NCBI GenBank assembly: GCA_963422205.2
Contig: CAXMWX010000003.1
Coordinates: forward strand, 64,001-128,000
Direction of reading: 5' to 3'
DNA from: Gammaproteobacteria bacterium
GTDB taxonomy: Bacteria > Pseudomonadota > Gammaproteobacteria > Eutrophobiales > Eutrophobiaceae
Length of the DNA: 64,000 bases
Under the pieces are notes generated by a model that saw nothing but the letters and a program-made list of their open reading frames with translations, ran no database searches and was not told the DNA's origin. The translations under genes and the position numbers were made by a program. This document shows positions 1 to 64,000 of this stretch, one piece after another (the first letter of the stretch is position 1; the number at the start of each line of letters is the position of its first letter).

Positions 1-12
1 CAGTGGCTGGCG

Positions 13-765
13 GTGCCGGGCCGGGCTGAGGATATCTGGCCGGCCTTGCGCGACTACTTCACCGCAAAAGGCTATCCGCTTGAACTTGATGATGCCGAGC
101 TGGGTGTGCTGGTCACTGGCTGGTCTGCGCCTGCTGAGAACCCGACCGGAAACGATGGCTTCATCTATCGTAACAGATACAAAATTTTCTCAGAGCCCGG
201 GGCGGATCAAATCAGCACGGTGTTATTTATCAGCAAGCAGATGCAACAACGTATAGACCAGTCCGGGGCAGAGGGCTGGCTTGATGTGGAACAGGACAGA
301 GAGGCAGAAAAACAACTGGTAGCTGAACTGGATAATCACTTGTCAGGTAACAGCAGGCAAGGGGCGGATACCGGCGGCGGTATACCGGCACAGCAGGCAC
401 AGCCGCAGATGCTTGAGATCGGTGATGGCAAGTTATACCTGTCCATCCCGGATGAGTTCACTCGTGCCTTTCGAAAGACAGGTCTGCTCATGCAGCAGGC
501 AGGCGTGAAGATAACCGGGCAGGATAAAACCACCGGCAGCTACAAGATCAGCTATTTTGATGATACGCAAGGTAAGACAGGCTTTTTTTCCAGATTAAAA
601 TTCTGGCAGGATGATGCACCACAACCGATCATCTATCAGCTTAACCTGACCGGTGTGGGCAACAAGACCGAGTTGATTATCATGGATGAGAACGGTGACT
701 GGGACAGCAGCGAGAATGCCAGACGTATCCTGTCGCTGATACAGGAGCGCTACAATGCAGGCTGA
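13..765 (+). CDS. bamC: Outer membrane assembly lipoprotein BamC-like (NlpB/DapX), probably 5'-truncated by window edge
   Basis: Two repeated segments typical of BamC (IWPALRDYF...GVLVTGW...RNRYKIF; FTRAFRKTGL...GFFSRLKFW); frame appears to begin before the window. Confidence 0.65.
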   Translation: MPGRAEDIWPALRDYFTAKGYPLELDDAELGVLVTGWSAPAENPTGNDGFIYRNRYKIFSEPGADQISTVLFISKQMQQRIDQSGAEGWLDVEQDREAEKQLVAELDNHLSGNSRQGADTGGGIPAQQAQPQMLEIGDGKLYLSIPDEFTRAFRKTGLLMQQAGVKITGQDKTTGSYKISYFDDTQGKTGFFSRLKFWQDDAPQPIIYQLNLTGVGNKTELIIMDENGDWDSSENARRILSLIQERYNAG

Positions 766-798
766 ACCTCATCTTGCAAGCCGTGATTGACTGTAACG

Positions 799-1500
799 AT
801 GCTGATCTGCTATCAACATAACTTCATTTATCTCAAAGCGCCAAAGACAGCCGGCACATCTGTTGAGATGGCACTTGAGCCGCTCTGTGTGCCTCCGGGG
901 TCGGAAATCAGGGAATGTCGGGAAGCGATGAGGACGCCTTATGGGATTGTTGGTGCTCGTGGTCCAGCCCCACACCTGCGAAGCGAGCCACTCAAGCGAA
1001 TAAAACGCCGTCTAGGCTGGCGTAGTCACAATTCAGCGCGTTACATTCGGCTCCGTATCGGCAAGCAGCGATGGCACCAGAGCATCAAGATAGCCAACAT
1101 ACGCAACCCTTTCGACCAACTTGTTTCTGCCTATCACTTTCGTTTTCATTACAACACAAAAAAATCAGAGCCTGATTTTGCAGTGCTGCGGAAACATTTT
1201 CTGGAGAAAGTTAAAAACAACCGGTTCAGGCTGCCCTATAACAGAAAAATATTCTTTTTGTTCGGCAATTATATCATTGATAAAGTGATCCGGTTTGAGC
1301 ATCTCCACGATGATTTAGCCGCCCTTCAAAACGAGTTAATGCTGCCCATCGATCCGGTTGCTAACCTGCCTCATACCAAGAAGACCTCAAGACGGCATCC
1401 GGTTTCGGCGTATTTTGATCGGCAGGCTATTGAAATTGTGAAGTCACGTTTTGCCTGGGTGTTTGATCGGTTTGACTATCCAACAGAACCAGCGGATTGA
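799..1500 (+). CDS. Sulfotransferase family 2 protein
   Basis: 5'-PAPS motif KAPKTAGTS, 3'-PB motif IRNPFDQLVSAY, C-terminal IRFEHL...FDRFDY; ATG at 799. Confidence 0.8.
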   Translation: MLICYQHNFIYLKAPKTAGTSVEMALEPLCVPPGSEIRECREAMRTPYGIVGARGPAPHLRSEPLKRIKRRLGWRSHNSARYIRLRIGKQRWHQSIKIANIRNPFDQLVSAYHFRFHYNTKKSEPDFAVLRKHFLEKVKNNRFRLPYNRKIFFLFGNYIIDKVIRFEHLHDDLAALQNELMLPIDPVANLPHTKKTSRRHPVSAYFDRQAIEIVKSRFAWVFDRFDYPTEPAD

Positions 1501-2149
1501 TGCTGTGCAAGAAAGGCAAGCCGCGGGGCTTCCTGCCCCTGCTTATTGGCGATGACAATCTGCTTCCGGGCCAGTGGCTTTTGCCCTTTCCATTTATGAG
1601 ATGGAAGATAACCAAGCACGTCAGACGAAGCACGTCAGACATGGAGGCGTTAAATATTACCGTGCCACGCAGTTCCTCATAATAGAACGATCAGGAAGAT
1701 CATCTGGTCGGTGTCTGTGAATGCCGGCCTGCGGTTGGTTCCGGTTATCTTTATCTGAATGGACTGCCATCCGGGGCCTGCCCGTCAATACCCGGTGTGT
1801 TTCCGTCAGCCAGTTTACTGTCGAGAAGTTTGACGGCCACCTTCGCCAATGTCCCCGGCCAGCTTGCCGCCCAGGGTACATGTCAGGCCATATTGTAAAA
1901 AATGATCGCACAGCGTGTTGCGGACGGAAGCCAGCTTCTTGACGACAGGCGAGAGATCGAAAGGTGCTGGTGGATGGCATAGCAAATGAATTAACCCGTG
2001 ACCATGCCATCCTGTAGTATAAGAGCCAGCGTTTCCTCAAGAGAGTACACGGGTAATCTCCACATACCTGAAGTTTGTTTGATAATGTAATCTGCGATTT
2101 CTTTTATTGTTTTTTGTTTTCTTTTTACATTTTTAGTTTCCCAGGCATT

Positions 2150-2704
2150 TTACCTGACCACCTGCTGCTTGTCAGGCCGGCGGAACAAGGCGGAGTGCCG
2201 CAAGATATGAAAGCTGATCGTGGCCGAACTGAGCAGCAGTTTGTCATCAGCACTCTTTACCACCGCCCGCAGGCTATGGGTGCCACGGTCAAGGTTTGAC
2301 AGGTTAAACGAGGTGCTGCCACGGCCATACTCCTGGCCATCCAGATACAAAACCACGGTATGCCCGCTGGACAATGCCGGTTCAACCACAACGGACACCG
2401 AAACCGTGCCTTCATTGCTGCGAATGGCCTCATCATTTTTGGGCGATACGATCTGGATTTTTTTATACAGGCTTGTTTTCTTCTGTTGTGGGGTGTATTC
2501 GAATTGCCTGTCAGTGGCGGGCGGAATGCTGATCGGATCGTCAAGCTTAACCTCAACCGAATCATCCGCCGGGGCATCAGAGAAAATAATATTCCCATCC
2601 TCATCCACCGTCTTGTAAACCTTGGCAGACACTGCCGCCTGGTTCAGGCCGAGCAGCAGCAGGAGCAGAAATAATTGTACAGGATTAGGCATGGTATTCA
2701 GCAT
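2150..2704 (-). CDS. Exported DUF4124-type protein with C-terminal Ig-like domain
   Basis: Signal peptide, then VYKTVDEDGNIIFSDAP; C-terminal NLDRGTHSL; start 2704 or 2692. Confidence 0.7.
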   Translation of the reverse strand: MLNTMPNPVQLFLLLLLLGLNQAAVSAKVYKTVDEDGNIIFSDAPADDSVEVKLDDPISIPPATDRQFEYTPQQKKTSLYKKIQIVSPKNDEAIRSNEGTVSVSVVVEPALSSGHTVVLYLDGQEYGRGSTSFNLSNLDRGTHSLRAVVKSADDKLLLSSATISFHILRHSALFRRPDKQQVVR

Positions 2705-2895
2705 AATGCAATTCCGCTCATCTCTCAAGGAGCTGACCGGCTGGTGGTTAAGCGTTCCAAAATCATTGCCTGGTACAAGATGCCATGCGTACTTTCGATG
2801 AGGATCACCACCTGTACAAGCAGGCAGCCGTGCTATACTGCCCCGATGTTTGACAGGGGTTTGCTGCCAGAAGCATGGACAGGAGCGCAGAGGCA

Positions 2896-4086
2896 ATGAC
2901 CAACTTCGCAGCGGGCACCATCTGGGCCGGCGACAACTTGCCCGTCATGCGCGGCATCAACTCCGCCTGCATCGACCTCATCTACCTCGACCCGCCGTTT
3001 AACTCCAATCGAAACTACGAAGCGCCCATCGGCTCCAAAGCCGCCGGCGCCGCCTTCAAAGATGCCTGGACCTTGAACGATGTGGATGTGCATGAGCATG
3101 GCGAGCTGGCCGACCGCAGCCCCGCCGCCTACGCGGTGATCGAGGCGGCGCGCCAAGCCCACGGCAAAAGCATGATGAGCTACCTTATTTTCATGGCCGT
3201 GCGCCTCTTGGAGATGCAACGCATCCTCAAACCCAGCGGCAGCATCTACCTGCATTGCGACCCAACGGCGAGCCATTATCTCAAACTTTTGATGGACGGG
3301 ATTTTTGGGCGGGGTAATTTCAGAAATGAAATGATCTGGTGTTACAGCCGACCATCAGCACCCAAGCAACGTCAACTCTCGCGGGTTCATGATACCCTGC
3401 TCTGGTACAGCATGGGTGAGACTTGGACGTTTAACGCCGATGCCATCCGTCAACCCTACGCCGCCGGCAGCCGCTCCCGCGAGGGCTATGCGGCGACCAA
3501 ATCAAAAGTGGCAAAAGGTGCGGTGGCGCTGGATGAGCGCGGCAAGTTTCCTGAAAGCTGGATATACATCCCGCCCATCAAGGGCAATTCAAAAGAATAT
3601 GTCGGCTACCCCACGCAGAAGCCGTTGGCCCTGCTGGATCGGATCATCAAGGCCAGTTCCAACGAAGGCGACCTGGTGCTGGACCCCTTTTGTGGCTGTG
3701 CGACCACGCTGGTGGCCGCCGACCGCTTGCAGCGCGACTGGGCCGGGATTGACTTATCGCCACTGGCCATCAAGCTGGTGAACGAACGCATCGCCGATGA
3801 CCGGGGATTATGGGGCGGGGCCATCGCGCTCGATGGGCCGCCAGCGCGCACCGACTTGGGCAAGCTGCCCAGCTACCGCACCCACCGCCACCGGCTGTAT
3901 GGCGAACAGGAAGGCATCTGCACCGGTTGCGAGACGCACTTTCCCTTTAAGGTGATGGAGGTAGACCACATCCTGCCGCGCAGCAAAGGCGGCACCGACC
4001 ACCCCGACAACCTGCAACTGCTTTGCTCACACTGCAACCGCAGCAAAGGTGACCGCACCATGGCCGAATGGAAGGCTAACCAATAA
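2896..4086 (+). CDS. N6/N4 DNA methyltransferase (beta class) fused to C-terminal HNH endonuclease
   Basis: Motif IV IYLDPPF, YPTQKP, motif I LDPFCGCAT; C-terminal CTGC...EVDHILPRSKGG...NLQLLCSHCNRSKG. Confidence 0.9.
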   Translation: MTNFAAGTIWAGDNLPVMRGINSACIDLIYLDPPFNSNRNYEAPIGSKAAGAAFKDAWTLNDVDVHEHGELADRSPAAYAVIEAARQAHGKSMMSYLIFMAVRLLEMQRILKPSGSIYLHCDPTASHYLKLLMDGIFGRGNFRNEMIWCYSRPSAPKQRQLSRVHDTLLWYSMGETWTFNADAIRQPYAAGSRSREGYAATKSKVAKGAVALDERGKFPESWIYIPPIKGNSKEYVGYPTQKPLALLDRIIKASSNEGDLVLDPFCGCATTLVAADRLQRDWAGIDLSPLAIKLVNERIADDRGLWGGAIALDGPPARTDLGKLPSYRTHRHRLYGEQEGICTGCETHFPFKVMEVDHILPRSKGGTDHPDNLQLLCSHCNRSKGDRTMAEWKANQ

Positions 4087-4158
4087 TTATCCAGCAGGGA
4101 TTAATACCAATTAGAAATTGAAAAATGTCTTTTTATTTTACCTTCCGTATTTTCCCTC

Positions 4159-4191
4159 AAACCTATAAGGTTTTAGAAACCTTATAGGTTT
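4159..4191. repeat. Perfect 15-bp inverted repeat between convergent genes (REP-like element or terminator)
   Basis: AAACCTATAAGGTTT-tag-AAACCTTATAGGTTT. Confidence 0.8.
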
Positions 4192-4223
4192 ATACCCCCC
4201 CAATACAGGGAATGACATCAGGA

Positions 4224-5639
4224 TTACAGGCTGTAGTACATGGAAAATTCAACCGGGTGTGTCGTCATACGAAAACGGGTCACTTCTTCCATCTTGAGCT
4301 CAAGGTAGCCATCTATCATGCTGTCTGTGAATACGCCACCCGTGGTCAAAAATGCCCTGTCATTGTCCAGCGCCTCCAGTGCCTGATCCAGGGAGTGGCA
4401 GACTGTTGGCAGCCCCTGCTCCTCCTCCGGGGGCAGATCGTATAAATCCTTATCCAGCGGGGCGCCCGGATCCAACTGGTTGACGATGCCATCCAGGCCG
4501 GCCATCAGCATGGCGGTAAAAGCGAAATACGGGTTGCCACAGGAATCCGGGAAACGTACCTCAATGCGGCGTGCCTTTGGATTTGACACCCAGGGAATAC
4601 GGCAGGAAGCCGAGCGGTTGCGGGCTGAATAGGCCAGAATTAACGGCGCCTCAAACCCCGGCACCAGACGCTTGTAGCTGTTGGTGCTGGCATTGGTAAA
4701 GGCATTGATGGCCCTGGCGTGCTTAAAAATACCGCCCAGATAATGCAGTGCCGTCTCGGACAGGCCGCCGTATTTATCGCCGCTGAACAGGTTATCGCCA
4801 TCTTTGGACAGCGACTGATGCACGTGCATGCCATTACCATTATCGCCCACCAGCGGCTTGGGCATAAACGTGACGGTCTTGCCGAAGGCATGGCCGACAT
4901 TGTGCGCGCAATATTTCAGGGTTAATAATTCATCGGCTTTTCTGGTCAAGGTGGCGAATCGGGTGCCGATCTCTGCCTGGCCGGCGGTGGCGACTTCATG
5001 GTGATGCACCTCCACAGTCAGCCCCATCGCTTCCAGGGCAGTGCAGATAGCCGAGCGCACATTCTGACAGGAATCCACCGGCGGCACCGGGAAATAACCG
5101 CCTTTGGGGCCCGGGCGATGGCCGCTGTTTTTATCTTCCATGATCGTATCGCTGTTCCAGTGTCCCTCTTCGGAGTCCACTTCATAAAAGGCACGGTTGA
5201 CGCTGTCACTCCAACGTGCCTCATCGAAGATAAAAAATTCAGGCTCAGGGCCGAAATAGGCCGCATCGGCGATCCCCGTTGATTGTAAATAGGCTTCTGC
5301 GCGTTTTGCCAGAGAGCGGGGACAGCGTTCATACCCCTGCATGGTCAACGGATCCAACACATCGCAACGAATATTCACCGTGGCATCGTCATAGAAAGGA
5401 TCCAGCACGGCGGTTTCTGTGTCCGGCATCAAGACCATGTCGGATTCATTGATGCCTTTCCAGCCGGCAATGGATGAGCCGTCAAACATTTTGCCATTGT
5501 CAAAGAATTCATCATTCAGCACCGCCGCCGGCACCGAGACATGTTGTTCCTTGCCTCGGGTATCAACAAAGCGCAAATCAACAAACTTGGCCTCGCACTC
5601 CTTGAGTAAACCACGCACCTTATCTCTGGACATTATCAT
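4224..5639 (-). CDS. glnA: Glutamine synthetase type I
   Basis: [37 protein letters not shown], adenylylation site DLYDLP. Confidence 0.98.
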
Positions 5640-5735
5640 CTCTCCTCAAAACAGATAAATTTTTCACCTACTGGACAGTCAGCCATGCAGCAGAATGCTG
5701 CCCGTCAGAGGGGCAGGAGCCGACACCGGATGCAG

Positions 5736-5750
5736 GCACATTCCATGCCA
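5736..5750 (-). promoter_or_regulatory. Sigma54 -24/-12 promoter of glnA
   Basis: Minus strand TGGCATGGAATGTGC = GG-N10-GC, about 100 nt upstream of glnA. Confidence 0.7.
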
Positions 5751-5812
5751 TCTACCTCATAAGGCTAAACGCCAGCCACACGGACGGTTACTGCCAGCGC
5801 AACGGCATGTAA

Positions 5813-5829
5813 TGCACTGAACTGGTGCG
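5813..5829. promoter_or_regulatory. NtrC binding site (weaker second half-site at 5844)
   Basis: TGCACTGAACTGGTGCG vs consensus TGCACCA-N3-TGGTGCA, upstream of the sigma54 promoter. Confidence 0.7.
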
Positions 5830-5870
5830 TCATGGCGGAATATTGCACCCTCATCAGCATGGTAACACAC

Positions 5871-7115
5871 TTAGCAGGGCAGCAGCCTCTCTCCTCTGAG
5901 AAGATCGCTAATATCCTCCCGCTCCCGCACCACAAACATCGCCTCGCCATCAACCAGCACCTCCGCCGCCCGTGGCCGGCTGTTGTAATTTGAACTCATC
6001 ACAAAGCCATAGGCGCCAGCGGAGAACACTGCCAGCAAATCGCCCTCGGTCAAGGCCAGCCGTCGTTGCAAGCCGAGAAAGTCCGCACTCTCACACACCG
6101 GCCCGACAATATCCCATAGCTGTTGCTGCCCGTCTGTCTCCTGTATTGGCAGGATTTTCTGCCAGGCCCGGTACAGGCACGGGCGCATTAAATCATTCAT
6201 CGCTGCATCAACAATGGCGAAGTTTTTATCCTGATTGGTTTTCAGGTACTCAAGCCGTGTCAGCAGCACGCCGGCATGACCGACAATTGAACGGCCAGGC
6301 TCCAGCAACACCTGGTACTGGCCGGGTATATGCTCGCTGATGAGCTGGCCGAAGTCGGCGATGGCGGGCGGCTGCTCGGCATCGTACCGGATCCCCAAAC
6401 CACCGCCGATATCAACATGCTCAAGCGTAATGCCCCTGGCCTGGAGCCTCTCCAGCAATGCCGTAATTTCAGCCATTGCATCTGCATAGGGCCCAAGGCT
6501 GGTGATCTGTGAACCGATATGGCAATCAATACCGCATAGTTTGATATGCGCCATGTCAGCCGCTATCTGATAGGCATTCACGGCATCTTGACATGCAATG
6601 CCAAACTTGTTTTCACGCAGACCGGTGGCTATATAGGGATGGGTATTTGCATCGACATCAGGATTCACCCGAAGTGATACCGGTGCCTTGAGCGACATCT
6701 CGCCAGCGATGGCATTTAACCTGTGCAGTTCACTGATGGATTCAACATTGAAACATTTAATGCCGACAGTCAGGGCCTGGCGTATTTCTGCGCTGCTTTT
6801 ACCAACGCCGGAGAAGACGGTTTTGTCAGCTTGTCCGCCGGCTTTGAGCACCCGCTCCAATTCGCCAGCAGAGACAATATCGAACCCTGATCCCAGCCGG
6901 GCCAGCAGATTCAGGATGGCAATATTGCTGTTGGCCTTGACGGCATAACAGATAAGATGCTGGCGGGCGGTTAATGCCGTATCATAAGCACGCCATTGTT
7001 GCTCAACAGCACATCGAGAATAGACAAACACCGGGGTGCCAAAACGCTGGGCGACATCGGTCATGGCGACTCCCTCAGCATGCAGCAGGCCGCCGATAAA
7101 ACGGAAGGTTTGCAT
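5871..7115 (-). CDS. lysA: Diaminopimelate decarboxylase
   Basis: PLP lysine YAVKAN, HIGSQ, EPGRS, GPVCESAD, SNYNSRPR. Confidence 0.97.
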   Translation of the reverse strand: MQTFRFIGGLLHAEGVAMTDVAQRFGTPVFVYSRCAVEQQWRAYDTALTARQHLICYAVKANSNIAILNLLARLGSGFDIVSAGELERVLKAGGQADKTVFSGVGKSSAEIRQALTVGIKCFNVESISELHRLNAIAGEMSLKAPVSLRVNPDVDANTHPYIATGLRENKFGIACQDAVNAYQIAADMAHIKLCGIDCHIGSQITSLGPYADAMAEITALLERLQARGITLEHVDIGGGLGIRYDAEQPPAIADFGQLISEHIPGQYQVLLEPGRSIVGHAGVLLTRLEYLKTNQDKNFAIVDAAMNDLMRPCLYRAWQKILPIQETDGQQQLWDIVGPVCESADFLGLQRRLALTEGDLLAVFSAGAYGFVMSSNYNSRPRAAEVLVDGEAMFVVREREDISDLLRGERLLPC

Positions 7116-7201
7116 CGTGTTGTCAGGCGTGTTGAGGTTCAGTGCGGATGTCGGCTTGCCGGATGAATATCCCGGTTATTTTTCGGGCGTATTTGCCCGG
7201 A

Positions 7202-7318
7202 TCATTGGCTTACATCAGCATCATGTCCTGCATAGCGATCAGGCAAATACAGATCGCCCTTCTGGCCGCAACCCGCCATACCAAGACATAATACAATGCA
7301 CAGAATACGTTCTCTCAT
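7202..7318 (-). CDS. lptM: Small lipoprotein LptM/LppL (YifL family)
   Basis: Lipobox and family motif MAGCGQKGDLYLP; canonical position upstream of lysA. Confidence 0.8.
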   Translation of the reverse strand: MRERILCIVLCLGMAGCGQKGDLYLPDRYAGHDADVSQ

Positions 7319-7639
7319 GCGTATGCTTAAAATAGCAACAATGTGCTTGCAACCGGTAACAAAGATAGCGATCATCTTCTGCAAGCCCGGGCAGAATGTC
7401 AAACAAAAATGCCCCGGATGGGCTACCTAAAGATGGGCTGATTTTAGGGCTGGCGCAATTTGTCGGCTCGAATAATGCCAACTGCCCGCTTGAAATCCGG
7501 GCATGTAAACCCAGTGTGTAGTATGTCAGCCCGGCAAACCGGTATAGCTAATCACTTGCAATGCCGATCAAGATGCTATAAAAATAGCAAGGCTTGCCTT
7601 GCAGCACATCGCCACCATTAATGAGGACATCAAACCACC

Positions 7640-7966
7640 ATGAGCGAGAAAATTATTCATGTATCAGACAGCAGTTTTGAACCAGAGGTATTACATTCTG
7701 AGCGGCCGGTGATGGTTGACTACTGGGCTGAATGGTGTGGCCCCTGCAAAATGATTGCACCGATCCTTGATGAGCTTGCTGATGAATACGGTGATAAGCT
7801 GACGATCGCCAAGATAAACATTGATGAGAACCCGGCAACGCCACAGAAATATGCCGTGCGCGGCATTCCCACATTAATGATCTTCAAAGGGGGCGAAGTG
7901 GCTGACACCAAAGTGGGTGCCATGACCAAATCACAGTTAGCCGCTTTTATCGACAGTGCCATTTAA
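7640..7966 (+). CDS. trxA: Thioredoxin 1
   Basis: WAEWCGPCK; precedes rho. Confidence 0.98.
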
Positions 7967-8179
7967 AAACTTGAAAATAAAAACTTAAAAAATCCACTGG
8001 ACGCAGGCGACATGTCGTGCTAAGTTTGCCGTCAGCCCCTGTCCACAGACACGCATTAAGTTCTTAACAAATCCGATAAAACGTCCAATAAATGTATAGA
8101 ACACGCTGGACATGTTCCAGCTTGGTATGGCCATGATTGTGCCGTTCATTCCCTGCAATCCAAACACGGCTTAACGTCT

Positions 8180-9439
8180 ATGAATCTAACAGAACTCAAA
8201 CAACAACCTGCCTCTGAGTTGGTCACGCTCTCTGAATCTCTTGGCCTTGATGGTCTGGCGCGTTCCAGAAAACAGGATGTCATTTTTGAAATCCTCAAGG
8301 CACACGCTAGAAAAGGGGAAAATATCTACGGCGATGGCGTGTTGGAGATTCTGCAGGATGGCTTCGGGTTCTTGCGATCTGCGGACAGTTCATATCTCGC
8401 TGGCCCGGATGATATCTATGTCTCGCCCAGCCAGATCAGACGCTTTAACCTGCACACCGGTGATAATATCTCCGGCAAAATCCGGCCACCAAAGGATGGG
8501 GAGCGTTATTTTGCCCTGCTCAAAGTGAACGAAATCAATTTTGAGCAGCCGGAGAAAGTCAAGAACAAAATCATCTTTGAAAACTTAACGCCGCTGTTTG
8601 CACAGGAGCGGCTGAAACTGGAAGTCGGTAATGGCAGCACGGAGGATTTAACACCGCGCATCATCGATCTGGCGGCCCCTGTCGGCAAGGGGCAGCGCGG
8701 CCTGATTGTCTCCCCGCCCAAGGCCGGCAAGACGATGATCCTGCAATCCGTTGCCCATTCCATTACCCATAATCATCCCGAATGTCATTTAATGGTCTTG
8801 CTCATTGACGAGCGACCGGAGGAAGTGACAGAGATGGAGCGCTCGGTGCGCGGCGAGGTCATATCCAGCACCTTTGATGAGCCGGCATCACGGCATGTGC
8901 AGGTTGCCGATATGGTCATTGAACGTGCCAAACGCCTGGCCGAGCACAAGACCGATGTGGTCATCCTGCTGGATTCTATCACCCGTCTGGCGCGCGCTTA
9001 TAACACGGTGGTGCCGGCTTCCGGCAAGGTATTGACCGGTGGCGTTGATGCCAATGCCCTGCAAAAACCAAAACGCTTTTTCGGGGCGGCAAGAAATATA
9101 GAAGAAGGCGGCAGCCTGACGATTATCGCCACATCCCTGGTGGATACCGGCTCTCGAATGGATGAGGTGATCTACGAAGAGTTCAAGGGCACGGGCAACA
9201 TGGAGTTACACCTGGATCGCGAGATCGCCGAGAAGCGGATCTACCCGGCCATCTATATCAACCGTTCAGGCACCCGCCGTGAGGAGTTTCTGACGGATAA
9301 AGATGAGTTGCAGAAGATGTGGATATTGCGTAAGTTGTTGCATCCTATGGAGCCAATCGCCGGCATGGAATTTTTACTGGAACGCCTTAAAGCAACCAAG
9401 AACAATGCGGATTTTTTTGATGCGATGAAGAAAGGGTGA
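8180..9439 (+). CDS. rho: Transcription termination factor Rho
   Basis: [19 protein letters not shown], Walker A PPKAGKT; 419 aa. Confidence 0.99.
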
Positions 9440-10049
9440 TTCGGCGCCGCTTATGCCCCTCGGTCATGCGATAAAATCGCCGTAATTCACCCAGCATCTC
9501 CGCCACCCGGCCGCGACGGATAAAATGCTGCTGCAACTGCGTACAATACCGTGTTGCCAGATGATTAGCGGTTTCATAGCGCTGTCTCTCTTCAACCGAC
9601 AAATCCTCAATGTAACGCACTTGCTCAAATAATAATTCTATAACCTCGCCGAAGCCTGTCGCCTGCTGACGGCTTTGCAATGCCAGAATGCTGATAAACT
9701 TGTCTACCTCAGCCTGTAATTCCAACTCCAGCCGGGTCACGGCACGGTCATAGCTGGCATTCCAGATAACATAGAGGAAATGGCTGACGCCTTCCATCGC
9801 CAGACAACAATCCTGTAGATTATCCCGATCCAGTTGTTCCAGCGGATTGTTTGCCTGCAAATTCTCAATCACCTGCTGATCCAGATACAGGGAAATGCGT
9901 AAACCGGTCGCATCTGCGGCTATCAATAATTGCTCACGCGGGCGCTGCCGGCCCTGCATGTTCAGCAACTGGTCGGCATCGCCGCGTTTGGTAATTAAAA
10001 AATCATACACATCATGGGTGATATCCAGTGCATAGATATCCTGCAACAA
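9387..10049 (-). CDS. Hypothetical protein, possible zincin-like metal-binding (EGVSHF...[10 protein letters not shown])
   Basis: 220-aa ORF, co-oriented and 42 nt from the upstream gene; start uncertain. Confidence 0.6.
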
Positions 10050-10091
10050 GCCCTGGATTTGTTTAAGTGCGATGCGTCTTTACTCTTTAGT

Positions 10092-10712
10092 TTATTGACA
10101 AGTGCGTGATGTTGGTACTGGCACAATGCCTAGGGATTTCAGCTTGTCATGCAGGCGGCGGCTGCCCGTGCTCTGCCACATCTCATACAGACGTAACACA
10201 TCGTTGTTGTTGACGAGATTGCTGCTCTCACCCACTTCACACAAGATATCGATCAGCGTGAGAAAACGCCTTGCCAACTCGGCAAAGATGGCCTGGCGTG
10301 TCGTATTATTCGACCCGGAAGGGGCCTGTGCCAGATAGCCGTAGGCACTGCCACCCATGGCCGCATAATAATCCACATCCACTAGGCTGCGGCTCAGGCT
10401 GGCCGCATACAGGCCGGAAATAAATAACGCCACATCGCCAAGTTTTTGCAGTAGCTGGTGACGTGTGTTGATACAGTCCGAATTGGCCGCATCGGCATAC
10501 ATCAATGCCAGCGGTGGAATCATTTTGCCATCGGCAGTCTCTTCAAACAACTGTTCAGCATGCATGAAAGTGGTCAGCATATTGCTGATATAGCCAAGCG
10601 TGGCAGCGGAGATGGGCTGTCGCTGATTGGTGGCGGCATCCTGTAATTGCTGCTGGAAAAAAACATTGACATCACCCTCGGTGATTAACCTCATCATGGC
10701 CTGTTCAGACAT
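10092..10712 (-). CDS. Hypothetical protein (LGDVALFISG...VDVDYYAAMGGSAY)
   Basis: About 206-aa ORF with protein-like composition, downstream of groEL and preceded by a degenerate CIRCE. Confidence 0.7.
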   Translation of the reverse strand: MSEQAMMRLITEGDVNVFFQQQLQDAATNQRQPISAATLGYISNMLTTFMHAEQLFEETADGKMIPPLALMYADAANSDCINTRHQLLQKLGDVALFISGLYAASLSRSLVDVDYYAAMGGSAYGYLAQAPSGSNNTTRQAIFAELARRFLTLIDILCEVGESSNLVNNNDVLRLYEMWQSTGSRRLHDKLKSLGIVPVPTSRTCQ

Positions 10713-10772
10713 GTCGGCTCCCAACCCTGTGCTTGTTGCATCAATCTACAATGCAATTTAATAAAAACAAAG

Positions 10773-10799
10773 GCAGCACTCACGCTCAATGGCTGCTAA
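10773..10799. promoter_or_regulatory. Degenerate CIRCE (HrcA operator)
   Basis: GCAGCACTC-N9-GGCTGCTAA vs TTAGCACTC-N9-GAGTGCTAA (7/9 in each arm, exact spacer). Confidence 0.6.
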
Positions 10800-10860
10800 T
10801 CACCTGTTGGCAAATCAGCCTTAATAAATAAACCGAGCTCTCACGGCGTTTTGGATAAGC

Positions 10861-10890
10861 AAAAAAAACCCGCCATCAGGCGGGTTTTTT
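10861..10890. terminator. Intrinsic terminator of groESL (bidirectional shape)
   Basis: A8-CCCGCC-atca-GGCGGG-T6. Confidence 0.9.
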
Positions 10891-10912
10891 AACAAGCGCA
10901 TGAAGGCAGTGC

Positions 10913-12577
<1,665 letters not shown>

Positions 12578-12865
12578 TTATTCAATAACGCCCATGATGT
12601 CGTCTTCACGCATCACCAGCAGTTCTTCACCATCGACTTTGACCTCGGTGCCGGAATATTTCCCGAACAGGATCTTATCGCCCGCTTTGACATCCAGCCC
12701 CCGAACCTCGCCGTTATCCAGCAGCTTGCCGTTGCCCACAGCGATGATCTCGCCCTGGATTGGCTTCTCGGTGGCACTGTCGGGGATGACGATGCCGCCT
12801 GGCGAGGTTTTCTCCTCCTCCAGACGCCGCACGATCACCCGATCATGTAAAGGACGTATTTTCAT
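12578..12865 (-). CDS. groES: Co-chaperonin GroES
   Basis: [10 protein letters not shown]...GGIVIPD. Confidence 0.99.
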
Positions 12866-12919
12866 CTCACAACCTCCTATTAGCTAATTGATTGAATTAT
12901 AAGGATTTACTGATTTTTG

Positions 12920-12946
12920 TTAGCACTCTTGTCGAGTGAGTGCTAG
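12920..12946. promoter_or_regulatory. CIRCE element of groESL
   Basis: TTAGCACTC-ttgtcgagt-GAGTGCTAG (17/18 match); sigma70-like -35 TTGACT (12970-12975) and -10 TATATT (12948-12953) on the minus strand just upstream. Confidence 0.92.
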
Positions 12947-13115
12947 AAATATAGTGATTTTTTTTGTAAAGTCAACCTTGCTGGCAATATAAAACTTCTG
13001 AGGCGATATCCGCAGGCCAATATCAGCGGAAATTTTGCGGCTTCTATGCTGGCAGATTTGGGCGACAGCGATTATCATACGAGAATAGGCAAAACCTTAT
13101 TTAAGGAGACAGTGA

Positions 13116-13319
13116 ATGGCGATACCTGTTGATCCGGCCGAGCCGGGCAAGAAAACCTCAGATATTGTCGGGCCGATGAGCGATGAGGCGACGGTGAAAA
13201 TGGAATTACTCGATGCGGCGTGTTACTGGAACGGTCAGGAATTTCAAAAAGGCGATCAAATTGAGGCGGCTGGCGTTTGCTATGAATGCGGCTTTGGGCA
13301 CTGGATAAAGGTTGAATAA
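13116..13319 (+). CDS. Small Cys-containing hypothetical protein (67 aa)
   Basis: Good RBS AAGGAGA; fills the intergenic gap; CYWNG...F..GD...CYEC..G.W pattern. Confidence 0.7.
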   Translation: MAIPVDPAEPGKKTSDIVGPMSDEATVKMELLDAACYWNGQEFQKGDQIEAAGVCYECGFGHWIKVE

Positions 13320-13351
13320 CAGAGTTTTCTATCGGCTTCGGTAGCGGGTTT

Positions 13352-13930
13352 TTACGCTCGGTCGTTTTCAGGCTTGGCATGTAAGGTATAACCCGCAGCA
13401 TCCCGGATAATATCCCCCGTATGTAATTGATAACTCCCCTGCTGTCTGTCTGCATAAAAACAATCCAGGGTGTATTTAATGGTCGGAAATGCCAGCTTCC
13501 CCCACGGAATATCCTCTTCCCGATACAGTACCACGGCATGGCTTTCAGCACCGGGATGCGCCGTCTCGTTCAGCAGGCGGCTGCGAAACATCATATACAC
13601 CTGGCCGACATGGGGCAGATTGAATACCGTAAACAGCTGTAATTGATCGACCCGGGCATTCGCCTCCTCCAGGGTTTCACGCACAGCGGCCTGCTCTGTG
13701 GTCTCGCCCAGTTCCATAAACCCGGCGGGCAGTGTCCAGTAATTCTCACGTGGTGCGATCGCCCGTTTGCACAACAGGATGCGATCATCGTACACAGGCA
13801 GACAGCCGGCGATAATCTTGGGATTTTGGTAGTGAACCCGCTCACAGGCGATACAGACATGGCGCAGACGATTATCATTGGCGGGGATTTTCTGGACAAT
13901 ATCAGCACCACAAGCGCTACAGTAATTCAT
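13352..13930 (-). CDS. NUDIX hydrolase with N-terminal zinc ribbon
   Basis: CSACG...CIAC...YQNPK; Nudix box GFMELGETTEQAAVRETLEEA. Confidence 0.93.
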   Translation of the reverse strand: MNYCSACGADIVQKIPANDNRLRHVCIACERVHYQNPKIIAGCLPVYDDRILLCKRAIAPRENYWTLPAGFMELGETTEQAAVRETLEEANARVDQLQLFTVFNLPHVGQVYMMFRSRLLNETAHPGAESHAVVLYREEDIPWGKLAFPTIKYTLDCFYADRQQGSYQLHTGDIIRDAAGYTLHAKPENDRA

Positions 13931-14547
13931 TCCCCCGGCCTTTTCAGCAACGGTTGTATATCATCCCAGACATTATTGAGCATAACGAGCTGTGCTTTAG
14001 CGGTTGGGTGCAGCCGGTCTGCCTGCATCAGATCAGGCCGGGCGATTAGCTCTTCCATGACAAACCGGGTCAACTGTATGGCATGAGAGGCCGCCAGCCT
14101 GCTGTAGATTTCCCTGAATCTGCTGTTATAAACCGCACCGTAATTCGGCGGCAGCTGCATTTGCACCAGCACCACCTCACACCCAGCCGCCTGCAGGGTT
14201 TCGATGATATGGCGCAGGTTGGTCTCTATCTCCAGCAACGATATGCCCCTCAGCCCATCATTACCGCCCAGTGCTATAATCGCGATATCCACCCGGTTGT
14301 CAGCAAGAATGCCCGGCAGGCGCACCGCACCGCCTCGGGTCGTCTCGCCGCTGATACTGGCATTTATAATGGTGTAATTGTACTCTTGCTGTATCAGGCG
14401 CTGCCGAAGTTCAGACACCCAGCTTGCTTCAAGCGGCATACCATAACCGGCACTCAGGCTATCGCCCAGTATCAGCATCACTCGCTGCTCGGCACCCGCC
14501 ACCGAGCAACCGGCTAACAACAGTAACCATAAATAACGATATAACAT
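13927..14547 (-). CDS. tesA: Arylesterase / acyl-CoA thioesterase I (SGNH)
   Basis: GDSLSAG, NASISG, LGGNDG, DRLHP; signal peptide from ATG 14547. Confidence 0.9.
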   Translation of the reverse strand: MLYRYLWLLLLAGCSVAGAEQRVMLILGDSLSAGYGMPLEASWVSELRQRLIQQEYNYTIINASISGETTRGGAVRLPGILADNRVDIAIIALGGNDGLRGISLLEIETNLRHIIETLQAAGCEVVLVQMQLPPNYGAVYNSRFREIYSRLAASHAIQLTRFVMEELIARPDLMQADRLHPTAKAQLVMLNNVWDDIQPLLKRPGE

Positions 14548-15262
14548 GAACCACTCCTCAACGTATATTTTGCAGGCAGAGCAACTGGTTAAGCAAGTCG
14601 ACAGTCCGGCCGGCCGGCTGACCATACTCGATAATGTGAGTCTACAGCTAAAAAAAGGCGACACGCTGGCGATAATCGGCGTCTCCGGCTCCGGTAAATC
14701 CACGTTGCTCGGCATCCTGGCGGGGCTGGATTTGCCCAGTTCAGGCAAAGTCCTCATGCACGACACCGAGCTGGGCTCGCTGAGCGAGGATGGGCGGGCA
14801 AGGCTGCGTAATCAACGGGTGGGCTTTGTGTTTCAGTCGTTTCAACTGCTGGCCAGCATGACCGCCCTGGAAAATGTCATGCTGCCGTTGGAGTTAAGCG
14901 GCAGGGAAGATGCCGAAGAGACTGCCCGGAGCCAGCTTGCGGAGGTTGGCCTTGGGCATCGGCTGGCACATTACCCCAACCAATTATCCGGCGGCGAGCA
15001 ACAACGGGTTGCCATCGCCCGGGCCTTTGCCGGTAAGCCGGAGATACTGTTCGCCGATGAGCCGACCGGCAACCTTGACCAGGACACCGCCGGGCAGATC
15101 ATTGATTTGTTATTTACGCTCAACCGTAACCAGCAGACGACCCTGGTGATGGTCACCCATGACCCGGCCATCGCTGAACACTGCACCAGGACGCTGACCC
15201 TGGCGGGCGGGCGGATTGTCTCTCAATCTCATCCGGCCCACTCCCGCCCGGATGCCGCCTGA
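14546..15262 (+). CDS. ybbA: ABC transporter ATP-binding protein YbbA
   Basis: GVSGSGKS, LSGGEQQRV, ADEPTGNLD; divergent from tesA. Confidence 0.9.
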   Translation: MNHSSTYILQAEQLVKQVDSPAGRLTILDNVSLQLKKGDTLAIIGVSGSGKSTLLGILAGLDLPSSGKVLMHDTELGSLSEDGRARLRNQRVGFVFQSFQLLASMTALENVMLPLELSGREDAEETARSQLAEVGLGHRLAHYPNQLSGGEQQRVAIARAFAGKPEILFADEPTGNLDQDTAGQIIDLLFTLNRNQQTTLVMVTHDPAIAEHCTRTLTLAGGRIVSQSHPAHSRPDAA

Positions 15263-15263
15263 T

Positions 15264-17741
15264 ATGCTGTTAGTCAAGCTCGCCTTAAACAGCCTTCGGC
15301 GTGACTGGCGCTCCGGCGAGTTGCGATTGATGGCACTTGCCTTGCTGGTGGCAACGGCCAGCTACACCACAGTCGCCTTTTTTACTGATCGGGTGAACAA
15401 GGCCACAAAAATGCAGGCGACTGAACTGCTGGCGGCCGACCTGGTCGTCGCCTCGCCTGAGCCGATTACACAGCAACTCATCGATCAGGCCACCGCACTG
15501 GGATTGCAATCTGCCCGCAGCATCACGTTTCGCAGCATGATTGTGGTTGGTGAGCGGCTGGAGTTGGCTGAGGTTAAAGCCGTTGGCACAGCATACCCGC
15601 TAAGGGGCCGGATGCGGATCTCAACCGGCCTGTTCTCGCCTGAAATCAGCACCGATCGCATACCGGCAGCCGGTCAGGTCTGGCCTGATACACGCTTGTT
15701 TCAGCTACTCAAGCTGTACCCGGATGATGTGGTCTCGGTTGGCGCCAGCCGCCTGCAAGCCAGCAAGGTGCTTACCTATGAGCCTGATCGTGGCGGTGAT
15801 ATGTTTGCCATTGCCCCGCGCCTGTTGATGAACATTGCAGATCTGGAGGCCACTGAACTCCTGGTATCGGGCAGCCGGGCGAGACACAAGCTGCTGCTGG
15901 CCGGCGAGGCGGCGGCGATTGACAGATTCCGGGCGCTAGTCACACAGGACCCCGGCTTGACAATCCAGGGGATCCGCGATGCCCGACCGGAGTTACGTAC
16001 CGCACTTGACCGGGCAGAGCAGTTTCTTGGTTTGGCGGTGCTGGTCAGCGTTGCGCTGGCCGGGCTGGCCATTGCCATGTCTGCCCAGCGCTACGCCAAT
16101 CGCCATATCGACCACTGTGCATTGATGCGCTGCTTTGGCATTCAGCAGCACGCCATCGCTGTGCTGTATTTCTCACAACTGTTTATCCTGGCGCTGTTGT
16201 TCAGCCTGCTTGGGGTGATGTTGGGTTTTCTCGGTCAATACGGTTTATCCGAAATTATGCTGACGCTGGTGGCCACCCCATTGCCCGCCCCCTCGCTCAT
16301 GCCGTTGTTATATGGTGTGCTGGTGGGCATCATCACCACCACCGGCTTTGCCGCACCGCAACTGGTGAGCCTGCTTAAAGTGCCGCCCTTACGAGTCCTG
16401 CAAAGACACCTGGAGGCGCCGCGGATCAGTAACCGCCTGATTTACGTTGCCGCGGCAGGCGCACTTGCCCTGCTGATCCCATGGCAGTCGGGCAATGTGA
16501 AAATGACGGCTTATGGTTTTGCCGGCATGGTGGCTACTGTGGTGCTGTTGTTTGTCTTCGCCCGGCTGCTGATCAGGCAACTGGGTAGACTGCGTAAGCG
16601 ATTAGGCATTGCGATCAAGTTTGGTCTGGCAAATATTGCCCGGCGTGCCGGCATCAGCACGGTGCAGATCTTAAGCATCGGGCTGGGGCTGACTGTGCTG
16701 ACCCTGCTGACCCTGATTCGCACCGATTTGCTGGCTAACTGGCGCGCAAAACTGCCGGCTGACACGCCTAACTATTTCCTTATCAACATTCAACCTGAAG
16801 AGGTTGACCAGCTACGGGCCTTTATTCACCAGCGCACGGGGATTAAGGTGGCCACCAAGCCGATGATCAGAGGCCGATTGTTGACCATTAATGATACGCC
16901 AGTCAGTGCGGATGACTACGATGATGCGCGTGCAAAACGCCTGGTGAACCGGGTGTTTAACCTGTCGATAGCGGCCGAGCTACAGGCAGATAACCGATTG
17001 GTTGCCGGGCAATGGTGGGGGGAGACGGATGAGCATCTGTTCTCTTTTGAGGAGGGCTTTGCCGAATCATTGCGCCTTAAGATCGGCGATAAACTCAGTT
17101 TTACTATTGGCGGCAAGGAAGTCAGCGGCACGGTGCATAACCTGCGCTGGGTGGACTGGGATACGTTCAATGTGAATTTCTTTGCCGTGGCTAACCCGGG
17201 CACGCTGGATGGGCTGGCGGGTACGCATATCACCAGTGTATATCTGGATGTTGCTGACAAACCGCTGTTGGTTGAGCTGCTGGCTGCCTATCCGAGCGTT
17301 ACCGTGTTTGATGTGGATGCCATCCTCACCCAGGTACGGACTATCATGAATCAGGTGATCCATGCGATCGAATTCGTCTTTGCGTTCACCTTGCTCGCGG
17401 GTTTTATCGTGCTGCTGGCGGCATTGCAAAGCACACACGATGAACGCCGCTATGAGTCTGCTTTGCTGGCTGTGCTGGGCGGCAGTAAAACGTATATCCT
17501 TGGCAGCAGCGTCATTGAGTTCGCCTTGCTGGGTTTGATCGCCGGTGTCATCGCCGCCTTTGCTGCCATCGGCCTGGAGTGGCTGCTGGCCGAATACATC
17601 TTCAAGATCAGCATCACGCCTGATTTTCGGGCAGCGTTGATCGTGCCGTTGTTGTCCATGGGTATTGTTATCCTGGGCGGATTATCGGGGATGCGCTCGG
17701 TGTTGTCAGTGCCGCCGATAGTTACCATCAGCCGGAGGTAA
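15264..17741 (+). CDS. ybbP: ABC transporter permease YbbP (two FtsX-like halves)
   Basis: RDWRSGEL, LLAADL, PNYFLINIQP, LRWVDW; start approximate. Confidence 0.88.
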   Translation: MLLVKLALNSLRRDWRSGELRLMALALLVATASYTTVAFFTDRVNKATKMQATELLAADLVVASPEPITQQLIDQATALGLQSARSITFRSMIVVGERLELAEVKAVGTAYPLRGRMRISTGLFSPEISTDRIPAAGQVWPDTRLFQLLKLYPDDVVSVGASRLQASKVLTYEPDRGGDMFAIAPRLLMNIADLEATELLVSGSRARHKLLLAGEAAAIDRFRALVTQDPGLTIQGIRDARPELRTALDRAEQFLGLAVLVSVALAGLAIAMSAQRYANRHIDHCALMRCFGIQQHAIAVLYFSQLFILALLFSLLGVMLGFLGQYGLSEIMLTLVATPLPAPSLMPLLYGVLVGIITTTGFAAPQLVSLLKVPPLRVLQRHLEAPRISNRLIYVAAAGALALLIPWQSGNVKMTAYGFAGMVATVVLLFVFARLLIRQLGRLRKRLGIAIKFGLANIARRAGISTVQILSIGLGLTVLTLLTLIRTDLLANWRAKLPADTPNYFLINIQPEEVDQLRAFIHQRTGIKVATKPMIRGRLLTINDTPVSADDYDDARAKRLVNRVFNLSIAAELQADNRLVAGQWWGETDEHLFSFEEGFAESLRLKIGDKLSFTIGGKEVSGTVHNLRWVDWDTFNVNFFAVANPGTLDGLAGTHITSVYLDVADKPLLVELLAAYPSVTVFDVDAILTQVRTIMNQVIHAIEFVFAFTLLAGFIVLLAALQSTHDERRYESALLAVLGGSKTYILGSSVIEFALLGLIAGVIAAFAAIGLEWLLAEYIFKISITPDFRAALIVPLLSMGIVILGGLSGMRSVLSVPPIVTISRR

Positions 17742-17742
17742 G

Positions 17743-18042
17743 GTGGCGGAGAAGCTCTTTTTCTGTGATTTTCGTGTGCTGGTCCAGCAGCATTACCATG
17801 CGCTGGCAGCACAGGCGCCCGAAGCACACAGCACGCACTGGTTTTTGTTAAGGTATGTTAGAAGGATTGTCCGCTCCTGTGAACAGCCAGCAGCGCCCTG
17901 GCGGGTGGAAAGCGCGATAAAATCCATGCTCCGGTTTTATGTCGATAATATTGATGAGCAATCAGAGCAGGGCGAGCGTTGCCGGCAAGTCTACCAGGCA
18001 TATAAAAAAACCGTACGGCAGAGCCAGGAAGCCGAATATTGA
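17743..18042 (+). CDS. Hypothetical protein (99 aa)
   Basis: GTG start 1 nt after the ybbP stop; co-oriented. Confidence 0.55.
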   Translation: MAEKLFFCDFRVLVQQHYHALAAQAPEAHSTHWFLLRYVRRIVRSCEQPAAPWRVESAIKSMLRFYVDNIDEQSEQGERCRQVYQAYKKTVRQSQEAEY

Positions 18043-18157
18043 CTGGCCGGACAGCGGCCTTCCTCACCGCCCTCTCACCCGCCGCATCACCATAGAGGGA
18101 GCACAGCAAACCGTGTATATTGTCGCTTTATTTTGCCATCAGACCACACATCCTTAA

Positions 18158-18805
18158 ATGAGCCAACTGCAAAACCTGCTCAATAATAACAAGGCATGGG
18201 CGGAGAGAATAACCTCGGAGGATGCGGATTTTTTTCGCCGTCTGGCCGAACAGCAACGCCCTGAATACCTGTGGATAGGCTGTAGCGACAGCCGTGTGCC
18301 GGCAAGCCAGGTGGTTGATCTTAAGCCCGGCGATGTGTTTGTGCATAGAAATATCGCCAATCTTGTGCAGACCAGTGATGTGAACTGTCAGGCCGTCATA
18401 CAGTTCGCCGTTGAAACCCTCAAGGTCAAACATATCATCGTTTGTGGTCATTATGGCTGCGGGGGTGTGCTGGCTGCCATGCAGCCGGAATCCGGTGGGC
18501 TGGTGGATTATTGGGTCTGGAGCATCAAGCTCACCCGACAAAAACATGCACACTGGTTTAACATGCTGCCGAAAGACAAGCAGCCCGATGTGCTGTGCGA
18601 GTTAAATGTGATTGAACAGGCAGTCGTGCTTTCACAAAACAAGATCATCCAGCGTCACTGGCTGGCCGGCCAGGCATTGTATCTGCACGCCTGGATTTAC
18701 CGCATCCATGATGGGCATCTGTGCGATCTGGATTTTAACTGCGGGCCTGGAGAGGATCCCGACACCGCCTATCAGGCGGCCATAGCCAAAATTAAACATG
18801 CCTGA
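18158..18805 (+). CDS. can: Beta-class carbonic anhydrase
   Basis: WIGCSDSRVP, HRNIAN, CGHYGCGG. Confidence 0.96.
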   Translation: MSQLQNLLNNNKAWAERITSEDADFFRRLAEQQRPEYLWIGCSDSRVPASQVVDLKPGDVFVHRNIANLVQTSDVNCQAVIQFAVETLKVKHIIVCGHYGCGGVLAAMQPESGGLVDYWVWSIKLTRQKHAHWFNMLPKDKQPDVLCELNVIEQAVVLSQNKIIQRHWLAGQALYLHAWIYRIHDGHLCDLDFNCGPGEDPDTAYQAAIAKIKHA

Positions 18806-19898
18806 ATTTACCGGCCCTGAATTTTCTGGCGATGGGCGGTATGATCATGCCGCACCGGCACGCATTGGCATCCTGCTCACCAATCTCGGCACACCCACTG
18901 CGCCCACCAGTGCCGCATTACGCACTTATCTCGCTGAATTTCTGTCAGATGAGCGGGTGATTGAAGTGCCCCGGATGATATGGTGGGGCATCCTGCACGG
19001 CCTTATCCTGCGGTTTCGGCCAGGCAAATCAGCCGCCATGTATAAAAAAATCTGGACTGAAAACGGCTCGCCCTTATTGCGCCTGTCTCAAAGGATAGCG
19101 ATGGCCGTTAAATCGCAATTACATGACGATAACATGGAGGTGGTGCTGGGCATGCGCTACGGTCAGCCCTCAATTGCCAGTGCGATGATCACGCTGCAAC
19201 AGGCCAACGTACAAAAATTACTGCTGCTGCCGCTGTATCCGCAATACTCGGCAACGACCACCGCATCGACTTTTGATGCCGTCAGTGCGGTGCTGCAACG
19301 CTGGCGCTGGCTGCCGGAATTACGCATGATTCGTCACTATCATACCCATGCACAATATATAGCGGCACTGGTGAAAAGCATTCGCCTGCATTGGGCGGAA
19401 CATGGCCAGCCGGATAAACTGCTGTTCTCTTTTCATGGTATTCCAGAGAGTTATTTTCTGGCAGGCGATCCCTATCACTGCGAATGTCACCACACCGCCC
19501 GGCTCATCGCCGAGCAAATGCAACTGGAAACTGACCGTTGGGCGGTGGCGTTTCAATCCCGCTTCGGCCCCAGAAAATGGCTGCAACCCTACACAGACAA
19601 GCTGTTAAGCCAATGGGGCAAATCAGGCATTGCACATGTGCAGGTGATCTGCCCGGGGTTTGCTGCCGACTGCCTGGAGACACTGGAGGAGATCAACATG
19701 CAAAACCGGCAAGTATTCCTGCAAGCGGGCGGGGAAAAATTTTCCTATATCCCGGCGCTGAACGATCATCCGCTGCATATCAAGGCCCTGTGCGGGTTGA
19801 TCGAGAAACACACGCAAGGCTGGGCAATTAATGAGACCGACACGCAGCGTGAAGAGCGGGCGGCAAGAGCGGCCCGCATGCAGGCAGCAGGCCGTTAG
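18798..19898 (+). CDS. hemH: Ferrochelatase
   Basis: LTNLGTP, PLYPQYS, FSFHGIP, FQSRFG, DCLETLEE. Confidence 0.97.
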   Translation: MPEFTGPEFSGDGRYDHAAPARIGILLTNLGTPTAPTSAALRTYLAEFLSDERVIEVPRMIWWGILHGLILRFRPGKSAAMYKKIWTENGSPLLRLSQRIAMAVKSQLHDDNMEVVLGMRYGQPSIASAMITLQQANVQKLLLLPLYPQYSATTTASTFDAVSAVLQRWRWLPELRMIRHYHTHAQYIAALVKSIRLHWAEHGQPDKLLFSFHGIPESYFLAGDPYHCECHHTARLIAEQMQLETDRWAVAFQSRFGPRKWLQPYTDKLLSQWGKSGIAHVQVICPGFAADCLETLEEINMQNRQVFLQAGGEKFSYIPALNDHPLHIKALCGLIEKHTQGWAINETDTQREERAARAARMQAAGR

Positions 19899-19948
19899 CC
19901 TGGCTAGTGTAAGGGCATCAAGGATTATCCGAGGCATCTGATTACCGC

Positions 19949-20947
19949 CTATGGGCTATCTATTGGCGGCGACAGAAACGCATTGGAGGCAAAGATGGCG
20001 TGGATCATATACAGGCAGATCATCCCGTAAATGATGCGAGGGATCCATGCCGCCAACTGCTGTATACTGGCATTGACCTCGGCCCGTGCAAGTTTGCCAT
20101 AATGAATCAGGCTGGTATCCAGCCGACCGGCCTGCTCACCGCTGCGTACAAATTCGATAGCCTCATCTGTCATGTATTGATTACCAAGCAGTGCCTCTGT
20201 CAGGGTAGCGGATTGATTTTTTAGCCTGATCATCACGGGATAAAAACTCTGCTGTAGCTTTGTATTGCCCAGGGTATTGACAGATTTCGGCAACGCATCA
20301 AATACCGGAATGCCGGCCTGTAATAACAAGCCCAGATTCTCAAAAAACCGCACCAGTTCATGTTGAACACACAGCCTGCCGACCAGCGGCAGCTTCAACC
20401 ATAACGCATCTACGGCGCCCCCAAGGCCGAGGCCCCGCAGGCGACCGGTTTTTAATGCCCCCGGCAACCTCATCAACACATAGCAAAACAAGGCGACTTT
20501 GAGCAAAAAGAAGACCGTGGCATGGAGATACCCGCCCGCATCAAGCGTACCGGTCACCAGGCTGGCGATGGGGGCGATAAACACCGCCAGGACAAACACC
20601 ACGACAGGCAGCGTCATTTTTGCCTGCATCTGCATCGCCAGCCCGTGGTACAACGCATAGTGCTCTGCCAGCCGCTTGAGTATCTGCTCCAGCTTGCCCC
20701 CATCAGTGGCCGCCTGAATCATCAGCGTATCCATGTCAGTAAACAAACCAGCGGAGGCACCGGCCACGGCAAACGGCCGACCGGCTTTCAGCTCTGCACA
20801 AACCCGGCTTAACATGGGGGTGAGCTCGGCATTGGCCGAGAGCAGCTGGCTCTGAACAGCCTGGTGCAGTGGCATCCCCGCCGCTTCCATCACCGCCAAC
20901 TGGCGAAACAGCTCAGCTTTTGCCTTCAGTAAATTCAGTTTTTTCAT
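19949..20947 (-). CDS. Type II secretion system F / PilC family inner membrane protein
   Basis: Two repeats: FRQLAVMEAAG...GKLEQIL and FFENLGLLLQAG...GEQAGRLD. Confidence 0.85.
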   Translation of the reverse strand: MKKLNLLKAKAELFRQLAVMEAAGMPLHQAVQSQLLSANAELTPMLSRVCAELKAGRPFAVAGASAGLFTDMDTLMIQAATDGGKLEQILKRLAEHYALYHGLAMQMQAKMTLPVVVFVLAVFIAPIASLVTGTLDAGGYLHATVFFLLKVALFCYVLMRLPGALKTGRLRGLGLGGAVDALWLKLPLVGRLCVQHELVRFFENLGLLLQAGIPVFDALPKSVNTLGNTKLQQSFYPVMIRLKNQSATLTEALLGNQYMTDEAIEFVRSGEQAGRLDTSLIHYGKLARAEVNASIQQLAAWIPRIIYGMICLYMIHAIFASNAFLSPPIDSP

Positions 20948-21425
20948 GGCCTTGCCGTGGTGCGGGTTGATGTTCTCTTAACTGGCAGAAAAATATTTCC
21001 TGTTAAGGGTCTCAGGCGGGAAAGCAACATTGCCTCTCTCTCGCCCGCCCGCCGTTCAGCCCCGGGCGGGTTTTAGGACAAATGGCGCATAATCAATGGC
21101 TGGCGATTTTTCCCGCTGCCGGTTTGCCTGTCTTAACTGCTGCTCAGAACAAGCAATGACCTCCGCCAGGCTGGCAGGCCAGGCTCTGCTGTCAGCCGTG
21201 GGGAAAACGGGCGATTGAGTCTCCCCGGAATGGTCAATGGCATCAGGTACACGCACAGTATTTGACGACTTCATAAACTCAAGCCCGTTTGCACAGGCCG
21301 CTTCATGCAGCCGGCCTAAAATATTCATGTACAACACCCATCAGCAAACGCCGTTTTTAAGCCTGGCCAGCCGTTGTTATTTTTCAAGCGCTCGCTGTTC
21401 GGGCCTCTCAACCGGGCATTATATA

Positions 21426-21827
21426 TCATTGCATCGAAACCAGCCGGTTGAGTATGAGTCCAAAGAAGCGATCGCTGCCTCGAAATAACCAGCCGAGATG
21501 CTCATCACATTCCCGACAAAGCAGAACCTGCCAACGGTACTCAGGAAACCAACTGAAATCACTCACCGCCTCACCCATCGCTGTGCAACCCGGGGCCTGC
21601 TGAAAACAGCCAAATTCAAAATGAAAACCGGCGGGATTGGTACGCTGGTGGACATGCCGCCCCAGTTTCTCGATTCTAGCCTGGCTATCGGTGATGACCG
21701 CCCGACAGAGATGACACAGCAGCCGGTCCGGGCGTGAACGAGACGGCTGCCGGGCTTTTGCCGGCGCCCGCCGTGTTGCCGTCCTGCTGTCAAACAGCAA
21801 AGCGATAAAACCGGCAGGGGCAGGCAT
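21426..21827 (-). CDS. Bacterial cereblon (CULT domain) homolog
   Basis: CHLC...TNPAG...FSWFPEYRW...CREC..HLGW.F; start approximate. Confidence 0.85.
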   Translation of the reverse strand: MPAPAGFIALLFDSRTATRRAPAKARQPSRSRPDRLLCHLCRAVITDSQARIEKLGRHVHQRTNPAGFHFEFGCFQQAPGCTAMGEAVSDFSWFPEYRWQVLLCRECDEHLGWLFRGSDRFFGLILNRLVSMQ

Positions 21828-21948
21828 TTCAATTAAGCTGAATTTTAGCATCAGACCATGATTCTCATGTTTCAAGTATAGCCGTATTTTCAGGCAGGTC
21901 ATTGCATGACAACATTCCGCAGCGCTTCTTGCCCATGACAATGATATA

Positions 21949-24015
21949 ATGACCGCCATGATGCCGGTCAGCAAGCTGCTCGCCCTGAGAATGCCCATGC
22001 AAATGTCCATGAAGCTACCCATGAATATATCCATGGGATTGCCCATCCGCCTGTTGCTGGGTCTGCTCTTTATCCAGAGTTTTACTGTCGCCGCCATGCC
22101 GATTGAGCAGCAAAGAAAAGTCTACCTGGAGGCAAGGCAAGCACTCACCGCCGGTCACATCAAGCAATTCAAGCGGCTGGCCGGCTCGATACAGGACTAC
22201 CCGCTATACCCCTATCTGCTGCACGATTACATGCGGCCACGGCTCTGGAAAATGGCCGATGATGACATCATCCGTTTCCTTAAACGTTATGACGATTTGC
22301 CAATGGCGGCCAGGGTACGGCGTGCCTGGCTGCGGGTGCTGGCGAAGCGAGGGCGGTGGTCGGCCTATCTGGATAACTACACACCACAGACCGACATATC
22401 GCTCCAGTGCTATCAGTTACAGGCCCGCATCAAGACCGGACGTGAAGCGTATCTGCTGGAGGATGCCCGCACTATCTGGCTGGTCGGCGTCTCACAACCG
22501 CCTCAATGTGATGCGGCATTTGCAAAACTCTACCACAGCGAGTTGATGACCGATGAGTTGATCTGGCAACGTATCACGCTCGCCATGGATAAAGGCAACA
22601 TTGCCCTGGCCGGGTTTCTCAGCCGCAAGCTGCCTGAACAGCAACAGCGCTGGATGCAACGCTGGATAAGCGTGCATCACAATCCCGACAAGGGGATGCG
22701 AAATATTCGCTACCAGGATACCCCCGTCAGCCGGGCTATCCTCGTTCACGGTATGCGGCGGCTGACACAGATCAGCATTGACAAGGCCATCGCCCGCTGG
22801 GCGGCAATCAAAGATCAGTATGCCTTCAGCCGGGAGCAGATCAATGCCGTGGAGAAGGTGCTGGCCTTGAGGGCAACGGCCAGGCATCACCCGGCGGCAA
22901 TCCGGCTATTGGATCAACTGGATAAACGCCTGATTGATGCAGATTTATTTCAGTGGCGTTTGCGGGCCGCATTACAGCAGGAAGACTGGCTGATGTTAAA
23001 GAACTGGACTTCAGGTGCTGCCCCAAATGATGAGATAAACACCCGCTGGCTGTTCTGGCATGCCCGTGCCTTGCAGATCATGGGCGATGAGCCACAGGCA
23101 CGCAAGATATTCGCAAAGATCGCCAGGGAGCGTGATTACTACGGCTTTCGAGCCGCCGATCGCCTGCAAAGCCGCTATCACCTCAACCATCACCCCTTGC
23201 CAGAGGATCTGGAAGCCTGGCATCAAGTGATGCAGCGCCCGGCGCTCATTCGGGCACATGAATTGTATTTACTCGGCCAGAACTCTTCGGCCCGGCGTGA
23301 ATGGCAGCATGATCTTAAATCAATGACCACCTACCAGATGCAAATCGCCGCCAACATTGCCGCCAGCTGGGGCTGGCATGATCGTGCCATCCTGACGCTG
23401 GGCAAGGCGAAAGCCTATGATGATCTGGTGTTACGGTTTCCGCTGCCCTATCAGGGACGCATTCAACAATACGCTGAGAAACGTGCGCTTGATCTTGCCT
23501 GGATGTATGCCCTGGTGCGGGCAGAGAGCGCCTTCATTGAAAAAGTACGCTCGCCAGCCGGGGCGCTTGGCCTCATGCAGGTGATGCCAGAGACCGGAAA
23601 AGAGACGGCAAAATCTATCGGTTATCAGCAATTTCATACCACCATGTTGCTGGATGAGGAGCATAATGTGGCCATCGGCAGCGCCTATTTGCAACACATG
23701 TTTAAGCATTTCCAGCAGAATTATGTGCTGGCCACGGCGGCTTACAATGCCGGGCCGGGCAATGTTGCCCGCTGGTTGCCCAAACACCAGTGTGAGGACC
23801 CGGAGATCTGGATAGAAAAAATTCCGTTTTCAGAAACACGTAAATATGTTCGCCGCATCCTGTATTATGCCAGCATTTACGACTGGCGATTGCGGCAGCA
23901 GATTATCCCCTTAGGGCAGAGAATGCAGCACAGCATTCCAACAAAAAAGCAACTCGTTGCTAAACTGGCGTGCAGCCGGCCGGCCGATCATACCGTTGCC
24001 TCGATCACACCATAA
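21949..24015 (+). CDS. slt: Soluble lytic murein transglycosylase Slt70-like
   Basis: YPLYPYL, RAESAF, GALGLMQVMP, AAYNAGP, ETRKYV; exact start uncertain (Met-rich N-terminus). Confidence 0.95.
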   Translation: MTAMMPVSKLLALRMPMQMSMKLPMNISMGLPIRLLLGLLFIQSFTVAAMPIEQQRKVYLEARQALTAGHIKQFKRLAGSIQDYPLYPYLLHDYMRPRLWKMADDDIIRFLKRYDDLPMAARVRRAWLRVLAKRGRWSAYLDNYTPQTDISLQCYQLQARIKTGREAYLLEDARTIWLVGVSQPPQCDAAFAKLYHSELMTDELIWQRITLAMDKGNIALAGFLSRKLPEQQQRWMQRWISVHHNPDKGMRNIRYQDTPVSRAILVHGMRRLTQISIDKAIARWAAIKDQYAFSREQINAVEKVLALRATARHHPAAIRLLDQLDKRLIDADLFQWRLRAALQQEDWLMLKNWTSGAAPNDEINTRWLFWHARALQIMGDEPQARKIFAKIARERDYYGFRAADRLQSRYHLNHHPLPEDLEAWHQVMQRPALIRAHELYLLGQNSSARREWQHDLKSMTTYQMQIAANIAASWGWHDRAILTLGKAKAYDDLVLRFPLPYQGRIQQYAEKRALDLAWMYALVRAESAFIEKVRSPAGALGLMQVMPETGKETAKSIGYQQFHTTMLLDEEHNVAIGSAYLQHMFKHFQQNYVLATAAYNAGPGNVARWLPKHQCEDPEIWIEKIPFSETRKYVRRILYYASIYDWRLRQQIIPLGQRMQHSIPTKKQLVAKLACSRPADHTVASITP

Positions 24016-24032
24016 ACCAGCAACACCAAAAA

Positions 24033-25031
24033 ATGCAGATAAGAGAAATTGTTATCCTGGGCGGCACTGGATTTGTCGGGCGCACGCTGGCCAACCAGTT
24101 ATATCAGGCCGGTTATGCCATCAAAGTGCTCACCCGTAATCGGGAAGCACGGCGCCGGGACCTGCTGCCCATCCCGTCTTTGACGCTGGTGCAGGCAGAT
24201 ATTCACGACCAGGCCGAGTTGAATGCACAGCTGGCCGGTGGCGATGCCGTGATTAATCTGGTGGGCATATTGAATGAGCGGGGCGGCAGCGGCCAGGGCG
24301 CTGGCGAGGGCTTTCGTCATGCCCATGTTCAGTTGAGCGAGAAAATCATCGCCGCCTGTCAGCATAATCATATCCGGCGGCTGTTGCAGATGAGCGCACT
24401 CAATGCCGATGCAGCTACCGGCAGCAGCCATTATTTAAGGAGCAAAGGGGAGGCTGAAGATCGTATCCATGCGGCGGATAATATTGATGCCACCAGTTTC
24501 AGACCCTCGGTGATCTTCGGGCCGGGCGATGCTTTTTTTAACCGCTTTGCTCACCTGCTGAAGGTAAGCCCGCTGGTTTTTCCCTTAGCCTGTGCTGAGG
24601 CGAGATTCGCCCCGGTGTATGTGGGCGATGTTGCCCGGGCCTTTGTCCAGACATTGCATGATCCGACCAGCTATGGCCAGCGTTATGCTCTGTGCGGGCC
24701 CAGGCAATACACGCTGCTGGAGTTAGTCACGCTGACCCGGCAGTTATGCGGCCTGAACCGGCTGATTATTCCGCTGCCCGATGTGATCAGCCGCTTGCAG
24801 GGGCTGTGCTTTGATCTGTTCGGTTTCTGTTTCACCCTGCTTGGCATGGAAAAACCCTTCTCTACCGATAACTACCTGTCAACAAAAACGCCCAGCATCG
24901 CTGCCGAGAACGGCCTGCTGGAACTGCATATTGAACCTAAGAGTCTTGAAGGCATCGTGGCCCAGTATATGTCCGGCACATCAACACGAAACCAGTACGA
25001 TCAGTTTCGCCAGCAGGCAAAACGGGGATGA
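24033..25031 (+). CDS. NAD-dependent epimerase-like SDR (NDUFA9 family)
   Basis: GGTGFVG, NLVGIL, YLRSK, FRPSVIFG. Confidence 0.88.
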   Translation: MQIREIVILGGTGFVGRTLANQLYQAGYAIKVLTRNREARRRDLLPIPSLTLVQADIHDQAELNAQLAGGDAVINLVGILNERGGSGQGAGEGFRHAHVQLSEKIIAACQHNHIRRLLQMSALNADAATGSSHYLRSKGEAEDRIHAADNIDATSFRPSVIFGPGDAFFNRFAHLLKVSPLVFPLACAEARFAPVYVGDVARAFVQTLHDPTSYGQRYALCGPRQYTLLELVTLTRQLCGLNRLIIPLPDVISRLQGLCFDLFGFCFTLLGMEKPFSTDNYLSTKTPSIAAENGLLELHIEPKSLEGIVAQYMSGTSTRNQYDQFRQQAKRG

Positions 25032-25103
25032 CATCCAGCACCAAGCGGCTTTGCAACATTGACAGATAACCGTTGGGCAAGATACAGATCATAACGCAAC
25101 CGT

Positions 25104-26336
25104 ATGCAAATCTATCAGGTGGGCGGGGCAGTTCGGGATGAGTTACTCGGCCTTGAGGTAAAAGATCGGGACTGGGTAGTCACAGGGGCAACGCCACAAG
25201 AGATGCTGGGCCTGGGTTACCGCCAGGTGGGCAGAGATTTTCCAGTGTTTCTGCATCCTGAAAGCAAGGAAGAGTATGCACTGGCACGCACGGAGCAGAA
25301 GACCGCCCCCGGCTATCGTGGCTTTGCCTTCAATACCGCTTCGTCTGTGACGCTCAAGGAGGATTTGCAACGGCGTGATATCACCATTAACGCGATGGCC
25401 AGAGACAGCAACGGCGATTTGATCGATCCCTGTCATGGCCAGGCTGATCTAAAAGCCGGTATCATCCGCCATATCTCCCCGGCCTTCTCGGAAGATCCGC
25501 TCAGAGTATTGCGCGTTGCCCGCTTCAGTGCGCGCCTTGGCTTTACTGTGGCTGATGAAACGTTGCGACTGATGCGGGCGCTGGCGGCCTCTGGCGAGTT
25601 GACCACGCTCGCCCCGGAGCGAATCTGGATTGAAACAGAAAAAGCACTGACAACTGAACGGCCGCGGCGGTATTTTCAGGTGCTGTATGACTGTGGTGCG
25701 CTGGCCGTGATATTGCCGGAAATTGCCCGCTTGTTTGGCATACCGCAACCGCCGCAACATCACCCGGAGATCGACTGCGGTATACACACGCTTATGGTGC
25801 TGGATATGGCCTGCCTGTTATCCACCGACCCGGTCATTCGCTTTGCCGCCCTGGTGCACGATCTGGGAAAAGCGGCGACACCGGCAGCCATCCTGCCCAG
25901 CCATCGCGGCCATGAGGAGCGCGGCGTCACGATCATACACAAGCTGGCCAATCGGCTGAAGCTGCCGGGCAAATACCGCGAGCTGGCCGTGCTGGTATCC
26001 CGCTATCATCTTGATTGTCATCGGATTGAGGAGATGCGGGCCAGCACCATTTTAGCCAAACTGGAGGCACTGGATGCCTTTCGCCGACCGCAGCGCTTCA
26101 GGCAGTTTCTGCTGGTCTGTGAAGCCGATGCCAGGGGCCGCAAGGGCATGGAAAATATCGCCTACAGCCAGGCTGAGTTTTTCAATCGTTGCCTTGAGGT
26201 GTGTGCAGCGATAGACAGCCAGCCGTTGCTGGCCGATGGTTTGCAGGGTGAGATGCTCGCCGCGGCCATCAGAGAACAACGCCTGCAGGCGATCAAGGCA
26301 CTGGATTCTGTATCAGATAAAAATAACAAACAATAA
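25104..26336 (+). CDS. cca: Multifunctional CCA-adding enzyme with HD domain
   Basis: VGGAVRD, DRDWV, RRDITIN, EDPLRVLR, HDLGK. Confidence 0.97.
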   Translation: MQIYQVGGAVRDELLGLEVKDRDWVVTGATPQEMLGLGYRQVGRDFPVFLHPESKEEYALARTEQKTAPGYRGFAFNTASSVTLKEDLQRRDITINAMARDSNGDLIDPCHGQADLKAGIIRHISPAFSEDPLRVLRVARFSARLGFTVADETLRLMRALAASGELTTLAPERIWIETEKALTTERPRRYFQVLYDCGALAVILPEIARLFGIPQPPQHHPEIDCGIHTLMVLDMACLLSTDPVIRFAALVHDLGKAATPAAILPSHRGHEERGVTIIHKLANRLKLPGKYRELAVLVSRYHLDCHRIEEMRASTILAKLEALDAFRRPQRFRQFLLVCEADARGRKGMENIAYSQAEFFNRCLEVCAAIDSQPLLADGLQGEMLAAAIREQRLQAIKALDSVSDKNNKQ

Positions 26337-27107
26337 GCCACCCAATAGCAAGCGATAGATGACATAGGGCAACAGGGCGATGCGATCAAGCAGCTTCAGA
26401 AAATAATGTATCGCAACATAGGCACTCAGAAAAGAGACCAGCACGACTGTCAGCAGCCCTTTCCAGTCGACCGGGGCGGTGCTGTCAATCAGTTCTAACA
26501 CCTCATAAGCACTGGCGATCAAGATCACCGGGATCGCCAGCAAAAAAGAAAAGTGCGAGGTTGCCTGCCGATCAAGGCCGAGTAACAAACCGGCGGTGAT
26601 GGTCACGCCAGAGCGGGAAGCACCGGGTATTAATGCCAGCATTTGCACACAGCCGATAATCAGCGCATCCCTCAAGGTCACATCGGTCAGCACCCGTTCA
26701 CGCCGACCGGTGACATCGGCCCACCATAGCGGCAAGGCAAACAGCAAGGTGGCGGCAGCGATGATCAGGGGATGGCGTAAATCAAGCTCAAGCAGGACGG
26801 CGATGACCATGCCGGCCAGGCAGACCGGCACAGTGGCTATCAAGAGATACCAGGCAAGCCGGCCATCCTGTGACGGCGGTTGGGTAAAAGAGCCCAGCCA
26901 GCCGGTGATGATTTGCCCGAGTCGCTGCCGGAAATACCAGCTAACGGCCAACAGGCTGCCGGCATGGGCGGCCACATCATACCGCCGGCCCTGATCGGGA
27001 TAATCCATCAACTCCGGCAAGAGGATGAGGTGGGCCGAGCTGGATATGGGCAGAAATTCGGTCAGCCCCTGCAACAGGCCTAGCAACAATAAATGAAAAA
27101 AATCCAA
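26313..27107 (-). CDS. uppP: Undecaprenyl-diphosphatase
   Basis: QGLTEFLPISSSAH, PGASRSG. Confidence 0.96.
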   Translation of the reverse strand: MDFFHLLLLGLLQGLTEFLPISSSAHLILLPELMDYPDQGRRYDVAAHAGSLLAVSWYFRQRLGQIITGWLGSFTQPPSQDGRLAWYLLIATVPVCLAGMVIAVLLELDLRHPLIIAAATLLFALPLWWADVTGRRERVLTDVTLRDALIIGCVQMLALIPGASRSGVTITAGLLLGLDRQATSHFSFLLAIPVILIASAYEVLELIDSTAPVDWKGLLTVVLVSFLSAYVAIHYFLKLLDRIALLPYVIYRLLLGGLLFVIFI

Positions 27108-27119
27108 GCACCTGCTCCT

Positions 27120-28310
27120 TCAAAGACGCGGCAACGGGTTATTAAAAGAAAAACCGATCAAGTCGGTATCAAACTGCTGGTTAAATCCAATCACCTTAAA
27201 CCGCTCCCCCATTGCCGCCGGCAGGATGAGTTGCCTGGCCTCGGCAGATAAGCGGATCAGATCCCCGCTGCCATCGCCCGCTTTGCCTGAGAGAATACGA
27301 TCCAGCCCGCAGCCGACAAGAAAGCTGGCCTGGTTGGTATAGCCTGCCACCTTGAGGCCGGCTGCCACGGCACAATCGGCCAGGGCGGTGAAATCCACGG
27401 ATGCCGTTATATCCTGTAAGCCCGGATAATAAAACGGATCATCATGTACACGATGCCGATAATGGCACAGCAAAGTCCCATTAACACGTTGCGGGTGATA
27501 ATACTCTCGGCGAACATAACCGTAGTCTATCAGCAGGATAACGCCTGCCACCAGCGCATCGGCCAGGCGGCTTATCCAGGCCGCCTGATGGGGGTTGATT
27601 TCAGTCACGTAGCGATGCGGCAGATCATCTGTCAGCGTGGCCAGCACCGCCTCCACCTGTTGCTGCACGTCCTCTGCCGCCGGCATGACCTGCCAGCCAA
27701 ACTGTCCCTGACGATGAGAGACATGCAGCTCATTGATACGCTTGCCTTGAAGCGCAATCCGTTTTACCGGCAGGGCATCCAGCACCTCATTGGCCAGGAT
27801 AACGCCGTTGATACCATGGCTGGGCAACCGCTCCAGCCAGGTGATATACGGCAGCAGATGGGGCACGCTCTGCTGTAGCACCTGTTGCTGACGTTGCTTG
27901 AGTTCAGCACTGATTTCCACAATATAATAGCAGGCTGGCAACTGCTGTTGCCGCTCCAGAGCCAGCAGGATATCCCGTGCCATCACACCCGTGCCGGCCC
28001 CCAACTCCAGCAGGCAACCATCTGTCATGCCTGCCAGCACCTGTTGGCATTGTACCGCAAGACACTCGGAGAACAGTGTCGATATGACCGGGGCGGTGAC
28101 AAAATCACCGGCCTTGCCTATCTGCTCTGCTCCGGCGGAATAATAGCCGAGACCAGGCGCATATAAGGCCATCTGCATAAAACGATCAAAGCTCACCTGC
28201 CCGCCTTGCCGAGTGATCTCATCAATGATCACATCGCACACCCGGCGACTATGTTCACAGGCCGGGTCATCAGGCCCGGGCAATGGCCCGGAGAGTCGCT
28301 GTTTATCCAT
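27120..28310 (-). CDS. SAM-dependent methyltransferase, MidA/NDUFAF7 family
   Basis: GYY...GDFVTAP, ELGAGTG, NEVLDALP, IDYG, DITASVDF. Confidence 0.9.
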   Translation of the reverse strand: MDKQRLSGPLPGPDDPACEHSRRVCDVIIDEITRQGGQVSFDRFMQMALYAPGLGYYSAGAEQIGKAGDFVTAPVISTLFSECLAVQCQQVLAGMTDGCLLELGAGTGVMARDILLALERQQQLPACYYIVEISAELKQRQQQVLQQSVPHLLPYITWLERLPSHGINGVILANEVLDALPVKRIALQGKRINELHVSHRQGQFGWQVMPAAEDVQQQVEAVLATLTDDLPHRYVTEINPHQAAWISRLADALVAGVILLIDYGYVRREYYHPQRVNGTLLCHYRHRVHDDPFYYPGLQDITASVDFTALADCAVAAGLKVAGYTNQASFLVGCGLDRILSGKAGDGSGDLIRLSAEARQLILPAAMGERFKVIGFNQQFDTDLIGFSFNNPLPRL

Positions 28311-28408
28311 TCGATTTATGTAAAAAATGATTCCTTGCCGACTGCATTGATCTTCTTGGCAAGTCAGGGATGCGCTTGCTTCTATGTTTCTGCATAATAC
28401 ACCAGGCC

Positions 28409-29140
28409 ATGCAACGGAAAACAGCCTTGATCACGGGCGCCTCACGGCGGATTGGTGCAGGTATTGCCAGGCACCTGCATCAAAAAAATATTGATGTTGT
28501 TGTGCATTACCGGCATTCAAAAGCCGCGGCCGAGTCCCTGGTCAAGTCGCTGAATTTAAGCCGACCAGCATCGGCCCTGGCGGTGCATGGCAATCTGCTG
28601 GATAAGGCCAGTTATGATGACCTGATTGCACACAGCCTGGCGTTGAACGGTGTGCTGGATATCCTGATCAATAATGCCTCGATGTTCTATCCCACCCCCG
28701 TGACCGCCTTCAACGAGGACGACTGGGATGCACTCATCGGCACCAATCTCAAGGCGCCGCTGTTCCTGTCCCGGAACGCTGCCCCGCACCTTGAACAACA
28801 GCGTGGCTGTATTATCAACATCACCGATATACACGGGCTGAAACCACTGGCAGGCCATCCACTTTACAGCATGGCAAAGGCCGGCTTGATCATGTTGACC
28901 CAGTCGCTGGCGAGGGAGCTGGCACCGGCGGTGCGGATCAATGCGATTTCACCCGGGGCGATCCTCTGGCCGGAGACGATGAAGGCCGAGGTGCAGGCGG
29001 ATATTCTTGCGCGCATACCCCTTAAAAGACAAGGCGAGCCTGGCGATATCGCCAAAGCGGCTTACTTTCTGATTGCCGAAGCAGACTATATCACCGGGCA
29101 AATTCTCAGTGTGGATGGCGGGCGCAGCCTGTACAGTTAG
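28409..29140 (+). CDS. folM: Pteridine reductase (FolM-like SDR)
   Basis: TGASRRIG, NNASMF, YSMAK; near folK/folB. Confidence 0.8.
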   Translation: MQRKTALITGASRRIGAGIARHLHQKNIDVVVHYRHSKAAAESLVKSLNLSRPASALAVHGNLLDKASYDDLIAHSLALNGVLDILINNASMFYPTPVTAFNEDDWDALIGTNLKAPLFLSRNAAPHLEQQRGCIINITDIHGLKPLAGHPLYSMAKAGLIMLTQSLARELAPAVRINAISPGAILWPETMKAEVQADILARIPLKRQGEPGDIAKAAYFLIAEADYITGQILSVDGGRSLYS

Positions 29141-29148
29141 GCGGCGGC

Positions 29149-29955
29149 CTATGGCTGCTTGCTCTCTGCCCCGGTCGCCAGGTGCCACTTGAGGATATTC
29201 AGCTCAATGAAGAGAAACGCCAGCAACCATAAAAAAGCATCCCAGAAATCGAGAAACTCACCGTATATTCCCCAGTACAGCGCACAGGCAAACAAGATCG
29301 AATACACCACGGCCTTGATGAGTTTACCGGCAGCTGCCATCTTCCGGGTCAGCCGGTGTCTTGATTGCAGATAGACCTCAGCCTCCAGCAACAACACAAC
29401 GATCAGCCAATCGCCGGCATTGATGATGTCCACCAGCGCCAGATGCACGGCCTGCTGCATTGCCGGGACCGTGCTGATGATGGGGGTACCGGCGATGCGT
29501 ACCAGTGGCTGCCCCTGCATGGCAAGACAGACATCCGGCGTTATGGCGGCATAATTATCCACCCGCATATAGCGATACTCGGTGTCCACCAGGCGGCACA
29601 CATCGGCGGTGATAAACGGCACGGTATCGGTGACCACCCCATACTGCACACAGTAGCCGTAAAACGCATACAGAATCACTAGGTAAGACAATGAGCGCAG
29701 CCCGGTCAATCCCCACCTAAGCCCGCCCTTGAGTTGCTCATCGGCGATGATGGCCGTCTCCAACTCAAACAACAATAACAGCATCACCCAGGCCAAGGTG
29801 TCGATGGTGGATGAATACGCCTCGGCGATGTGAGGCCACGGCAGCCAGAGGCCGTATAACTCCAGGCTGTCACTGGCCTCCTCAATAAAAAAGAAAAAGA
29901 CATTGGCGGCCAGCAGGCAATACACCGAATACTTAAAGACACGGTAAAGCTGCAT
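29149..29955 (-). CDS. Hypothetical multi-pass membrane protein
   Basis: Several hydrophobic helices; internally repeated W..LLLL.E.E motif. Confidence 0.65.
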   Translation of the reverse strand: MQLYRVFKYSVYCLLAANVFFFFIEEASDSLELYGLWLPWPHIAEAYSSTIDTLAWVMLLLLFELETAIIADEQLKGGLRWGLTGLRSLSYLVILYAFYGYCVQYGVVTDTVPFITADVCRLVDTEYRYMRVDNYAAITPDVCLAMQGQPLVRIAGTPIISTVPAMQQAVHLALVDIINAGDWLIVVLLLEAEVYLQSRHRLTRKMAAAGKLIKAVVYSILFACALYWGIYGEFLDFWDAFLWLLAFLFIELNILKWHLATGAESKQP

Positions 29956-30130
29956 GGGGGTGAGGTTGAAATGACGATGCAGGGCCGGGCTTCTCATAGC
30001 GGCGGACGGCAACCCGAATGATCGTTATGCCAGGATGATGACGGGCATCTAACAGCCCGTGCCTTGCAACAGCCGTCTGTGATTACCGGGTCAAGACACA
30101 GCAAACAATTAGCTTGATAACAGTAACTTG

Positions 30131-30871
30131 TCAAGCGTACACTGCTAACATCATGAGAAAAAATATTAAGATGGGGCAGAAGAATACAATAATGGGTACA
30201 ATGAATCTCAAAAAACCAATACGCCTATAGACAAGGCTGAAGCCGCCCTACCGGTCCCAGCTGGTGATGCCATGCCGTGCCAACTTCCCATACGCCATTA
30301 CCTGAGTAATCGAGGTAACGAATGGCATGCCCATACCAGGGCCGTACCACCAGAGCTTGAAGCTCCTTGACAGCGCAGCCGAATAGTTCGGCTTGCCCCC
30401 GGATGGCGCAATGATGCGGAGATTGAACAGCCACTTCCTGGGCGTGGTGCCTAACGTTGACAGCAGCCCAGCTTCAATGAAAATCCAGACAAGGGGTAAG
30501 AAAAAATAAAAAGACAAAGCGATCGCTTGACTAAGCTCTTCCAACTCAGCATCGCTTGTCGCATATGCTGCTTCAGGGTTTAATATCATCAATATTATGA
30601 GAAACATTGTAAATATCACAATAAACACTATATATGCTAAGAACATGTCAAACATACGAGCAAAATATCTTTTCCACTGACGAACAGCAAGGAATCTGTA
30701 CCAAAAACCAAGCTGATCACCATCAGAACGTGAATCAGCCGCAGACGGCAGCACGGATGCGATGGCGTTTTCAGCGCCGGGGAGCATGGCTGTTTATCTT
30801 GCAGATGCTCCGCAGTAACCGCAGAGTCTTGCATCATCGGCTAATGCTTCACCGCATTGCCTACAGAACAT
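30131..30871 (-). pseudogene. Zinc-ribbon + RDD family membrane protein with two in-frame stops
   Basis: RBS GGAGG then MFCRQCG...CGYCG; TAA 30794-30796; RDD-like WKRYFARMFD; TAG 30248-30250; then hydrophobic tail to TGA 30131-30133, all in one frame. Confidence 0.8.
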
Positions 30872-30942
30872 AACCCCTCCTTACGTCAGACAGTCCTTGC
30901 GAGTTCTCCCCTGCATTATGCTATCCTGGCCAGCACTCAGGC

Positions 30943-31347
30943 TCACTTAAATTCAGGGAACTCGCTTTCAATCAGCCAGCGGCCTGAGTCTTCGTTGCGC
31001 CACAACTCCAGCCGCACTTCCTCTTCCCGCAACATGCCAACCGTATCATCGTAGTAAGACAGGCTGAACACGACTGATGCGGTATCGAATGTCGGGCTGA
31101 GGATCTTCTCCTGCATCTTGTGGCCGGTGATGCGTATCGGTTTCAACCTCGCCAGATCAACCGCGGCCTGCTCGCCCTCACGGTTGACATGCAGCCGGGC
31201 GGCCTCGTTAAAGCGAGACCAGCGCAGGTTGGCGATGTAATGGTTGACAAACGCATCAAAATCTTCGGTTTTTTTGGTCGAGCCAGGCGTATTGCAGGCC
31301 GACAATAAAATCATACAGCACAACATATATACCAGACGGATTGCCAT
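30943..31347 (-). CDS. Hypothetical lipoprotein
   Basis: Lipobox LSAC after a hydrophobic leader. Confidence 0.7.
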   Translation of the reverse strand: MAIRLVYMLCCMILLSACNTPGSTKKTEDFDAFVNHYIANLRWSRFNEAARLHVNREGEQAAVDLARLKPIRITGHKMQEKILSPTFDTASVVFSLSYYDDTVGMLREEEVRLELWRNEDSGRWLIESEFPEFK

Positions 31348-31394
31348 GGACGACTCCGGTGAGAATCTGGCGGAATATTCCCGCATATCCAGGC

Positions 31395-31886
31395 TTAATT
31401 CAAATCTAATTGCACCTGCTGCAATGCCTGACCGGGCTGATCAAAGCCCTGCCACAAGCGGGCAAAGCTCAGGCCGGAGACCGGATGCCGCATCTGCCCG
31501 GCAATCTCGGCCAGCGGTCTCAGGACAAACGCATATTTTTCAATATCCTCCCGGGGGATGGTGAATGCGGCATTTGTCATCACCAGATCATCGTATAACA
31601 ACAAGTCCAAATCCAGGCTTCTCGGCGAGAAACGCGGCTGTGTGCGATCACGCCCGTGGGCATCCTCAATCGTGCGTAATAACTGATATGTCGCCTCCAC
31701 GCTGGCCGCCGTTTCAAAGCCAATGACCAGATTATAAAAATCATCACCGGCAAAACCCACGGCGGCATTTTGGTAGATGTTGGAGATCAGCAGATGACCG
31801 ACGTGTTGCCTGAGCGCCTGCACGCCTGAACGGATATTCTGCTGCCAGTCAACATTACTGCCGATGCCAACGAAGACCTGCGCCAT
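31395..31886 (-). CDS. folK: 2-amino-4-hydroxy-6-hydroxymethyldihydropteridine diphosphokinase
   Basis: GIGSN, FYNLV, PRSLDLDLLL, FVLRPL. Confidence 0.95.
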   Translation of the reverse strand: MAQVFVGIGSNVDWQQNIRSGVQALRQHVGHLLISNIYQNAAVGFAGDDFYNLVIGFETAASVEATYQLLRTIEDAHGRDRTQPRFSPRSLDLDLLLYDDLVMTNAAFTIPREDIEKYAFVLRPLAEIAGQMRHPVSGLSFARLWQGFDQPGQALQQVQLDLN

Positions 31887-31888
31887 GG

Positions 31889-32245
31889 TCAGGGCTTCTT
31901 GCTGCGCTCGATGATGATGCCTACATCACGTACCCCGCGCACAGCGCCTTTTTTGTTCAATTTCAGCCGACACCAGGACAAGGCAAACTCCTGTAGCAGA
32001 ATGTCGGTGATCCTCTCGGCCAGCGTCTCCACCAGCTGATACTCACTCTGCTGAACGAAACTGATGAGCCGCTTGGTCACCGCCTTGTAATTCACCGTGT
32101 CTTCGATCCTGTCGGTGGCAGCGGCCCGGGCAATATCGGCGCTCATTTCAATATCCAGGATAAGGGTTTGCGTTGTACGTCGCTCCCAGTCATACACACC
32201 AATGATGGTATCAATACGCAAATCGGATATGTAGATGATGTCCAT
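31889..32245 (-). CDS. folB: Dihydroneopterin aldolase
   Basis: IIGVYDWER, LVETLAE. Confidence 0.96.
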   Translation of the reverse strand: MDIIYISDLRIDTIIGVYDWERRTTQTLILDIEMSADIARAAATDRIEDTVNYKAVTKRLISFVQQSEYQLVETLAERITDILLQEFALSWCRLKLNKKGAVRGVRDVGIIIERSKKP

Positions 32246-32351
32246 GCTCTGCTACTGTGTTCAATGGCGGGCGGGTAGCATAAGACAGATAGATCATCAA
32301 AGACAAGACAAATGACTTGACCACGACAAGCGAAGGCAGTCCAATAACCTC

Positions 32352-32948
32352 ATGTCTGTCTACCTTGGCATGGTCATCCTGGCGTATCTGCTCGGCTCGC
32401 TCGCCAGTGCCATCCTGATATGCAAGGGCCTGCGGCTTACGGATCCGCGCATTCAGGGCTCCGGCAATCCCGGCGCCACCAATGCCCTGCGCCTGCATGG
32501 CAGAAAAGTGGCCGCCCTGATCCTGGCCGGCGATATGCTCAAAGGGATGCCCGTCATCCTGCTGCTGCATCATCTACAGGCCGCCGATGTCTATATCGCC
32601 GCGGCCGGGCTGGCGGCGTTTACCGGCCATCTGCTGCCGCTGTATTTTGGTTTCCGTGGTGGCAAAGGCGTGGCGACACTCATCGGCGTCCTGCTGGCTA
32701 CCCACTGGCTGCTGGGGCTGACCTTCATCAGCATCTGGCTGTTGGTTGCCATGATCAGCCGTTACTCGTCACTGGCCGCCATGACGGCGGCGGGGCTGAC
32801 ACCGCTATTCACCTGGTTATTGCTGGCTAATCCGATCTACGTCCTGAGCTTTGCGCTCATGTCAATCGCCTTATTGTGGCGTCATCGATCGAATATCACG
32901 GCATTACTTAACGGCACGGAAAGCAGAATAGGGCAGCACAGCCCCTGA
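32352..32948 (+). CDS. plsY: Glycerol-3-phosphate acyltransferase PlsY
   Basis: GSGNPGATNALR, GGKGVAT, RHRSNI. Confidence 0.97.
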   Translation: MSVYLGMVILAYLLGSLASAILICKGLRLTDPRIQGSGNPGATNALRLHGRKVAALILAGDMLKGMPVILLLHHLQAADVYIAAAGLAAFTGHLLPLYFGFRGGKGVATLIGVLLATHWLLGLTFISIWLLVAMISRYSSLAAMTAAGLTPLFTWLLLANPIYVLSFALMSIALLWRHRSNITALLNGTESRIGQHSP

Positions 32949-32951
32949 GCA

Positions 32952-34016
32952 TCAGTGCGCCCTGGCAGCAATCGGCCAGCGCGGATAGGCTGCAAACCCC
33001 AGGGGAGAATGCCGATCAGAATTCGGGGGAGATGTGATGGCCGCCGGCGGCTGCAATTTCACATAACCGGCATAGGCGATCATGGCACCGTTATCCACGC
33101 AGTAATCCGGCCGGGGATAAAACACCTTACCACCCCGTGCCTCCAAAAGGCGGCGCAGGCGCTCCCGCAACTGCTTATTGGCACTGACGCCACCGGCGGC
33201 CACCAGCTGCCTTGCACCGCTGACCGCCAGCGCCCGTTCACATTTAATCGCCAGCGTATCCACCACGGCCTCAACAAAGGCACAGGCCAAGTCGGCTCTC
33301 GCCTGTCTATTGTGTTCTTTGGAGGCTTGCTCACCGGCGGGCAACCCGGCGATGGCCGAGGCGGCGGCGGTCTTCAAGCCACTGAAACTGAAATCCAGCC
33401 CGGGCCTGTCCGTCATGGGCCGGGGGAAGGTATACACCCCCGGCCGGCCCTCATCCGCCAATGCCGATAGTGCCGGCCCGCCCGGGTAGCCGAGGCCCAT
33501 TAAGCGGGCCGTCTTGTCAAAGGCCTCGCCAGCGGCATCGTCCAGGGATTCGCCCATGAGCTGATAATCGCCAATCGCATTCACCAACACGAGCTGAGTG
33601 TGGCCGCCGGAGACCAGCAGGGCGAGAAATGGCAATGTCGGTGTATCCTCTTCCAGCATCGCCGCCAGCAGGTGTGCCTCCATGTGATTCACCGCCACCG
33701 CCGGCACGCCAAGCGCATAGGCCAGGCTGCGGCCAACGCTGGCGCCCACCAGCAATGCCCCGATCAGGCCCGGCCCGGCGGTATAGGCCACGGCATCAAT
33801 GGCGGACTTGTGCAAACCGGCCTGCTTCAGACAGGCATCGATCAGCGGGCTGATGCGGCGGATATGATCCCGGCAGGCCAACTCCGGCACCACCCCGCCA
33901 TAGTCGGTGTGCAGCGTGACCTGGCTGTGCAGTTGCTGTGCCAGAATACCCTCACCTGCCGCATAAATGGCAATCCCGGTCTCATCACAGGAAGTCTCTA
34001 TACCTAATATCCGCAT
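32952..34016 (-). CDS. tsaD: tRNA t6A biosynthesis protein TsaD
   Basis: [37 protein letters not shown]. Confidence 0.98.
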
Positions 34017-34205
34017 TGTTCGTGCCTGGTTGATAAAATACCGCTAATTTAAGGTTGAATTTACTGCGATTCTGACTAGAATCCTCAGCTTCATTAATTT
34101 CAGGTTACGCTCTGTTAATTTCGGGATCATGCTTGCAGGCCATACCTGAATCAAACAGCCACTTGGTAGCCAAAGCCATTCATTCTGAGGATTAAGAATT
34201 ATTCC

Positions 34206-34421
34206 ATGCCATCTGTCAAAGTAAAAGAAAATGAGCCGTTTGACTTCGCTCTGCGCCGCTTTAAGCGTGCCTGTGAGAAAGCTGGCACACTGGCCGAGGT
34301 GCATCGCCGTGAGTCCTACGAAAAACCCACCCAGATAAGAAAGCGCAAGGCGGCGGCGGCGGTTAAACGCCATCAGAAACGCATGATGAAAAATAACCTC
34401 AGACAAACCCGGCTGTATTAA
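34206..34421 (+). CDS. rpsU: 30S ribosomal protein S21
   Basis: [14 protein letters not shown]...YEKPT. Confidence 0.98.
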
Positions 34422-34472
34422 TCCTGCCCGGCATCTCTCAAGCCGTATCATCGTATTACTGACCGCCGCCCT

Positions 34473-34934
34473 ATGGCTGATCTCAAGACCCGGATCACTG
34501 ATGATGTCAAGCTCGCCATGCGCCATAAAGACCGGCCCCGGTTGGCGGCGTTACGTCTTATAACGGCTGCCATCAAACAGGTTGAAGTTGATGAACGCAT
34601 TGACATCGACGATGCCAACGTCCTTGGCATCCTTGACAAGATGGTCAAACAGCGGCGCGATTCTATTGCACATTATGAGGCCGCCGGGCGCCAGGACTTG
34701 ATCCATCAGGAGCAATTTGAACTGGATCTGATCCAGTCCTATCTGCCGCCGCCTCTGACAGAGGATGAGATTGCCGAGTTGATCGATAGTGCGATTACCG
34801 ATACCGGGGCTGGCGCCGTCAAAGACATGGGCAAAGTCATGGCACAGCTCAAACCCGCCCTCAAGGGCCGGGCCGATTTGGGCAAGGTAAGCGGCCTGGT
34901 GAAGGCGAAATTAGGAAATGATAACGGAAGCTAA
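34473..34934 (+). CDS. yqeY: GatB/YqeY domain protein
   Basis: AAIKQVEVD...KQRRDS...DMGKVM. Confidence 0.93.
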   Translation: MADLKTRITDDVKLAMRHKDRPRLAALRLITAAIKQVEVDERIDIDDANVLGILDKMVKQRRDSIAHYEAAGRQDLIHQEQFELDLIQSYLPPPLTEDEIAELIDSAITDTGAGAVKDMGKVMAQLKPALKGRADLGKVSGLVKAKLGNDNGS

Positions 34935-35602
34935 CCCTCGTTTTCTTTGAGTAACTGCCTCACGACTCCTCGGATTTCCCGAATTCTCATCCGTTCGGTT
35001 AAGGAGAGAATGTACGTTTGCTGGCTGGACTGCTTGTCGTATTGACACAACTTCATCGTAGTCAATCTCAGCAGATCGCAGAATGCCCGGCCTGTCATCG
35101 CCTCCTGCGCGGTTATTTTGCCCTTGAAACCAGTGACTATAGCCTTGCGGTCATCCTGATTGAAACAGCAGAAATGGGCGGATAGGCGGTACGGCAACTG
35201 GTAGGCACTTCGCTCAATGAATGAGTGAATGGAATGTCGTCCCGCCATCGCCTTTTTGGTATCAAACTGGTGGCCATCTTTCAACTCCACTACATAACAG
35301 CCCTCGCGTCGCTTGAATATCAGGAAATCCGGCTCCGAACCGGGGAAGTCAATCGTCTCGCATTGTTTGATTTGCCGCTTGTTGGCTACCCATACTCCAT
35401 CAGGCATAATCTCTACTTGTAAAAATTCATCCAGATCATCAATTCGTTGAACACGATCCAGTATCATGCGCTCCAATTCTGTGCCAGATGATATGACGGC
35501 AGATTGGATGCGGCTTATCAGCTTGCCCAATGCAGGAATGCCGAACAGCCTGTCATAGCCACCAGAAGTCTCCTTCGGTTCAGCGTCCTGTCTCTGTGGC
35601 AT
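34931..35602 (-). CDS. Putative type II restriction endonuclease (PD-(D/E)XK), possibly damaged
   Basis: PDFLIF...VVELKDG; abuts the MTase gene; C-terminal segment looks frame-scrambled. Confidence 0.6.
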   Translation of the reverse strand: MPQRQDAEPKETSGGYDRLFGIPALGKLISRIQSAVISSGTELERMILDRVQRIDDLDEFLQVEIMPDGVWVANKRQIKQCETIDFPGSEPDFLIFKRREGCYVVELKDGHQFDTKKAMAGRHSIHSFIERSAYQLPYRLSAHFCCFNQDDRKAIVTGFKGKITAQEAMTGRAFCDLLRLTTMKLCQYDKQSSQQTYILSLTERMRIREIRGVVRQLLKENEG

Positions 35603-36361
35603 TTATCCGTTCAGATCACAGCCAAGAAAATGACGCCCGTGCAATTTGGCCGCCTCCATCACCGTAAAGTCACCAGCGGCCGGATCAACGATCACATCCC
35701 CCTCATGGCTGACCGCAGCGATCAATTCTCCTTGCAGGTCTATGGGTTTTTTATGCGGGTGGCCGTTTGCATTTTTCACCTTCTCACGCCAGGTATCGGG
35801 TATGTTATGGTTTTTCCAAACGCCTTTGGCCTTGCGCGGCTTGCGTTGCAACACGATGCAGTATTCGGTCGTCCGGCGGCTTCGATAGCCCATGCCGATT
35901 TTTCCCTTGTCCCAATTCACGAGATCAACGACATCAAGATCGGTGCCAGCCAGCCATTCACGGAAGCCGTTGCATAAGTGGAACTTGTCGACCCATAAAA
36001 ACACATGGCCGGACGGTATCAGTATCCGATCAATGCGTTTGACAAAATCCGCTATTACCTGCCCGCTCATCTGCTGCAATGCCGCACGGCGCATCCCGCG
36101 CTTTTTGCCTTCATTGCCGTAGCTCATCTTGTCCAGTAACCCGCGATACTGCGGATCAAAGAACACCACCGGAATGGTGGCGGCCGGCAGCTTCTCTAAC
36201 AGCCTCATCCCGTCCATTTGCAGACGGGTATTCAACGCCACCCCCGCCGGCAGAGCAATCGCTGGCGGCCGTATGGTGCGGACGCTGGAGAAAACACTGG
36301 CCGTTGACGCATTCGGAGTTGGCGATAGGGGATCCGTTTTTTCTCTAGCCGATCTGACCAT
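35603..36361 (-). CDS. Amino (N6/N4) DNA methyltransferase, beta class, atypical DPQY motif
   Basis: Motif IV FFDPQY, HPHKKP, motif I VDPAAGDF, FLGCD. Confidence 0.85.
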   Translation of the reverse strand: MVRSAREKTDPLSPTPNASTASVFSSVRTIRPPAIALPAGVALNTRLQMDGMRLLEKLPAATIPVVFFDPQYRGLLDKMSYGNEGKKRGMRRAALQQMSGQVIADFVKRIDRILIPSGHVFLWVDKFHLCNGFREWLAGTDLDVVDLVNWDKGKIGMGYRSRRTTEYCIVLQRKPRKAKGVWKNHNIPDTWREKVKNANGHPHKKPIDLQGELIAAVSHEGDVIVDPAAGDFTVMEAAKLHGRHFLGCDLNG

Positions 36362-36554
36362 GGTATTACATGATTAATTGATTGCAGTCAGTAGTAGATC
36401 ATACATGATAAAAGCCATCAAAAGTTATTTGACTTCAACAAGTTAATCATTTCATGGTTAGCAAGCACAGTAACGGCTGCAACTCCCCGGCATCTTAAAA
36501 TAAAGACCAGCAGGTTTCACTGTGTCATAATGCGGCCTTTATACTTGCCCTGCA

Positions 36555-38309
36555 ATGGCCGGACATATCCCCAGAGATTTCATTGAAGACCTGCTCGCCC
36601 GCATCGACATCGTTGATGTGATAGATGACTGCGTGCCCCTACGCAAGGCCGGCAAAAATCATCAGGCCTGCTGCCCGTTCCATGAGGAGAAAACCCCCTC
36701 ATTCACCGTCAGCCAGGATAAGCAGTTCTATCATTGCTTCGGTTGCCATGCCAACGGCACAGTGATCAGCTTCCTGATGGAGTACCGCAACATGCGCTTT
36801 CCCGAAGCTGTGGCAGAGCTGGCCAGTCGCTGCGGCTTATCGGTTCCGCAGGCAGCAGGATACACCCCGGCGATCAACGCCCATGCCGAGTTGCACGAGC
36901 TGCTGGAGTTGATTATTCAGCACTACAAGCGGCAGTTACGCGAACACGGCAAACAGGCGGTGGATTACTTAAAACAGCGCGGCATCAGCGGGGAGATTGC
37001 CGCCGCCTATGAACTGGGCTATGCACCGCCCGGCTGGGACAAGCTGCTACAGCAATTTGCCCCCTCGAAGGCAGCTGCACAACGGCTGGCACAAGCCGGC
37101 ATGATTATCGCCCGTGATGATGGCAGCTATTACGATCGATTTCGTGACCGTATCATGTATCCGATTCGCGATCAGCGTGGCCGGGCTATCGGTTTCGGTG
37201 GCCGCATCATGGGAGAGGCAACCCCTAAATACATCAACTCCCCGGAAACGCCCGTATTTCACAAAGGCAAGGAATTATACGGCCTCCATCAGGCGCGGCA
37301 GAAAGATAAACATCTGCGCTGCCTTTATATCGTTGAGGGGTATATGGATGTGATCGCACTGGCGCAGTACGGCATCCACAACGCCGTTGCCACCCTGGGC
37401 ACGGCAGTCAGCAGCGATCATATTGCGCGCCTGTTCCGCAATACCGGCCAGATTATCTTTTGTTTTGATGGCGATGAGGCCGGCAGACAGGCCGCCTGGC
37501 GTGCCATGGAGACCACCCTGGCGCACCTGCGTGATGGCCGAGAGGCACGCTTTAAGTTCATGCCGCCGGGCGATGATCCGGATTCTTACGTGCGAACCTA
37601 CGGCGCCGAGACCTTCCTGAACCCGGCAGATGCTGTGCCGTTATCCGATTTCCTGCTGGATGGCTTGACATCCAGCACGGATCCGGGTTCGCGTGAAGGC
37701 CGTGCCAGGCTGTTGCATGAGCTGCTGCCGTTTATCAACAAGCTGCCCCGCAGCGGCCTTAAAGACATGCTGATCCAGGATGTCGCCACCTTATGCAGGC
37801 TGCAACGGCAACACATTGAAGACCGGCTGGCCGGGCTGCCCGTTGATAAACCGCAGCACACCACCCGCACGGCCAAAACCAGAGCACCTGCCGGGGATGG
37901 CCGCGGCCTGCTGGGTAATATCGTGTGTTATATTTTGATCAAGCCTGAATTGGCCAAATACGTGGATGAGGTTGAGGCATTGCGCGCTGTCCCGGTGGCC
38001 GGGGTCAATTTCCTCATTGAACTGCTTGAACTTGTGCATCAGCGCCCCGATATACCTTGCGCGGCCATTATTGAACACTGGCGGGGGACGCCTTATGAGG
38101 CACGCCTGCACCAGCTGATCAGTAGCTCTGACATACTGGATGAGGATGGCTTTGATCTGGAGCGCCAGTTCCTGGATGCCATGGACAGGCTGAGAGAAAA
38201 ACAACGCCAACAGGAGCTGGCGATATGCGCTGAGAAGAACCCCAGCGAGATGTCAGAGGCAGATAAGGACGCCTTGAGGAAGCGGATTTCTGCGCTAAAA
38301 TTAAGCTGA
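36555..38309 (+). CDS. dnaG: DNA primase
   Basis: CPFHEEKTPSF...CFGC, KYINSPET, EGYMD, FDGD, DPD. Confidence 0.98.
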   Translation: MAGHIPRDFIEDLLARIDIVDVIDDCVPLRKAGKNHQACCPFHEEKTPSFTVSQDKQFYHCFGCHANGTVISFLMEYRNMRFPEAVAELASRCGLSVPQAAGYTPAINAHAELHELLELIIQHYKRQLREHGKQAVDYLKQRGISGEIAAAYELGYAPPGWDKLLQQFAPSKAAAQRLAQAGMIIARDDGSYYDRFRDRIMYPIRDQRGRAIGFGGRIMGEATPKYINSPETPVFHKGKELYGLHQARQKDKHLRCLYIVEGYMDVIALAQYGIHNAVATLGTAVSSDHIARLFRNTGQIIFCFDGDEAGRQAAWRAMETTLAHLRDGREARFKFMPPGDDPDSYVRTYGAETFLNPADAVPLSDFLLDGLTSSTDPGSREGRARLLHELLPFINKLPRSGLKDMLIQDVATLCRLQRQHIEDRLAGLPVDKPQHTTRTAKTRAPAGDGRGLLGNIVCYILIKPELAKYVDEVEALRAVPVAGVNFLIELLELVHQRPDIPCAAIIEHWRGTPYEARLHQLISSSDILDEDGFDLERQFLDAMDRLREKQRQQELAICAEKNPSEMSEADKDALRKRISALKLS

Positions 38310-38434
38310 AACCAGTCTGCCTAGCCCTTGGGGCAGTTGTATGCTATGCTTTAAGATTATTTTTTTGTCTGCCGTTTATCCGGCGATATGTTTATCCGAC
38401 AACGCACCTGATAACACCAAGAGATTAAAACAAC

Positions 38435-40297
38435 ATGTCAGAAATTGAAGAATACGCCAGCCCGCCACAAGCCATCAGCGAGGATGATGACGAACAATCA
38501 CAACTGAAACTGCTCATCGCCAAAGGCAAGGAGCAGGGCTTTTTGACCTACCATGAAGTGAACGAACACCTGCCCGATGAGATAGTCGACCCGGAGCAGA
38601 TCGAAGAGATCATCAATATGATTACGGATATGGGCATTGAAGTGCATGAGTCGCCGCCGAATCTGGATTTGCTGATGTCTGCCAACACTACCGGCAGCAC
38701 AGATGATGCGGCCTCGGCGCTGGTGGCGGTGGAGAACGAATTTGGACGCACCACCGATCCTGTGCGTATGTACATGCGTGAGATGGGCACGGTCGATCTG
38801 CTGACCCGGGAAGGCGAGATCAAGATTGCCAAGCGCATAGAGGACGGGATTAACCAGGTGTTGTCAGCGCTGTCGTTATACCCGAACACGATTGACATGC
38901 TGATTGACGCCCACGGGCTGGTCGAGAAAGAGATCATGAAGCTGGCCGACATCATCGTTGGCTTTAACGATCAGGAAGAATACCCGGATGAGGGCTTGCC
39001 ACCGCCGGTCACCGAGGCGGCCAAGCGTGATACGAACACCAGCAAAGAGACCGACTCCGGCAGTGATGATGCGCCCGATTCCGCCATTGATACGGAAGAG
39101 ATACGGCGCACCATCAGGACGATTGACGGGATTCACAAAAAACATATCAAGGCGTTACAGCGCTATGGCCGCACGCACAAAAAGACCATCGCCCTGCAAG
39201 AGCAACTGACGGCAAAATTCATGGAGTTAAAACTTGCACCACGTTTTATTGATGATCTCACCAACAATGTCAGGGTGTTGATCGAGCTTATCCGTTCCAC
39301 CGAGCGTGAGGTGATGAAACTCTGTGTCCGTGTTGCCAAGATGCCGCGCAAGGATTTCATCGACTCTTTTCCCGGCAGTGAAATACAGCTTGACTGGATC
39401 AAACAGCATGTAAACAGCAACAGCCCCTATTCCTATGCCCTGGCGGGGATGCAGGAGGATATCATCAGGCTACAGCAAAGGCTGGCGGTTGCCCTGGAAG
39501 ATAATTTGTTGAGCATTGTGGAATTAAAAGAGATCAACCGCAAAGTCTCGCTCGGCGAAGCCAAGGCTAGACGGGCGAAAAAAGAAATGGTTGAGGCCAA
39601 TCTGCGGCTGGTGATCTCCATTGCCAAAAAATATACCAATCGTGGCCTGTTGTTTTTGGATCTTATCCAGGAAGGCAACATTGGCTTGATGAAGGCGGTG
39701 GATAAATTCGAATATCGCCGCGGTTACAAATTCTCAACGTATGCGACCTGGTGGATACGTCAGGCCATCACCCGCTCTATCGCCGATCAGGCCAGAACGA
39801 TTCGCATTCCAGTGCACATGATTGAGACCATTAACAAGCTCAACCGCATCTCGCGCCAGATACTGCAAGAGAAGGGGCGCGAGCCGACACCGGAAGAGCT
39901 GGCAGAAAAAATGGATATGCCGGAAGAGAAAGTCCGCAAGGTGTTGAAGATCGCCAAAGAGCCTATCTCCATGGAAACCCCGATAGGCGATGACGATGAC
40001 TCGCACCTGGGCGATTTTATCGAGGACTTGAATACCCTGGCACCATCGGACTCGGCCAGCTTTGAGGGTCTGCGGCGTGCAACCTGTGACTCCCTCGGCG
40101 GCTTAACCCACAGAGAGGCCAAGGTGCTGCGTATGCGTTTCGGTATTGATATGAACACCGATCACACGCTGGAGGAAGTCGGCAAGCAGTTTGATGTCAC
40201 CCGTGAACGTATCCGGCAGATTGAGGCCAAGGCGCTGCGGAAGTTACGTCACCCAAGCCGGTCGGAGCAATTACGCACATTTCTGGATCAGGGATGA
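38435..40297 (+). CDS. rpoD: RNA polymerase sigma-70 factor RpoD
   Basis: [42 protein letters not shown]. Confidence 0.99.
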
Positions 40298-40478
40298 GTG
40301 TTTTCAGGCCAGAGAGCGCTCAAGGAGGGCAGCGCTCACACGTTAAGGTGACAGGAACTGATCTATCGCATGGCGTCCTGTAACTCGCTGTCCGCTTGCG
40401 TTATAATAACCATCGTCATTGCAGACATGCACAGTGTGAACACATCTGATCAAGCATGTCTGACAAGTTTTCTATAGA

Positions 40479-40792
40479 GGGCCTGTAGCTCAGTTGGTTA
40501 GAGCAGTGGACTCATCAAAACGGTGCGTTCATATCGAAAGATATGAAATGAACGGGATGAATTCAGGGAAACCTTAACGGTTACGCTGATGGCAACCCTG
40601 AGCCAAGCCGGGGGTACACCGCCGGAAGGTGCAGAGACTACCTGAGAACTTCAGTGTTCTTAATAACAGGCAAGAGCGTCCCGCACCCTGCCGTTATCGG
40701 TATTAGGGGTGATGAGATAGTCCGCTCCTGTTGGAAATAACAGGAAAGAGTGAATCCATTGGTCGTAGGTTCAAGTCCTACCGGGCCCACCA
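40479..40792 (+). tRNA. tRNA-Ile2 (anticodon CAT, lysidine type) interrupted by an intron; exons 40479-40515 and 40753-40792
   Basis: Joined exons form a 77-nt cloverleaf GGGCCTG TA GCTC AGTTGGTTA GAGC A GTGGA CTCAT/AA TCCAT TGGTC GTAGG TTCAAGT CCTAC CGGGCCC A CCA. Paired 1-72 argues against initiator; sequence and position after rpoD fit Ile2. Confidence 0.93.
40516..40752 (+). ncRNA. Group I self-splicing intron (237 nt, no ORF)
   Basis: 5' splice after U with U.G pair in P1 (CAUC/GGUG); P AATTCAGGGAAA, Q AACCCTGAGCC, R GCAGAGACTA, S GAGATAGTCC; P7 GACTA 40636-40640 / TAGTC 40718-40722; terminal G 40752. Confidence 0.93.
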
Positions 40793-40873
40793 TTTCATGC
40801 CGTTCAGCCGTACCTGGAACAGCGGCTTATCCTTGCCTGTCTACCCATGGCAGGTCGAATGGTTAATCTGCCC

Positions 40874-41350
40874 TCATGTGCCGGAGGGTTGTATCCTGCT
40901 TATTTTGTATCGGCGGCGGTTCTGTATTCCTCGGATAATATGCGCCGTCAGCAAGAAGGGAATGAGGAAGCCGACAGCTGCATGCAAGTAAGCAATGATC
41001 GTTCTGATATTCTCAGCTGCAAGGTAGTAAAGCGCATAAGCCGTTATGATTTGAAATGCAAACGCACTGCATAGCGTCATGCCCAGATAGCGCCATTTGG
41101 CCAGCGCCAAACCAGAGGCGATATGACTGAATAACAGGCCGCCATAAATTATCATCATCAGAAAAGCAGCAGCACCATGTAGCATCAATGCAGGTTGTTG
41201 CCAGGGATGTTTTTCAGGGCCGAATTCGCCTTCCACGATGAACCATGTATTTAAGATAAAAAACACGACCCCGCTAACCCAGCTTGTTGTTAATGTGGCA
41301 AACAGAAACAGCCTGAAACTCAGCGGTATTCTAAGCGTTATGAACGACAT
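40874..41350 (-). CDS. Small membrane protein with intramembrane His residues (cytochrome b-like)
   Basis: Four hydrophobic helices with LHGAAA, FSHI, LHAAVG, TAHI; last gene of the apbE cluster. Confidence 0.6.
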   Translation of the reverse strand: MSFITLRIPLSFRLFLFATLTTSWVSGVVFFILNTWFIVEGEFGPEKHPWQQPALMLHGAAAFLMMIIYGGLLFSHIASGLALAKWRYLGMTLCSAFAFQIITAYALYYLAAENIRTIIAYLHAAVGFLIPFLLTAHIIRGIQNRRRYKISRIQPSGT

Positions 41351-41364
41351 GATTGCAGCACATT

Positions 41365-42198
41365 TTAAGACAGTCTGCCTGTCTCATCTATCACGACCAG
41401 TGTGGCGTTGATCGAATCAAACAGCACATGATACCCACGCAGTAGATAAGCGACTTTTGTCAAGCCATCTGCCAGCATGCAACTGTCGGCAAAGACGGAA
41501 AAACTGCTGTTTTCCATTACGGGAAGGCCGGATGCCGGTGTAATGATGACACTGCTGCCATCCAGATAGTAAGCGGCGCTGGTGGCAAGCGCATCTGCCT
41601 GCATCTGTAGTGCTACCAGTGTTTTTTTATCTTCGCCGGGAGACTTGATGAAGACCTCTTTGCCTTGCCAGTGATTCATACGAAGATCGCCACCCGCATT
41701 GACTGTGACATCCACATCATCATCAAATAATGAGATGGCCTGATCGACGGCATATCCCTTGGCAATGCCCCCCAGATCGATAAGCATGTTTTTTTCAAAG
41801 CTAACCTCCCCGGCCTGCAATGTTATGTCTTGCCAGCAGGCAGACGGCTCAACGTTATTTTTAATACAAGGCAGATGCCCTCGTTTGACCAATTCCGGTG
41901 CGATGCTGATATCAAAAATACCATCGGTTAATGCGCTTATTTCCAGCGCCTGCCTCAGCACGGCCTCCATATCCCCGGAAATTTTGCATGGATTAAGATG
42001 GGCATTTAAGTTGATATGTGTGAGCTCGCTGTCAGCATCATGAAAGCTCATCAGTTTTTCAATTCTCTGTATTGCTGCATAAGCCTTGTTGCTCATCTCA
42101 ATAAGCACATCATCCGTCACATCAGCCGTGATATTCACTTCAACATAAGTGCCAAGCAACGGCTTACAGCGGGAAAGGGAATTCATCAACACGGCCAC
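41365..42198 (-). CDS. apbE: FAD:protein FMN transferase (ApbE family)
   Basis: LLGT, DSEL, G.FDI, DLGGIAKGYAVD, NAGGD, ATS, ADGLTK. Confidence 0.92.
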   Translation of the reverse strand: MAVLMNSLSRCKPLLGTYVEVNITADVTDDVLIEMSNKAYAAIQRIEKLMSFHDADSELTHINLNAHLNPCKISGDMEAVLRQALEISALTDGIFDISIAPELVKRGHLPCIKNNVEPSACWQDITLQAGEVSFEKNMLIDLGGIAKGYAVDQAISLFDDDVDVTVNAGGDLRMNHWQGKEVFIKSPGEDKKTLVALQMQADALATSAAYYLDGSSVIITPASGLPVMENSSFSVFADSCMLADGLTKVAYLLRGYHVLFDSINATLVVIDETGRLS

Positions 42199-42207
42199 GA
42201 AGTGAAT

Positions 42208-42756
42208 TTACAGGCGGCTCAATACCTGCTGCCATGTATGTGTGAGGCGATTGACCGCATCGGTGATATGCCGGCAAGACAAAGTGGCACCTGAGATATT
42301 TTTTATCTGCTTGTCAAGTTTTAATATCTCCGTGTGATCCCTGCCATGGAACTGGGCACGCCATTTATCATTTCTGATCTCATGCCCGTAGGTTTCACGA
42401 TAGACCAGCACCTCAAGCCCTTTGACTTTTCCATCGGCCGTCAATGCAAAGGCGACATCAATATTCTCATGCTTGCCTATGACTGAATCAACGATAAACC
42501 AGCCCTGCTGACCGACCTTCCAGGTCTTCAAAACACGGCTTCTGACCCTGGTCTTCGATGTCTTGTGAATCGACTTCATTTGCGCTTTTGAAAGCTCGAC
42601 CGTGACAGGCTGCATGGCGGCATCACCCCAGAGTATTTTCTTTGCCTGTGCAACCGTGAGATAGGTTTTGGCCTGAAGTGTTAATGGTTTGAACAGCAAG
42701 CCCAATAAGGCCGCCGATAATGAGGTTGTCAATGTGCGTCTTTTCACAAAGAGCAA
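42208..42756 (-). CDS. Exported FMN-binding (flavinylation target) protein
   Basis: Signal peptide, YRETYG..I....W..QF, flavinylation motif ISGATLS. Confidence 0.85.
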   Translation of the reverse strand: MLFVKRRTLTTSLSAALLGLLFKPLTLQAKTYLTVAQAKKILWGDAAMQPVTVELSKAQMKSIHKTSKTRVRSRVLKTWKVGQQGWFIVDSVIGKHENIDVAFALTADGKVKGLEVLVYRETYGHEIRNDKWRAQFHGRDHTEILKLDKQIKNISGATLSCRHITDAVNRLTHTWQQVLSRL

Positions 42757-42764
42757 GAGGCTGA

Positions 42765-43715
42765 TTACCAGTTATAACCCACATGAAAACCGAGATGAAA
42801 TGTCTCATGCTCATCGTAGTTTTTACCATCTTTTTGAAAGGCACCGCCTTCGCCGTTTCTACCGCCGCCGGCAAACTGATACAACAGCCCAAGCGTGGCA
42901 AACCATTTCTGCTCAGCATAGTGGATACTCGGCCCGATGTAGTTGCCATTCTGGAATTGGCTGCCAATCTCCCAGTCAAACAGATCAAACTCCGAGCAAT
43001 CCACACCTGCTTCCGGGATGCCCTCCTCCTCAACACACAGATAGTCTGACTGTGAACGTATCTCAGCACCGATAAACCATCTCGGGGCGATGCGATAAGA
43101 GACCCCGAAGGCAACATCAAAGGCAATCTCTTCCTCTAACACGCCCGGCGTTACGCGGCGTTCAAACTCCATCTTGCCGAACAAGGCAAACACCAGGGTA
43201 TCGTCGAGAAAATTCTTTTGCAGAAAGAGTTGCGGGACAAAAGAATCCTGATCAATGTCGGCACCATCCAGGCGATAGTGATTCCGTCGCTCCCAGGCAA
43301 AGCCCACCGAGAGACCCATAAAGTCTTTATACGGGCTTAAAATATTATATTTCGCTTTCAGTTCAAACCCGCCGATGACGGTGGCATTCACACTGCCGCC
43401 GTTGGCCTCCTGGGTCTCATGCACGGGATTATTCCCCGCTTCAATCCCCGAATAATTATGATTGAATATCATCAGGGCAGCAGACAGGGTAAATTTGTTG
43501 GTGAAGCCGTATTCAACCTCCGGGCGAATATCATGAAAGGCATAACTGCCGGAGCCTTTGCCCAGCCTGGCGATGTAATTCAACTTTGCCTCATAAGTGC
43601 CCGCAGGACGGGTATCTGTCCCTCGGGCATAGACCCACAGGTTCTCCCCGGCATGGGCAGTCTGGCTGGCGATTAACACAATAAAAAACTTAACGTACAG
43701 TTTACGAAGCACCAT
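42765..43715 (-). CDS. Putative outer-membrane beta-barrel (DUF6662-like)
   Basis: Signal peptide AHA-GE, alternating beta strands, EVEYG.T, GPSIHY, aromatic C-terminus VGYNW; RBS GAGGGG before ATG 43715. Confidence 0.7.
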   Translation of the reverse strand: MVLRKLYVKFFIVLIASQTAHAGENLWVYARGTDTRPAGTYEAKLNYIARLGKGSGSYAFHDIRPEVEYGFTNKFTLSAALMIFNHNYSGIEAGNNPVHETQEANGGSVNATVIGGFELKAKYNILSPYKDFMGLSVGFAWERRNHYRLDGADIDQDSFVPQLFLQKNFLDDTLVFALFGKMEFERRVTPGVLEEEIAFDVAFGVSYRIAPRWFIGAEIRSQSDYLCVEEEGIPEAGVDCSEFDLFDWEIGSQFQNGNYIGPSIHYAEQKWFATLGLLYQFAGGGRNGEGGAFQKDGKNYDEHETFHLGFHVGYNW

Positions 43716-43767
43716 ATCTTTCCCCTCAGGTTGGAACGAAAATAACAAACCCTATCTTAAACACAAA

Positions 43768-43782
43768 TGATAATGATTTACA
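43768..43782. promoter_or_regulatory. Fur box
   Basis: TGATAAT-G-ATTTACA vs 7-1-7 consensus TGATAAT-N-ATTATCA, in an AT-rich promoter region about 55 nt upstream of the barrel gene. Confidence 0.65.
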
Positions 43783-44215
43783 GTATTATTTTTATTAGTA
43801 TATAATTTAACTTGAACACATCACTCTGGAAAGTCAATTTATTTTAGTTAAATCAGATAGTTATTGAGTTATGTCTGACGCCGGCAATCATACAGGGCGG
43901 GCAATCACCCACCCGATTCTCTTTCAGGGATCATGGCCACACAGTGGCCAGCGTGAAGTGGATACCGCATGACAACCGCTTATGGTGTGATCTTTATTTC
44001 ACCCATGCCGCCAGCACAGATGATAGTTAAGGGCTGGCAGTCAACGCACCCCGGCCTGTGCGCTGATGGAGGTTTGAGGAGGCCAGATCAATGATTGGCT
44101 CAAGGTGAGCCCGGCGACAAGCAATGTATTCAATGCACCGCCATCACCGTTTCTACCGCCGGCAGCAATGCGCCTGGAGTCGGTGTAACGTTCGGCGCGC
44201 AAATGACATGCTGGG

Positions 44216-44770
44216 TTATCCGCTATCAGACAACCGGCTTTCCCCTCTCATTTGAGCCAGCTTGAGTTTTTTATTTCGGGCAAGATAGGGCAGAAAAAAT
44301 AAATACAGGCCAGTCAACCAGAGTATCAGCAGGATCATGGCGGCGGGCAGAAAAATGCCGAGCTTGACCTTGTCATGGAAGAAAGTGCCATCGTGAATGG
44401 ATTCAATAATATCCGAACGCCGATAGGCCATATTGAGCACCTCGGCCGATTGATGATCCAGTTGTATCTCCCAGTTATCAGCCGCCCGTATTTTTATCAC
44501 GCCTTTTGCAGGGCGTATATCAATGCGAGCGATATCGCCCCAGGTGTTTATGGTTGAACCCGGCGCCATGCTGGCGGCATCCAGGATTTCAGCCATGCTG
44601 AGTGTCGGTATTTTTCCCTGCCCTGAGGCGGTCGGCGGCTGTATCCAGTCAATGTCTTTTTTCAGCAATAATACGATGCCTGAGCCAATGACAACAATCA
44701 CCGGCAGCGCAATGATGATCGCCCCCCAGTAGTGAATTTTACGGGCCAGTTTTTTCCAGTTCACTCTCAT
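44216..44770 (-). CDS. PepSY-associated TM helix protein
   Basis: RKIHYW...SG, periplasmic PepSY-like segment, IESIHDG, LWLTGLYL. Confidence 0.85.
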   Translation of the reverse strand: MRVNWKKLARKIHYWGAIIIALPVIVVIGSGIVLLLKKDIDWIQPPTASGQGKIPTLSMAEILDAASMAPGSTINTWGDIARIDIRPAKGVIKIRAADNWEIQLDHQSAEVLNMAYRRSDIIESIHDGTFFHDKVKLGIFLPAAMILLILWLTGLYLFFLPYLARNKKLKLAQMRGESRLSDSG

Positions 44771-44991
44771 AAAAACCAGGCGCTCTGCTTCAAGGATTGC
44801 CCACCAAATAGACGGGTAATCCCGGTATGAATTTTTTGCTCATCGCATGGAAGCCGTGCAGATAGATGTTAAAATATGTATGCCAGGTTCAGAATGGTAT
44901 ACACCAGTTACACTGACCGCAAATATTCAAACGCTGATAACATCCTGATACATTGCAGATAATGGTCTGCTCAAGTATCTTGAGCACGAAA

Positions 44992-46338
44992 ATGACATTA
45001 AAACCAGTGCAACATATTCCAACCTTGGAAATCTCGCCGCAAATCAAGACGCAGGAATTCTTCAGCCCCAGAAAAGTCAGCACGGGCAGGTTTTATTATG
45101 AGGCCAGAGCACACCGGCACTGTCCGCATGTAGTGAAATTCTCAGGCGGCAAAACCAGCGGTATGCTGTTGTTTATTTTGCTGGAATCAGGTCTGCTGAA
45201 AGCCGAACGGGGAGATGTCGTTATTTTCAACAACACCTCAGCTGAACATCCCAAGACCTATGAGTTTGTCAGGCAATGCAAATGCATTGTCGAGCAACGT
45301 TATCACATTCCCTTTTTCTGGGTTGAGTATCAAACCTATGAAGATGCAAGACAGGGTGAGTATGTGCGCCTGTCCTCTTTCAAGCTGGTCAACACCTCGC
45401 CCTGTTCCAAAACCAACCCTGATGGTTACCATCATCGGGGCGAAGTATTTGAAGAGCTGTTATCCCATAAAGGCTACGTACCGACCCTGTTTCAACGGGT
45501 ATGTACGCAAGCTCTGAAGCTGGAAAGCAGCCGGTTTTTTCTACAGGAATGGCTCGCCAATAAGGAGGAAACCGAGCGCTTGGGACACTTCGGAGAAGTC
45601 AGCCGCATTGATGACGATGAGACCTACAGGCGGCACATCAAACACGGCGGTGCTGTGCCTCGTGATATTTTTCTCGCTAAAAAAGCCTTTCTGAAACAAT
45701 GCAGCCTGGCACGCAGCTCGCAAAAGTGGACGGATTTCAGCGATGCCGTCATCCCTTTTGCCAACAGGGCGCTCGATGGCAAGGTGTATGGCAAAAGGGC
45801 GCATCTCGGTGCGGATGGTGTCGAATATATTTCCTTCGTTGGCATTCGCTACGATGAGATGCAGCGTATCAACAAGATACAACGGCGCAATGCGGGCGGC
45901 CCTGATGCGAAGGGCTATGAGGGGGAACAGGTCTATATGCCACTCGCTGGCATGAAAATAACCGAAGAAGACGTGCAGGCTTTTTGGGATAAGCAGACTT
46001 GGACGCTGCAACTCAACAGAGGCGACAACCTGTCGAACTGCACATTCTGCTTTCTCAAAGGCACACAAAAGCTGGCAGCCGCCAAGCGGGCGCTCAAGCA
46101 GGATCAGGATAACGTATATGCAAACACACCCTGTGATATTCGCTGGTGGGCTGAAATCGAAGAAAAATATGGCCGTGATATGGAGGCTGAAGGACGGCAA
46201 ACCCGGGCGAATGTGGCGAATAATTTTATCGGCTTCTTCGGTGTTTCCAGTGGGATGTCCTACCGCTCGTTGGCAGACGGCCTGGATACAGCCACCCAGT
46301 CATCTGAGGAGGGTCTGCCCTGTGATTGTACGGACTGA
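44992..46338 (+). CDS. PAPS reductase-like / PP-loop ATP pyrophosphatase with Cys clusters
   Basis: PP-loop FSGGKTSG, NTSAEHPKTYEFV, RVCT..LK, GIRYDE, MPL, NCTFCFLKG, C-terminal PCDCTD; start 44992 or 44953. Confidence 0.85.
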   Translation: MTLKPVQHIPTLEISPQIKTQEFFSPRKVSTGRFYYEARAHRHCPHVVKFSGGKTSGMLLFILLESGLLKAERGDVVIFNNTSAEHPKTYEFVRQCKCIVEQRYHIPFFWVEYQTYEDARQGEYVRLSSFKLVNTSPCSKTNPDGYHHRGEVFEELLSHKGYVPTLFQRVCTQALKLESSRFFLQEWLANKEETERLGHFGEVSRIDDDETYRRHIKHGGAVPRDIFLAKKAFLKQCSLARSSQKWTDFSDAVIPFANRALDGKVYGKRAHLGADGVEYISFVGIRYDEMQRINKIQRRNAGGPDAKGYEGEQVYMPLAGMKITEEDVQAFWDKQTWTLQLNRGDNLSNCTFCFLKGTQKLAAAKRALKQDQDNVYANTPCDIRWWAEIEEKYGRDMEAEGRQTRANVANNFIGFFGVSSGMSYRSLADGLDTATQSSEEGLPCDCTD

Positions 46339-46340
46339 GC

Positions 46341-47490
46341 ATGTCATCAGCACCAATATATCTCGATAACCAATCGACCACGCCTCTGGCCCCTGAAGTG
46401 CTGGAGGCGATGTTGCCCTATTTCAGGCAAGCCTATGGTAATCCGCATTCCGGTGAACATGTTTTTGGCTGGCAGGCGTTTTCCGCCCTGGAGAATGCCC
46501 GGCTTGAGGTGGCCGAATTAATCGGGGCAGAAAAATCCGACATCATCTTTACCTCCGGGGCGACCGAATCCGTATCACTGGCGATTCAGGGCGCAGCCCA
46601 ATCCCCCGTCAGGGGCGGGCAGTATAAAATTATCACAGTCGCCACCGAACATGCCTGCGTTTTGGCAAGCTGCCAGCAAATGCGCCGCCATGGCTATGGA
46701 AGTAACCCTGTTGCCGGTCGCCAGCGATGGTCGGGTTGATCTGGCTCGCCTGCAACGGCAGGTGGATGATAAGACGCTGCTGGTGTCCGTGATGCTGGCA
46801 AATAATGAAATCGGGGTGCTCCAGCCGGTCGGCGAAATCGCTGCCATCTGCCGAAGCGCTGGCTGTCTAAGCCATACTGATGCCACTCAGGCCGTTGGTA
46901 AAATTCCGGTGGATGTCGATGTCTTAGGCGTTGATATGCTCAGTGCCTCGGCGCACAAATTCTACGGACCCAAAGGCATTGGCCTACTTTTTATTCGTCC
47001 CGGTATAGAGCGGCGGTTACACCCCATGATGCAGGGCGGCGGTCAGGAAAAAGGCTTGCGCCCCGGCACCGTGCCAGTGCCGCTGGCAGTCGGATTCGGC
47101 ATGGCGGCAAGACTGGCTGGCGAGACCATGGCAACTGAAGCCAGGCGGCTGGCGGAACTGCGTGACCTGTTGCTTAGTCGGCTGCAACAAAACATCTCAG
47201 ATCTTCGGGTGCTTGGTAGCATGGAACACCGCTTGCCGGGCAATCTGTCGCTTGTCTTTCCCCATGTTTCAGGCAATACTTTGGTCGCCAGGCTGGGTGA
47301 ACAGCTGGCCATATCCACAGGATCATCATGTTCGTCAATCAGCGCCGAACCCTCGCATGTGATCAGGGCGCTAGGCTTAGGTGAGGCCATCGCCAGCGCT
47401 GCCCTTCGCATCAGCATCGGGCGTTTCAATACCAAAGACGAAATAGAGCAAGCCGCTGACTGGCTTCTGACGGCAGCAACGGGAAGTTAA
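46341..47490 (+). pseudogene. Group I cysteine desulfurase (IscS/DndA-like) with a +1 frameshift
   Basis: YLDNQSTTP, FTSGATES, TEH in the first frame; NNEIG, HTDATQ, SAHKFYGPKG, STGSSC in the next. Removing one G at 46698-46699 gives a continuous 382-aa ORF. Confidence 0.9.
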
Positions 47491-47494
47491 AATA

Positions 47495-49259
47495 GTGAAA
47501 ATAAAAAAACACCCCGACCTTCATTTCAATGCTGGTGCGGTGGAAGGTTTTACCTCAGCAGGCGTACAGGCGTTCAATGAGTTAAACCCGGACGCCATTG
47601 TGCGGGAGCTGATCCAGAACTCACTGGATGCGGTGCGTGAAGCTGGCCGAGAGCAGGCTATGATGCGTTTTGAGTTAGAAAAGATAGCGCTTGATAAGGT
47701 ACCGGCGATACAAACCTATAAAAAGATATTTAAGAAGGTATGCGACTCGCAAAAACGACATTTTAACAACGAACTGCCCGATCAGGCAGCGATAGTGGCA
47801 GGTACGATAGATGAGGCGCTGAAACAGCCCAGGGTTCAGATGCTCTCGGTGCTGGATAACGGGCTGGGACTGGACGAGGAGCGCATGTTCGGCCTGCTGG
47901 CCGATGGCATGAGCATGAAGCCAAGTACCGGTGCTGGTGCGGTCGGCAATGGTCATCTGACCGCTATTCCCGCCTCCAATCTGCGCTATGTGCTGTATGG
48001 CGGGGTCAGCACCGGAGGTCAAAAGATAGCATCCGGGCATGCCGTTCTGGCTTCCTTTGCCGATGAGCAAGGGATCTGCATGGGCAAGGATGGCTACTAT
48101 GCGCTGTCGGTGTGTGGACAGATGCAAAACCCCTATGAGTTTGTCCCTGAAGATAGCATGGCCCGGCTGATTAAAACGAAGTTGGACTGGATTGAAACGT
48201 ACTCGGACTCTAAAATGGGCGCCGCCGTCATCATACCGGCCTTCAATGGTTTTAAGGAAAAAGCAGACCTGTGGGCGCTGATCAGCAAGGCGGCGGCTTG
48301 CAGTTTCTTTGCCGCCATCGCCGATGGTCATCTGCATATTATCTACCGGGACGGTGCTGGCGAGCAGCGGCCGCTCTCGCATTGATTTATGTCGCAATGG
48401 CATGTGGATCACTGACGATTTGCCCGGTTTGAAACCCAGCAAATTCACGGATCGTCGGCCTTTTCACGCCGTGATAAAAGTGACCGCCCAAGATGGCCAG
48501 ATCCACCAGCTGATACGTAAATCAGAAGGGCCGCTGCACAATCATATTGAAGCGAGGAAATGGCTTCGGCCGGAAGAGGCGAAAAAACTAAAAGAAGCCT
48601 TTGACAAAATTGCCGACTTTCTCTTGGAGAAACTTGAGCGGCTTGCCGAGGAGTCCTTTGAGGTGGATGATTTTTTGAACATTCAGATAGAGGATAGCGG
48701 CGCTGCTGGCGGGAGGCGCACCGGTAATATCGGCCAATTCGAAGAAGAACCCGAACCCCGACCAAGGGTGTCAAGAGGCAATAGGAATCCACCCAATCCC
48801 GGCCCAACACCACCAAACCTTGACCCCAATCCTGTGCCAACCCCTAATGTATTCAAGCGCAGCGGCAACGCTGTGCCCTTCGGGGCCACGCCCGTACCGA
48901 CCGGGCGGCGCTCTTGGGAGGTCGAACTGCACCCCCGGCAAAACCTCAACGCCGATACCGAGGCAGAAATCCGCTTTATCCTGGATGAGAATATCGACAG
49001 CAGTTGCGACCCCGGCAGTGAAGAGCAATTCGTTATTTTGACGGCGGTGGAACTGAACGGGCAAGCAGTGGCCGCTGATGAATTGATCAGGGGTGCTGAC
49101 GGCGTACTGGGTGTGCGGTTGGGTCAATTCAACCCCGGCGAGAACTATCGGCTCAAGTTCGACTATGAACTGCCGGCGGGCCTTGATGTGCCGAGCGGCG
49201 AGCGCGTACTTCTGCGTGCTGAAATCGTCCGCCGTCGCCAACCAATGCGAGAACAATGA
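47495..49259 (+). pseudogene. GHKL (Hsp90/MORC-like) ATPase domain protein split near 48365-48385
   Basis: N-box IVRELIQNSLDA, G1 LDNGLGL, G2 GAGAVGNG; coding continues in another frame (RIDLCRNGMWIT...) up to the ATGA overlap with the next gene. Confidence 0.75.
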
Positions 49260-50116
49260 TGACAAAACCGGCCCCAGCCGTGCGCTCGCTGCCTCACCCC
49301 GCCATAGAAGACGGCAACTTCTCCTTTCCCGATGGTAAATATCAGGTGACAACGCAACTGCCGGGCAATACTGGCGACCGGGTTATCCTTCACCATCAGC
49401 TAACCGGTGCGCCGTTTATTGAACGACTGCTCAAAATGGGCGAGGCAAGATTCGCCTGCCTGGTGTCGGTATCAAAAACTGGCTATCGCAAGCTGCATAT
49501 AGCCGCTGAGACTGAGGCCAGGCAGGAAGTCTGCTGGGATTTGGCAGTGGTGGGTGAGCCGCCCCGGCTGGGTCCGCTGGTGTTGTATCTTGGCACCGGT
49601 CTGAAACACAGATTCACCGAACAGGACGGCGTGGCGCCGCTCTGGCGAGGGCGGGACATTGACCTGCCCAGAGGTGTGCGGCTGGCGAGGGGGCGCTACC
49701 GACGTCCGGCGGCCTCCATTGCGAATCTGCTAACTGTCAGGCGCAACGAAGAGTTGCCGGCTGGCAGCTTCACTGTGGCTGATAATACCAATGCGGGATT
49801 TTATTTTAGCCTGGCTGCTGCTGCCGATATTTTTCAATTTCTGCAAAACCCACAAGATAACAGCGCCCTGAGGTCCAGCATTCTCACCCATGCGGTGAGC
49901 CAGTGCTTTAACATCCTGCAACGCAACTACAGTGCATCCGAGGAGGACGATGGGGCAGATGGCGGTTGGGAGCAGCATACAAATCTGGTGGCCCTGGCCG
50001 GTTGGTTGCAAGGCAAGGGTATGCCCCACTGGAGCGATAATGATTTTGATGCCATCGAAACAGCGACAAGGCTATATCCAATCAGAGTGCCAGCGCATAA
50101 GGATGAGGAGGCATGA
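49256..50116 (+). CDS. Hypothetical protein of the PAPS-reductase cassette (N-terminal SLPHP motif)
   Basis: 286-aa ORF with ATGA overlaps at both ends. Confidence 0.75.
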   Translation: MMTKPAPAVRSLPHPAIEDGNFSFPDGKYQVTTQLPGNTGDRVILHHQLTGAPFIERLLKMGEARFACLVSVSKTGYRKLHIAAETEARQEVCWDLAVVGEPPRLGPLVLYLGTGLKHRFTEQDGVAPLWRGRDIDLPRGVRLARGRYRRPAASIANLLTVRRNEELPAGSFTVADNTNAGFYFSLAAAADIFQFLQNPQDNSALRSSILTHAVSQCFNILQRNYSASEEDDGADGGWEQHTNLVALAGWLQGKGMPHWSDNDFDAIETATRLYPIRVPAHKDEEA

Positions 50117-50979
50117 TGGGCTATTGGGCATTGAATGATGCTGACTATACCGGCCTGCGAAAAGACTTGCTGAAAGAAAAAGGCAGCACTCTACAACAGG
50201 AATTTATTGCAGCAGCGAAGAGTAACTCAACCTTTATCGCCCAGATAGACCAACGCATCGGCTTGGAAAAAACAGGCGAGCCATTCAAACTCCTGGCTGA
50301 GCCGCTATCGGAAGGTGAATACAAAGCGCTGCCGCTAACAATGGAACAGCAGTTGTTTGCTCAATGGGCGGGGATAATGCCAGCCCAGGCCAGCGAGGAA
50401 ACCTTCTGGGGGTATGTGACGCTGGAGCATATCCGGCAGGGGCGCATCGAATCTGGCTATCTGGCTGCCAATGGCGGCGACAACGGCGAGGAGCGCATTG
50501 ACAAGGCGTTGAGCGATGCTGATGTGAAAAGCACGGATGGTGTGATACGCACGATTTTAAGGCGGCTCGGCGGCCTGCCGGAGAGGGGTAGAAGAAGCCT
50601 GTATGTGGACTGTCCGTTTGCGCGCGCCTGGTGGCGGGGCTATGTGGCGCAGCAGGTATGTGAGGAGACCGGTGCCGCTCACGGCAAGGTGGCAAAGGTG
50701 CTGGGCTTTACACCCACTTACTGGGAAAAACTGATTGTTCTGATTGTCTCTCGAAATGCCGTGCTGGGCGACAGCAAGGTGCGCTCTGCCCTGATCTGGG
50801 CTCTGTCCGAATGGGTGGAGGATGACAGTAAACAGACACTATTCCAGAGTAAGACCATTCAAAGGATTTCCCGGCAGATCGGCATACGCTGTGCCTGGCA
50901 GGAGCTTGGTGCATTCGAGGCTAGGGACCTGAAACAGATGATAGAGCAGGACTTTCTGCCCGATTTACGCGCAGGCTGA
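50113..50979 (+). CDS. Hypothetical helical protein, DUF6339-like
   Basis: 288 aa, RBS GAGGAGG; PAQASEETFWGYVT and FARAWW recall DUF6339 motifs (from memory, unverified). Confidence 0.6.
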   Translation: MMGYWALNDADYTGLRKDLLKEKGSTLQQEFIAAAKSNSTFIAQIDQRIGLEKTGEPFKLLAEPLSEGEYKALPLTMEQQLFAQWAGIMPAQASEETFWGYVTLEHIRQGRIESGYLAANGGDNGEERIDKALSDADVKSTDGVIRTILRRLGGLPERGRRSLYVDCPFARAWWRGYVAQQVCEETGAAHGKVAKVLGFTPTYWEKLIVLIVSRNAVLGDSKVRSALIWALSEWVEDDSKQTLFQSKTIQRISRQIGIRCAWQELGAFEARDLKQMIEQDFLPDLRAG

Positions 50980-51052
50980 ACCGCTCAGGTTATGGTGCGC
51001 CCTGTTTCATTCCTCGTGCCTTAACGGCAAGTCAGCACCGCAAAAACTCTGA

Positions 51053-51682
51053 TCACGCCTCTGCGCTGGGTCGGCTGCTGACCGCATCATACCAGCGCTT
51101 CAGGTGGGCTTGCTCGGTGCTGATGTTGAGCTTGATCCAGTCGGCGAAATCCACCGTGACCAGCGCGGTGATGTCGGCCAGGCTGAAGCACTCGCCGCAG
51201 ATAAATTCATGCTCGGCCAGGCGTTGATCCAGCATCTGAAAAAACGCCTCAGCCCTCGCCCTGCCACGGGTCACCAGCTCAGGGATCTGTGCATGTTTGC
51301 CCGGCCCGGGCAGCGAGCGGTCGACAAACAGGCTGGACTGGTTGCGAAACGACTCGGCCACCCCGGCCAGCCCGGCAAACTCTATGCGCGCCTGCCACAT
51401 GGCGATCGTGGCCTTCTCCGCTGGCGTTCCCCCCATCAGCGGTGGCTCTGGGTGAGTGGCCTCCAGATAGACGGCGATCGCCAGGTTCTCAGTGAGCACC
51501 ATGCCATCATCCAGTACCAGCGCCGGGACTGTGCAGCCGGGATTGATCGCTCTGAATGCCTCGCTGAATTGCTCGCCTTTGGTCAGGTCAATCTGCACGG
51601 TGTCGATATCCAGTTGTTTCTCCGCCATGAACATGCGCGCCCGTCGGGGGTTGGGTGCGGCGGTAAAATCGTATAGTTTCAT
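51053..51682 (-). CDS. Glutathione S-transferase family protein
   Basis: APNPRR, INPGCTVPAL, ENLAI..YL, FSLADI. Confidence 0.92.
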   Translation of the reverse strand: MKLYDFTAAPNPRRARMFMAEKQLDIDTVQIDLTKGEQFSEAFRAINPGCTVPALVLDDGMVLTENLAIAVYLEATHPEPPLMGGTPAEKATIAMWQARIEFAGLAGVAESFRNQSSLFVDRSLPGPGKHAQIPELVTRGRARAEAFFQMLDQRLAEHEFICGECFSLADITALVTVDFADWIKLNISTEQAHLKRWYDAVSSRPSAEA

Positions 51683-52071
51683 TGTCAAATCCTCAGGCTC
51701 TCTTTAGTTAAGTACGCTGATCATGTGGCGTATCATCTGGCTTGTCTACGCCAGCATGGCACGCTGTCAGATTAGGTAAAATCCGACTGCCACCATAGCA
51801 ATGTCCGGCGATTTTGCCTAGCCCTGAATTAATTATCCATTATCTGCTGCCGGATACAGGAAATCGAGAGTCCCAGGTTGAACACTTGAGCGCTTATCTT
51901 ACGCCTTACCGCTCGCCAGGCCATGCAGCGCTCACCCCAATGGGCGATACCACCGATACGGCTGGCAGGCGCACAACAGCCGCTTGATGATGTTTGATGA
52001 TAATGGGGGCATGGTCAGGCCACCGTCCGCCTGCCCGGCCTGACGGCCTGGGGATATCATGTCTTGCTTAA

Positions 52072-52121
52072 ATACCTGAGTAATTTAGTCGGAAAAATAC
52101 TTGACTGATTTAGTCAGATAT
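52072..52121. promoter_or_regulatory. Two tandem IscR type 1 operators overlapping a -35 TTGACT
   Basis: ATACCTGAGTAATTTAGTCGGAAAA (52072-52096) and ATACTTGACTGATTTAGTCAGATAT (52097-52121) vs ATASYYGACTRWWWYAGTCRRSTAT. Confidence 0.85.
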
Positions 52122-52165
52122 GTGATCCTGTGCGCCTTTAACCACCATCAGCAACCAGGCAGGTC

Positions 52166-52630
52166 GTGATGCGTTTGACAACCAAAGGCCGCTATGCTGT
52201 CACCGCCATGCTGGACTTGGCCCTGCACGACAGCCAGGGCCCGATCAATCTGGCCGATATCGCCTCCCGGCAGGGGATCTCGCTGCCGTATCTGGAGCAG
52301 TTGTTTTCCCGTCTGCGCCGATGCGGTCTGGTGTGCAGTGCGCGCGGGCCTGGCGGTGGCTACCGTCTGCACCGGGCGATGCAGGACATCTCCGTGGCCG
52401 ATGTGATTCAGGCCGTGGATGAGGCCGTGGACGCCACACGTTGTGGTGGCAGTAAAAATTGTCAGGGCGATGAGACCTGCTTAACGCATGAGTTGTGGGA
52501 AGAGTTAAGCGACCGCATCACGACTTTTTTAAGCGACATCAGCCTGGCCAATCTGGTGCAGCGCCAGACTGTACGGCGGGTATCCCAACGCCAGGAGCAG
52601 GCCCTGCTGCACATGCCGATAAATCAGTGA
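52166..52630 (+). CDS. iscR: Fe-S cluster regulator IscR (Rrf2)
   Basis: [26 protein letters not shown]-x5-C-x5-C-LTH. Confidence 0.95.
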
Positions 52631-52644
52631 AGAGCAGAGACATC

Positions 52645-52998
52645 ATGAACACAGCAGATATTGTATTAACAGAGCGAGCTGCAAACCATGTCAAAAACTT
52701 TCTGGCAACGCAGGCGATGGGTGTTGGCCTGCGGGTGGCGGTAAAAACGACAGGCTGTTCCGGTCATCAATATGTCGTTGAGATGGCCAAGTCTGTTGGC
52801 GAGCAGGATACAACCTTTGAATCCAACGGCGTCAAGATCGTTGTTGATGCGTTGAGCCTGCGTTATCTCAAAGGCACGGAGATGGACTATGTCAAAGAGG
52901 GCATCAATGAGATATTTAAATTCAACAATCCCAATGTGGCCGAGACCTGTGGGTGTGGTGAAAGTTTCAGCATCGCCGAACCCCCGCAGGATAAATAG
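52645..52998 (+). CDS. A-type Fe-S carrier (IscA/SufA)
   Basis: TTGCSG, CGCGESF. Confidence 0.93.
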
Positions 52999-53023
52999 CG
53001 AACGTCAACCCGGAGAGATACAG

Positions 53024-54472
53024 ATGCCCAGTGAAGCCCAGGAAGTCGAACAACTGATTCAGAAGGAATACGAGCACGGCTTTGTCACCGATATCGCCAC
53101 CGATACCGTCCCGCCCGGCTTAAATGAGGACGTCATACGCCACATCTCGGCCAAGAAAAATGAACCGGGCTGGTTGTTGCAGTGGCGCCTGGATGCTTAC
53201 CGCAAATGGCTGAAGATGACACCGCCCGCCTGGGCGCACGTCCAGCACGAGGCGATCGACTACCAGGCCATCTCGTATTACTCCGCTCCCAAATCCAAAG
53301 ACGATGCACCCAGAAGCCTGGATGAGGTTGATCCGAAATTGCTGGAGACCTATGAGAAACTGGGCATTCCTTTACATGAGCAAAAGATGCTGGTGGGGGT
53401 GGCGGTGGATGCTGTGTTTGACAGCGTCTCGGTCGCCACTACCTTCAAGGAGAAGCTGGCTGAGGCGGGGGTCATCTTCTGCTCGTTCTCAGAGGCCGTG
53501 CAAACGCATCCTGAGCTGGTAAAGCAATATCTTGGCTCAGTCGTGCCGACCGGCGATAATTTCTACGCCGCCCTGAACTCGGCGGTCTTCACCGATGGTT
53601 CGTTTTGTTACATTCCGAAAAACACCCGTTGCCCGATGGAATTGTCGACATATTTCCGGATCAATGCGGCCAATACCGGCCAGTTTGAAAGGACGCTGAT
53701 CGTGGCTGATGTCGGCAGCCATGTCAGCTATCTGGAAGGCTGCACGGCACCGATGCGCGATGAGAATCAGTTACATGCGGCGGTGGTGGAGTTGGTGGCG
53801 CTGGATGATGCCGAGATAAAATATTCCACCGTGCAGAACTGGTACCCCGGCGATGAGAACGGTATCGGCGGTATTTATAACTTTGTCACCAAGCGGGGCG
53901 ATTGCCGCGGTGCGAACGCGAAAATCTGCTGGACACAGGTAGAGACTGGCTCGGCGATTACCTGGAAATACCCCAGTTGTATTCTTCGGGGCGAGAACTC
54001 CACCGGCGAATTTTATTCTGTGGCGGTCGCCAATCACCACCAGCAGGCCGACACCGGCACCAAGATGATTCATCTGGGCAAGAACACCCGCAGCACGATC
54101 ATCGCCAAGGGGATCTCTGCAAGACAGGGGCAAAATGCCTACCGGGGTCTGGTACACATCGGCAGTCATGCCGAATCGGCACGCAACTATACGCAATGCG
54201 ATTCCCTGCTCATGGGCGATCAATGCGGGGCGCACACCTTCCCTTATGTGGAGAGCAAGAACGCCAGCGCACAACTGGAGCATGAGGCCACGACCTCCAG
54301 GATAAGCGACGATCAACTGTTTTACTGTCGGCAACGCGGGATCGATGAGGAGGATGCGGTCAACATGATCGTCAACGGTTTTTGCAAAGCCGTGTTCAAG
54401 GAACTGCCGATGGAGTTTGCCGTTGAGGCGCAACGCCTGATGAATGTCACGCTGGAAGGGGCGGTTGGCTGA
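53024..54472 (+). CDS. sufB: Fe-S assembly protein SufB
   Basis: [33 protein letters not shown]. Confidence 0.97.
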
Positions 54473-54527
54473 TGGTTGGCTAATAACAGGCGCACGGCAA
54501 GCTAAGCAAAAGCAAACGAGGATAACG

Positions 54528-55283
54528 ATGTTAACGATAGATAATTTACAGGTCAAAGTGAAAGGCAAGCAGATTCTGCACGGCCTCGCGCTAACGGTTA
54601 AGCCCGGCGAGGTGCATGCGGTCATGGGGCCGAATGGCTCAGGCAAGAGCACCCTGGCCAATGTCCTGGCTGGCCGTGAGGGTTATGACGTGACTGCCGG
54701 CACAGTCAGCTACCAGGGGCAGGACCTGCTGGCACTGCCGCCGGAGGCACGCGCCCGTGCAGGCGTGTTTCTGGCCTTTCAGTACCCGGTGGAAATTCCG
54801 GGCGTCAATAATATTTATTTGCTCAAGGCGGCGGTCAATGCCATACGGGTGCATCGGGGCGAGGGCGAGTTGGATGCGGTTGATTTCCTCAAACTGGTGC
54901 GGGAGAAGATGCGTATCGTCAACATGCAGGAAGAGCTGCTTAACCGCTCTGTGAACGAGGGTTTCTCTGGCGGCGAGAAGAAGCGCAACGAGATCTTTCA
55001 GATGGCGGTGCTGGAGCCAACGCTGGCCATCCTGGATGAGACCGATTCCGGCCTGGATATTGATGCCCTGAAGGTGGTGGCTGAAGGGGTCAACAGCTTG
55101 CGTAACGAACACCGCGCGATCGTCCTGGTCACACATTATCAGCGCCTGCTGAATTATATCGTGCCGGATCACGTGCATGTGTTATCTGCTGGTCGCATTA
55201 TCAAATCCGGCGATAAGAACCTGGCCGTTGCACTGGAAGAGAAAGGCTATGACTGGGTCAGGCAGGAGGCCGAGGCCGCATGA
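54528..55283 (+). CDS. sufC: Fe-S assembly ATPase SufC
   Basis: GPNGSGKS, FSGGEKKRNE, LDETDSGLD. Confidence 0.97.
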   Translation: MLTIDNLQVKVKGKQILHGLALTVKPGEVHAVMGPNGSGKSTLANVLAGREGYDVTAGTVSYQGQDLLALPPEARARAGVFLAFQYPVEIPGVNNIYLLKAAVNAIRVHRGEGELDAVDFLKLVREKMRIVNMQEELLNRSVNEGFSGGEKKRNEIFQMAVLEPTLAILDETDSGLDIDALKVVAEGVNSLRNEHRAIVLVTHYQRLLNYIVPDHVHVLSAGRIIKSGDKNLAVALEEKGYDWVRQEAEAA

Positions 55284-56596
55284 GTGAACTTGCTGTTAAG
55301 CATTATGCCGATGAGTTCGCCCGCACCCGGAACGAACACCCGGGCGCAGCGTTGGGTGAGCAGGCGATGGCCTTCATACAGACCCAGGGCTTCCCCACCA
55401 CCCGGCAGGAAAACTGGCGCTATACGGATGTTAAGAATATTACCCGGCGCCGGTTTTGCACGATCAATGCGCCCCGTCCGGACCCTGCCTTGCTTGACTC
55501 CAGCCGCTTTGGCGATCTGCACTGCCATGAATTACGCTTTATCAACGGCAGACACATTGACGCAGCGCCTGATCCTGCCGTGCTGCCTGAGGGCGTCACA
55601 GCACGCCCGCTACTGGTCGCATTGGAGCAGCAGCCTGAGCTGATCAAGCATCTCGGTGCAGAGACAGAAAAGGGCTATAAACATGCGTTCACCGCCCTGA
55701 ACCTTGCCCTGGTTACCGGCGGTGTGGTGATTGAGGTGGCGGATAATACCGAGCTGACTGTCCCCATTAACCTGTTGTATATGGCGAACCAGCAGGCCGA
55801 TGCCATCGCCGCCTGTCCGTTTAACCTGATTCTGATGGGCCGGCACAGCAAGGCCACGGTGATCGAAAGCTATATCGGCGCAGAAGGGGCGGAATACTTC
55901 ACCAACACCCGCACCTCTATCCATGCCGCTGCCGGTGCCGCATTGACTCATTATAAAATTCAGCAGGAATCGCTGCAGGCGTTTCATATCGGCCATACGC
56001 ATATTGTGCAGCGGCAGGACAGCACGGTGACCTCACATTCCCTTGCCCTGGGCGGTGCGCTGGCCCGTAACGATATTGATGTGGCCCTGGCCGAGGCCGG
56101 TGCACACGTCAACCTGAACGGCCTGTACATGACCCATGGGCGTCAGCATGTGGATAATCATACCCATGTTGATCATCTGGCCTCACACACCCGCAGTAAT
56201 GAAATTTATCGTGGCGTCATGAACGATCATTCCCGTGCGGTATTCAATGGCAAGGTGGTAGTACACCAGCAGGCGCAAAGAATTGAAGCGCATCAATCCA
56301 ATGCCAACCTGCTGCTGTCTGACCATGCCGAGATTGATACCAAGCCCGAGCTTGAAATCTATGCAGATGATGTCAAGTGCAGTCACGGTGCCACCGTTGG
56401 CCAGTTGGATGAGGACATGTTGTTTTATCTTCGCACAAGAGCCATTGATGAGAAGACAGCGAGCAGTTTATTGATCTATGCCTTTGCCGATGAGGTGATC
56501 AGGCGCATTGATATTTCGCAGATCCGGGAGCATCTCGAATACAGCGTTGTTGGCAAGCTGCCCGACAGCACGTTAATCAAGGCATTTATCTCATGA
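55280..56596 (+). CDS. sufD: Fe-S assembly protein SufD
   Basis: E.WRYT, KPELEIYADDVKCSHGAT. Confidence 0.95.
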   Translation: MSELAVKHYADEFARTRNEHPGAALGEQAMAFIQTQGFPTTRQENWRYTDVKNITRRRFCTINAPRPDPALLDSSRFGDLHCHELRFINGRHIDAAPDPAVLPEGVTARPLLVALEQQPELIKHLGAETEKGYKHAFTALNLALVTGGVVIEVADNTELTVPINLLYMANQQADAIAACPFNLILMGRHSKATVIESYIGAEGAEYFTNTRTSIHAAAGAALTHYKIQQESLQAFHIGHTHIVQRQDSTVTSHSLALGGALARNDIDVALAEAGAHVNLNGLYMTHGRQHVDNHTHVDHLASHTRSNEIYRGVMNDHSRAVFNGKVVVHQQAQRIEAHQSNANLLLSDHAEIDTKPELEIYADDVKCSHGATVGQLDEDMLFYLRTRAIDEKTASSLLIYAFADEVIRRIDISQIREHLEYSVVGKLPDSTLIKAFIS

Positions 56597-57852
56597 TGCA
56601 GAGTAACACAGCGAGGCGATTGCAGGATAAAACGGCATTTGATGCAGCCCATTATCGTTGCGACTTCCCCATTCTGACCCAGCAGGTGCATGGCAAGCCG
56701 CTTGTCTATCTGGATAATGCGGCTACCACGCAGAAACCGTTAGCCGTCATAGAAACCCTGAATGCGTATTATCGTCAGTACAACTCAAACATCCATCGTG
56801 GCCTGCACAGCTTGAGTGAACAGGCGACCGCTGCCTATGAGGCCAGCCGTGAGAAGACTCGCCGGTTCATCAATGCCGCTGCCACGACAGAGATTATTTT
56901 TACCCGGGGTGCCACAGAGGCGATCAACCTGGTTGCCCAGACCTGGGGGCGCGCTCATCTTAAACCCGGTGATGAGATCATCGTCTCGGAGATGGAACAT
57001 CACGCCAACATCGTACCCTGGCAGATGCTGTGCGAACAGACAGGTGCTGTGCTGAGGGTTATCCCCATTAACGCAGCGGGCGAGATCATGCTTGAGGACT
57101 ATGAGCGCTTGTTGAATGTACGCACCCGGCTGGTGGCGATAGTGCATATCTCCAATGCCCTGGGAACGATTAATCCGGTGCAGTCCATGATCAGCAAAGC
57201 CAAAGCCGTGAATGCGGTCACACTGATCGATGGCGCACAGTCAGTGCCGCATGAAAAAATTGATGTGCAGGGGCTTGGCTGTGATTTTTTTGTCTTCTCC
57301 GGCCATAAATTATTTGGCCCCACCGGTATTGGTGTGTTGTACGGCAGAGAAGCATTGCTTGAGGCCATGCCGCCTTATCAGGGGGGAGGTGATATGATAA
57401 AAATGGTCACCTTTGAGAAGACACAATACAATGCCCTGCCGCATAAATTCGAGGCTGGCACGCCGCACATTGCCGGTGCCATCGGTTTGGGTGCTGCCAT
57501 GGATTACCTTGACAATATGGATTTCTCCCGGCTGGCTGAATATGAACAGGATCTTCTGGGCTATGCCACGGATGCCGCCAGCACTGTCGCTGGCCTTAAA
57601 CTCATCGGCACGGCAAAACATAAAACCAGCATCCTGTCATTTATCATATCGGGTATTCATCCGCATGATCTCGGTACGATACTGGACAATGAAGGCATTG
57701 CCATTCGGGCCGGACACCACTGTGCCATGCCGGTCATGGACAGGTTCAACGTCCCGGCAACCGCCCGTGCCTCTTTTGCCTTCTACAATACCCGAACCGA
57801 AGTCGATGTCCTGATCAATGCCATAGACAAGGCAAAGCGGATTTTCTCCTGA
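56593..57852 (+). CDS. sufS: Group II cysteine desulfurase SufS
   Basis: YLDNAATTQKP, SGHK, RAGHHCA. Confidence 0.96.
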   Translation: MMQSNTARRLQDKTAFDAAHYRCDFPILTQQVHGKPLVYLDNAATTQKPLAVIETLNAYYRQYNSNIHRGLHSLSEQATAAYEASREKTRRFINAAATTEIIFTRGATEAINLVAQTWGRAHLKPGDEIIVSEMEHHANIVPWQMLCEQTGAVLRVIPINAAGEIMLEDYERLLNVRTRLVAIVHISNALGTINPVQSMISKAKAVNAVTLIDGAQSVPHEKIDVQGLGCDFFVFSGHKLFGPTGIGVLYGREALLEAMPPYQGGGDMIKMVTFEKTQYNALPHKFEAGTPHIAGAIGLGAAMDYLDNMDFSRLAEYEQDLLGYATDAASTVAGLKLIGTAKHKTSILSFIISGIHPHDLGTILDNEGIAIRAGHHCAMPVMDRFNVPATARASFAFYNTRTEVDVLINAIDKAKRIFS

Positions 57853-57860
57853 CACGTATC

Positions 57861-58310
57861 ATGTTTGATCTGAAAGACCTGTATCAGGAAGTGATCGTTG
57901 ATCACAACAGAAGCCCGCGCAACTTTGGCAAACTGGAGGATGCCGATACTGCCCTGGAAGGCTTTAATCCGCTGTGTGGCGATCGCCTCACCCTGTATCT
58001 CAAAGTCGCTGATGAGCGCATCAACGATATCCGTTTTGATGGTAACGGCTGTGCCATCTCCATGGCATCCGCCTCGCTGATGACCGAGGCCATGCACGGC
58101 AAAAACATCAGCGAAGCTGCGGCAATTTTTGCAGAATTTCATGCCATGGTCACTGCCGCCGACAGCGAGATAGACCCAGAGAAGCTGGGCAAACTCGCCG
58201 CCCTTGCGGGTGTCAGAGACTATCCTTCCCGGGTGAAATGCGCCACCTTATGCTGGCATACGCTTAACTCCGCCATTCATGGCAACCAGAGCCCGGTAAC
58301 CACAGAGTGA
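57861..58310 (+). CDS. sufU: SufU-type sulfur transfer/scaffold protein
   Basis: NPLCGD, GCAISMAS, RVKCA. Confidence 0.92.
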   Translation: MFDLKDLYQEVIVDHNRSPRNFGKLEDADTALEGFNPLCGDRLTLYLKVADERINDIRFDGNGCAISMASASLMTEAMHGKNISEAAAIFAEFHAMVTAADSEIDPEKLGKLAALAGVRDYPSRVKCATLCWHTLNSAIHGNQSPVTTE

Positions 58311-58864
58311 ACATGTACCAACAGGAACCGGTGACCGTCATCAGAGAGTGTGAGGCGATACTCATCCCCACCGGCACGCCCATTACCTTGCCGGAGCACA
58401 CCGTGGTGTTTATTACGCAGGCATTAGGAGGCAACTACACGGTGAATGTCAACGGCAACTTGGCGCAGGTTGGTGCTAAAGATGCCGATGCCCTGGGTTT
58501 CGATATCCCGGATGAACTCACCGAAGAGCAACTTCCCAATGCCGATGGCTCGGTTAATGAGGAGCACTTATGGGCGCAAATGCGTACCTGTTATGATCCG
58601 GAGATTCCCATCAATGTCGTTGACCTGGGGTTGATCTATGGCTGTGAGATCGGCACGGGCGCCAGCGGCGAGAATGAGATCAGCGTGCTGATGACGCTGA
58701 CTGCCCCCGGCTGTGGCATGGGCGATTTTCTGGCCGCCGATGTCCGCAGCAAACTTGAAGCCGTGCCCAATGTCGACAGCGTGCATGTTGAGCTGACGTT
58801 TGACCCTCCCTGGGATCAGGCCATGATGAGCGATGCTGCACGCCTTGAAGCCGGGCTTTACTGA
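58307..58864 (+). CDS. sufT: SufT (DUF59/PaaD-like) Fe-S maturation protein
   Basis: ITQALGG, DPEIPINVVDLGLIY, TLTAPGC. Confidence 0.9.
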   Translation: MNMYQQEPVTVIRECEAILIPTGTPITLPEHTVVFITQALGGNYTVNVNGNLAQVGAKDADALGFDIPDELTEEQLPNADGSVNEEHLWAQMRTCYDPEIPINVVDLGLIYGCEIGTGASGENEISVLMTLTAPGCGMGDFLAADVRSKLEAVPNVDSVHVELTFDPPWDQAMMSDAARLEAGLY

Positions 58865-58882
58865 GCCTAAGGGCAGCCGCCG

Positions 58883-59221
58883 ATGGCCGACTGGGTGGAT
58901 GTCGACAGGATAGAGAATTTCTCCGCCGGGGATGCCCGGCTTGTCGATGTAAATGACACCATGATAGCGGTCTACAACATAGCCGGCGAGTTCCATGCGC
59001 TTGAAGACCGCTGTACCCATGATGGCTCGGCCATACTCGGAAGCGGCCTCAAACCCGCCGAGCTTGTCAACGGCGATGAGTTGACCTGCCCCTATCATGG
59101 TGCTGTGTTCTGCATCCGCACAGGGGCGGCGCTGGCACCGCCCGCCTATGAGCCGGTCACCTGCTTCCCGGTGCGGGTTGAACAGGGCATGGTGCAAGTC
59201 TGCGATCCGCGCTGGGATTGA
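58883..59221 (+). CDS. Rieske-type ferredoxin
   Basis: CTH...CPYH. Confidence 0.9.
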   Translation: MADWVDVDRIENFSAGDARLVDVNDTMIAVYNIAGEFHALEDRCTHDGSAILGSGLKPAELVNGDELTCPYHGAVFCIRTGAALAPPAYEPVTCFPVRVEQGMVQVCDPRWD

Positions 59222-59336
59222 TAAAAGTTCATAAAAATCAATAGTTACAGGAATTACATTTTATTCAGGGAACGAATAAACGTATAATTCCGCCTCCTGT
59301 AACCTGTAGGCGATTGACTCTGTGGAGTGCCACCTG

Positions 59337-59777
59337 ATGCCCGTGCAAAAGACTTTATCCATCATCAAGCCCGATGCCGTTGCAAAGAATATGATGGGTG
59401 CCATCTATCAGCGCTTTGAGCAGGCCGGGCTAAGGATCATTGCCGCTAAAATGCTGCACCTGACCGAGCAGCAGGCGGCCGACTTTTACGCCATACATGC
59501 CGACAAACCTTTTTTTCAGGAGTTGGTGAGCTTCATGACATCCGGCCCGGTCATGGTGCAGGTGCTGGAAGGCGAGGAGGCGATCCGGAAAAATCGCGAT
59601 CTCATGGGGGCAACCTTTCCCAAAGATGCCGCCGCCGGTACGATCCGGGCCGAGTTGTGTGATGTGCAAGGCGATCAGGGAGAGAACGCCGTGCATGGTT
59701 CAGATTCTAAGGAAAGTGCCGCGAGCGAGATCGCCTTTTTTTTCGCTGACGAGGAGCTCTGTCCGCGCACCAGATAA
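59337..59777 (+). CDS. ndk: Nucleoside diphosphate kinase
   Basis: [24 protein letters not shown]. Confidence 0.97.
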
Positions 59778-59783
59778 GCCGCC

Positions 59784-60902
59784 GTGGTGTCAACTATGAA
59801 CCTGTTCGACCTCAACCAATCTGCCATGCGCGATTATTTTGCCGGTATGGCAGAGCCACCTTTTCGCGCAGGCCAGGTGATGAGATGGGTATATCATCAA
59901 GGCATTACCGGGGTTGGCGAGATGACCAATCTGAGCAAACAATTACGCGCCCGTCTCGCCGCGCAAACCCATTCACATCTGCCGAAGATCATTGCCGAGC
60001 AACTCTCACAGGATGGCACCAGAAAATGGCTGATGCAGATAGAGGGCGGGGGCGCTGTCGAATCTGTGTTCATCCCGGAGGCCGAGCGAGGAACTTTATG
60101 TATCTCATCGCAGGCGGGCTGTGCCTTGAACTGTGCGTTTTGTTCAACGGGTAAGCAGGGGTATAACCGCAACCTGTCCGTTGCCGAGATCATTGGCCAG
60201 CTTTGGCAGGCAAACAAGACGCTGGGGTATTTTGACAAGCAAACCCCGGATAAGAAAACCAGGCCGCAGGCGCGGATTATCAGTAATGTGGTGATGATGG
60301 GTATGGGCGAGCCGCTGCTGAATTTTGATAACGTCATCGCCGCCATGGACTTGATGAGCGATGATCTGGGGTTTGGCCTGGCAAACAAACGTATCACGTT
60401 AAGCACCGCTGGTGTGGTGCCTGGCATCTACAAGCTGGCCCGGCAAAGCAACGTCAGCCTGGCTATCTCTCTGCACGCTGTCAGTGATGCGTTGCGCGAT
60501 GTTTTGCTGCCAATCAATCAAGCCTACCCGATTGCCGAATTGCTCAAGGCATGTCGCTATTACAGTGATATGCACAAGGGGGCTTCGGTGACGTTTGAAT
60601 ACATTATGCTGCATAATGTGAATGATACGGAGCATGATGCGAGAGCGCTGGCGAGGCTCATGCGTACCCTGCCCGCCAAGGTTAACCTCATCCCGTTTAA
60701 TGATTTTCCGGGCGGTGAGTTTGCCTGCTCGCCGAGGCAGAAGATCGATAAATTCCGCGATATTTTGCTTAAATCAGATATCATCACCATCACAAGAAAG
60801 ACCCGTGGCGATGATATTAATGCCGCCTGCGGGCAACTTGTCGGTAAGGTCATCCCCCGTGCAGGCAGATATAACAAACAACAGGTGATGCGATCATGCT
60901 GA
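59784..60902 (+). CDS. rlmN: 23S rRNA/tRNA m2A methyltransferase RlmN
   Basis: CALNCAFC, MGMGEP, AACGQL. Confidence 0.97.
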   Translation: MVSTMNLFDLNQSAMRDYFAGMAEPPFRAGQVMRWVYHQGITGVGEMTNLSKQLRARLAAQTHSHLPKIIAEQLSQDGTRKWLMQIEGGGAVESVFIPEAERGTLCISSQAGCALNCAFCSTGKQGYNRNLSVAEIIGQLWQANKTLGYFDKQTPDKKTRPQARIISNVVMMGMGEPLLNFDNVIAAMDLMSDDLGFGLANKRITLSTAGVVPGIYKLARQSNVSLAISLHAVSDALRDVLLPINQAYPIAELLKACRYYSDMHKGASVTFEYIMLHNVNDTEHDARALARLMRTLPAKVNLIPFNDFPGGEFACSPRQKIDKFRDILLKSDIITITRKTRGDDINAACGQLVGKVIPRAGRYNKQQVMRSC

Positions 60903-61657
60903 AAAGAATCATTTTTCTGGGGGTTTTACTTATCGGCGGATGCAGCAGCAACCCGAACCGTGATGCCGATATAAAACCCAGAGAAAAAGGCAACGAAGCG
61001 GCTATGGCCAACCTCAATCTGGCGATAGAATACATGCGCCGGGGCGAATATGAGCTGGCGCTTAACAAGATGGAACGTGCACGCCAGGCCGACCCGGAAT
61101 ACTACGCCACCTATAATGCCTTCGGCCTGTTGTACCAGCGGCTGGGCGATCCCAGGGAAGCCGAGAGAAACTTTAAAAAAGCCCTGTCATTAAGCGATAC
61201 AGATTCGGCCACCTTGAATAACTATGGCAGACTGCTGTGCCAGCAGGGGAGACTGCAACGGGCGGAGGAGACCTTTCTAAAAGCAGCACAGAACCCGTTA
61301 TATGCCACGCCCGATGTGCCGTTGAGCAATATCGCCCGCTGCCTGTATCTGAACGGACAAACCCCGGCGGCTGAAAAATATTTCCTTCAGGCCCTGGATA
61401 TCAACCCGCAGGGAACGATCGCCTTGCTGGACTTGAGCCAGATCAATTTTGACAGGCAAAATTATCTGGCTGCACGAACTTATATACAACGCTATGCCAG
61501 GATCGCCAGACATACCGCCGATAGCCTGTTGTTGGGCATTCAGATAGCACAGCAACTGGGCGATGAGAATGCCGTGTCCAGCTATGCCCTGCAACTGCGA
61601 AATAACTTCCCTGATTCACAGGCAGCACAGACCCTGGAATCCATGGGTATCCGTTAA
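60896..61657 (+). CDS. pilW: Type IV pilus biogenesis TPR lipoprotein PilW/PilF
   Basis: Lipobox IGGC, TPR repeats, LNNYG.LLC, NPLY; synteny. Confidence 0.88.
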   Translation: MLKRIIFLGVLLIGGCSSNPNRDADIKPREKGNEAAMANLNLAIEYMRRGEYELALNKMERARQADPEYYATYNAFGLLYQRLGDPREAERNFKKALSLSDTDSATLNNYGRLLCQQGRLQRAEETFLKAAQNPLYATPDVPLSNIARCLYLNGQTPAAEKYFLQALDINPQGTIALLDLSQINFDRQNYLAARTYIQRYARIARHTADSLLLGIQIAQQLGDENAVSSYALQLRNNFPDSQAAQTLESMGIR

Positions 61658-61659
61658 TC

Positions 61660-62655
61660 ATGGCCGATGCCGGCAAATTTGTTATCGGCAAATCGCCGGG
61701 TGCCTGCCTTAAACAATTACGGGAAGAACAAGCCCTGTCCATACAGGACATCGCCAGCCGGTTATATCTTGAACCTGGCATTATTGAAGCACTGGAGGCG
61801 GATAATTTCGAACAGTTGGCCTCGGCAACGTATGTACGAGGTTATCTCCGCAGTTATACCCGGCTGCTGGGTGTCCCGCCCGATACCGTGCTGGCGATGT
61901 ATCAGAACGACTTTGCGCCCCGGCCACCGGAAATTATTCCTGAGGTTCAGCTGAAAAATCAGCAAACCAGCAGCCGTGACAAACCCGTGTTGTTTTTTTC
62001 TTATTTGGTGGTGTTTGTGCTGATACTCTTGTTTCTCGCCTGGTGGCAAAGTCATTTCGTATTGGAGACTAACCAGGATAATAGCCTGCCCGACAAGGCA
62101 GAGAGTAGCGGGCAGGCTGACAGCATGCCCGCCAGCCCCCCAAATATTGAGGAATCGGAGATCGAAGAATCAGAGGTCGAGGAACCGACCCCGACCAGTG
62201 CCCTTGCCGACACCATGCCGCTGTCCGCACCAACACCGGTGGAACAAACGGATTCGGCGCAAACCTGGACCATCGAAAATCCACCGGTTGCAGGCGATGA
62301 TGCGCCGACCATCCCCCCGAACACTGAGGCGATCCCGCAGGCCGGTCGTGATGCTGAAAGATCGGATGCAGAGACATCGCCCGCCGTGCCGGGTATTGAT
62401 GAGCGTGGCAGCGGCCCCGACACCGTGGAGATACAGCTCTATGCCGACTCCTGGGTTGAGGTATTCGATCATAACGATGAAAAAATCTATCTGAACCTTG
62501 GCCGCGCAGGCCAGACCCTGCTGCTGCATGGCACAGCACCGTTTAATGTCCTGATCGGTTTCTCACAAGGCGTGGCGATCAAGTTTAACGGTCAGGATTT
62601 CGATCCGGCCCCTTTCTCACGGGCAGGCATCGCCCGCTTCAGTCTTGGCAATTAA
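61660..62655 (+). CDS. rodZ: Cell shape protein RodZ
   Basis: N-terminal HTH with YVRGYLRSY, one TM helix, C-terminal DSWVEV domain. Confidence 0.9.
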   Translation: MADAGKFVIGKSPGACLKQLREEQALSIQDIASRLYLEPGIIEALEADNFEQLASATYVRGYLRSYTRLLGVPPDTVLAMYQNDFAPRPPEIIPEVQLKNQQTSSRDKPVLFFSYLVVFVLILLFLAWWQSHFVLETNQDNSLPDKAESSGQADSMPASPPNIEESEIEESEVEEPTPTSALADTMPLSAPTPVEQTDSAQTWTIENPPVAGDDAPTIPPNTEAIPQAGRDAERSDAETSPAVPGIDERGSGPDTVEIQLYADSWVEVFDHNDEKIYLNLGRAGQTLLLHGTAPFNVLIGFSQGVAIKFNGQDFDPAPFSRAGIARFSLGN

Positions 62656-62700
62656 CAACCCGCGGCCAGAGACGATGTATTGCGGCAGCCGGTGATCGGT

Positions 62701-63966
62701 ATGGTCAGGAAGATTCAGGCGATCAAAGGCATGCACGATGCCCTGCCCACGGAAACACCGCACTGGCAGGTGCTGGAGAGTACCATCCAATCCGTGCTGG
62801 AGGGATACGGCTATGCGGAGATTCGCCTGCCCATCCTGGAGCGAACCGAACTTTTCCAACGCGCTATCGGCGATGGCACGGATATCGTCAACAAAGAAAT
62901 GTATACTTTCAGCGATCGCCATGCCGAACACCTGACCCTGCGCCCCGAAGGCACGGCAGGCTGTGTGCGGGCGGTGCTGGAGCACGGCCTGCTGGCAAAA
63001 GGCGTCTTGCGTAGTTGGTATCGCGGCCCCATGTTTCGTTATGAACGACCACAACAGGGCCGCTTTCGCCAGTTCCATCAGGCGGGTGCGGAAGTCTTCG
63101 GGATTGCAACAGCAGACATTGATGCTGAGTTGATCCTGATTTGTAAACGACTCTGGCAGGCATTAGGCATAGCCGATGTCCGGCTGGAATTAAACACGCT
63201 GGGCACAGCCGCCTGCCGGCAACATTATCGCCACACGCTGGTTGAGTATTTTCGCTCCCATCATCAGCGGCTTGATGCGGACAGTCAGCACCGCCTTGAG
63301 GTGAATCCGTTACGCCTGCTGGACAGCAAGGACCCGGCGCTGCAACCGATAATCCGAACGGCACCGGTACTGACCGACTACCTGGATGCTGAATCACAGC
63401 AACACTTTGAAACCCTGCAAGCGCTGTTGCAGGCGGCTGGTGTGACCGTCACGCTCAACCCGCACCTGGTACGGGGGCTGGATTATTACAATCACACGGT
63501 GTTTGAATGGGTGACTGATCAGCTGGGCGCACAGGGGACGATTTGTGCCGGTGGCCGTTATGACGGTCTGGTAGAGCAGATTGGCGGTAAACCCACTCCT
63601 GCCACGGGTTTTGCGATGGGGCTGGAGCGTCTGCTGGCACTGATGCCCACGGACACCCGTCAGAGCAGACCGGTGGTTGATATTTACCTGGTTGCCGTTG
63701 GTGCCGCCGCCAGACAATGCGGGTTGCAACTCGCCGAGCAGTTACGCAATCAGTATCAGCAGCGCTGCATCATCGTCCATTGTGGCGATGGCAGTTTTAA
63801 GAGTCAGATGAGGCAGGCGGACAAGTCCGGCGCCCGCCTGGCGTTGGTGCTGGGAGAGCAGGAAGTAGCCGATAACACCATAGGGATTAAGTCGCTACGC
63901 ACCGGCCAGGCACAGTTTACGCTCGCCCAGTCCAACCTGCCAGAGCAGCTCGGCGAGTATCTCTGA
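62701..63966 (+). CDS. hisS: Histidine--tRNA ligase
   Basis: LRPEGTA, FRYERPQ.GR.RQF.Q, LVRGLDYY, GGRYDGL. Confidence 0.98.
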   Translation: MVRKIQAIKGMHDALPTETPHWQVLESTIQSVLEGYGYAEIRLPILERTELFQRAIGDGTDIVNKEMYTFSDRHAEHLTLRPEGTAGCVRAVLEHGLLAKGVLRSWYRGPMFRYERPQQGRFRQFHQAGAEVFGIATADIDAELILICKRLWQALGIADVRLELNTLGTAACRQHYRHTLVEYFRSHHQRLDADSQHRLEVNPLRLLDSKDPALQPIIRTAPVLTDYLDAESQQHFETLQALLQAAGVTVTLNPHLVRGLDYYNHTVFEWVTDQLGAQGTICAGGRYDGLVEQIGGKPTPATGFAMGLERLLALMPTDTRQSRPVVDIYLVAVGAAARQCGLQLAEQLRNQYQQRCIIVHCGDGSFKSQMRQADKSGARLALVLGEQEVADNTIGIKSLRTGQAQFTLAQSNLPEQLGEYL

Positions 63967-64000
63967 AATCGGCGCTGCCGCGCATGGAAAACTCACGTAT

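What the first reader, a model, noticed from the sequence alone, without database searches (positions are those of the whole stretch)
40479..40792. Group I intron in the anticodon loop of tRNA-Ile2(CAT) in a gammaproteobacterium
Seen: a 237-nt insert immediately 3' of the anticodon CAT. It shows P1 CAUC/GGUG with a U.G splice-site pair, P4 TTCAGGG/CCCTGAG, P3 GGGATG/CGTCCC, P7 GACTA/TAGTC, P8 CACCC/GGGTG, P9 TCCTGTT/AACAGGA and a terminal G. Established: bacterial tRNA group I introns are sporadic, and this same site is used by the Azoarcus tRNA-Ile(CAU) intron. Unlike that minimal intron, this one has an extra stem-loop (CCTG...CAGG, 40641-40670, plus CAAGAG) between P7 and P3', suggesting another subgroup or an independent invasion. 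It has no homing endonuclease ORF. Inference: if this is the only Ile2 gene, decoding AUA depends on splicing, and standard annotation would likely miss the gene.
Basis: partly seen in the sequence, partly recalled or inferred. Interest (0 to 1): 0.8.

Follow-up and report, generated by a model that had tools for sequence, protein, structure and literature searches.

The report
Self-splicing intron in tRNA-Ile2 gene
The only gene for the tRNA that reads the isoleucine codon AUA in this bacterium is interrupted by a group I (self-splicing type) intron of a long-known kind, here in a widespread version with one extra conserved hairpin.

Summary
Confirmed. Window 40516-40752 is a 237-nt group I intron (Rfam RF00028, 76.5 bits, E 1e-17) between anticodon nt 36 and 37 of a tRNA-Ile2(CAU) gene (40479-40792). 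Five relatives carry the uninterrupted gene, letter for letter equal to the two exons joined, which fixes both splice sites. Across 33 orthologous introns, 98.9% of cells pair and 29 of 65 pairs show compensatory changes. It is the only Ile2-like tRNA gene found in the 98%-complete assembly. TilS is present, and AUA occurs in 1146 of 1207 long ORFs, so AUA decoding should depend on splicing.

The site and type are the classical 'Ile2.5Ug' IC3 class (Azoarcus; Williams 2020). tRNAscan-SE's authors already reported that such genes are missed.

The extra hairpin between P7 and P3' is real and conserved, and its inner stem covaries. It marks a separate intron lineage found in tRNA-Ile2 of at least 117 species genomes (103 labelled Gammaproteobacteria), with single relatives in tRNA-Lys(CUU) and a probable tRNA-Thr(UGU). 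Azoarcus-like Ile2 introns lack it and are only 49-51% identical. I found no description of this variant. Splicing itself is untested.

Earlier reports of this scan covered other tRNA group I introns, but none of those shown covered this hairpin form.

The parts
40479..40515 (+). tRNA-Ile2(CAU) 5' exon (37 nt), ending in anticodon CAT at 40513-40515
   Evidence: In relatives with an uninterrupted gene, query 1-37 abuts query 275-314. The joined exons are identical to the gene in L015-L019. That uninterrupted twin best matches E. coli features annotated tRNA-Ile, 83.1% over 77 nt.
40516..40752 (+). Group I intron, 237 nt, IC3-like core, no ORF
   Evidence: RF00028 76.5 bits, E 1.1e-17. Covariation on 33 orthologues. 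ARAGORN with its intron option reports a 237-nt intron.
40513..40525 (+). P1: exon CAU plus first intron C (40513-16) paired with GGUG (40522-25); U40515.G40523 at the 5' splice site
   Evidence: All four pairs are invariant in 33 of 33 sequences, so they are uninformative for covariation.
40528..40547 (+). P2, 8 bp with a GAAA loop
   Evidence: 8 of 8 pairs show changes on both sides.
40553..40559 (+). P3 5' strand, pairing with 40677-40683
   Evidence: 7 pairs, 100% of cells paired, 2 pairs with double changes.
40564..40600 (+). P4 (40564-68/40596-600), enclosing P5 (40572-73/40591-92) and P5a (40578-80/40586-88)
   Evidence: RNAalifold recovers these helices on its own.
40602..40630 (+). 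P6 (40602-04/40628-30) and P6a (40608-14/40619-25); this copy has a G.G mismatch at 40612/40621
   Evidence: 5 of 7 P6a pairs are compensatory. At the mismatched position the other sequences mostly have C-G, A-U or G-C.
40636..40640 (+). P7 5' strand (GACUA), pairing with 40718-40722 (UAGUC); forms a pseudoknot with P3
   Evidence: Invariant in 33 of 33 sequences. The same P7 letters occur in the Azoarcus-like introns L214 and L308.
40641..40670 (+). Extra hairpin at the P7.1 position: outer stem 40641-44/40667-70, inner stem 40645-49/40656-60, six unpaired bases UAAUAA at 40661-66
   Evidence: It appears as a 34-nt insert relative to the Rfam consensus. Two inner pairs are compensatory, in 13 and 9 of 33 sequences. 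The strongest mutual-information pair of the whole intron, over 140 sequences, lies in the inner stem. The outer stem is invariant in Ile2 introns and is GCGG/CCGC in the tRNA-Lys intron.
40671..40676 (+). Linker CAAGAG between the hairpin and P3'; the final AG is invariant
   Evidence: A168 and G169 are invariant in alignment A1.
40684..40711 (+). P8 (40684-88/40707-11) with a distal stem
   Evidence: 3 of 5 pairs are compensatory. The distal pairs covary.
40724..40752 (+). P9.0 (40724-26/40749-51), P9 (40727-33/40738-44, GAAA loop) and the terminal G at 40752
   Evidence: 6 of 7 P9 pairs are compensatory. For P9.0, the pair 40726/40749 is U-A in 92, G-C in 34 and A-U in 4 of 140 sequences, and RNAalifold also predicts it. 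The last intron base is G in 32 of 32 sequences.
40753..40792 (+). tRNA-Ile2 3' exon (40 nt) with encoded CCA
38435..40297 (+). rpoD (sigma-70) directly upstream; dnaG lies before it
   Evidence: Pfam domains. The rpoD-tRNA-Ile2 order is kept in 28 of 30 relatives' loci.

Best explanation
The stretch is a working tRNA-Ile2(CAU) gene interrupted, between anticodon nucleotide 36 and nucleotide 37, by a 237-nt ORF-less group I intron of the compact IC3 type.

**Proposed mechanism (all inferred from the established group I pathway)**
- The gene is transcribed as a 314-nt precursor.
- The intron folds into P1-P9 with the P3/P7 pseudoknot.
- Free guanosine attacks after U40515, which sits in a U.G pair in P1.
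- The freed exon end then attacks after the terminal G40752, which is held in place by P9.0.
- The product is a 77-nt tRNA. TilS can then convert C34 to lysidine so that the tRNA reads AUA.

**Shown here**
- The sequence, the splice-site positions and the conserved, covarying fold.
- The absence of another Ile2-like gene in the assembly.
- The presence of TilS and the heavy use of AUA.

**The extra hairpin**
- The hairpin between P7 and P3' is a peripheral element with invariant unpaired bases.
- It most likely buttresses the P3-P8/P7 core or makes a tertiary contact, as peripheral elements do in other subgroups. This role is inferred, not tested.

**Spread**
- The intron belongs to a lineage that is patchy among close relatives and has no endonuclease gene.
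- It probably spreads or is lost through RNA-level reverse splicing or recombination. This too is inferred.
For: **It is a group I intron with exact boundaries**
- RF00028 hit over the full model: 76.5 bits, gathering score 50.
- The joined exons are identical to uninterrupted genes in L015-L019.
- Many relatives have the two halves abutting.

**The fold is conserved**
- 33 sequences found by overall similarity: 98.9% of cells paired, 29 of 65 pairs with changes on both sides, 0 of 500 shuffles as high. Slid controls pair in 35-43% of cells.
- RNAalifold on its own recovers P2, P3, P4, P5, P5a, P6a, P8, P9, P9.0 and the hairpin's inner stem.
- U-1, the first intron base C, the GGUG guide and the terminal G are present in all 32 sequences.

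**The host is tRNA-Ile2**
- The uninterrupted twin best matches E. coli tRNA-Ile.
- It sits after rpoD, as in 28 of 30 relatives' loci.

**It is the sole Ile2-like gene found**
- The genome has 41 intronless tRNA genes and no Ile(UAU).
- Of the three other CAU tRNAs, two best match E. coli tRNA-Met (83.1% and 93.4%). The third is an odd 74-nt tRNA with no E. coli match and an acceptor stem nearly the same as that of the 93.4% tRNA-Met match on C3, which I read as the initiator.

**AUA decoding is needed**
- TilS family match: 180 bits, cut-off 93.6, 452-aa open frame.
- AUA is used 8.67 times per 1000 codons and occurs in 1146 of 1207 ORFs of at least 300 codons, including 7 in rpoD.
Against: - No RNA evidence from this organism. 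The skip joint 40515>40753 seen in two metatranscriptome runs (one contig each) is uninformative, because relatives without the intron have that same sequence as DNA.
- This copy has a G.G mismatch in P6a (40612/40621), where most orthologues pair.
- The consensus scan found no promoter-like site upstream. A TATAAT hexamer at 40402-40407 is visible in the sequence.
- The hairpin folded alone is no more stable than shuffled sequence (z -0.52).
- The assembly is 97.97% complete in 14 contigs, so a second Ile2 gene in a gap cannot be excluded.
- The identity of the odd CAU tRNA at C14:8906-8979 is open.
Confidence: 0.9

Rival explanations
1. The hairpin-type Ile2 intron descends from the same ancient insertion as the Azoarcus-type Ile2 intron and merely gained a hairpin. 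On this view the Lys and Thr copies are later transpositions out of tRNA-Ile2.
For: - Same host gene, same site, same U-1/terminal-G rule and the same P7 letters.
- The AU test does not reject a tree with all Ile2 introns held as one clade (p 0.095).
Against: - The window intron is 49-51% identical to four Azoarcus-like Ile2 introns, but 65% and 61% identical to the hairpin-bearing Lys and Thr introns.
- On 167 core columns, with the hairpin-to-P8 block left out, the 35 hairpin-bearing introns form one side of a branch (support 93/77). The Azoarcus-like introns sit with tRNA-Leu(UAA) across a starred branch (98/92).
- The constrained tree is 22 log-likelihood units worse.
- Long branches and only 167 columns weaken both readings.
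Confidence: 0.35
2. The extra hairpin is not a folding aid but a binding site for a host protein or a regulatory element. Splicing, and hence AUA decoding, would then be controlled or would need a cofactor.
For: - Many unpaired hairpin positions are invariant in 33 of 33 sequences: the unpaired U40661, A40663, U40664 and A40666, loop bases U40650, A40653 and G40654, and the linker AG.
- The terminal loop tolerates nested inserts of tens of bases, so the conserved base of the hairpin is what matters.
- The gene sits directly after rpoD.
Against: - No candidate protein is linked to it.
- Invariant unpaired bases are equally expected for RNA-RNA tertiary contacts.
- No covariation was seen between these bases and any other site.
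- Azoarcus-type introns self-splice without such an element (passages of PMC13168695).
Confidence: 0.15
3. The intron is decayed and no longer splices. The gene would be a pseudogene and AUA would be read by another route.
For: One G.G mismatch in P6a of this copy. No RNA data from the organism.
Against: - All core helices are intact, and 98.9% of cells pair across orthologues.
- No other Ile2-like tRNA or tRNA-Ile(UAU) was found.
- TilS is kept.
- AUA occurs in 95% of long ORFs.
- The exons are identical to working-looking genes of relatives.
Confidence: 0.03

Closest known systems
[quoted passage not shown]
   Same: - Same host tRNA and same insertion point after the third anticodon base.
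- U.G at the 5' splice site and a terminal G.
- Compact and ORF-less, with GAAA loops on P2 and P9.
- Same P7 letters as the Azoarcus-like metagenome introns.
- Williams lists Ile2.5Ug among the four classical bacterial tRNA intron types, all IC3 in GISSD (whole text read).
   Different: - The Azoarcus intron is 205 nt (passages of PMC13168695); this one is 237 nt.
- In four Azoarcus-like introns of 210-219 nt, P3' follows P7 at once. Here a 30-nt hairpin and a 6-nt linker intervene.
- Overall identity is only 49-51%.
- The P3, P8, J3/4 and 3'-tail sequences differ.
- I had no tool-given copy of the BH72 sequence. The four metagenome introns stand in for it.
Classical IC3 tRNA introns in tRNA-Leu(UAA) and tRNA-Arg(CCU)
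   Same: - Same core. There is blastn-level similarity over P4-P6 to a tRNA-Arg(CCU) intron (76% over about 80 nt, E 1.5e-9).
- The same genome carries a 333-nt tRNA-Leu(UAA) intron.
   Different: Both lack the hairpin: P7 is followed directly by P3'. Identity is 52-55%. They sit in other tRNAs, and the Leu intron sits at another loop position.
P7.1/P7.2 elements of subgroup IA introns (phage T4 td, Twort)
   Same: The extra structure lies in the same place, between P7 and P3'. This placement in IA introns is recalled and comes from no call. A paper title calling P7.1/7.2 an 'activator' was seen only in a reference list.
   Different: There is one bulged hairpin rather than two helices. The rest of the core is IC3-like, not IA. 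No sequence relation was tested.
Ile2 genes missed by tRNAscan-SE because of group I introns (Acidovorax, Burkholderia; Chan et al. 2021, PMC8450103)
   Same: The same annotation gap: a missing Ile2 gene explained by a group I intron that the program was not designed to detect (passage read).
   Different: Those cases are in Burkholderiales. The paper passage does not say whether they carry the hairpin.

Membership tests
Group I intron (Rfam RF00028) | Covariance-model score over the curated cut-off | tested here: met
   76.5 bits against 50, E 1.1e-17, model positions 1-253 of 253.
Group I intron (Rfam RF00028) | P1 with a U.G wobble at the 5' splice site, and a terminal G before the 3' splice site | tested here: met
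   U40515.G40523. The intron ends in G40752. Both hold in 32 of 32 orthologues.
Group I intron (Rfam RF00028) | Conserved P3-P9 core with the P3/P7 pseudoknot, supported by covariation | tested here: met
   13 helices, 98.9% of cells paired, 29 of 65 pairs compensatory. P7 and P1 are invariant, hence uninformative.
Group I intron (Rfam RF00028) | Guanosine-dependent self-splicing | not testable with these tools
   Needs in vitro transcription and splicing, or RNA from the organism. The metatranscriptome joints are uninformative.
Ile2.5Ug class (Williams 2020) | Host is tRNA-Ile2(CAU); the intron follows the fifth anticodon-loop base (nt 36); U at -1 and G at omega | tested here: met
   Empty-site comparison. 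Best E. coli match is tRNA-Ile. The definition was read.
Subgroup IC3 | Assignment by a subgroup-specific model or consensus (GISSD) | not testable with these tools
   No subgroup models are at hand. Indirect support: sequence similarity to a tRNA-Arg(CCU) intron of a classical IC3 type, and a compact core without a P5abc-like extension.
Subgroup IC3 | P7 joined directly to P3', as in the classical members | tested here: not met
   30-nt hairpin plus 6-nt linker between them. The classical Arg, Leu and Azoarcus-like introns have none. That this is a defining feature is my reading of those members, not a published rule.
Subgroup IA | P7.1 and P7.2 between P7 and P3' together with an IA-type core (feature list recalled) | tested here: inconclusive
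   A single hairpin occupies that position. The nearest sequence relatives are tRNA introns of the classical IC3 types. No IA model or sequence was compared.
tRNA-Ile2 (lysidine tRNA) | CAU anticodon, Ile2-type body, TilS in the genome | tested here: met
   Anticodon CAT at 40513-15. 83.1% identical to E. coli tRNA-Ile over 77 nt. C4-G69 and C5-G68 are present in the sequence; their role as TilS determinants is recalled. TilS match 180 bits.

The most novel reading that the evidence does not exclude
The hairpin-bearing introns form a so far undescribed sub-lineage of IC3-type tRNA introns. It is defined by a conserved bulged hairpin at the P7.1 position.

This lineage colonised the tRNA-Ile2 site independently of the Azoarcus lineage. 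It has moved between tRNA-Ile2, tRNA-Lys(CUU) and tRNA-Thr(UGU) without an endonuclease.

Its invariant unpaired bases form a new tertiary or protein contact that its splicing needs. In many Gammaproteobacteria this would make maturation of the sole AUA-decoding tRNA depend on that element.
Probability: 0.3. Interest if true: 0.55.

Novelty: new variant of a known kind. Interest (0 to 1): 0.35.

Why it matters
- **For annotation.** Genomes of this lineage look as if they lack tRNA-Ile2. ARAGORN in default mode finds nothing, and with its intron option it mislabels the gene as tRNA-Gln(CTG). Codon-decoding inferences and completeness checks on many gammaproteobacterial genomes and MAGs would be wrong at this point.
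- **For RNA biology.** The Azoarcus intron is a main model ribozyme. Here is a natural relative at the same site with one extra conserved element, available in at least 140 distinct natural sequences. That gives a ready comparative set for asking what a peripheral element adds to a minimal group I core.
- **For evolution.** Two intron lineages at one tRNA site, and one lineage in three tRNAs, bear on how ORF-less introns move.

Tried and rejected
- **RNA evidence.** Of the runs listed by the look-up of sequencing runs, only two (X1, X2) hold the stretch in full; their kind is not on record and they may be the source. The RNA runs listed hold only small shares of its words. I laid three metatranscriptome runs and one unlabelled run. 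Contigs 85-99% alike cover the exons and the intron core, so they come from relatives. The skip 40515>40753 (X18, X20, one contig each) cannot be told from intronless relatives' DNA. A single back-joint 40737>40550 (X18, one contig) fits no expected circle junction and is left unexplained.
- **Junction pattern in metagenome contigs.** Most of the 120 stretches were uninterrupted tRNAs whose own variable loop fits the pattern. Only 24 hairpin-type and 4 Azoarcus-like introns were usable. Seven other stretches that did not continue like an uninterrupted tRNA gave no intron end and were not resolved (L278, L283, L296, L324, L234, L289, and L320, which is cut by its contig end).
- **Junction pattern in 401 genomes of the class.** It found 27 genomes, all already known as hairpin-type, and no hairpin-less Ile2 intron in that sample.
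- **Tertiary partner of the unpaired hairpin bases.** Mutual information gave no convincing partner. Position 40713 in J8/7 correlates with several sites, including hairpin pairs, which looks like shared ancestry rather than contact.
- **Alternative hairpin pairing.** RNAalifold and the single-sequence fold prefer a 7-bp UGAGAAC/GUUCUUA stem. I prefer the CCUG/CAGG outer stem because the tRNA-Lys intron has GCGG/CCGC there. That rests on one sequence.
- **Rfam's long P1.** Rfam's 9-bp P1 overlaps P2. P2 covaries in 8 of 8 pairs, so P1 is taken as 4 bp.
- **ARAGORN's tRNA-Asp(atc) with a 346-nt intron on C3.** No RF00028 match lies there, so I treat it as a false call.
- **Literature.** Searches found no paper describing an IC3 tRNA intron with a P7.1-like element, or this intron in Lysobacterales, Steroidobacterales or Woeseiales. 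Table 1 of Williams 2020 is an image, and its supplementary alignment could not be seen. GISSD itself is not at hand. The variant may be present there without comment.

Full report
**What is there.** The tRNA gene spans window 40479-40792. Its 5' exon (40479-40515) ends in the anticodon CAT, then comes a 237-nt insert (40516-40752), then a 40-nt 3' exon with encoded CCA.
- Rfam's group I intron model is the only family reaching its gathering score in the whole window. It matches 40504-40744 at 76.5 bits (cut-off 50), E 1.1e-17, over the full model. The alignment shows a 34-nt insert right after P7.
- ARAGORN in default mode finds no tRNA in the window.
- With its intron option, ARAGORN finds the gene with a 237-nt intron. 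It shifts the boundary by two bases and calls the gene tRNA-Gln(CTG). It made the same error in most related loci.

**Splice sites.** A search of 61 related genomes gave two kinds of hit.
- Ten genomes, counting the window's own, carry the whole tRNA-Ile2 gene with its intron at 77-100% identity. An eleventh, G050, matches over the full length at 71% and proved to be a tRNA-Lys gene.
- Many others match the two exon halves directly abutting.
- The window's exons joined are letter for letter the uninterrupted gene in five loci, L015-L019.
- The intron is therefore exactly 40516-40752, between tRNA nucleotides 36 and 37. The 5' exon ends in U and the intron ends in G.
- All 32 distinct orthologues first collected start the intron with C and end it with G.

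**Fold.** I aligned 33 orthologous introns that had been found by overall similarity, not by any motif. I scored a hand-drawn structure with the P3/P7 pseudoknot on that alignment.
- 98.9% of cells form standard pairs, against 35-43% when the 3' partners are slid by 1-3 columns.
- 29 of 65 pairs have changes on both sides, and 0 of 500 shuffles reach any observed measure.
- P2 (8 of 8 pairs), P6a (5 of 7), P8 (3 of 5) and P9 (6 of 7) covary strongly.
- P1, P5, P7 and the outer hairpin stem never vary, so they say nothing either way.
- RNAalifold, which cannot draw the pseudoknot, recovers P2, P3, P4, P5, P5a, P6a, P8 and P9. It also recovers a 3-bp P9.0 just before the terminal G, and the hairpin's inner stem.
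- This copy has one G.G mismatch in P6a.

**Host gene and dependence on splicing.**
- The uninterrupted twin of the gene best matches E. coli features annotated tRNA-Ile (83.1%, full length).
- The gene follows dnaG and rpoD, as in 28 of 30 relatives' loci.
- The genome (97.97% complete, 14 contigs) has 41 intronless tRNA genes and no tRNA-Ile(UAU).
- Two of its three other CAU tRNAs best match E. coli tRNA-Met (83.1% and 93.4%). The third is an odd 74-nt tRNA with no E. coli match. Its acceptor stem is nearly the same as that of the 93.4% tRNA-Met match on C3, which I read as the initiator.
- A TilS family match is present (180 bits, cut-off 93.6).
- AUA makes up 8.67 per 1000 codons and occurs in 1146 of 1207 ORFs of at least 300 codons.
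- So, within the limits of the assembly, reading AUA should depend on removal of this intron. Splicing itself is inferred, not shown.

**The extra hairpin.**
- It lies between P7 (40636-40) and P3' (40677-83). It has a CCUG/CAGG outer stem, a 5-bp inner stem, six unpaired bases (UAAUAA) on the 3' side, and a 6-nt linker.
- In the unbiased set of 33, two inner pairs change on both sides (13 and 9 sequences) and one changes A-U to G-U (11 sequences).
- In 140 distinct Ile2 introns, the strongest mutual-information pair of the whole intron lies in this stem: G-C 86, A-U 41, C-G 12, one mismatch. 107 of those 140 were selected by a hairpin motif, but the motif left these pairs free.
- The outer stem and most unpaired bases are invariant.
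- Longer versions carry nested inserts in the terminal loop.
- An alternative 7-bp pairing is preferred by the energy-based tools. I favour the outer stem because a related intron in tRNA-Lys(CUU) has GCGG/CCGC there.
- The hairpin folded alone is not unusually stable (z -0.52).

**Distribution.**
- The intron is in 8 of 37 genomes of the window's family, counting its own.
- Using the intron as a blastn query, 35 of 400 genomes sampled across the class gave a hit, the window's own genome included. 28 of these were long matches and the rest were short core matches.
- Using a junction pattern that ignores the hairpin, 27 of 401 class genomes matched, all of them hairpin-type.
By record title these are 103 Gammaproteobacteria (Steroidobacterales 20, Lysobacterales 12, Woeseiales 6 and others), 12 with no class named, one Verrucomicrobiales MAG and one actinomycete record.
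- Cultured carriers include Lysobacter daejeonensis, Luteimonas aestuarii, Rhodanobacter fulvus, Rhodanobacter ginsengisoli and a Granulosicoccus strain.
- On a tree of the neighbouring RpoD C-terminus (28 rows), presence or absence of the intron needs at least 6 changes, of which 3 are forced by well-supported branches. The label is barely clustered: as low in 46-47 of 500 shuffles.
- Introns from other families are about as close to the window's (87-88%) as that of the same genus (88%).
- The intron is therefore gained or lost often. How it moves is not shown.

**Relation to known introns.**
- Williams (2020, whole text read) lists Ile2.5Ug as one of four classical bacterial tRNA intron types, all IC3 in GISSD, among 5292 tRNA introns found in about 80,000 genomes.
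- The tRNAscan-SE 2.0 paper states that missing Ile2 genes are caused by group I introns which the program was not designed to detect, and names Acidovorax and Burkholderia (passage read).
- The Azoarcus intron is 205 nt (passages).
- A metagenome scan gave four Azoarcus-like Ile2 introns of 210-219 nt at the same site, in which P3' follows P7 at once.
- The window intron is 49-51% identical to those four. It is 52-55% identical to tRNA-Arg(CCU) and tRNA-Leu(UAA) introns. It is 65% and 61% identical to hairpin-bearing introns in tRNA-Lys(CUU) and in a tRNA I read as Thr(UGU).
- On 167 core columns, without the hairpin-to-P8 block, the 35 hairpin-bearing introns form one side of a branch (93/77). 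The Azoarcus-like introns lie with tRNA-Leu across a starred branch. A tree holding all Ile2 introns together is 22 log-likelihood units worse but is not rejected (AU p 0.095).
- Two colonisations of the Ile2 site are thus the better reading, not a settled one.

**Verdict.**
- The kind is long known and the annotation problem is in print, so the finding as stated is ordinary.
- What I could not find described is the conserved hairpin at the P7.1 position, and the widespread gammaproteobacterial lineage it marks.
- Earlier reports of this scan covered other tRNA group I introns and cite the same catalogue. None of those shown dealt with this form.

Noticed in passing
G000:C9:118672-119091 (- strand; L003:1401-1820), outside the window: The same genome's only tRNA-Leu(UAA) gene is split by a 333-nt group I intron after U34. 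It ends in G, so it is the classical Leu.3Ug type, and it lacks the extra hairpin. RF00028 scores only 30.4 bits, below the cut-off. The gene sits in a Gly(GCC)-Cys(GCA)-Leu cluster.
   Followed up: partly
G000:C5:about 234700-235400 (L002:1008-1684), outside the window: The 23S rRNA gene has about 1 kb more sequence than the model positions it covers. It holds a sub-threshold RF00028 match (40.4 bits) overlapped at its 5' end by a 199-aa ORF with a LAGLIDADG endonuclease domain (E 2.7e-16). This is probably an endonuclease-carrying group I intron in 23S rRNA.
   Followed up: partly
G000:C14:8906-8979 (- strand; L213): A 74-nt tRNA with anticodon CAU. Its acceptor stem is nearly the same as that of the C3 tRNA read as the initiator, and its anticodon loop ends in AC. 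It has no blastn match in 5426 E. coli genomes. Its identity is unknown.
   Followed up: partly
L014:1501-1814 (- strand; G050) and L062:1423-1740 (G066): Hairpin-bearing relatives of the intron sit after nucleotide 36 of a tRNA-Lys(CUU) gene, in a Lys-His-Arg-Pro cluster, and of a tRNA that I read as Thr(UGU). ARAGORN calls the latter His(GTG). This suggests movement of one intron lineage between tRNA genes.
   Followed up: partly
window 40737 > 40550, in run X18: One metatranscriptome contig from a relative joins the P9 region back to the P2/P3 boundary (goes back 188 nt). This is not the junction expected for a group I intron circle. It may be an assembly artefact.
   Followed up: no
window 40527/40548 with 40713: In 140 introns, the bases flanking P2 (G.A in 58 sequences, C-G in 56) change together with the second base of J8/7 (U or A). 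This could be a base triple or just two clades.
   Followed up: no
L114 and one further locus: The hairpin-type Ile2 intron pattern also occurs in one MAG labelled Verrucomicrobiales and one record placed in Actinomycetes. This may reflect mis-binning or transfer; it was not examined.
   Followed up: no

What the first reader, a model, noticed from the sequence alone, without database searches (positions are those of the whole stretch)
44992..50979. Candidate new sulfur-modification / defence operon: PAPS-reductase-like + cysteine desulfurase + GHKL ATPase + two unknown proteins
Seen: five co-oriented genes with 2-nt and 4-nt gaps and two ATGA overlaps, lying about 4 kb downstream of a tRNA in an accessory region. 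Gene 1 is a PP-loop protein (SGGKTS) with RVCT, CTFC and C-terminal CDC cysteines. Gene 2 is a group I desulfurase (STGSSC). Gene 3 has GHKL boxes. Genes 4 and 5 are unknown, the last recalling DUF6339. Established: a PAPS-reductase-family protein plus a dedicated desulfurase is the catalytic core of DNA phosphorothioation (DndA/DndC, SspA/SspD); BREX type 4 also carries a PAPS reductase; GHKL/MORC ATPases are common in restriction-like systems. Inference: I see no DndB/D/E, SspB/C/E, PglZ or BrxC, so this may be an undescribed system in which a sulfur-transfer writer marks DNA (or thiolates a base) and the GHKL three-gene module acts as reader or effector. A complete housekeeping suf operon lies next door, so this desulfurase is unlikely to be for general Fe-S assembly.
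Basis: partly seen in the sequence, partly recalled or inferred. Interest (0 to 1): 0.9.

Follow-up and report, generated by a model that had tools for sequence, protein, structure and literature searches.

The report
Sulfur-writer plus GHKL trio defence cassette
A five-gene operon that couples a likely DNA sulfur-modifying enzyme pair to an uncharacterised ATPase trio is real, is conserved across many bacterial phyla and matches no defence system found in print, but the copy in this genome is broken.

Summary
The five co-oriented genes are there as described. Two are broken. The desulfurase has a 1-nt frameshift. The GHKL gene lacks about 60 codons and changes frame. Two separately assembled public contigs show the same sequence.

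Gene 1 is a divergent SspD homologue (hhalign 96.1%, E 2.9e-9) with the PP-loop, RxCT and CxxC motifs aligned. Genes 3-5 match the PADLOC candidate PDC-M33ABC.

Of 80 related loci from named genome records, 73 hold writer + trio and 61 hold all five genes in the same order. These loci span many phyla.

In 80 metagenome loci of the wider trio family, a C5 DNA methylase is the immediate neighbour in 38 and the PP-loop gene in 2. On a tree of the GHKL protein, the PP-loop-linked copies form one side of a single branch. So the writer has been swapped on a constant three-protein chassis, as in BREX type 1 versus type 4.

Twenty-six loci add a GmrSD/SspE-like DUF262 gene, and one nests PbeA/PbeC homologues.

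Most likely this is an undescribed phosphorothioate-type modification/restriction system, decayed here. The chemistry and the defence role are untested.

The parts
44992..46338 (+). Gene 1. A 448-aa PP-loop / four-cysteine-motif protein, a divergent SspD/DndC/BrxP-type (PAPS-reductase superfamily) homologue. Intact. Putative sulfur-inserting writer.
   Evidence: Pfam PAPS_reduct E 0.0027 (below cut-off). PADLOC SspD 2.1e-9, BrxP 5.5e-5, DndC 0.017. hhalign against four SspD sequences: 96.1%, E 2.9e-9, 169 columns, with PP-loop, RxCT, (I/L)R(A/Y)DE and CxxC aligned. All invariant columns of the 17-sequence alignment are present.
46341..47490 (+). Gene 2. A group I (IscS/NifS/DndA/SspA-like) cysteine desulfurase. 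Pseudogene: a 1-nt frameshift near 46690-46700 splits it into ORFs ending at 46739 and starting at 46651.
   Evidence: Pfam Aminotran_5 4.4e-29 and 1.7e-51. PADLOC SspA 3.8e-96 and DndA 8.6e-96 for the larger piece. No NCBIfam equivalog cut-off was reached. The frame change was mapped with the L008 homologue. Two assembled contigs show the same sequence.
47495..49259 (+). Gene 3 (A). GHKL-type ATPase of about 650 aa in intact relatives. Pseudogene: about 60 codons deleted and the frame changed at about 48370.
   Evidence: PADLOC PDC-M33A 2.2e-24 (N piece) and 0.0021 (C piece). The GHKL N, G1 and G2 boxes are invariant in 36 homologues. L008 residues 293-352 have no counterpart in the window.
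49256..50116 (+). Gene 4 (B). 286 aa, intact. N-terminal beta-sandwich plus helical C-terminal part. Function unknown.
   Evidence: PADLOC PDC-M33B 2.1e-4. Model pLDDT 89.7. Only generic FN3/Ig-like matches, best Z 7.5. Predicted to bind C: ipSAE 0.76 against a best control of 0.00.
50113..50979 (+). Gene 5 (C). 288 aa, intact. All-helical, DUF6339-like. Function unknown.
   Evidence: Pfam DUF6339 6e-5, 23.3 bits against a cut-off of 23.2. PADLOC PDC-M33C 1.6e-3. Model pLDDT 93.6. No PDB fold match: Foldseek best E 0.87, VIA best Z 5.7.

Best explanation
This is a decayed copy of a widespread, horizontally spread, two-module self/non-self discrimination cassette.

Module 1 is the writer. Gene 1 is an SspD-like PP-loop ATP pyrophosphatase with four cysteine motifs. 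Gene 2 is a dedicated DndA/SspA-like cysteine desulfurase. Together they would put sulfur on the host's own DNA, most probably as phosphorothioate. The desulfurase makes a persulfide from cysteine. The PP-loop enzyme activates the target with ATP and transfers the sulfur (inferred from SspD/DndC/BrxP/TdpC).

Module 2 is the GHKL ATPase A plus a B-C heterodimer. It is a constant 'chassis' that elsewhere pairs with C5 DNA methylases. It would use ATP to act on DNA that lacks the mark. As in BREX, it may also be needed for writing.

About a third of loci add a GmrSD/SspE-like DUF262 protein as a second effector.

In this genome A has lost about 60 codons and its frame, and the desulfurase is frameshifted. 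At most an orphan writer, supplied by another desulfurase such as SufS, could still work here.

Shown: operon conservation, homologies, writer swap, predicted B-C interface, gene breakage. Inferred: DNA as the target, phosphorothioate chemistry, the restriction role.
For: Operon conservation. 176 genome records encode a gene 1 relative, and the best 80 loci were examined. Of these, 61 hold PAPS-DES-A-B-C co-oriented and 73 hold PAPS+A+B+C. Gene order differs in G012, where the PP-loop gene comes last. That argues for functional rather than accidental linkage. The family has 1197 clusters at E<=1e-5.

Writer homology. hhalign to SspD gives 96.1%, E 2.9e-9, with all catalytic-type motifs aligned. 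SspD also ends in a CxxC, as gene 1 ends in CDC. 22 of 30 ESM Atlas neighbours are PAPS_reduct clusters.

Writer swap. Of 80 metagenome loci of the A family, Dcm is directly upstream and co-oriented in 28, directly downstream in 9, and upstream on the opposite strand in 1. PAPS is upstream in 2. Two genome loci have an operonic C5 methylase, Pfam 2.3e-63 and 4.3e-36. On the A tree, PAPS-linked rows (40 of 106) form one side of one branch: SH-like support 100, 1 change against a shuffled mean of 32.3.

Links to phosphorothioate partners. DUF262/GmrSD_N genes lie in 26 of 80 loci, either inside or directly after the cassette, plus L057 by Pfam. In L072, PbeA (5.6e-151) and PbeC (3.7e-45) homologues are nested between the writer and A. 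No PADLOC Dnd or Ssp model matched the six further L072 ORFs scanned.

Other. L011 lies beside a type II-B Cas9 and Cas1. B-C binding prediction: 0.76 against a best control of 0.00. That mark was reached by 58 of 80 solved complexes and 2 of 110 mismatched pairs. Contact agreement was at least 89% and partner pLDDT at least 86. My own alignments were used, so these counts hold only roughly.

Precedents from PMC12914056 (passages and section 6 read). tdpC alone suffices for phosphorothioate synthesis. BREX type 4 replaces the PglX methylase with the PAPS-domain protein BrxP.
Against: No nuclease or other effector fold was recognised in B or C.

The similarity of gene 1 to SspD/DndC/BrxP is remote. 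Pfam PAPS_reduct is below its cut-off, and no PDB relative was found by sequence.

The 2026 survey states that Dnd, Ssp and BREX-4 phosphorothioate synthesis needs a PAPS-domain protein plus an NTPase (P-loop in its search criterion). A might therefore be a writer cofactor rather than an effector.

In the plasmid loci, nearby methylases in at least 2 of 7 inspected cases sit beside their own restriction enzyme. In 13 of 80 metagenome loci, both flanks lack Dcm.

Two exceptions stand among the 80 genome loci. L013 has the writer pair without the trio in the 6.8 kb held downstream. L074 lacks C.

No modification or defence phenotype has been measured. The window's own copy cannot be tested as it stands.
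Confidence: 0.55

Rival explanations
1. Modification-only machine built like SspABCD. A is the ATPase partner, the functional analogue of SspC/DndD/BrxC. B-C do the targeting or nicking. Gene 1 corresponds to SspD and gene 2 to SspA. Restriction, where present, comes from the optional DUF262 (SspE-like) or Pbe genes. Loci without them would be orphan epigenetic writers.
For: Phosphorothioate synthesis by Dnd, Ssp and BREX-4 needs a PAPS-domain protein plus an NTPase (PMC12914056, passages read). No nuclease fold was found in B or C. A DUF262 gene lies in 26 of 80 loci at the cassette's edge or inside it. 83.9% of sspBCD clusters lack a known restriction partner (PMC8092258, passage read). The gene count maps one-to-one onto SspA-D plus SspE.
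Against: The same trio family most often sits next to a C5 methylase, immediate in 38 of 80 loci. From general knowledge, not tested here, such methylases need no ATPase to methylate. tdpC writes phosphorothioate alone (PMC12914056). A is a GHKL protein, not a P-loop protein. L019 keeps three A-B-C sets around one writer.
Confidence: 0.22
2. The writer makes a DNA mark other than phosphorothioate, for example a thiolated base. The trio reads that mark.
For: Gene 1 is far from every validated phosphorothioate writer. It is 448 aa against about 260-290 aa for the four SspD sequences aligned, with two large insertions. PMC12914056 section 6 names ThiI, MnmA, Ncs6 and TtcA as sulfur-inserting RNA enzymes that share the pyrophosphatase activity. 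That these thiolate bases is recalled. The trio elsewhere reads a base mark (5mC writers).
Against: Its detectable relatives are SspD, BrxP and DndC, not TtcA/TtuA-type models. Partners known from phosphorothioate systems, DUF262 and Pbe, are linked to it.
Confidence: 0.1
3. Genes 1-2 act on RNA/tRNA or a small molecule. The trio is an independent, modification-blind defence or stress module that merely travels with them.
For: No experiment ties either module to DNA. B and C have no recognisable DNA-handling fold.
Against: Linkage is tight and translationally coupled in 73 of 80 loci across many phyla, with only one locus holding the writer pair alone. The trio family is consistently next to DNA methylases. 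Neighbours include Cas9, Pbe and GmrSD-like genes.
Confidence: 0.07

Closest known systems
SspABCD-SspE (single-strand DNA phosphorothioation defence)
   Same: A dedicated group I desulfurase plus an SspD-type PP-loop protein with the same motif order: PP-loop, RxCT, CxxC, C-terminal Cys pair. An optional DUF262 partner, as in SspE.
   Different: No SspB (DUF4007) or SspC (DUF6079) match in the cassette. Gene 1 is 448 aa with two insertions, and scores only 35.5 bits, over about 40 residues, on the SspD model. A GHKL trio stands in their place. PADLOC's SspE model did not match the three DUF262 proteins scanned at E<=0.01.
BREX type 4 versus type 1 (BrxP in place of the PglX methylase)
   Same: The same logic: a constant multi-protein chassis whose methylase writer is replaced by a PAPS-reductase-domain sulfur writer (PMC12914056 passages). 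There is a weak BrxP hit in the PP-loop region, 5.5e-5.
   Different: No BrxC, PglZ or BrxL. The chassis is a GHKL ATPase plus two small proteins. The methylases on the other side of the swap are C5, not N6.
PADLOC candidate system PDC-M33 (A, B, C)
   Same: Genes 3-5 match PDC-M33A/B/C in the same order. The third gene is DUF6339.
   Different: The matches are weak for B and C. PP-loop-linked A proteins form their own side of one branch. The neighbour is a sulfur writer, not a C5 methylase. 'PDC-M33' appears in no paper of the library searched.
TdpABC (thermophile phosphorothioate system with a single writer, TdpC)
   Same: A PAPS-type writer that may need no P-loop NTPase, plus a separate effector module (PMC12914056 introduction passage).
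   Different: That TdpA and TdpB are a translocase and a nuclease rather than a GHKL protein is recalled and was not seen in any call. No TdpC sequence or model was available, so kinship was not tested.
DndABCDE-DndFGH / PbeABCD
   Same: A desulfurase plus PAPS-type writer with a separate restriction module. In L072, PbeA/PbeC homologues sit inside the cassette.
   Different: DndC matches only at E 0.017. No DndB/D/E/F/G/H match.

Membership tests
Ssp system (SspABCD-SspE) | SspD-type PP-loop ATP pyrophosphatase | tested here: inconclusive
   Homology is clear: hhalign 96.1%, E 2.9e-9. But the PADLOC SspD hit covers only residues 154-193, at 35.5 bits. The length and insertions also differ.
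Ssp system (SspABCD-SspE) | SspB nickase and SspC ATPase encoded alongside | tested here: not met
   No SspB or SspC model matched any of the 7 cassette ORF products at E<=0.1. The flanking ORFs matched unrelated Pfam families.
Ssp/Dnd systems | DndA/SspA-type cysteine desulfurase | tested here: met
   PADLOC SspA 3.8e-96 and DndA 8.6e-96. The STGSSC and SAHK motifs are visible. The gene is frameshifted here. No NCBIfam equivalog cut-off was reached.
Dnd system (DndABCDE) | DndC with DndD and DndE | tested here: not met
   DndC matched at E 0.017 only. There was no DndD, DndE or DndB hit.
BREX type 4 | BrxP together with BrxC, PglZ and BrxL | tested here: not met
   BrxP matched at 5.5e-5 over the PP-loop only. 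There was no BrxC, PglZ or BrxL hit.
Tdp system | TdpC writer with TdpA and TdpB | not testable with these tools
   No model or sequence was on hand. The original paper is not in the library. Profile searches of the PDB with gene 1 and with A gave nothing significant.
PDC-M33 (PADLOC candidate) | A-B-C trio in that order | tested here: met
   A 2.2e-24, B 2.1e-4, C 1.6e-3. The same order holds in 73 of 80 related loci. The PP-loop-linked proteins form a separate side of one branch.
GHKL ATPase superfamily | N box (ExxxNxxD), G1 box (DxGxG), G2 box (GxxGxG) | tested here: met
   E38/N42/D45, D121/G125 and G148/G151/G153 are invariant in 36 sequences and present in the window's N piece. Pfam HATPase_c did not match. 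PDB profile hits to HtpG, Topo VI-B and MORC3 are insignificant, E 0.7-1.
DUF6339 (Pfam PF19866) | score over the gathering cut-off | tested here: met
   23.3 bits against 23.2, which is marginal. The methylase-linked relative in L095 scores 137.8 bits.

The most novel reading that the evidence does not exclude
This is a fifth family of sulfur-based DNA modification defence. A single SspD-like writer with its own desulfurase works without any P-loop NTPase. It is paired with a GHKL/B-C effector that has no recognisable nuclease fold and that elsewhere reads 5-methylcytosine. The cassette has spread across many phyla, including lineages named for sponge symbionts. The mark could even be a sulfur lesion other than the known phosphorothioate.
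Probability: 0.45. Interest if true: 0.85.

Novelty: new variant of a known kind. Interest (0 to 1): 0.75.

Why it matters
Phosphorothioation is the only known DNA backbone modification. Per PMC12914056, four writer systems are established: dnd, ssp, tdp and brxPCZL. A fifth architecture would widen the known range of sulfur epigenetics. It has over a thousand 90%-identity protein clusters and occurs in many phyla.

It would also give a function to the DUF6339 / PDC-M33 trio. And it would be a second natural example, after BREX 1 versus 4, of a methylase being exchanged for a sulfur writer on one chassis. That exchange is a ready-made experiment on how an effector reads chemically different marks.

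The recent neighbourhood survey required a P-loop NTPase and BLAST-level similarity to DndC/SspD. By design it would have missed this family.

Tried and rejected
SspFGH as the identity of genes 3-5. Rejected. SspF has a Walker A motif and SspH is FtsK-like (PMC8092258, passages), and no SspF/G/H model matched.

Fold searches. For B, Foldseek against the PDB gave nothing at E<=0.001. VIA wide gave only generic FN3/Ig matches, best Z 7.5. For C, Foldseek best E was 0.87 and VIA best Z 5.7. These do not show that the folds are new. Profile searches of PDB sequences with gene 1 and with A gave nothing significant. ESM Atlas for A returned only unnamed clusters.

A second divergent PAPS-like gene in the own genome (C13). 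It lies after ORFs of 1161 aa and 323 aa. I read this as dnaE-accA-tilS from recalled gene order. It was not tested and I set it aside.

Island borders. Relatives G002 and G008 keep Rrf2-sufB but none of the other flank genes, and the G001 contig ends there. So no borders could be drawn.

Expression. No RNA holder was listed, so nothing can be said.

A Bosea plasmid hit to gene 1 is an unrelated short PAPS sulfotransferase lying between thyA and folA.

Literature. These full-text searches gave 0 papers: 'DUF6339'; 'PDC-M33'; 'PAPS reductase' + 'cysteine desulfurase' + 'GHKL'; 'phosphorothioation' + 'GHKL'. 'phosphorothioate' + 'sponge' + 'symbiont' + 'defense' gave 11 papers, none relevant by title or abstract. 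Supplementary Data 1-2 of PMC12914056 (the neighbourhood lists) could hold this family and were not seen.

Papers seen. PMC8092258: passages. PMC12914056: passages and the whole of section 6. All others: search listings only.

Recalled, from no call: that PbeABCD depends on phosphorothioate; SspE's DUF1524 nuclease half; that BREX methylation needs the whole complex; that 'PDC-M' stands for multi-gene candidate; the Azoarcus tRNA-Ile intron.

Rows dropped. The tree used every second PP-loop-linked A of at least 600 aa, and only metagenome A ORFs of at least 560 aa. Only the best 80 of 176 genome loci and 80 of 134 metagenome loci were examined. Split hits that suggest breakage elsewhere: L036, L044, L051, L052, L080.

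Full report
OBSERVATION

The window holds five co-oriented + strand genes between 44992 and 50979.
- Gene 1 stops at 46336-46338 and gene 2 starts at ATG 46341, a 2-nt gap.
- Gene 2 ends at 47490 and gene 3 starts at GTG 47495, a 4-nt gap.
- Genes 3/4 and 4/5 overlap as ATGA, at 49256-49259 and 50113-50116.

Two genes are broken. I mapped the breaks with the closest intact homologues, from locus L008.
- The desulfurase changes frame once, near 46690-46700.
- The GHKL gene lacks the counterpart of residues 293-352 and changes frame at about 48370.

Logan contigs of two public runs from one study (word depth 7 and 548) are identical to the window over 46300-49300. They may be the window's own source, but they are separate assemblies. 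The breaks are therefore unlikely to be assembly errors.

The tRNA upstream is real but carries an intron. ARAGORN in default mode finds nothing. Rfam finds a group I intron at 40504-40744, 76.5 bits. ARAGORN in intron mode finds a tRNA at 40479-40792, directly after dnaG and rpoD.

Downstream lie a GST gene on the opposite strand, an Rrf2 regulator, SufB and SufS.

WHAT THE PROTEINS ARE

Gene 1 (448 aa, intact).
- It scores below the Pfam cut-off for PAPS_reduct, E 0.0027.
- It hits the PADLOC models SspD (2.1e-9, a 40-residue stretch), BrxP (5.5e-5) and DndC (0.017).
- Its family is large and unnamed: 1197 clusters at E<=1e-5 among 4754 candidates. Where a source names them, the name is 'hypothetical' or 'PAPS reductase'.
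- An alignment of 17 members shows these invariant: KFSGG..S, C171-T172, C350xxC353 and the C-terminal PC(D/H)CTD.
- I collected four bona fide SspD genes from 300 genomes of the class and aligned them. The profile-profile comparison gave 96.1% probability and E 2.9e-9 over 169 columns.
- The PP-loop, the RxCT cysteine, the (I/L)R(A/Y)DE motif and the CxxC motif are all in register. SspD too ends in a cysteine pair.
- Gene 1 is therefore a true but distant SspD homologue, with two large insertions (about residues 105-150 and 200-278).
- No relative with a solved structure was found by sequence.

Gene 2 is a group I cysteine desulfurase.
- Pfam Aminotran_5: 4.4e-29 and 1.7e-51 for the two pieces.
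- PADLOC SspA and DndA: both about 1e-96 for the large piece.
- No NCBIfam equivalog cut-off is reached.

Genes 3, 4 and 5 match the PADLOC candidate PDC-M33 A (2.2e-24), B (2.1e-4) and C (1.6e-3). Gene 5 just reaches Pfam DUF6339.
- In 36 homologues of A, the GHKL N, G1 and G2 boxes are invariant. So are R361, E405 and H409 in the uncharacterised C-terminal half.
- B models confidently (pLDDT 89.7) as an N-terminal beta-sandwich plus helices. Only generic FN3/Ig-like matches were found.
- C models at pLDDT 93.6 as an all-helical protein with no meaningful PDB match.
- A complex prediction for B with C scored 0.76, against 0.00 for the best of three controls. That mark was reached by 58 of 80 solved complexes and 2 of 110 mismatched pairs. 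Contact agreement was at least 89% and partner pLDDT at least 86. My own alignments were used, so the counts hold only roughly. The model supports binding but does not show it.

IS THE CASSETTE A UNIT?

A scan of one genome per species found 176 records encoding a gene 1 relative. The best 80 loci were fetched.
- 61 of 80 hold PP-loop gene, desulfurase, A, B and C, co-oriented and in the window's order.
- 73 of 80 hold the PP-loop gene with A, B and C.
- 12 of 80 lack only the desulfurase.
- The remaining seven break down as follows. Three are cut by a contig end (L047, L070, L081). Two have insertions that push A to the end of the stretch held (L011, L072). One has the writer pair but no trio in the 6.8 kb held downstream (L013). 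One lacks C (L074).

The record titles name many lineages: Alpha- and Gammaproteobacteria, Binatia, Latescibacterota, Dehalococcoidia, Acidobacteriota orders, Spirochaetia, Nitrospinota, Verrucomicrobiota orders, Gemmatimonadota orders and others. Gene 1 identity across them is only 46-66%.

Among 41 relatives of the window's genome, only 3 have the gene. In one of them (G012) the order is A, B, C and then the PP-loop gene. In another (G028) the four genes sit between kdsA and eno, without a desulfurase.

Linkage that survives rearrangement and transfer between phyla marks a functional unit.

WRITER SWAP

I searched PDC-M33A in 401 genomes of the phylum. It gave 8 hits. After flanks were fetched for the seven other genomes, two of them (L095, L098) have a C5 cytosine methylase in the same operon as A-B-DUF6339. 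Pfam scores are 2.3e-63 and 4.3e-36, and DUF6339 scores 4.2e-40.

Seven plasmid loci were inspected.
- Five show the full A-B-C trio with a methylase within 6 kb (Deinococcus, Priestia, Ligilactobacillus, Halorussus, Arthrobacter). NCBI annotates the third gene as 'DUF6339' in four of these.
- The Lactococcus record is cut just after A.
- The Bosea hit is an unrelated protein.
- In at least two loci the methylase sits beside its own restriction enzyme. Those cases therefore prove nothing.

A scan of metagenome contigs with an A alignment led by the methylase-linked type returned 134 relatives, and the best 80 were kept. I called genes myself and labelled them with the session's HMMs and two Dcm queries. 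The counts, out of 80:

| Neighbour of the trio | Loci |
|---|---|
| Dcm directly upstream, co-oriented | 28 |
| Dcm directly downstream of the third gene | 9 |
| Dcm upstream, opposite strand | 1 |
| Dcm elsewhere in the locus | 11 |
| PP-loop gene directly upstream | 2 |
| Both flanks held, no Dcm | 13 |
| Only one flank held, no Dcm | 10 |
| No flank held | 6 |

Of 20 non-Dcm upstream neighbours, 7 carry a Sigma70_r4 helix-turn-helix domain, 2 carry HNH_2 and 1 carries MutH.

I built a FastTree of 106 A proteins. The 40 PP-loop-linked rows form one side of a single branch, with SH-like support 100. That is 1 change of label, against a mean of 32.3 in shuffles. The root is unknown, and the two sets were collected with different queries. 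Even so, the two PP-loop-linked metagenome rows fell inside that side.

I conclude that the trio is a chassis that pairs with interchangeable DNA writers. The cassette here is the clade in which the writer is a sulfur enzyme pair.

LINKS TO PHOSPHOROTHIOATE BIOLOGY

In 13 of the 80 genome loci, an extra gene of 560-620 aa lies between the writer and A.
- Pfam calls its N-terminal half GmrSD_N (DUF262), 3.8e-24.
- PADLOC matches HEC-05, PDC-M55C and NsnA, but not SspE at E<=0.01 in the three scanned.
- phmmer with one of these proteins finds homologues in 26 of 80 loci in all. Thirteen of them lie directly after C.
- L057 has a further GmrSD_N gene by Pfam.

PMC12914056 (section 6, read whole) notes that DUF262 is the SspE domain involved in phosphorothioate sensing and recurs near dndC.

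In L072 the writer is followed by an HTH protein, a PbeA homologue (5.6e-151), a PbeC homologue (3.7e-45) and then A. No PADLOC Dnd or Ssp model matched the six further L072 ORFs scanned at E<=0.001. A mad3-like protein lies upstream.

L011 lies beside a type II-B Cas9 and Cas1. L019 has three A-B-C sets around one writer.

MECHANISM

My best reading is a modification/restriction-like system, confidence 0.55.
- The desulfurase supplies persulfide sulfur.
- Gene 1 activates its target with ATP and inserts sulfur into the host's DNA. Phosphorothioate is most likely, because every detectable relative is a phosphorothioate writer and known phosphorothioate partners are linked to it.
- The GHKL ATPase, with the B-C heterodimer, acts on unmarked DNA.

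The parallel with BREX is close. The same paper describes BREX type 4 as BREX with the PglX methylase replaced by the PAPS-domain BrxP. As in BREX (recalled), the chassis may also be needed for writing.

That possibility makes the main rival a real one, confidence 0.22. It holds that the cassette is an Ssp-like modification machine, with A as the ATPase partner and the DUF262/Pbe genes as the only effectors.
- For it: PMC12914056 states that a PAPS-domain protein and an NTPase are required. I also found no nuclease fold in B or C.
- Against it: C5 methylases need no ATPase (general knowledge). tdpC writes alone, according to the same paper.

Two further rivals are weaker. A non-phosphorothioate sulfur mark on DNA has confidence 0.10. 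A non-DNA target has confidence 0.07.

THIS COPY

The writer, B and C keep every invariant residue. A is destroyed and the desulfurase is frameshifted. The genome has other class V aminotransferase-fold genes, SufS among them. Beyond gene 1, the PF01507 search of the own genome gave two strong, unidentified matches, one fragment, and the gene read as tilS. The SspD model found none at E<=1e-20. At most an orphan writer could survive here. Losing the effector while the writer stays would fit a restriction-like role for the trio (my inference).

NOVELTY

No DndB/D/E, SspB/C/E/F/G/H, BrxC, PglZ or BrxL model matched. Four full-text searches found no paper that describes the combination or even names DUF6339 or PDC-M33.

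The 2026 survey of dndC/sspD neighbourhoods required a P-loop NTPase and BLAST E<=1e-5 to DndC/SspD. It would have missed this family.

The trio is already catalogued as a candidate, and the principle (a PAPS-type writer plus a desulfurase) is known. I therefore rate this a new variant of a known kind, with high interest (0.75), resting wholly on in-silico evidence.

Noticed in passing
window 40479-40792 (+): A tRNA gene interrupted by a group I intron of about 237 nt in the anticodon loop, directly after dnaG-rpoD. ARAGORN in default mode misses it. In intron mode it calls anticodon CTG. A splice after a U, as group I introns require (recalled), would give CAT (Ile2/Met) instead. Not resolved.
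   Followed up: partly
L007-L086: e.g. L010:10497-12185, L034:14288-16102: A GmrSD_N/DUF262 gene of about 560-620 aa accompanies the cassette in 26 of 80 loci. It takes one of two positions: between the writer and A (13 loci) or directly after C (13 loci). L057 has one more by Pfam. The window's copy has none.
   Followed up: partly
L072:9332-16119: An HTH protein plus PbeA-like (5.6e-151) and PbeC-like (3.7e-45) genes are nested between the PP-loop gene and A. No PADLOC Dnd or Ssp model matched the other six L072 ORFs scanned.
   Followed up: partly
L019:1869-17238: One PP-loop gene is flanked by three complete A-B-C sets. There is also an ORF (6073-7977) that matches both the B and the C models.
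   Followed up: no
L040:14293-16242; L072:9332-10966; L162, L165, L168, L173 upstream of A: Large proteins with a Sigma70_r4 helix-turn-helix domain recur next to the trio. They follow C in L040 (with L052 and L066 by BLAST clustering), and follow the writer in L072. They are 7 of 20 non-Dcm upstream neighbours in metagenome loci, where their A proteins form a clade of their own. This may be a third partner type.
   Followed up: no
titles of L018, L042, L060 and others: Several of the 80 genome records carry names coined for sponge symbionts (Candidatus Entotheonella, Ca. Porisulfidus, Ca. Poriferihabitaceae). Others belong to lineages common in such communities. Enrichment was not tested against a background.
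   Followed up: no
L109-L112, L106, and many of L121-L200: In methylase-linked trio loci, a small ORF of about 75-80 aa often lies directly upstream of A. The sulfur-linked cassette has none.
   Followed up: no
window 40874-44770 (-): Between the tRNA and the cassette lies a minus-strand gene row: an unknown 158-aa ORF, ApbE, an FMN_bind protein, a DUF6662/OMP beta-barrel protein, then a PepSY_TM protein. It is not shared with relatives G002 and G008 next to their suf genes.
   Followed up: partly
L011:1493-15732: The cassette sits beside type II-B cas9 and cas1. Between the desulfurase and A it carries a PLD-like (DrmC/ZacB-like) gene, a helicase and a second, MzaB-like GHKL gene.
   Followed up: no
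L108:7120-9295 (Bosea plasmid): A short PAPS sulfotransferase-like gene lies between thymidylate synthase and dihydrofolate reductase genes. It is a weak relative of gene 1, in an isolate whose source field names a sponge genus.
   Followed up: no
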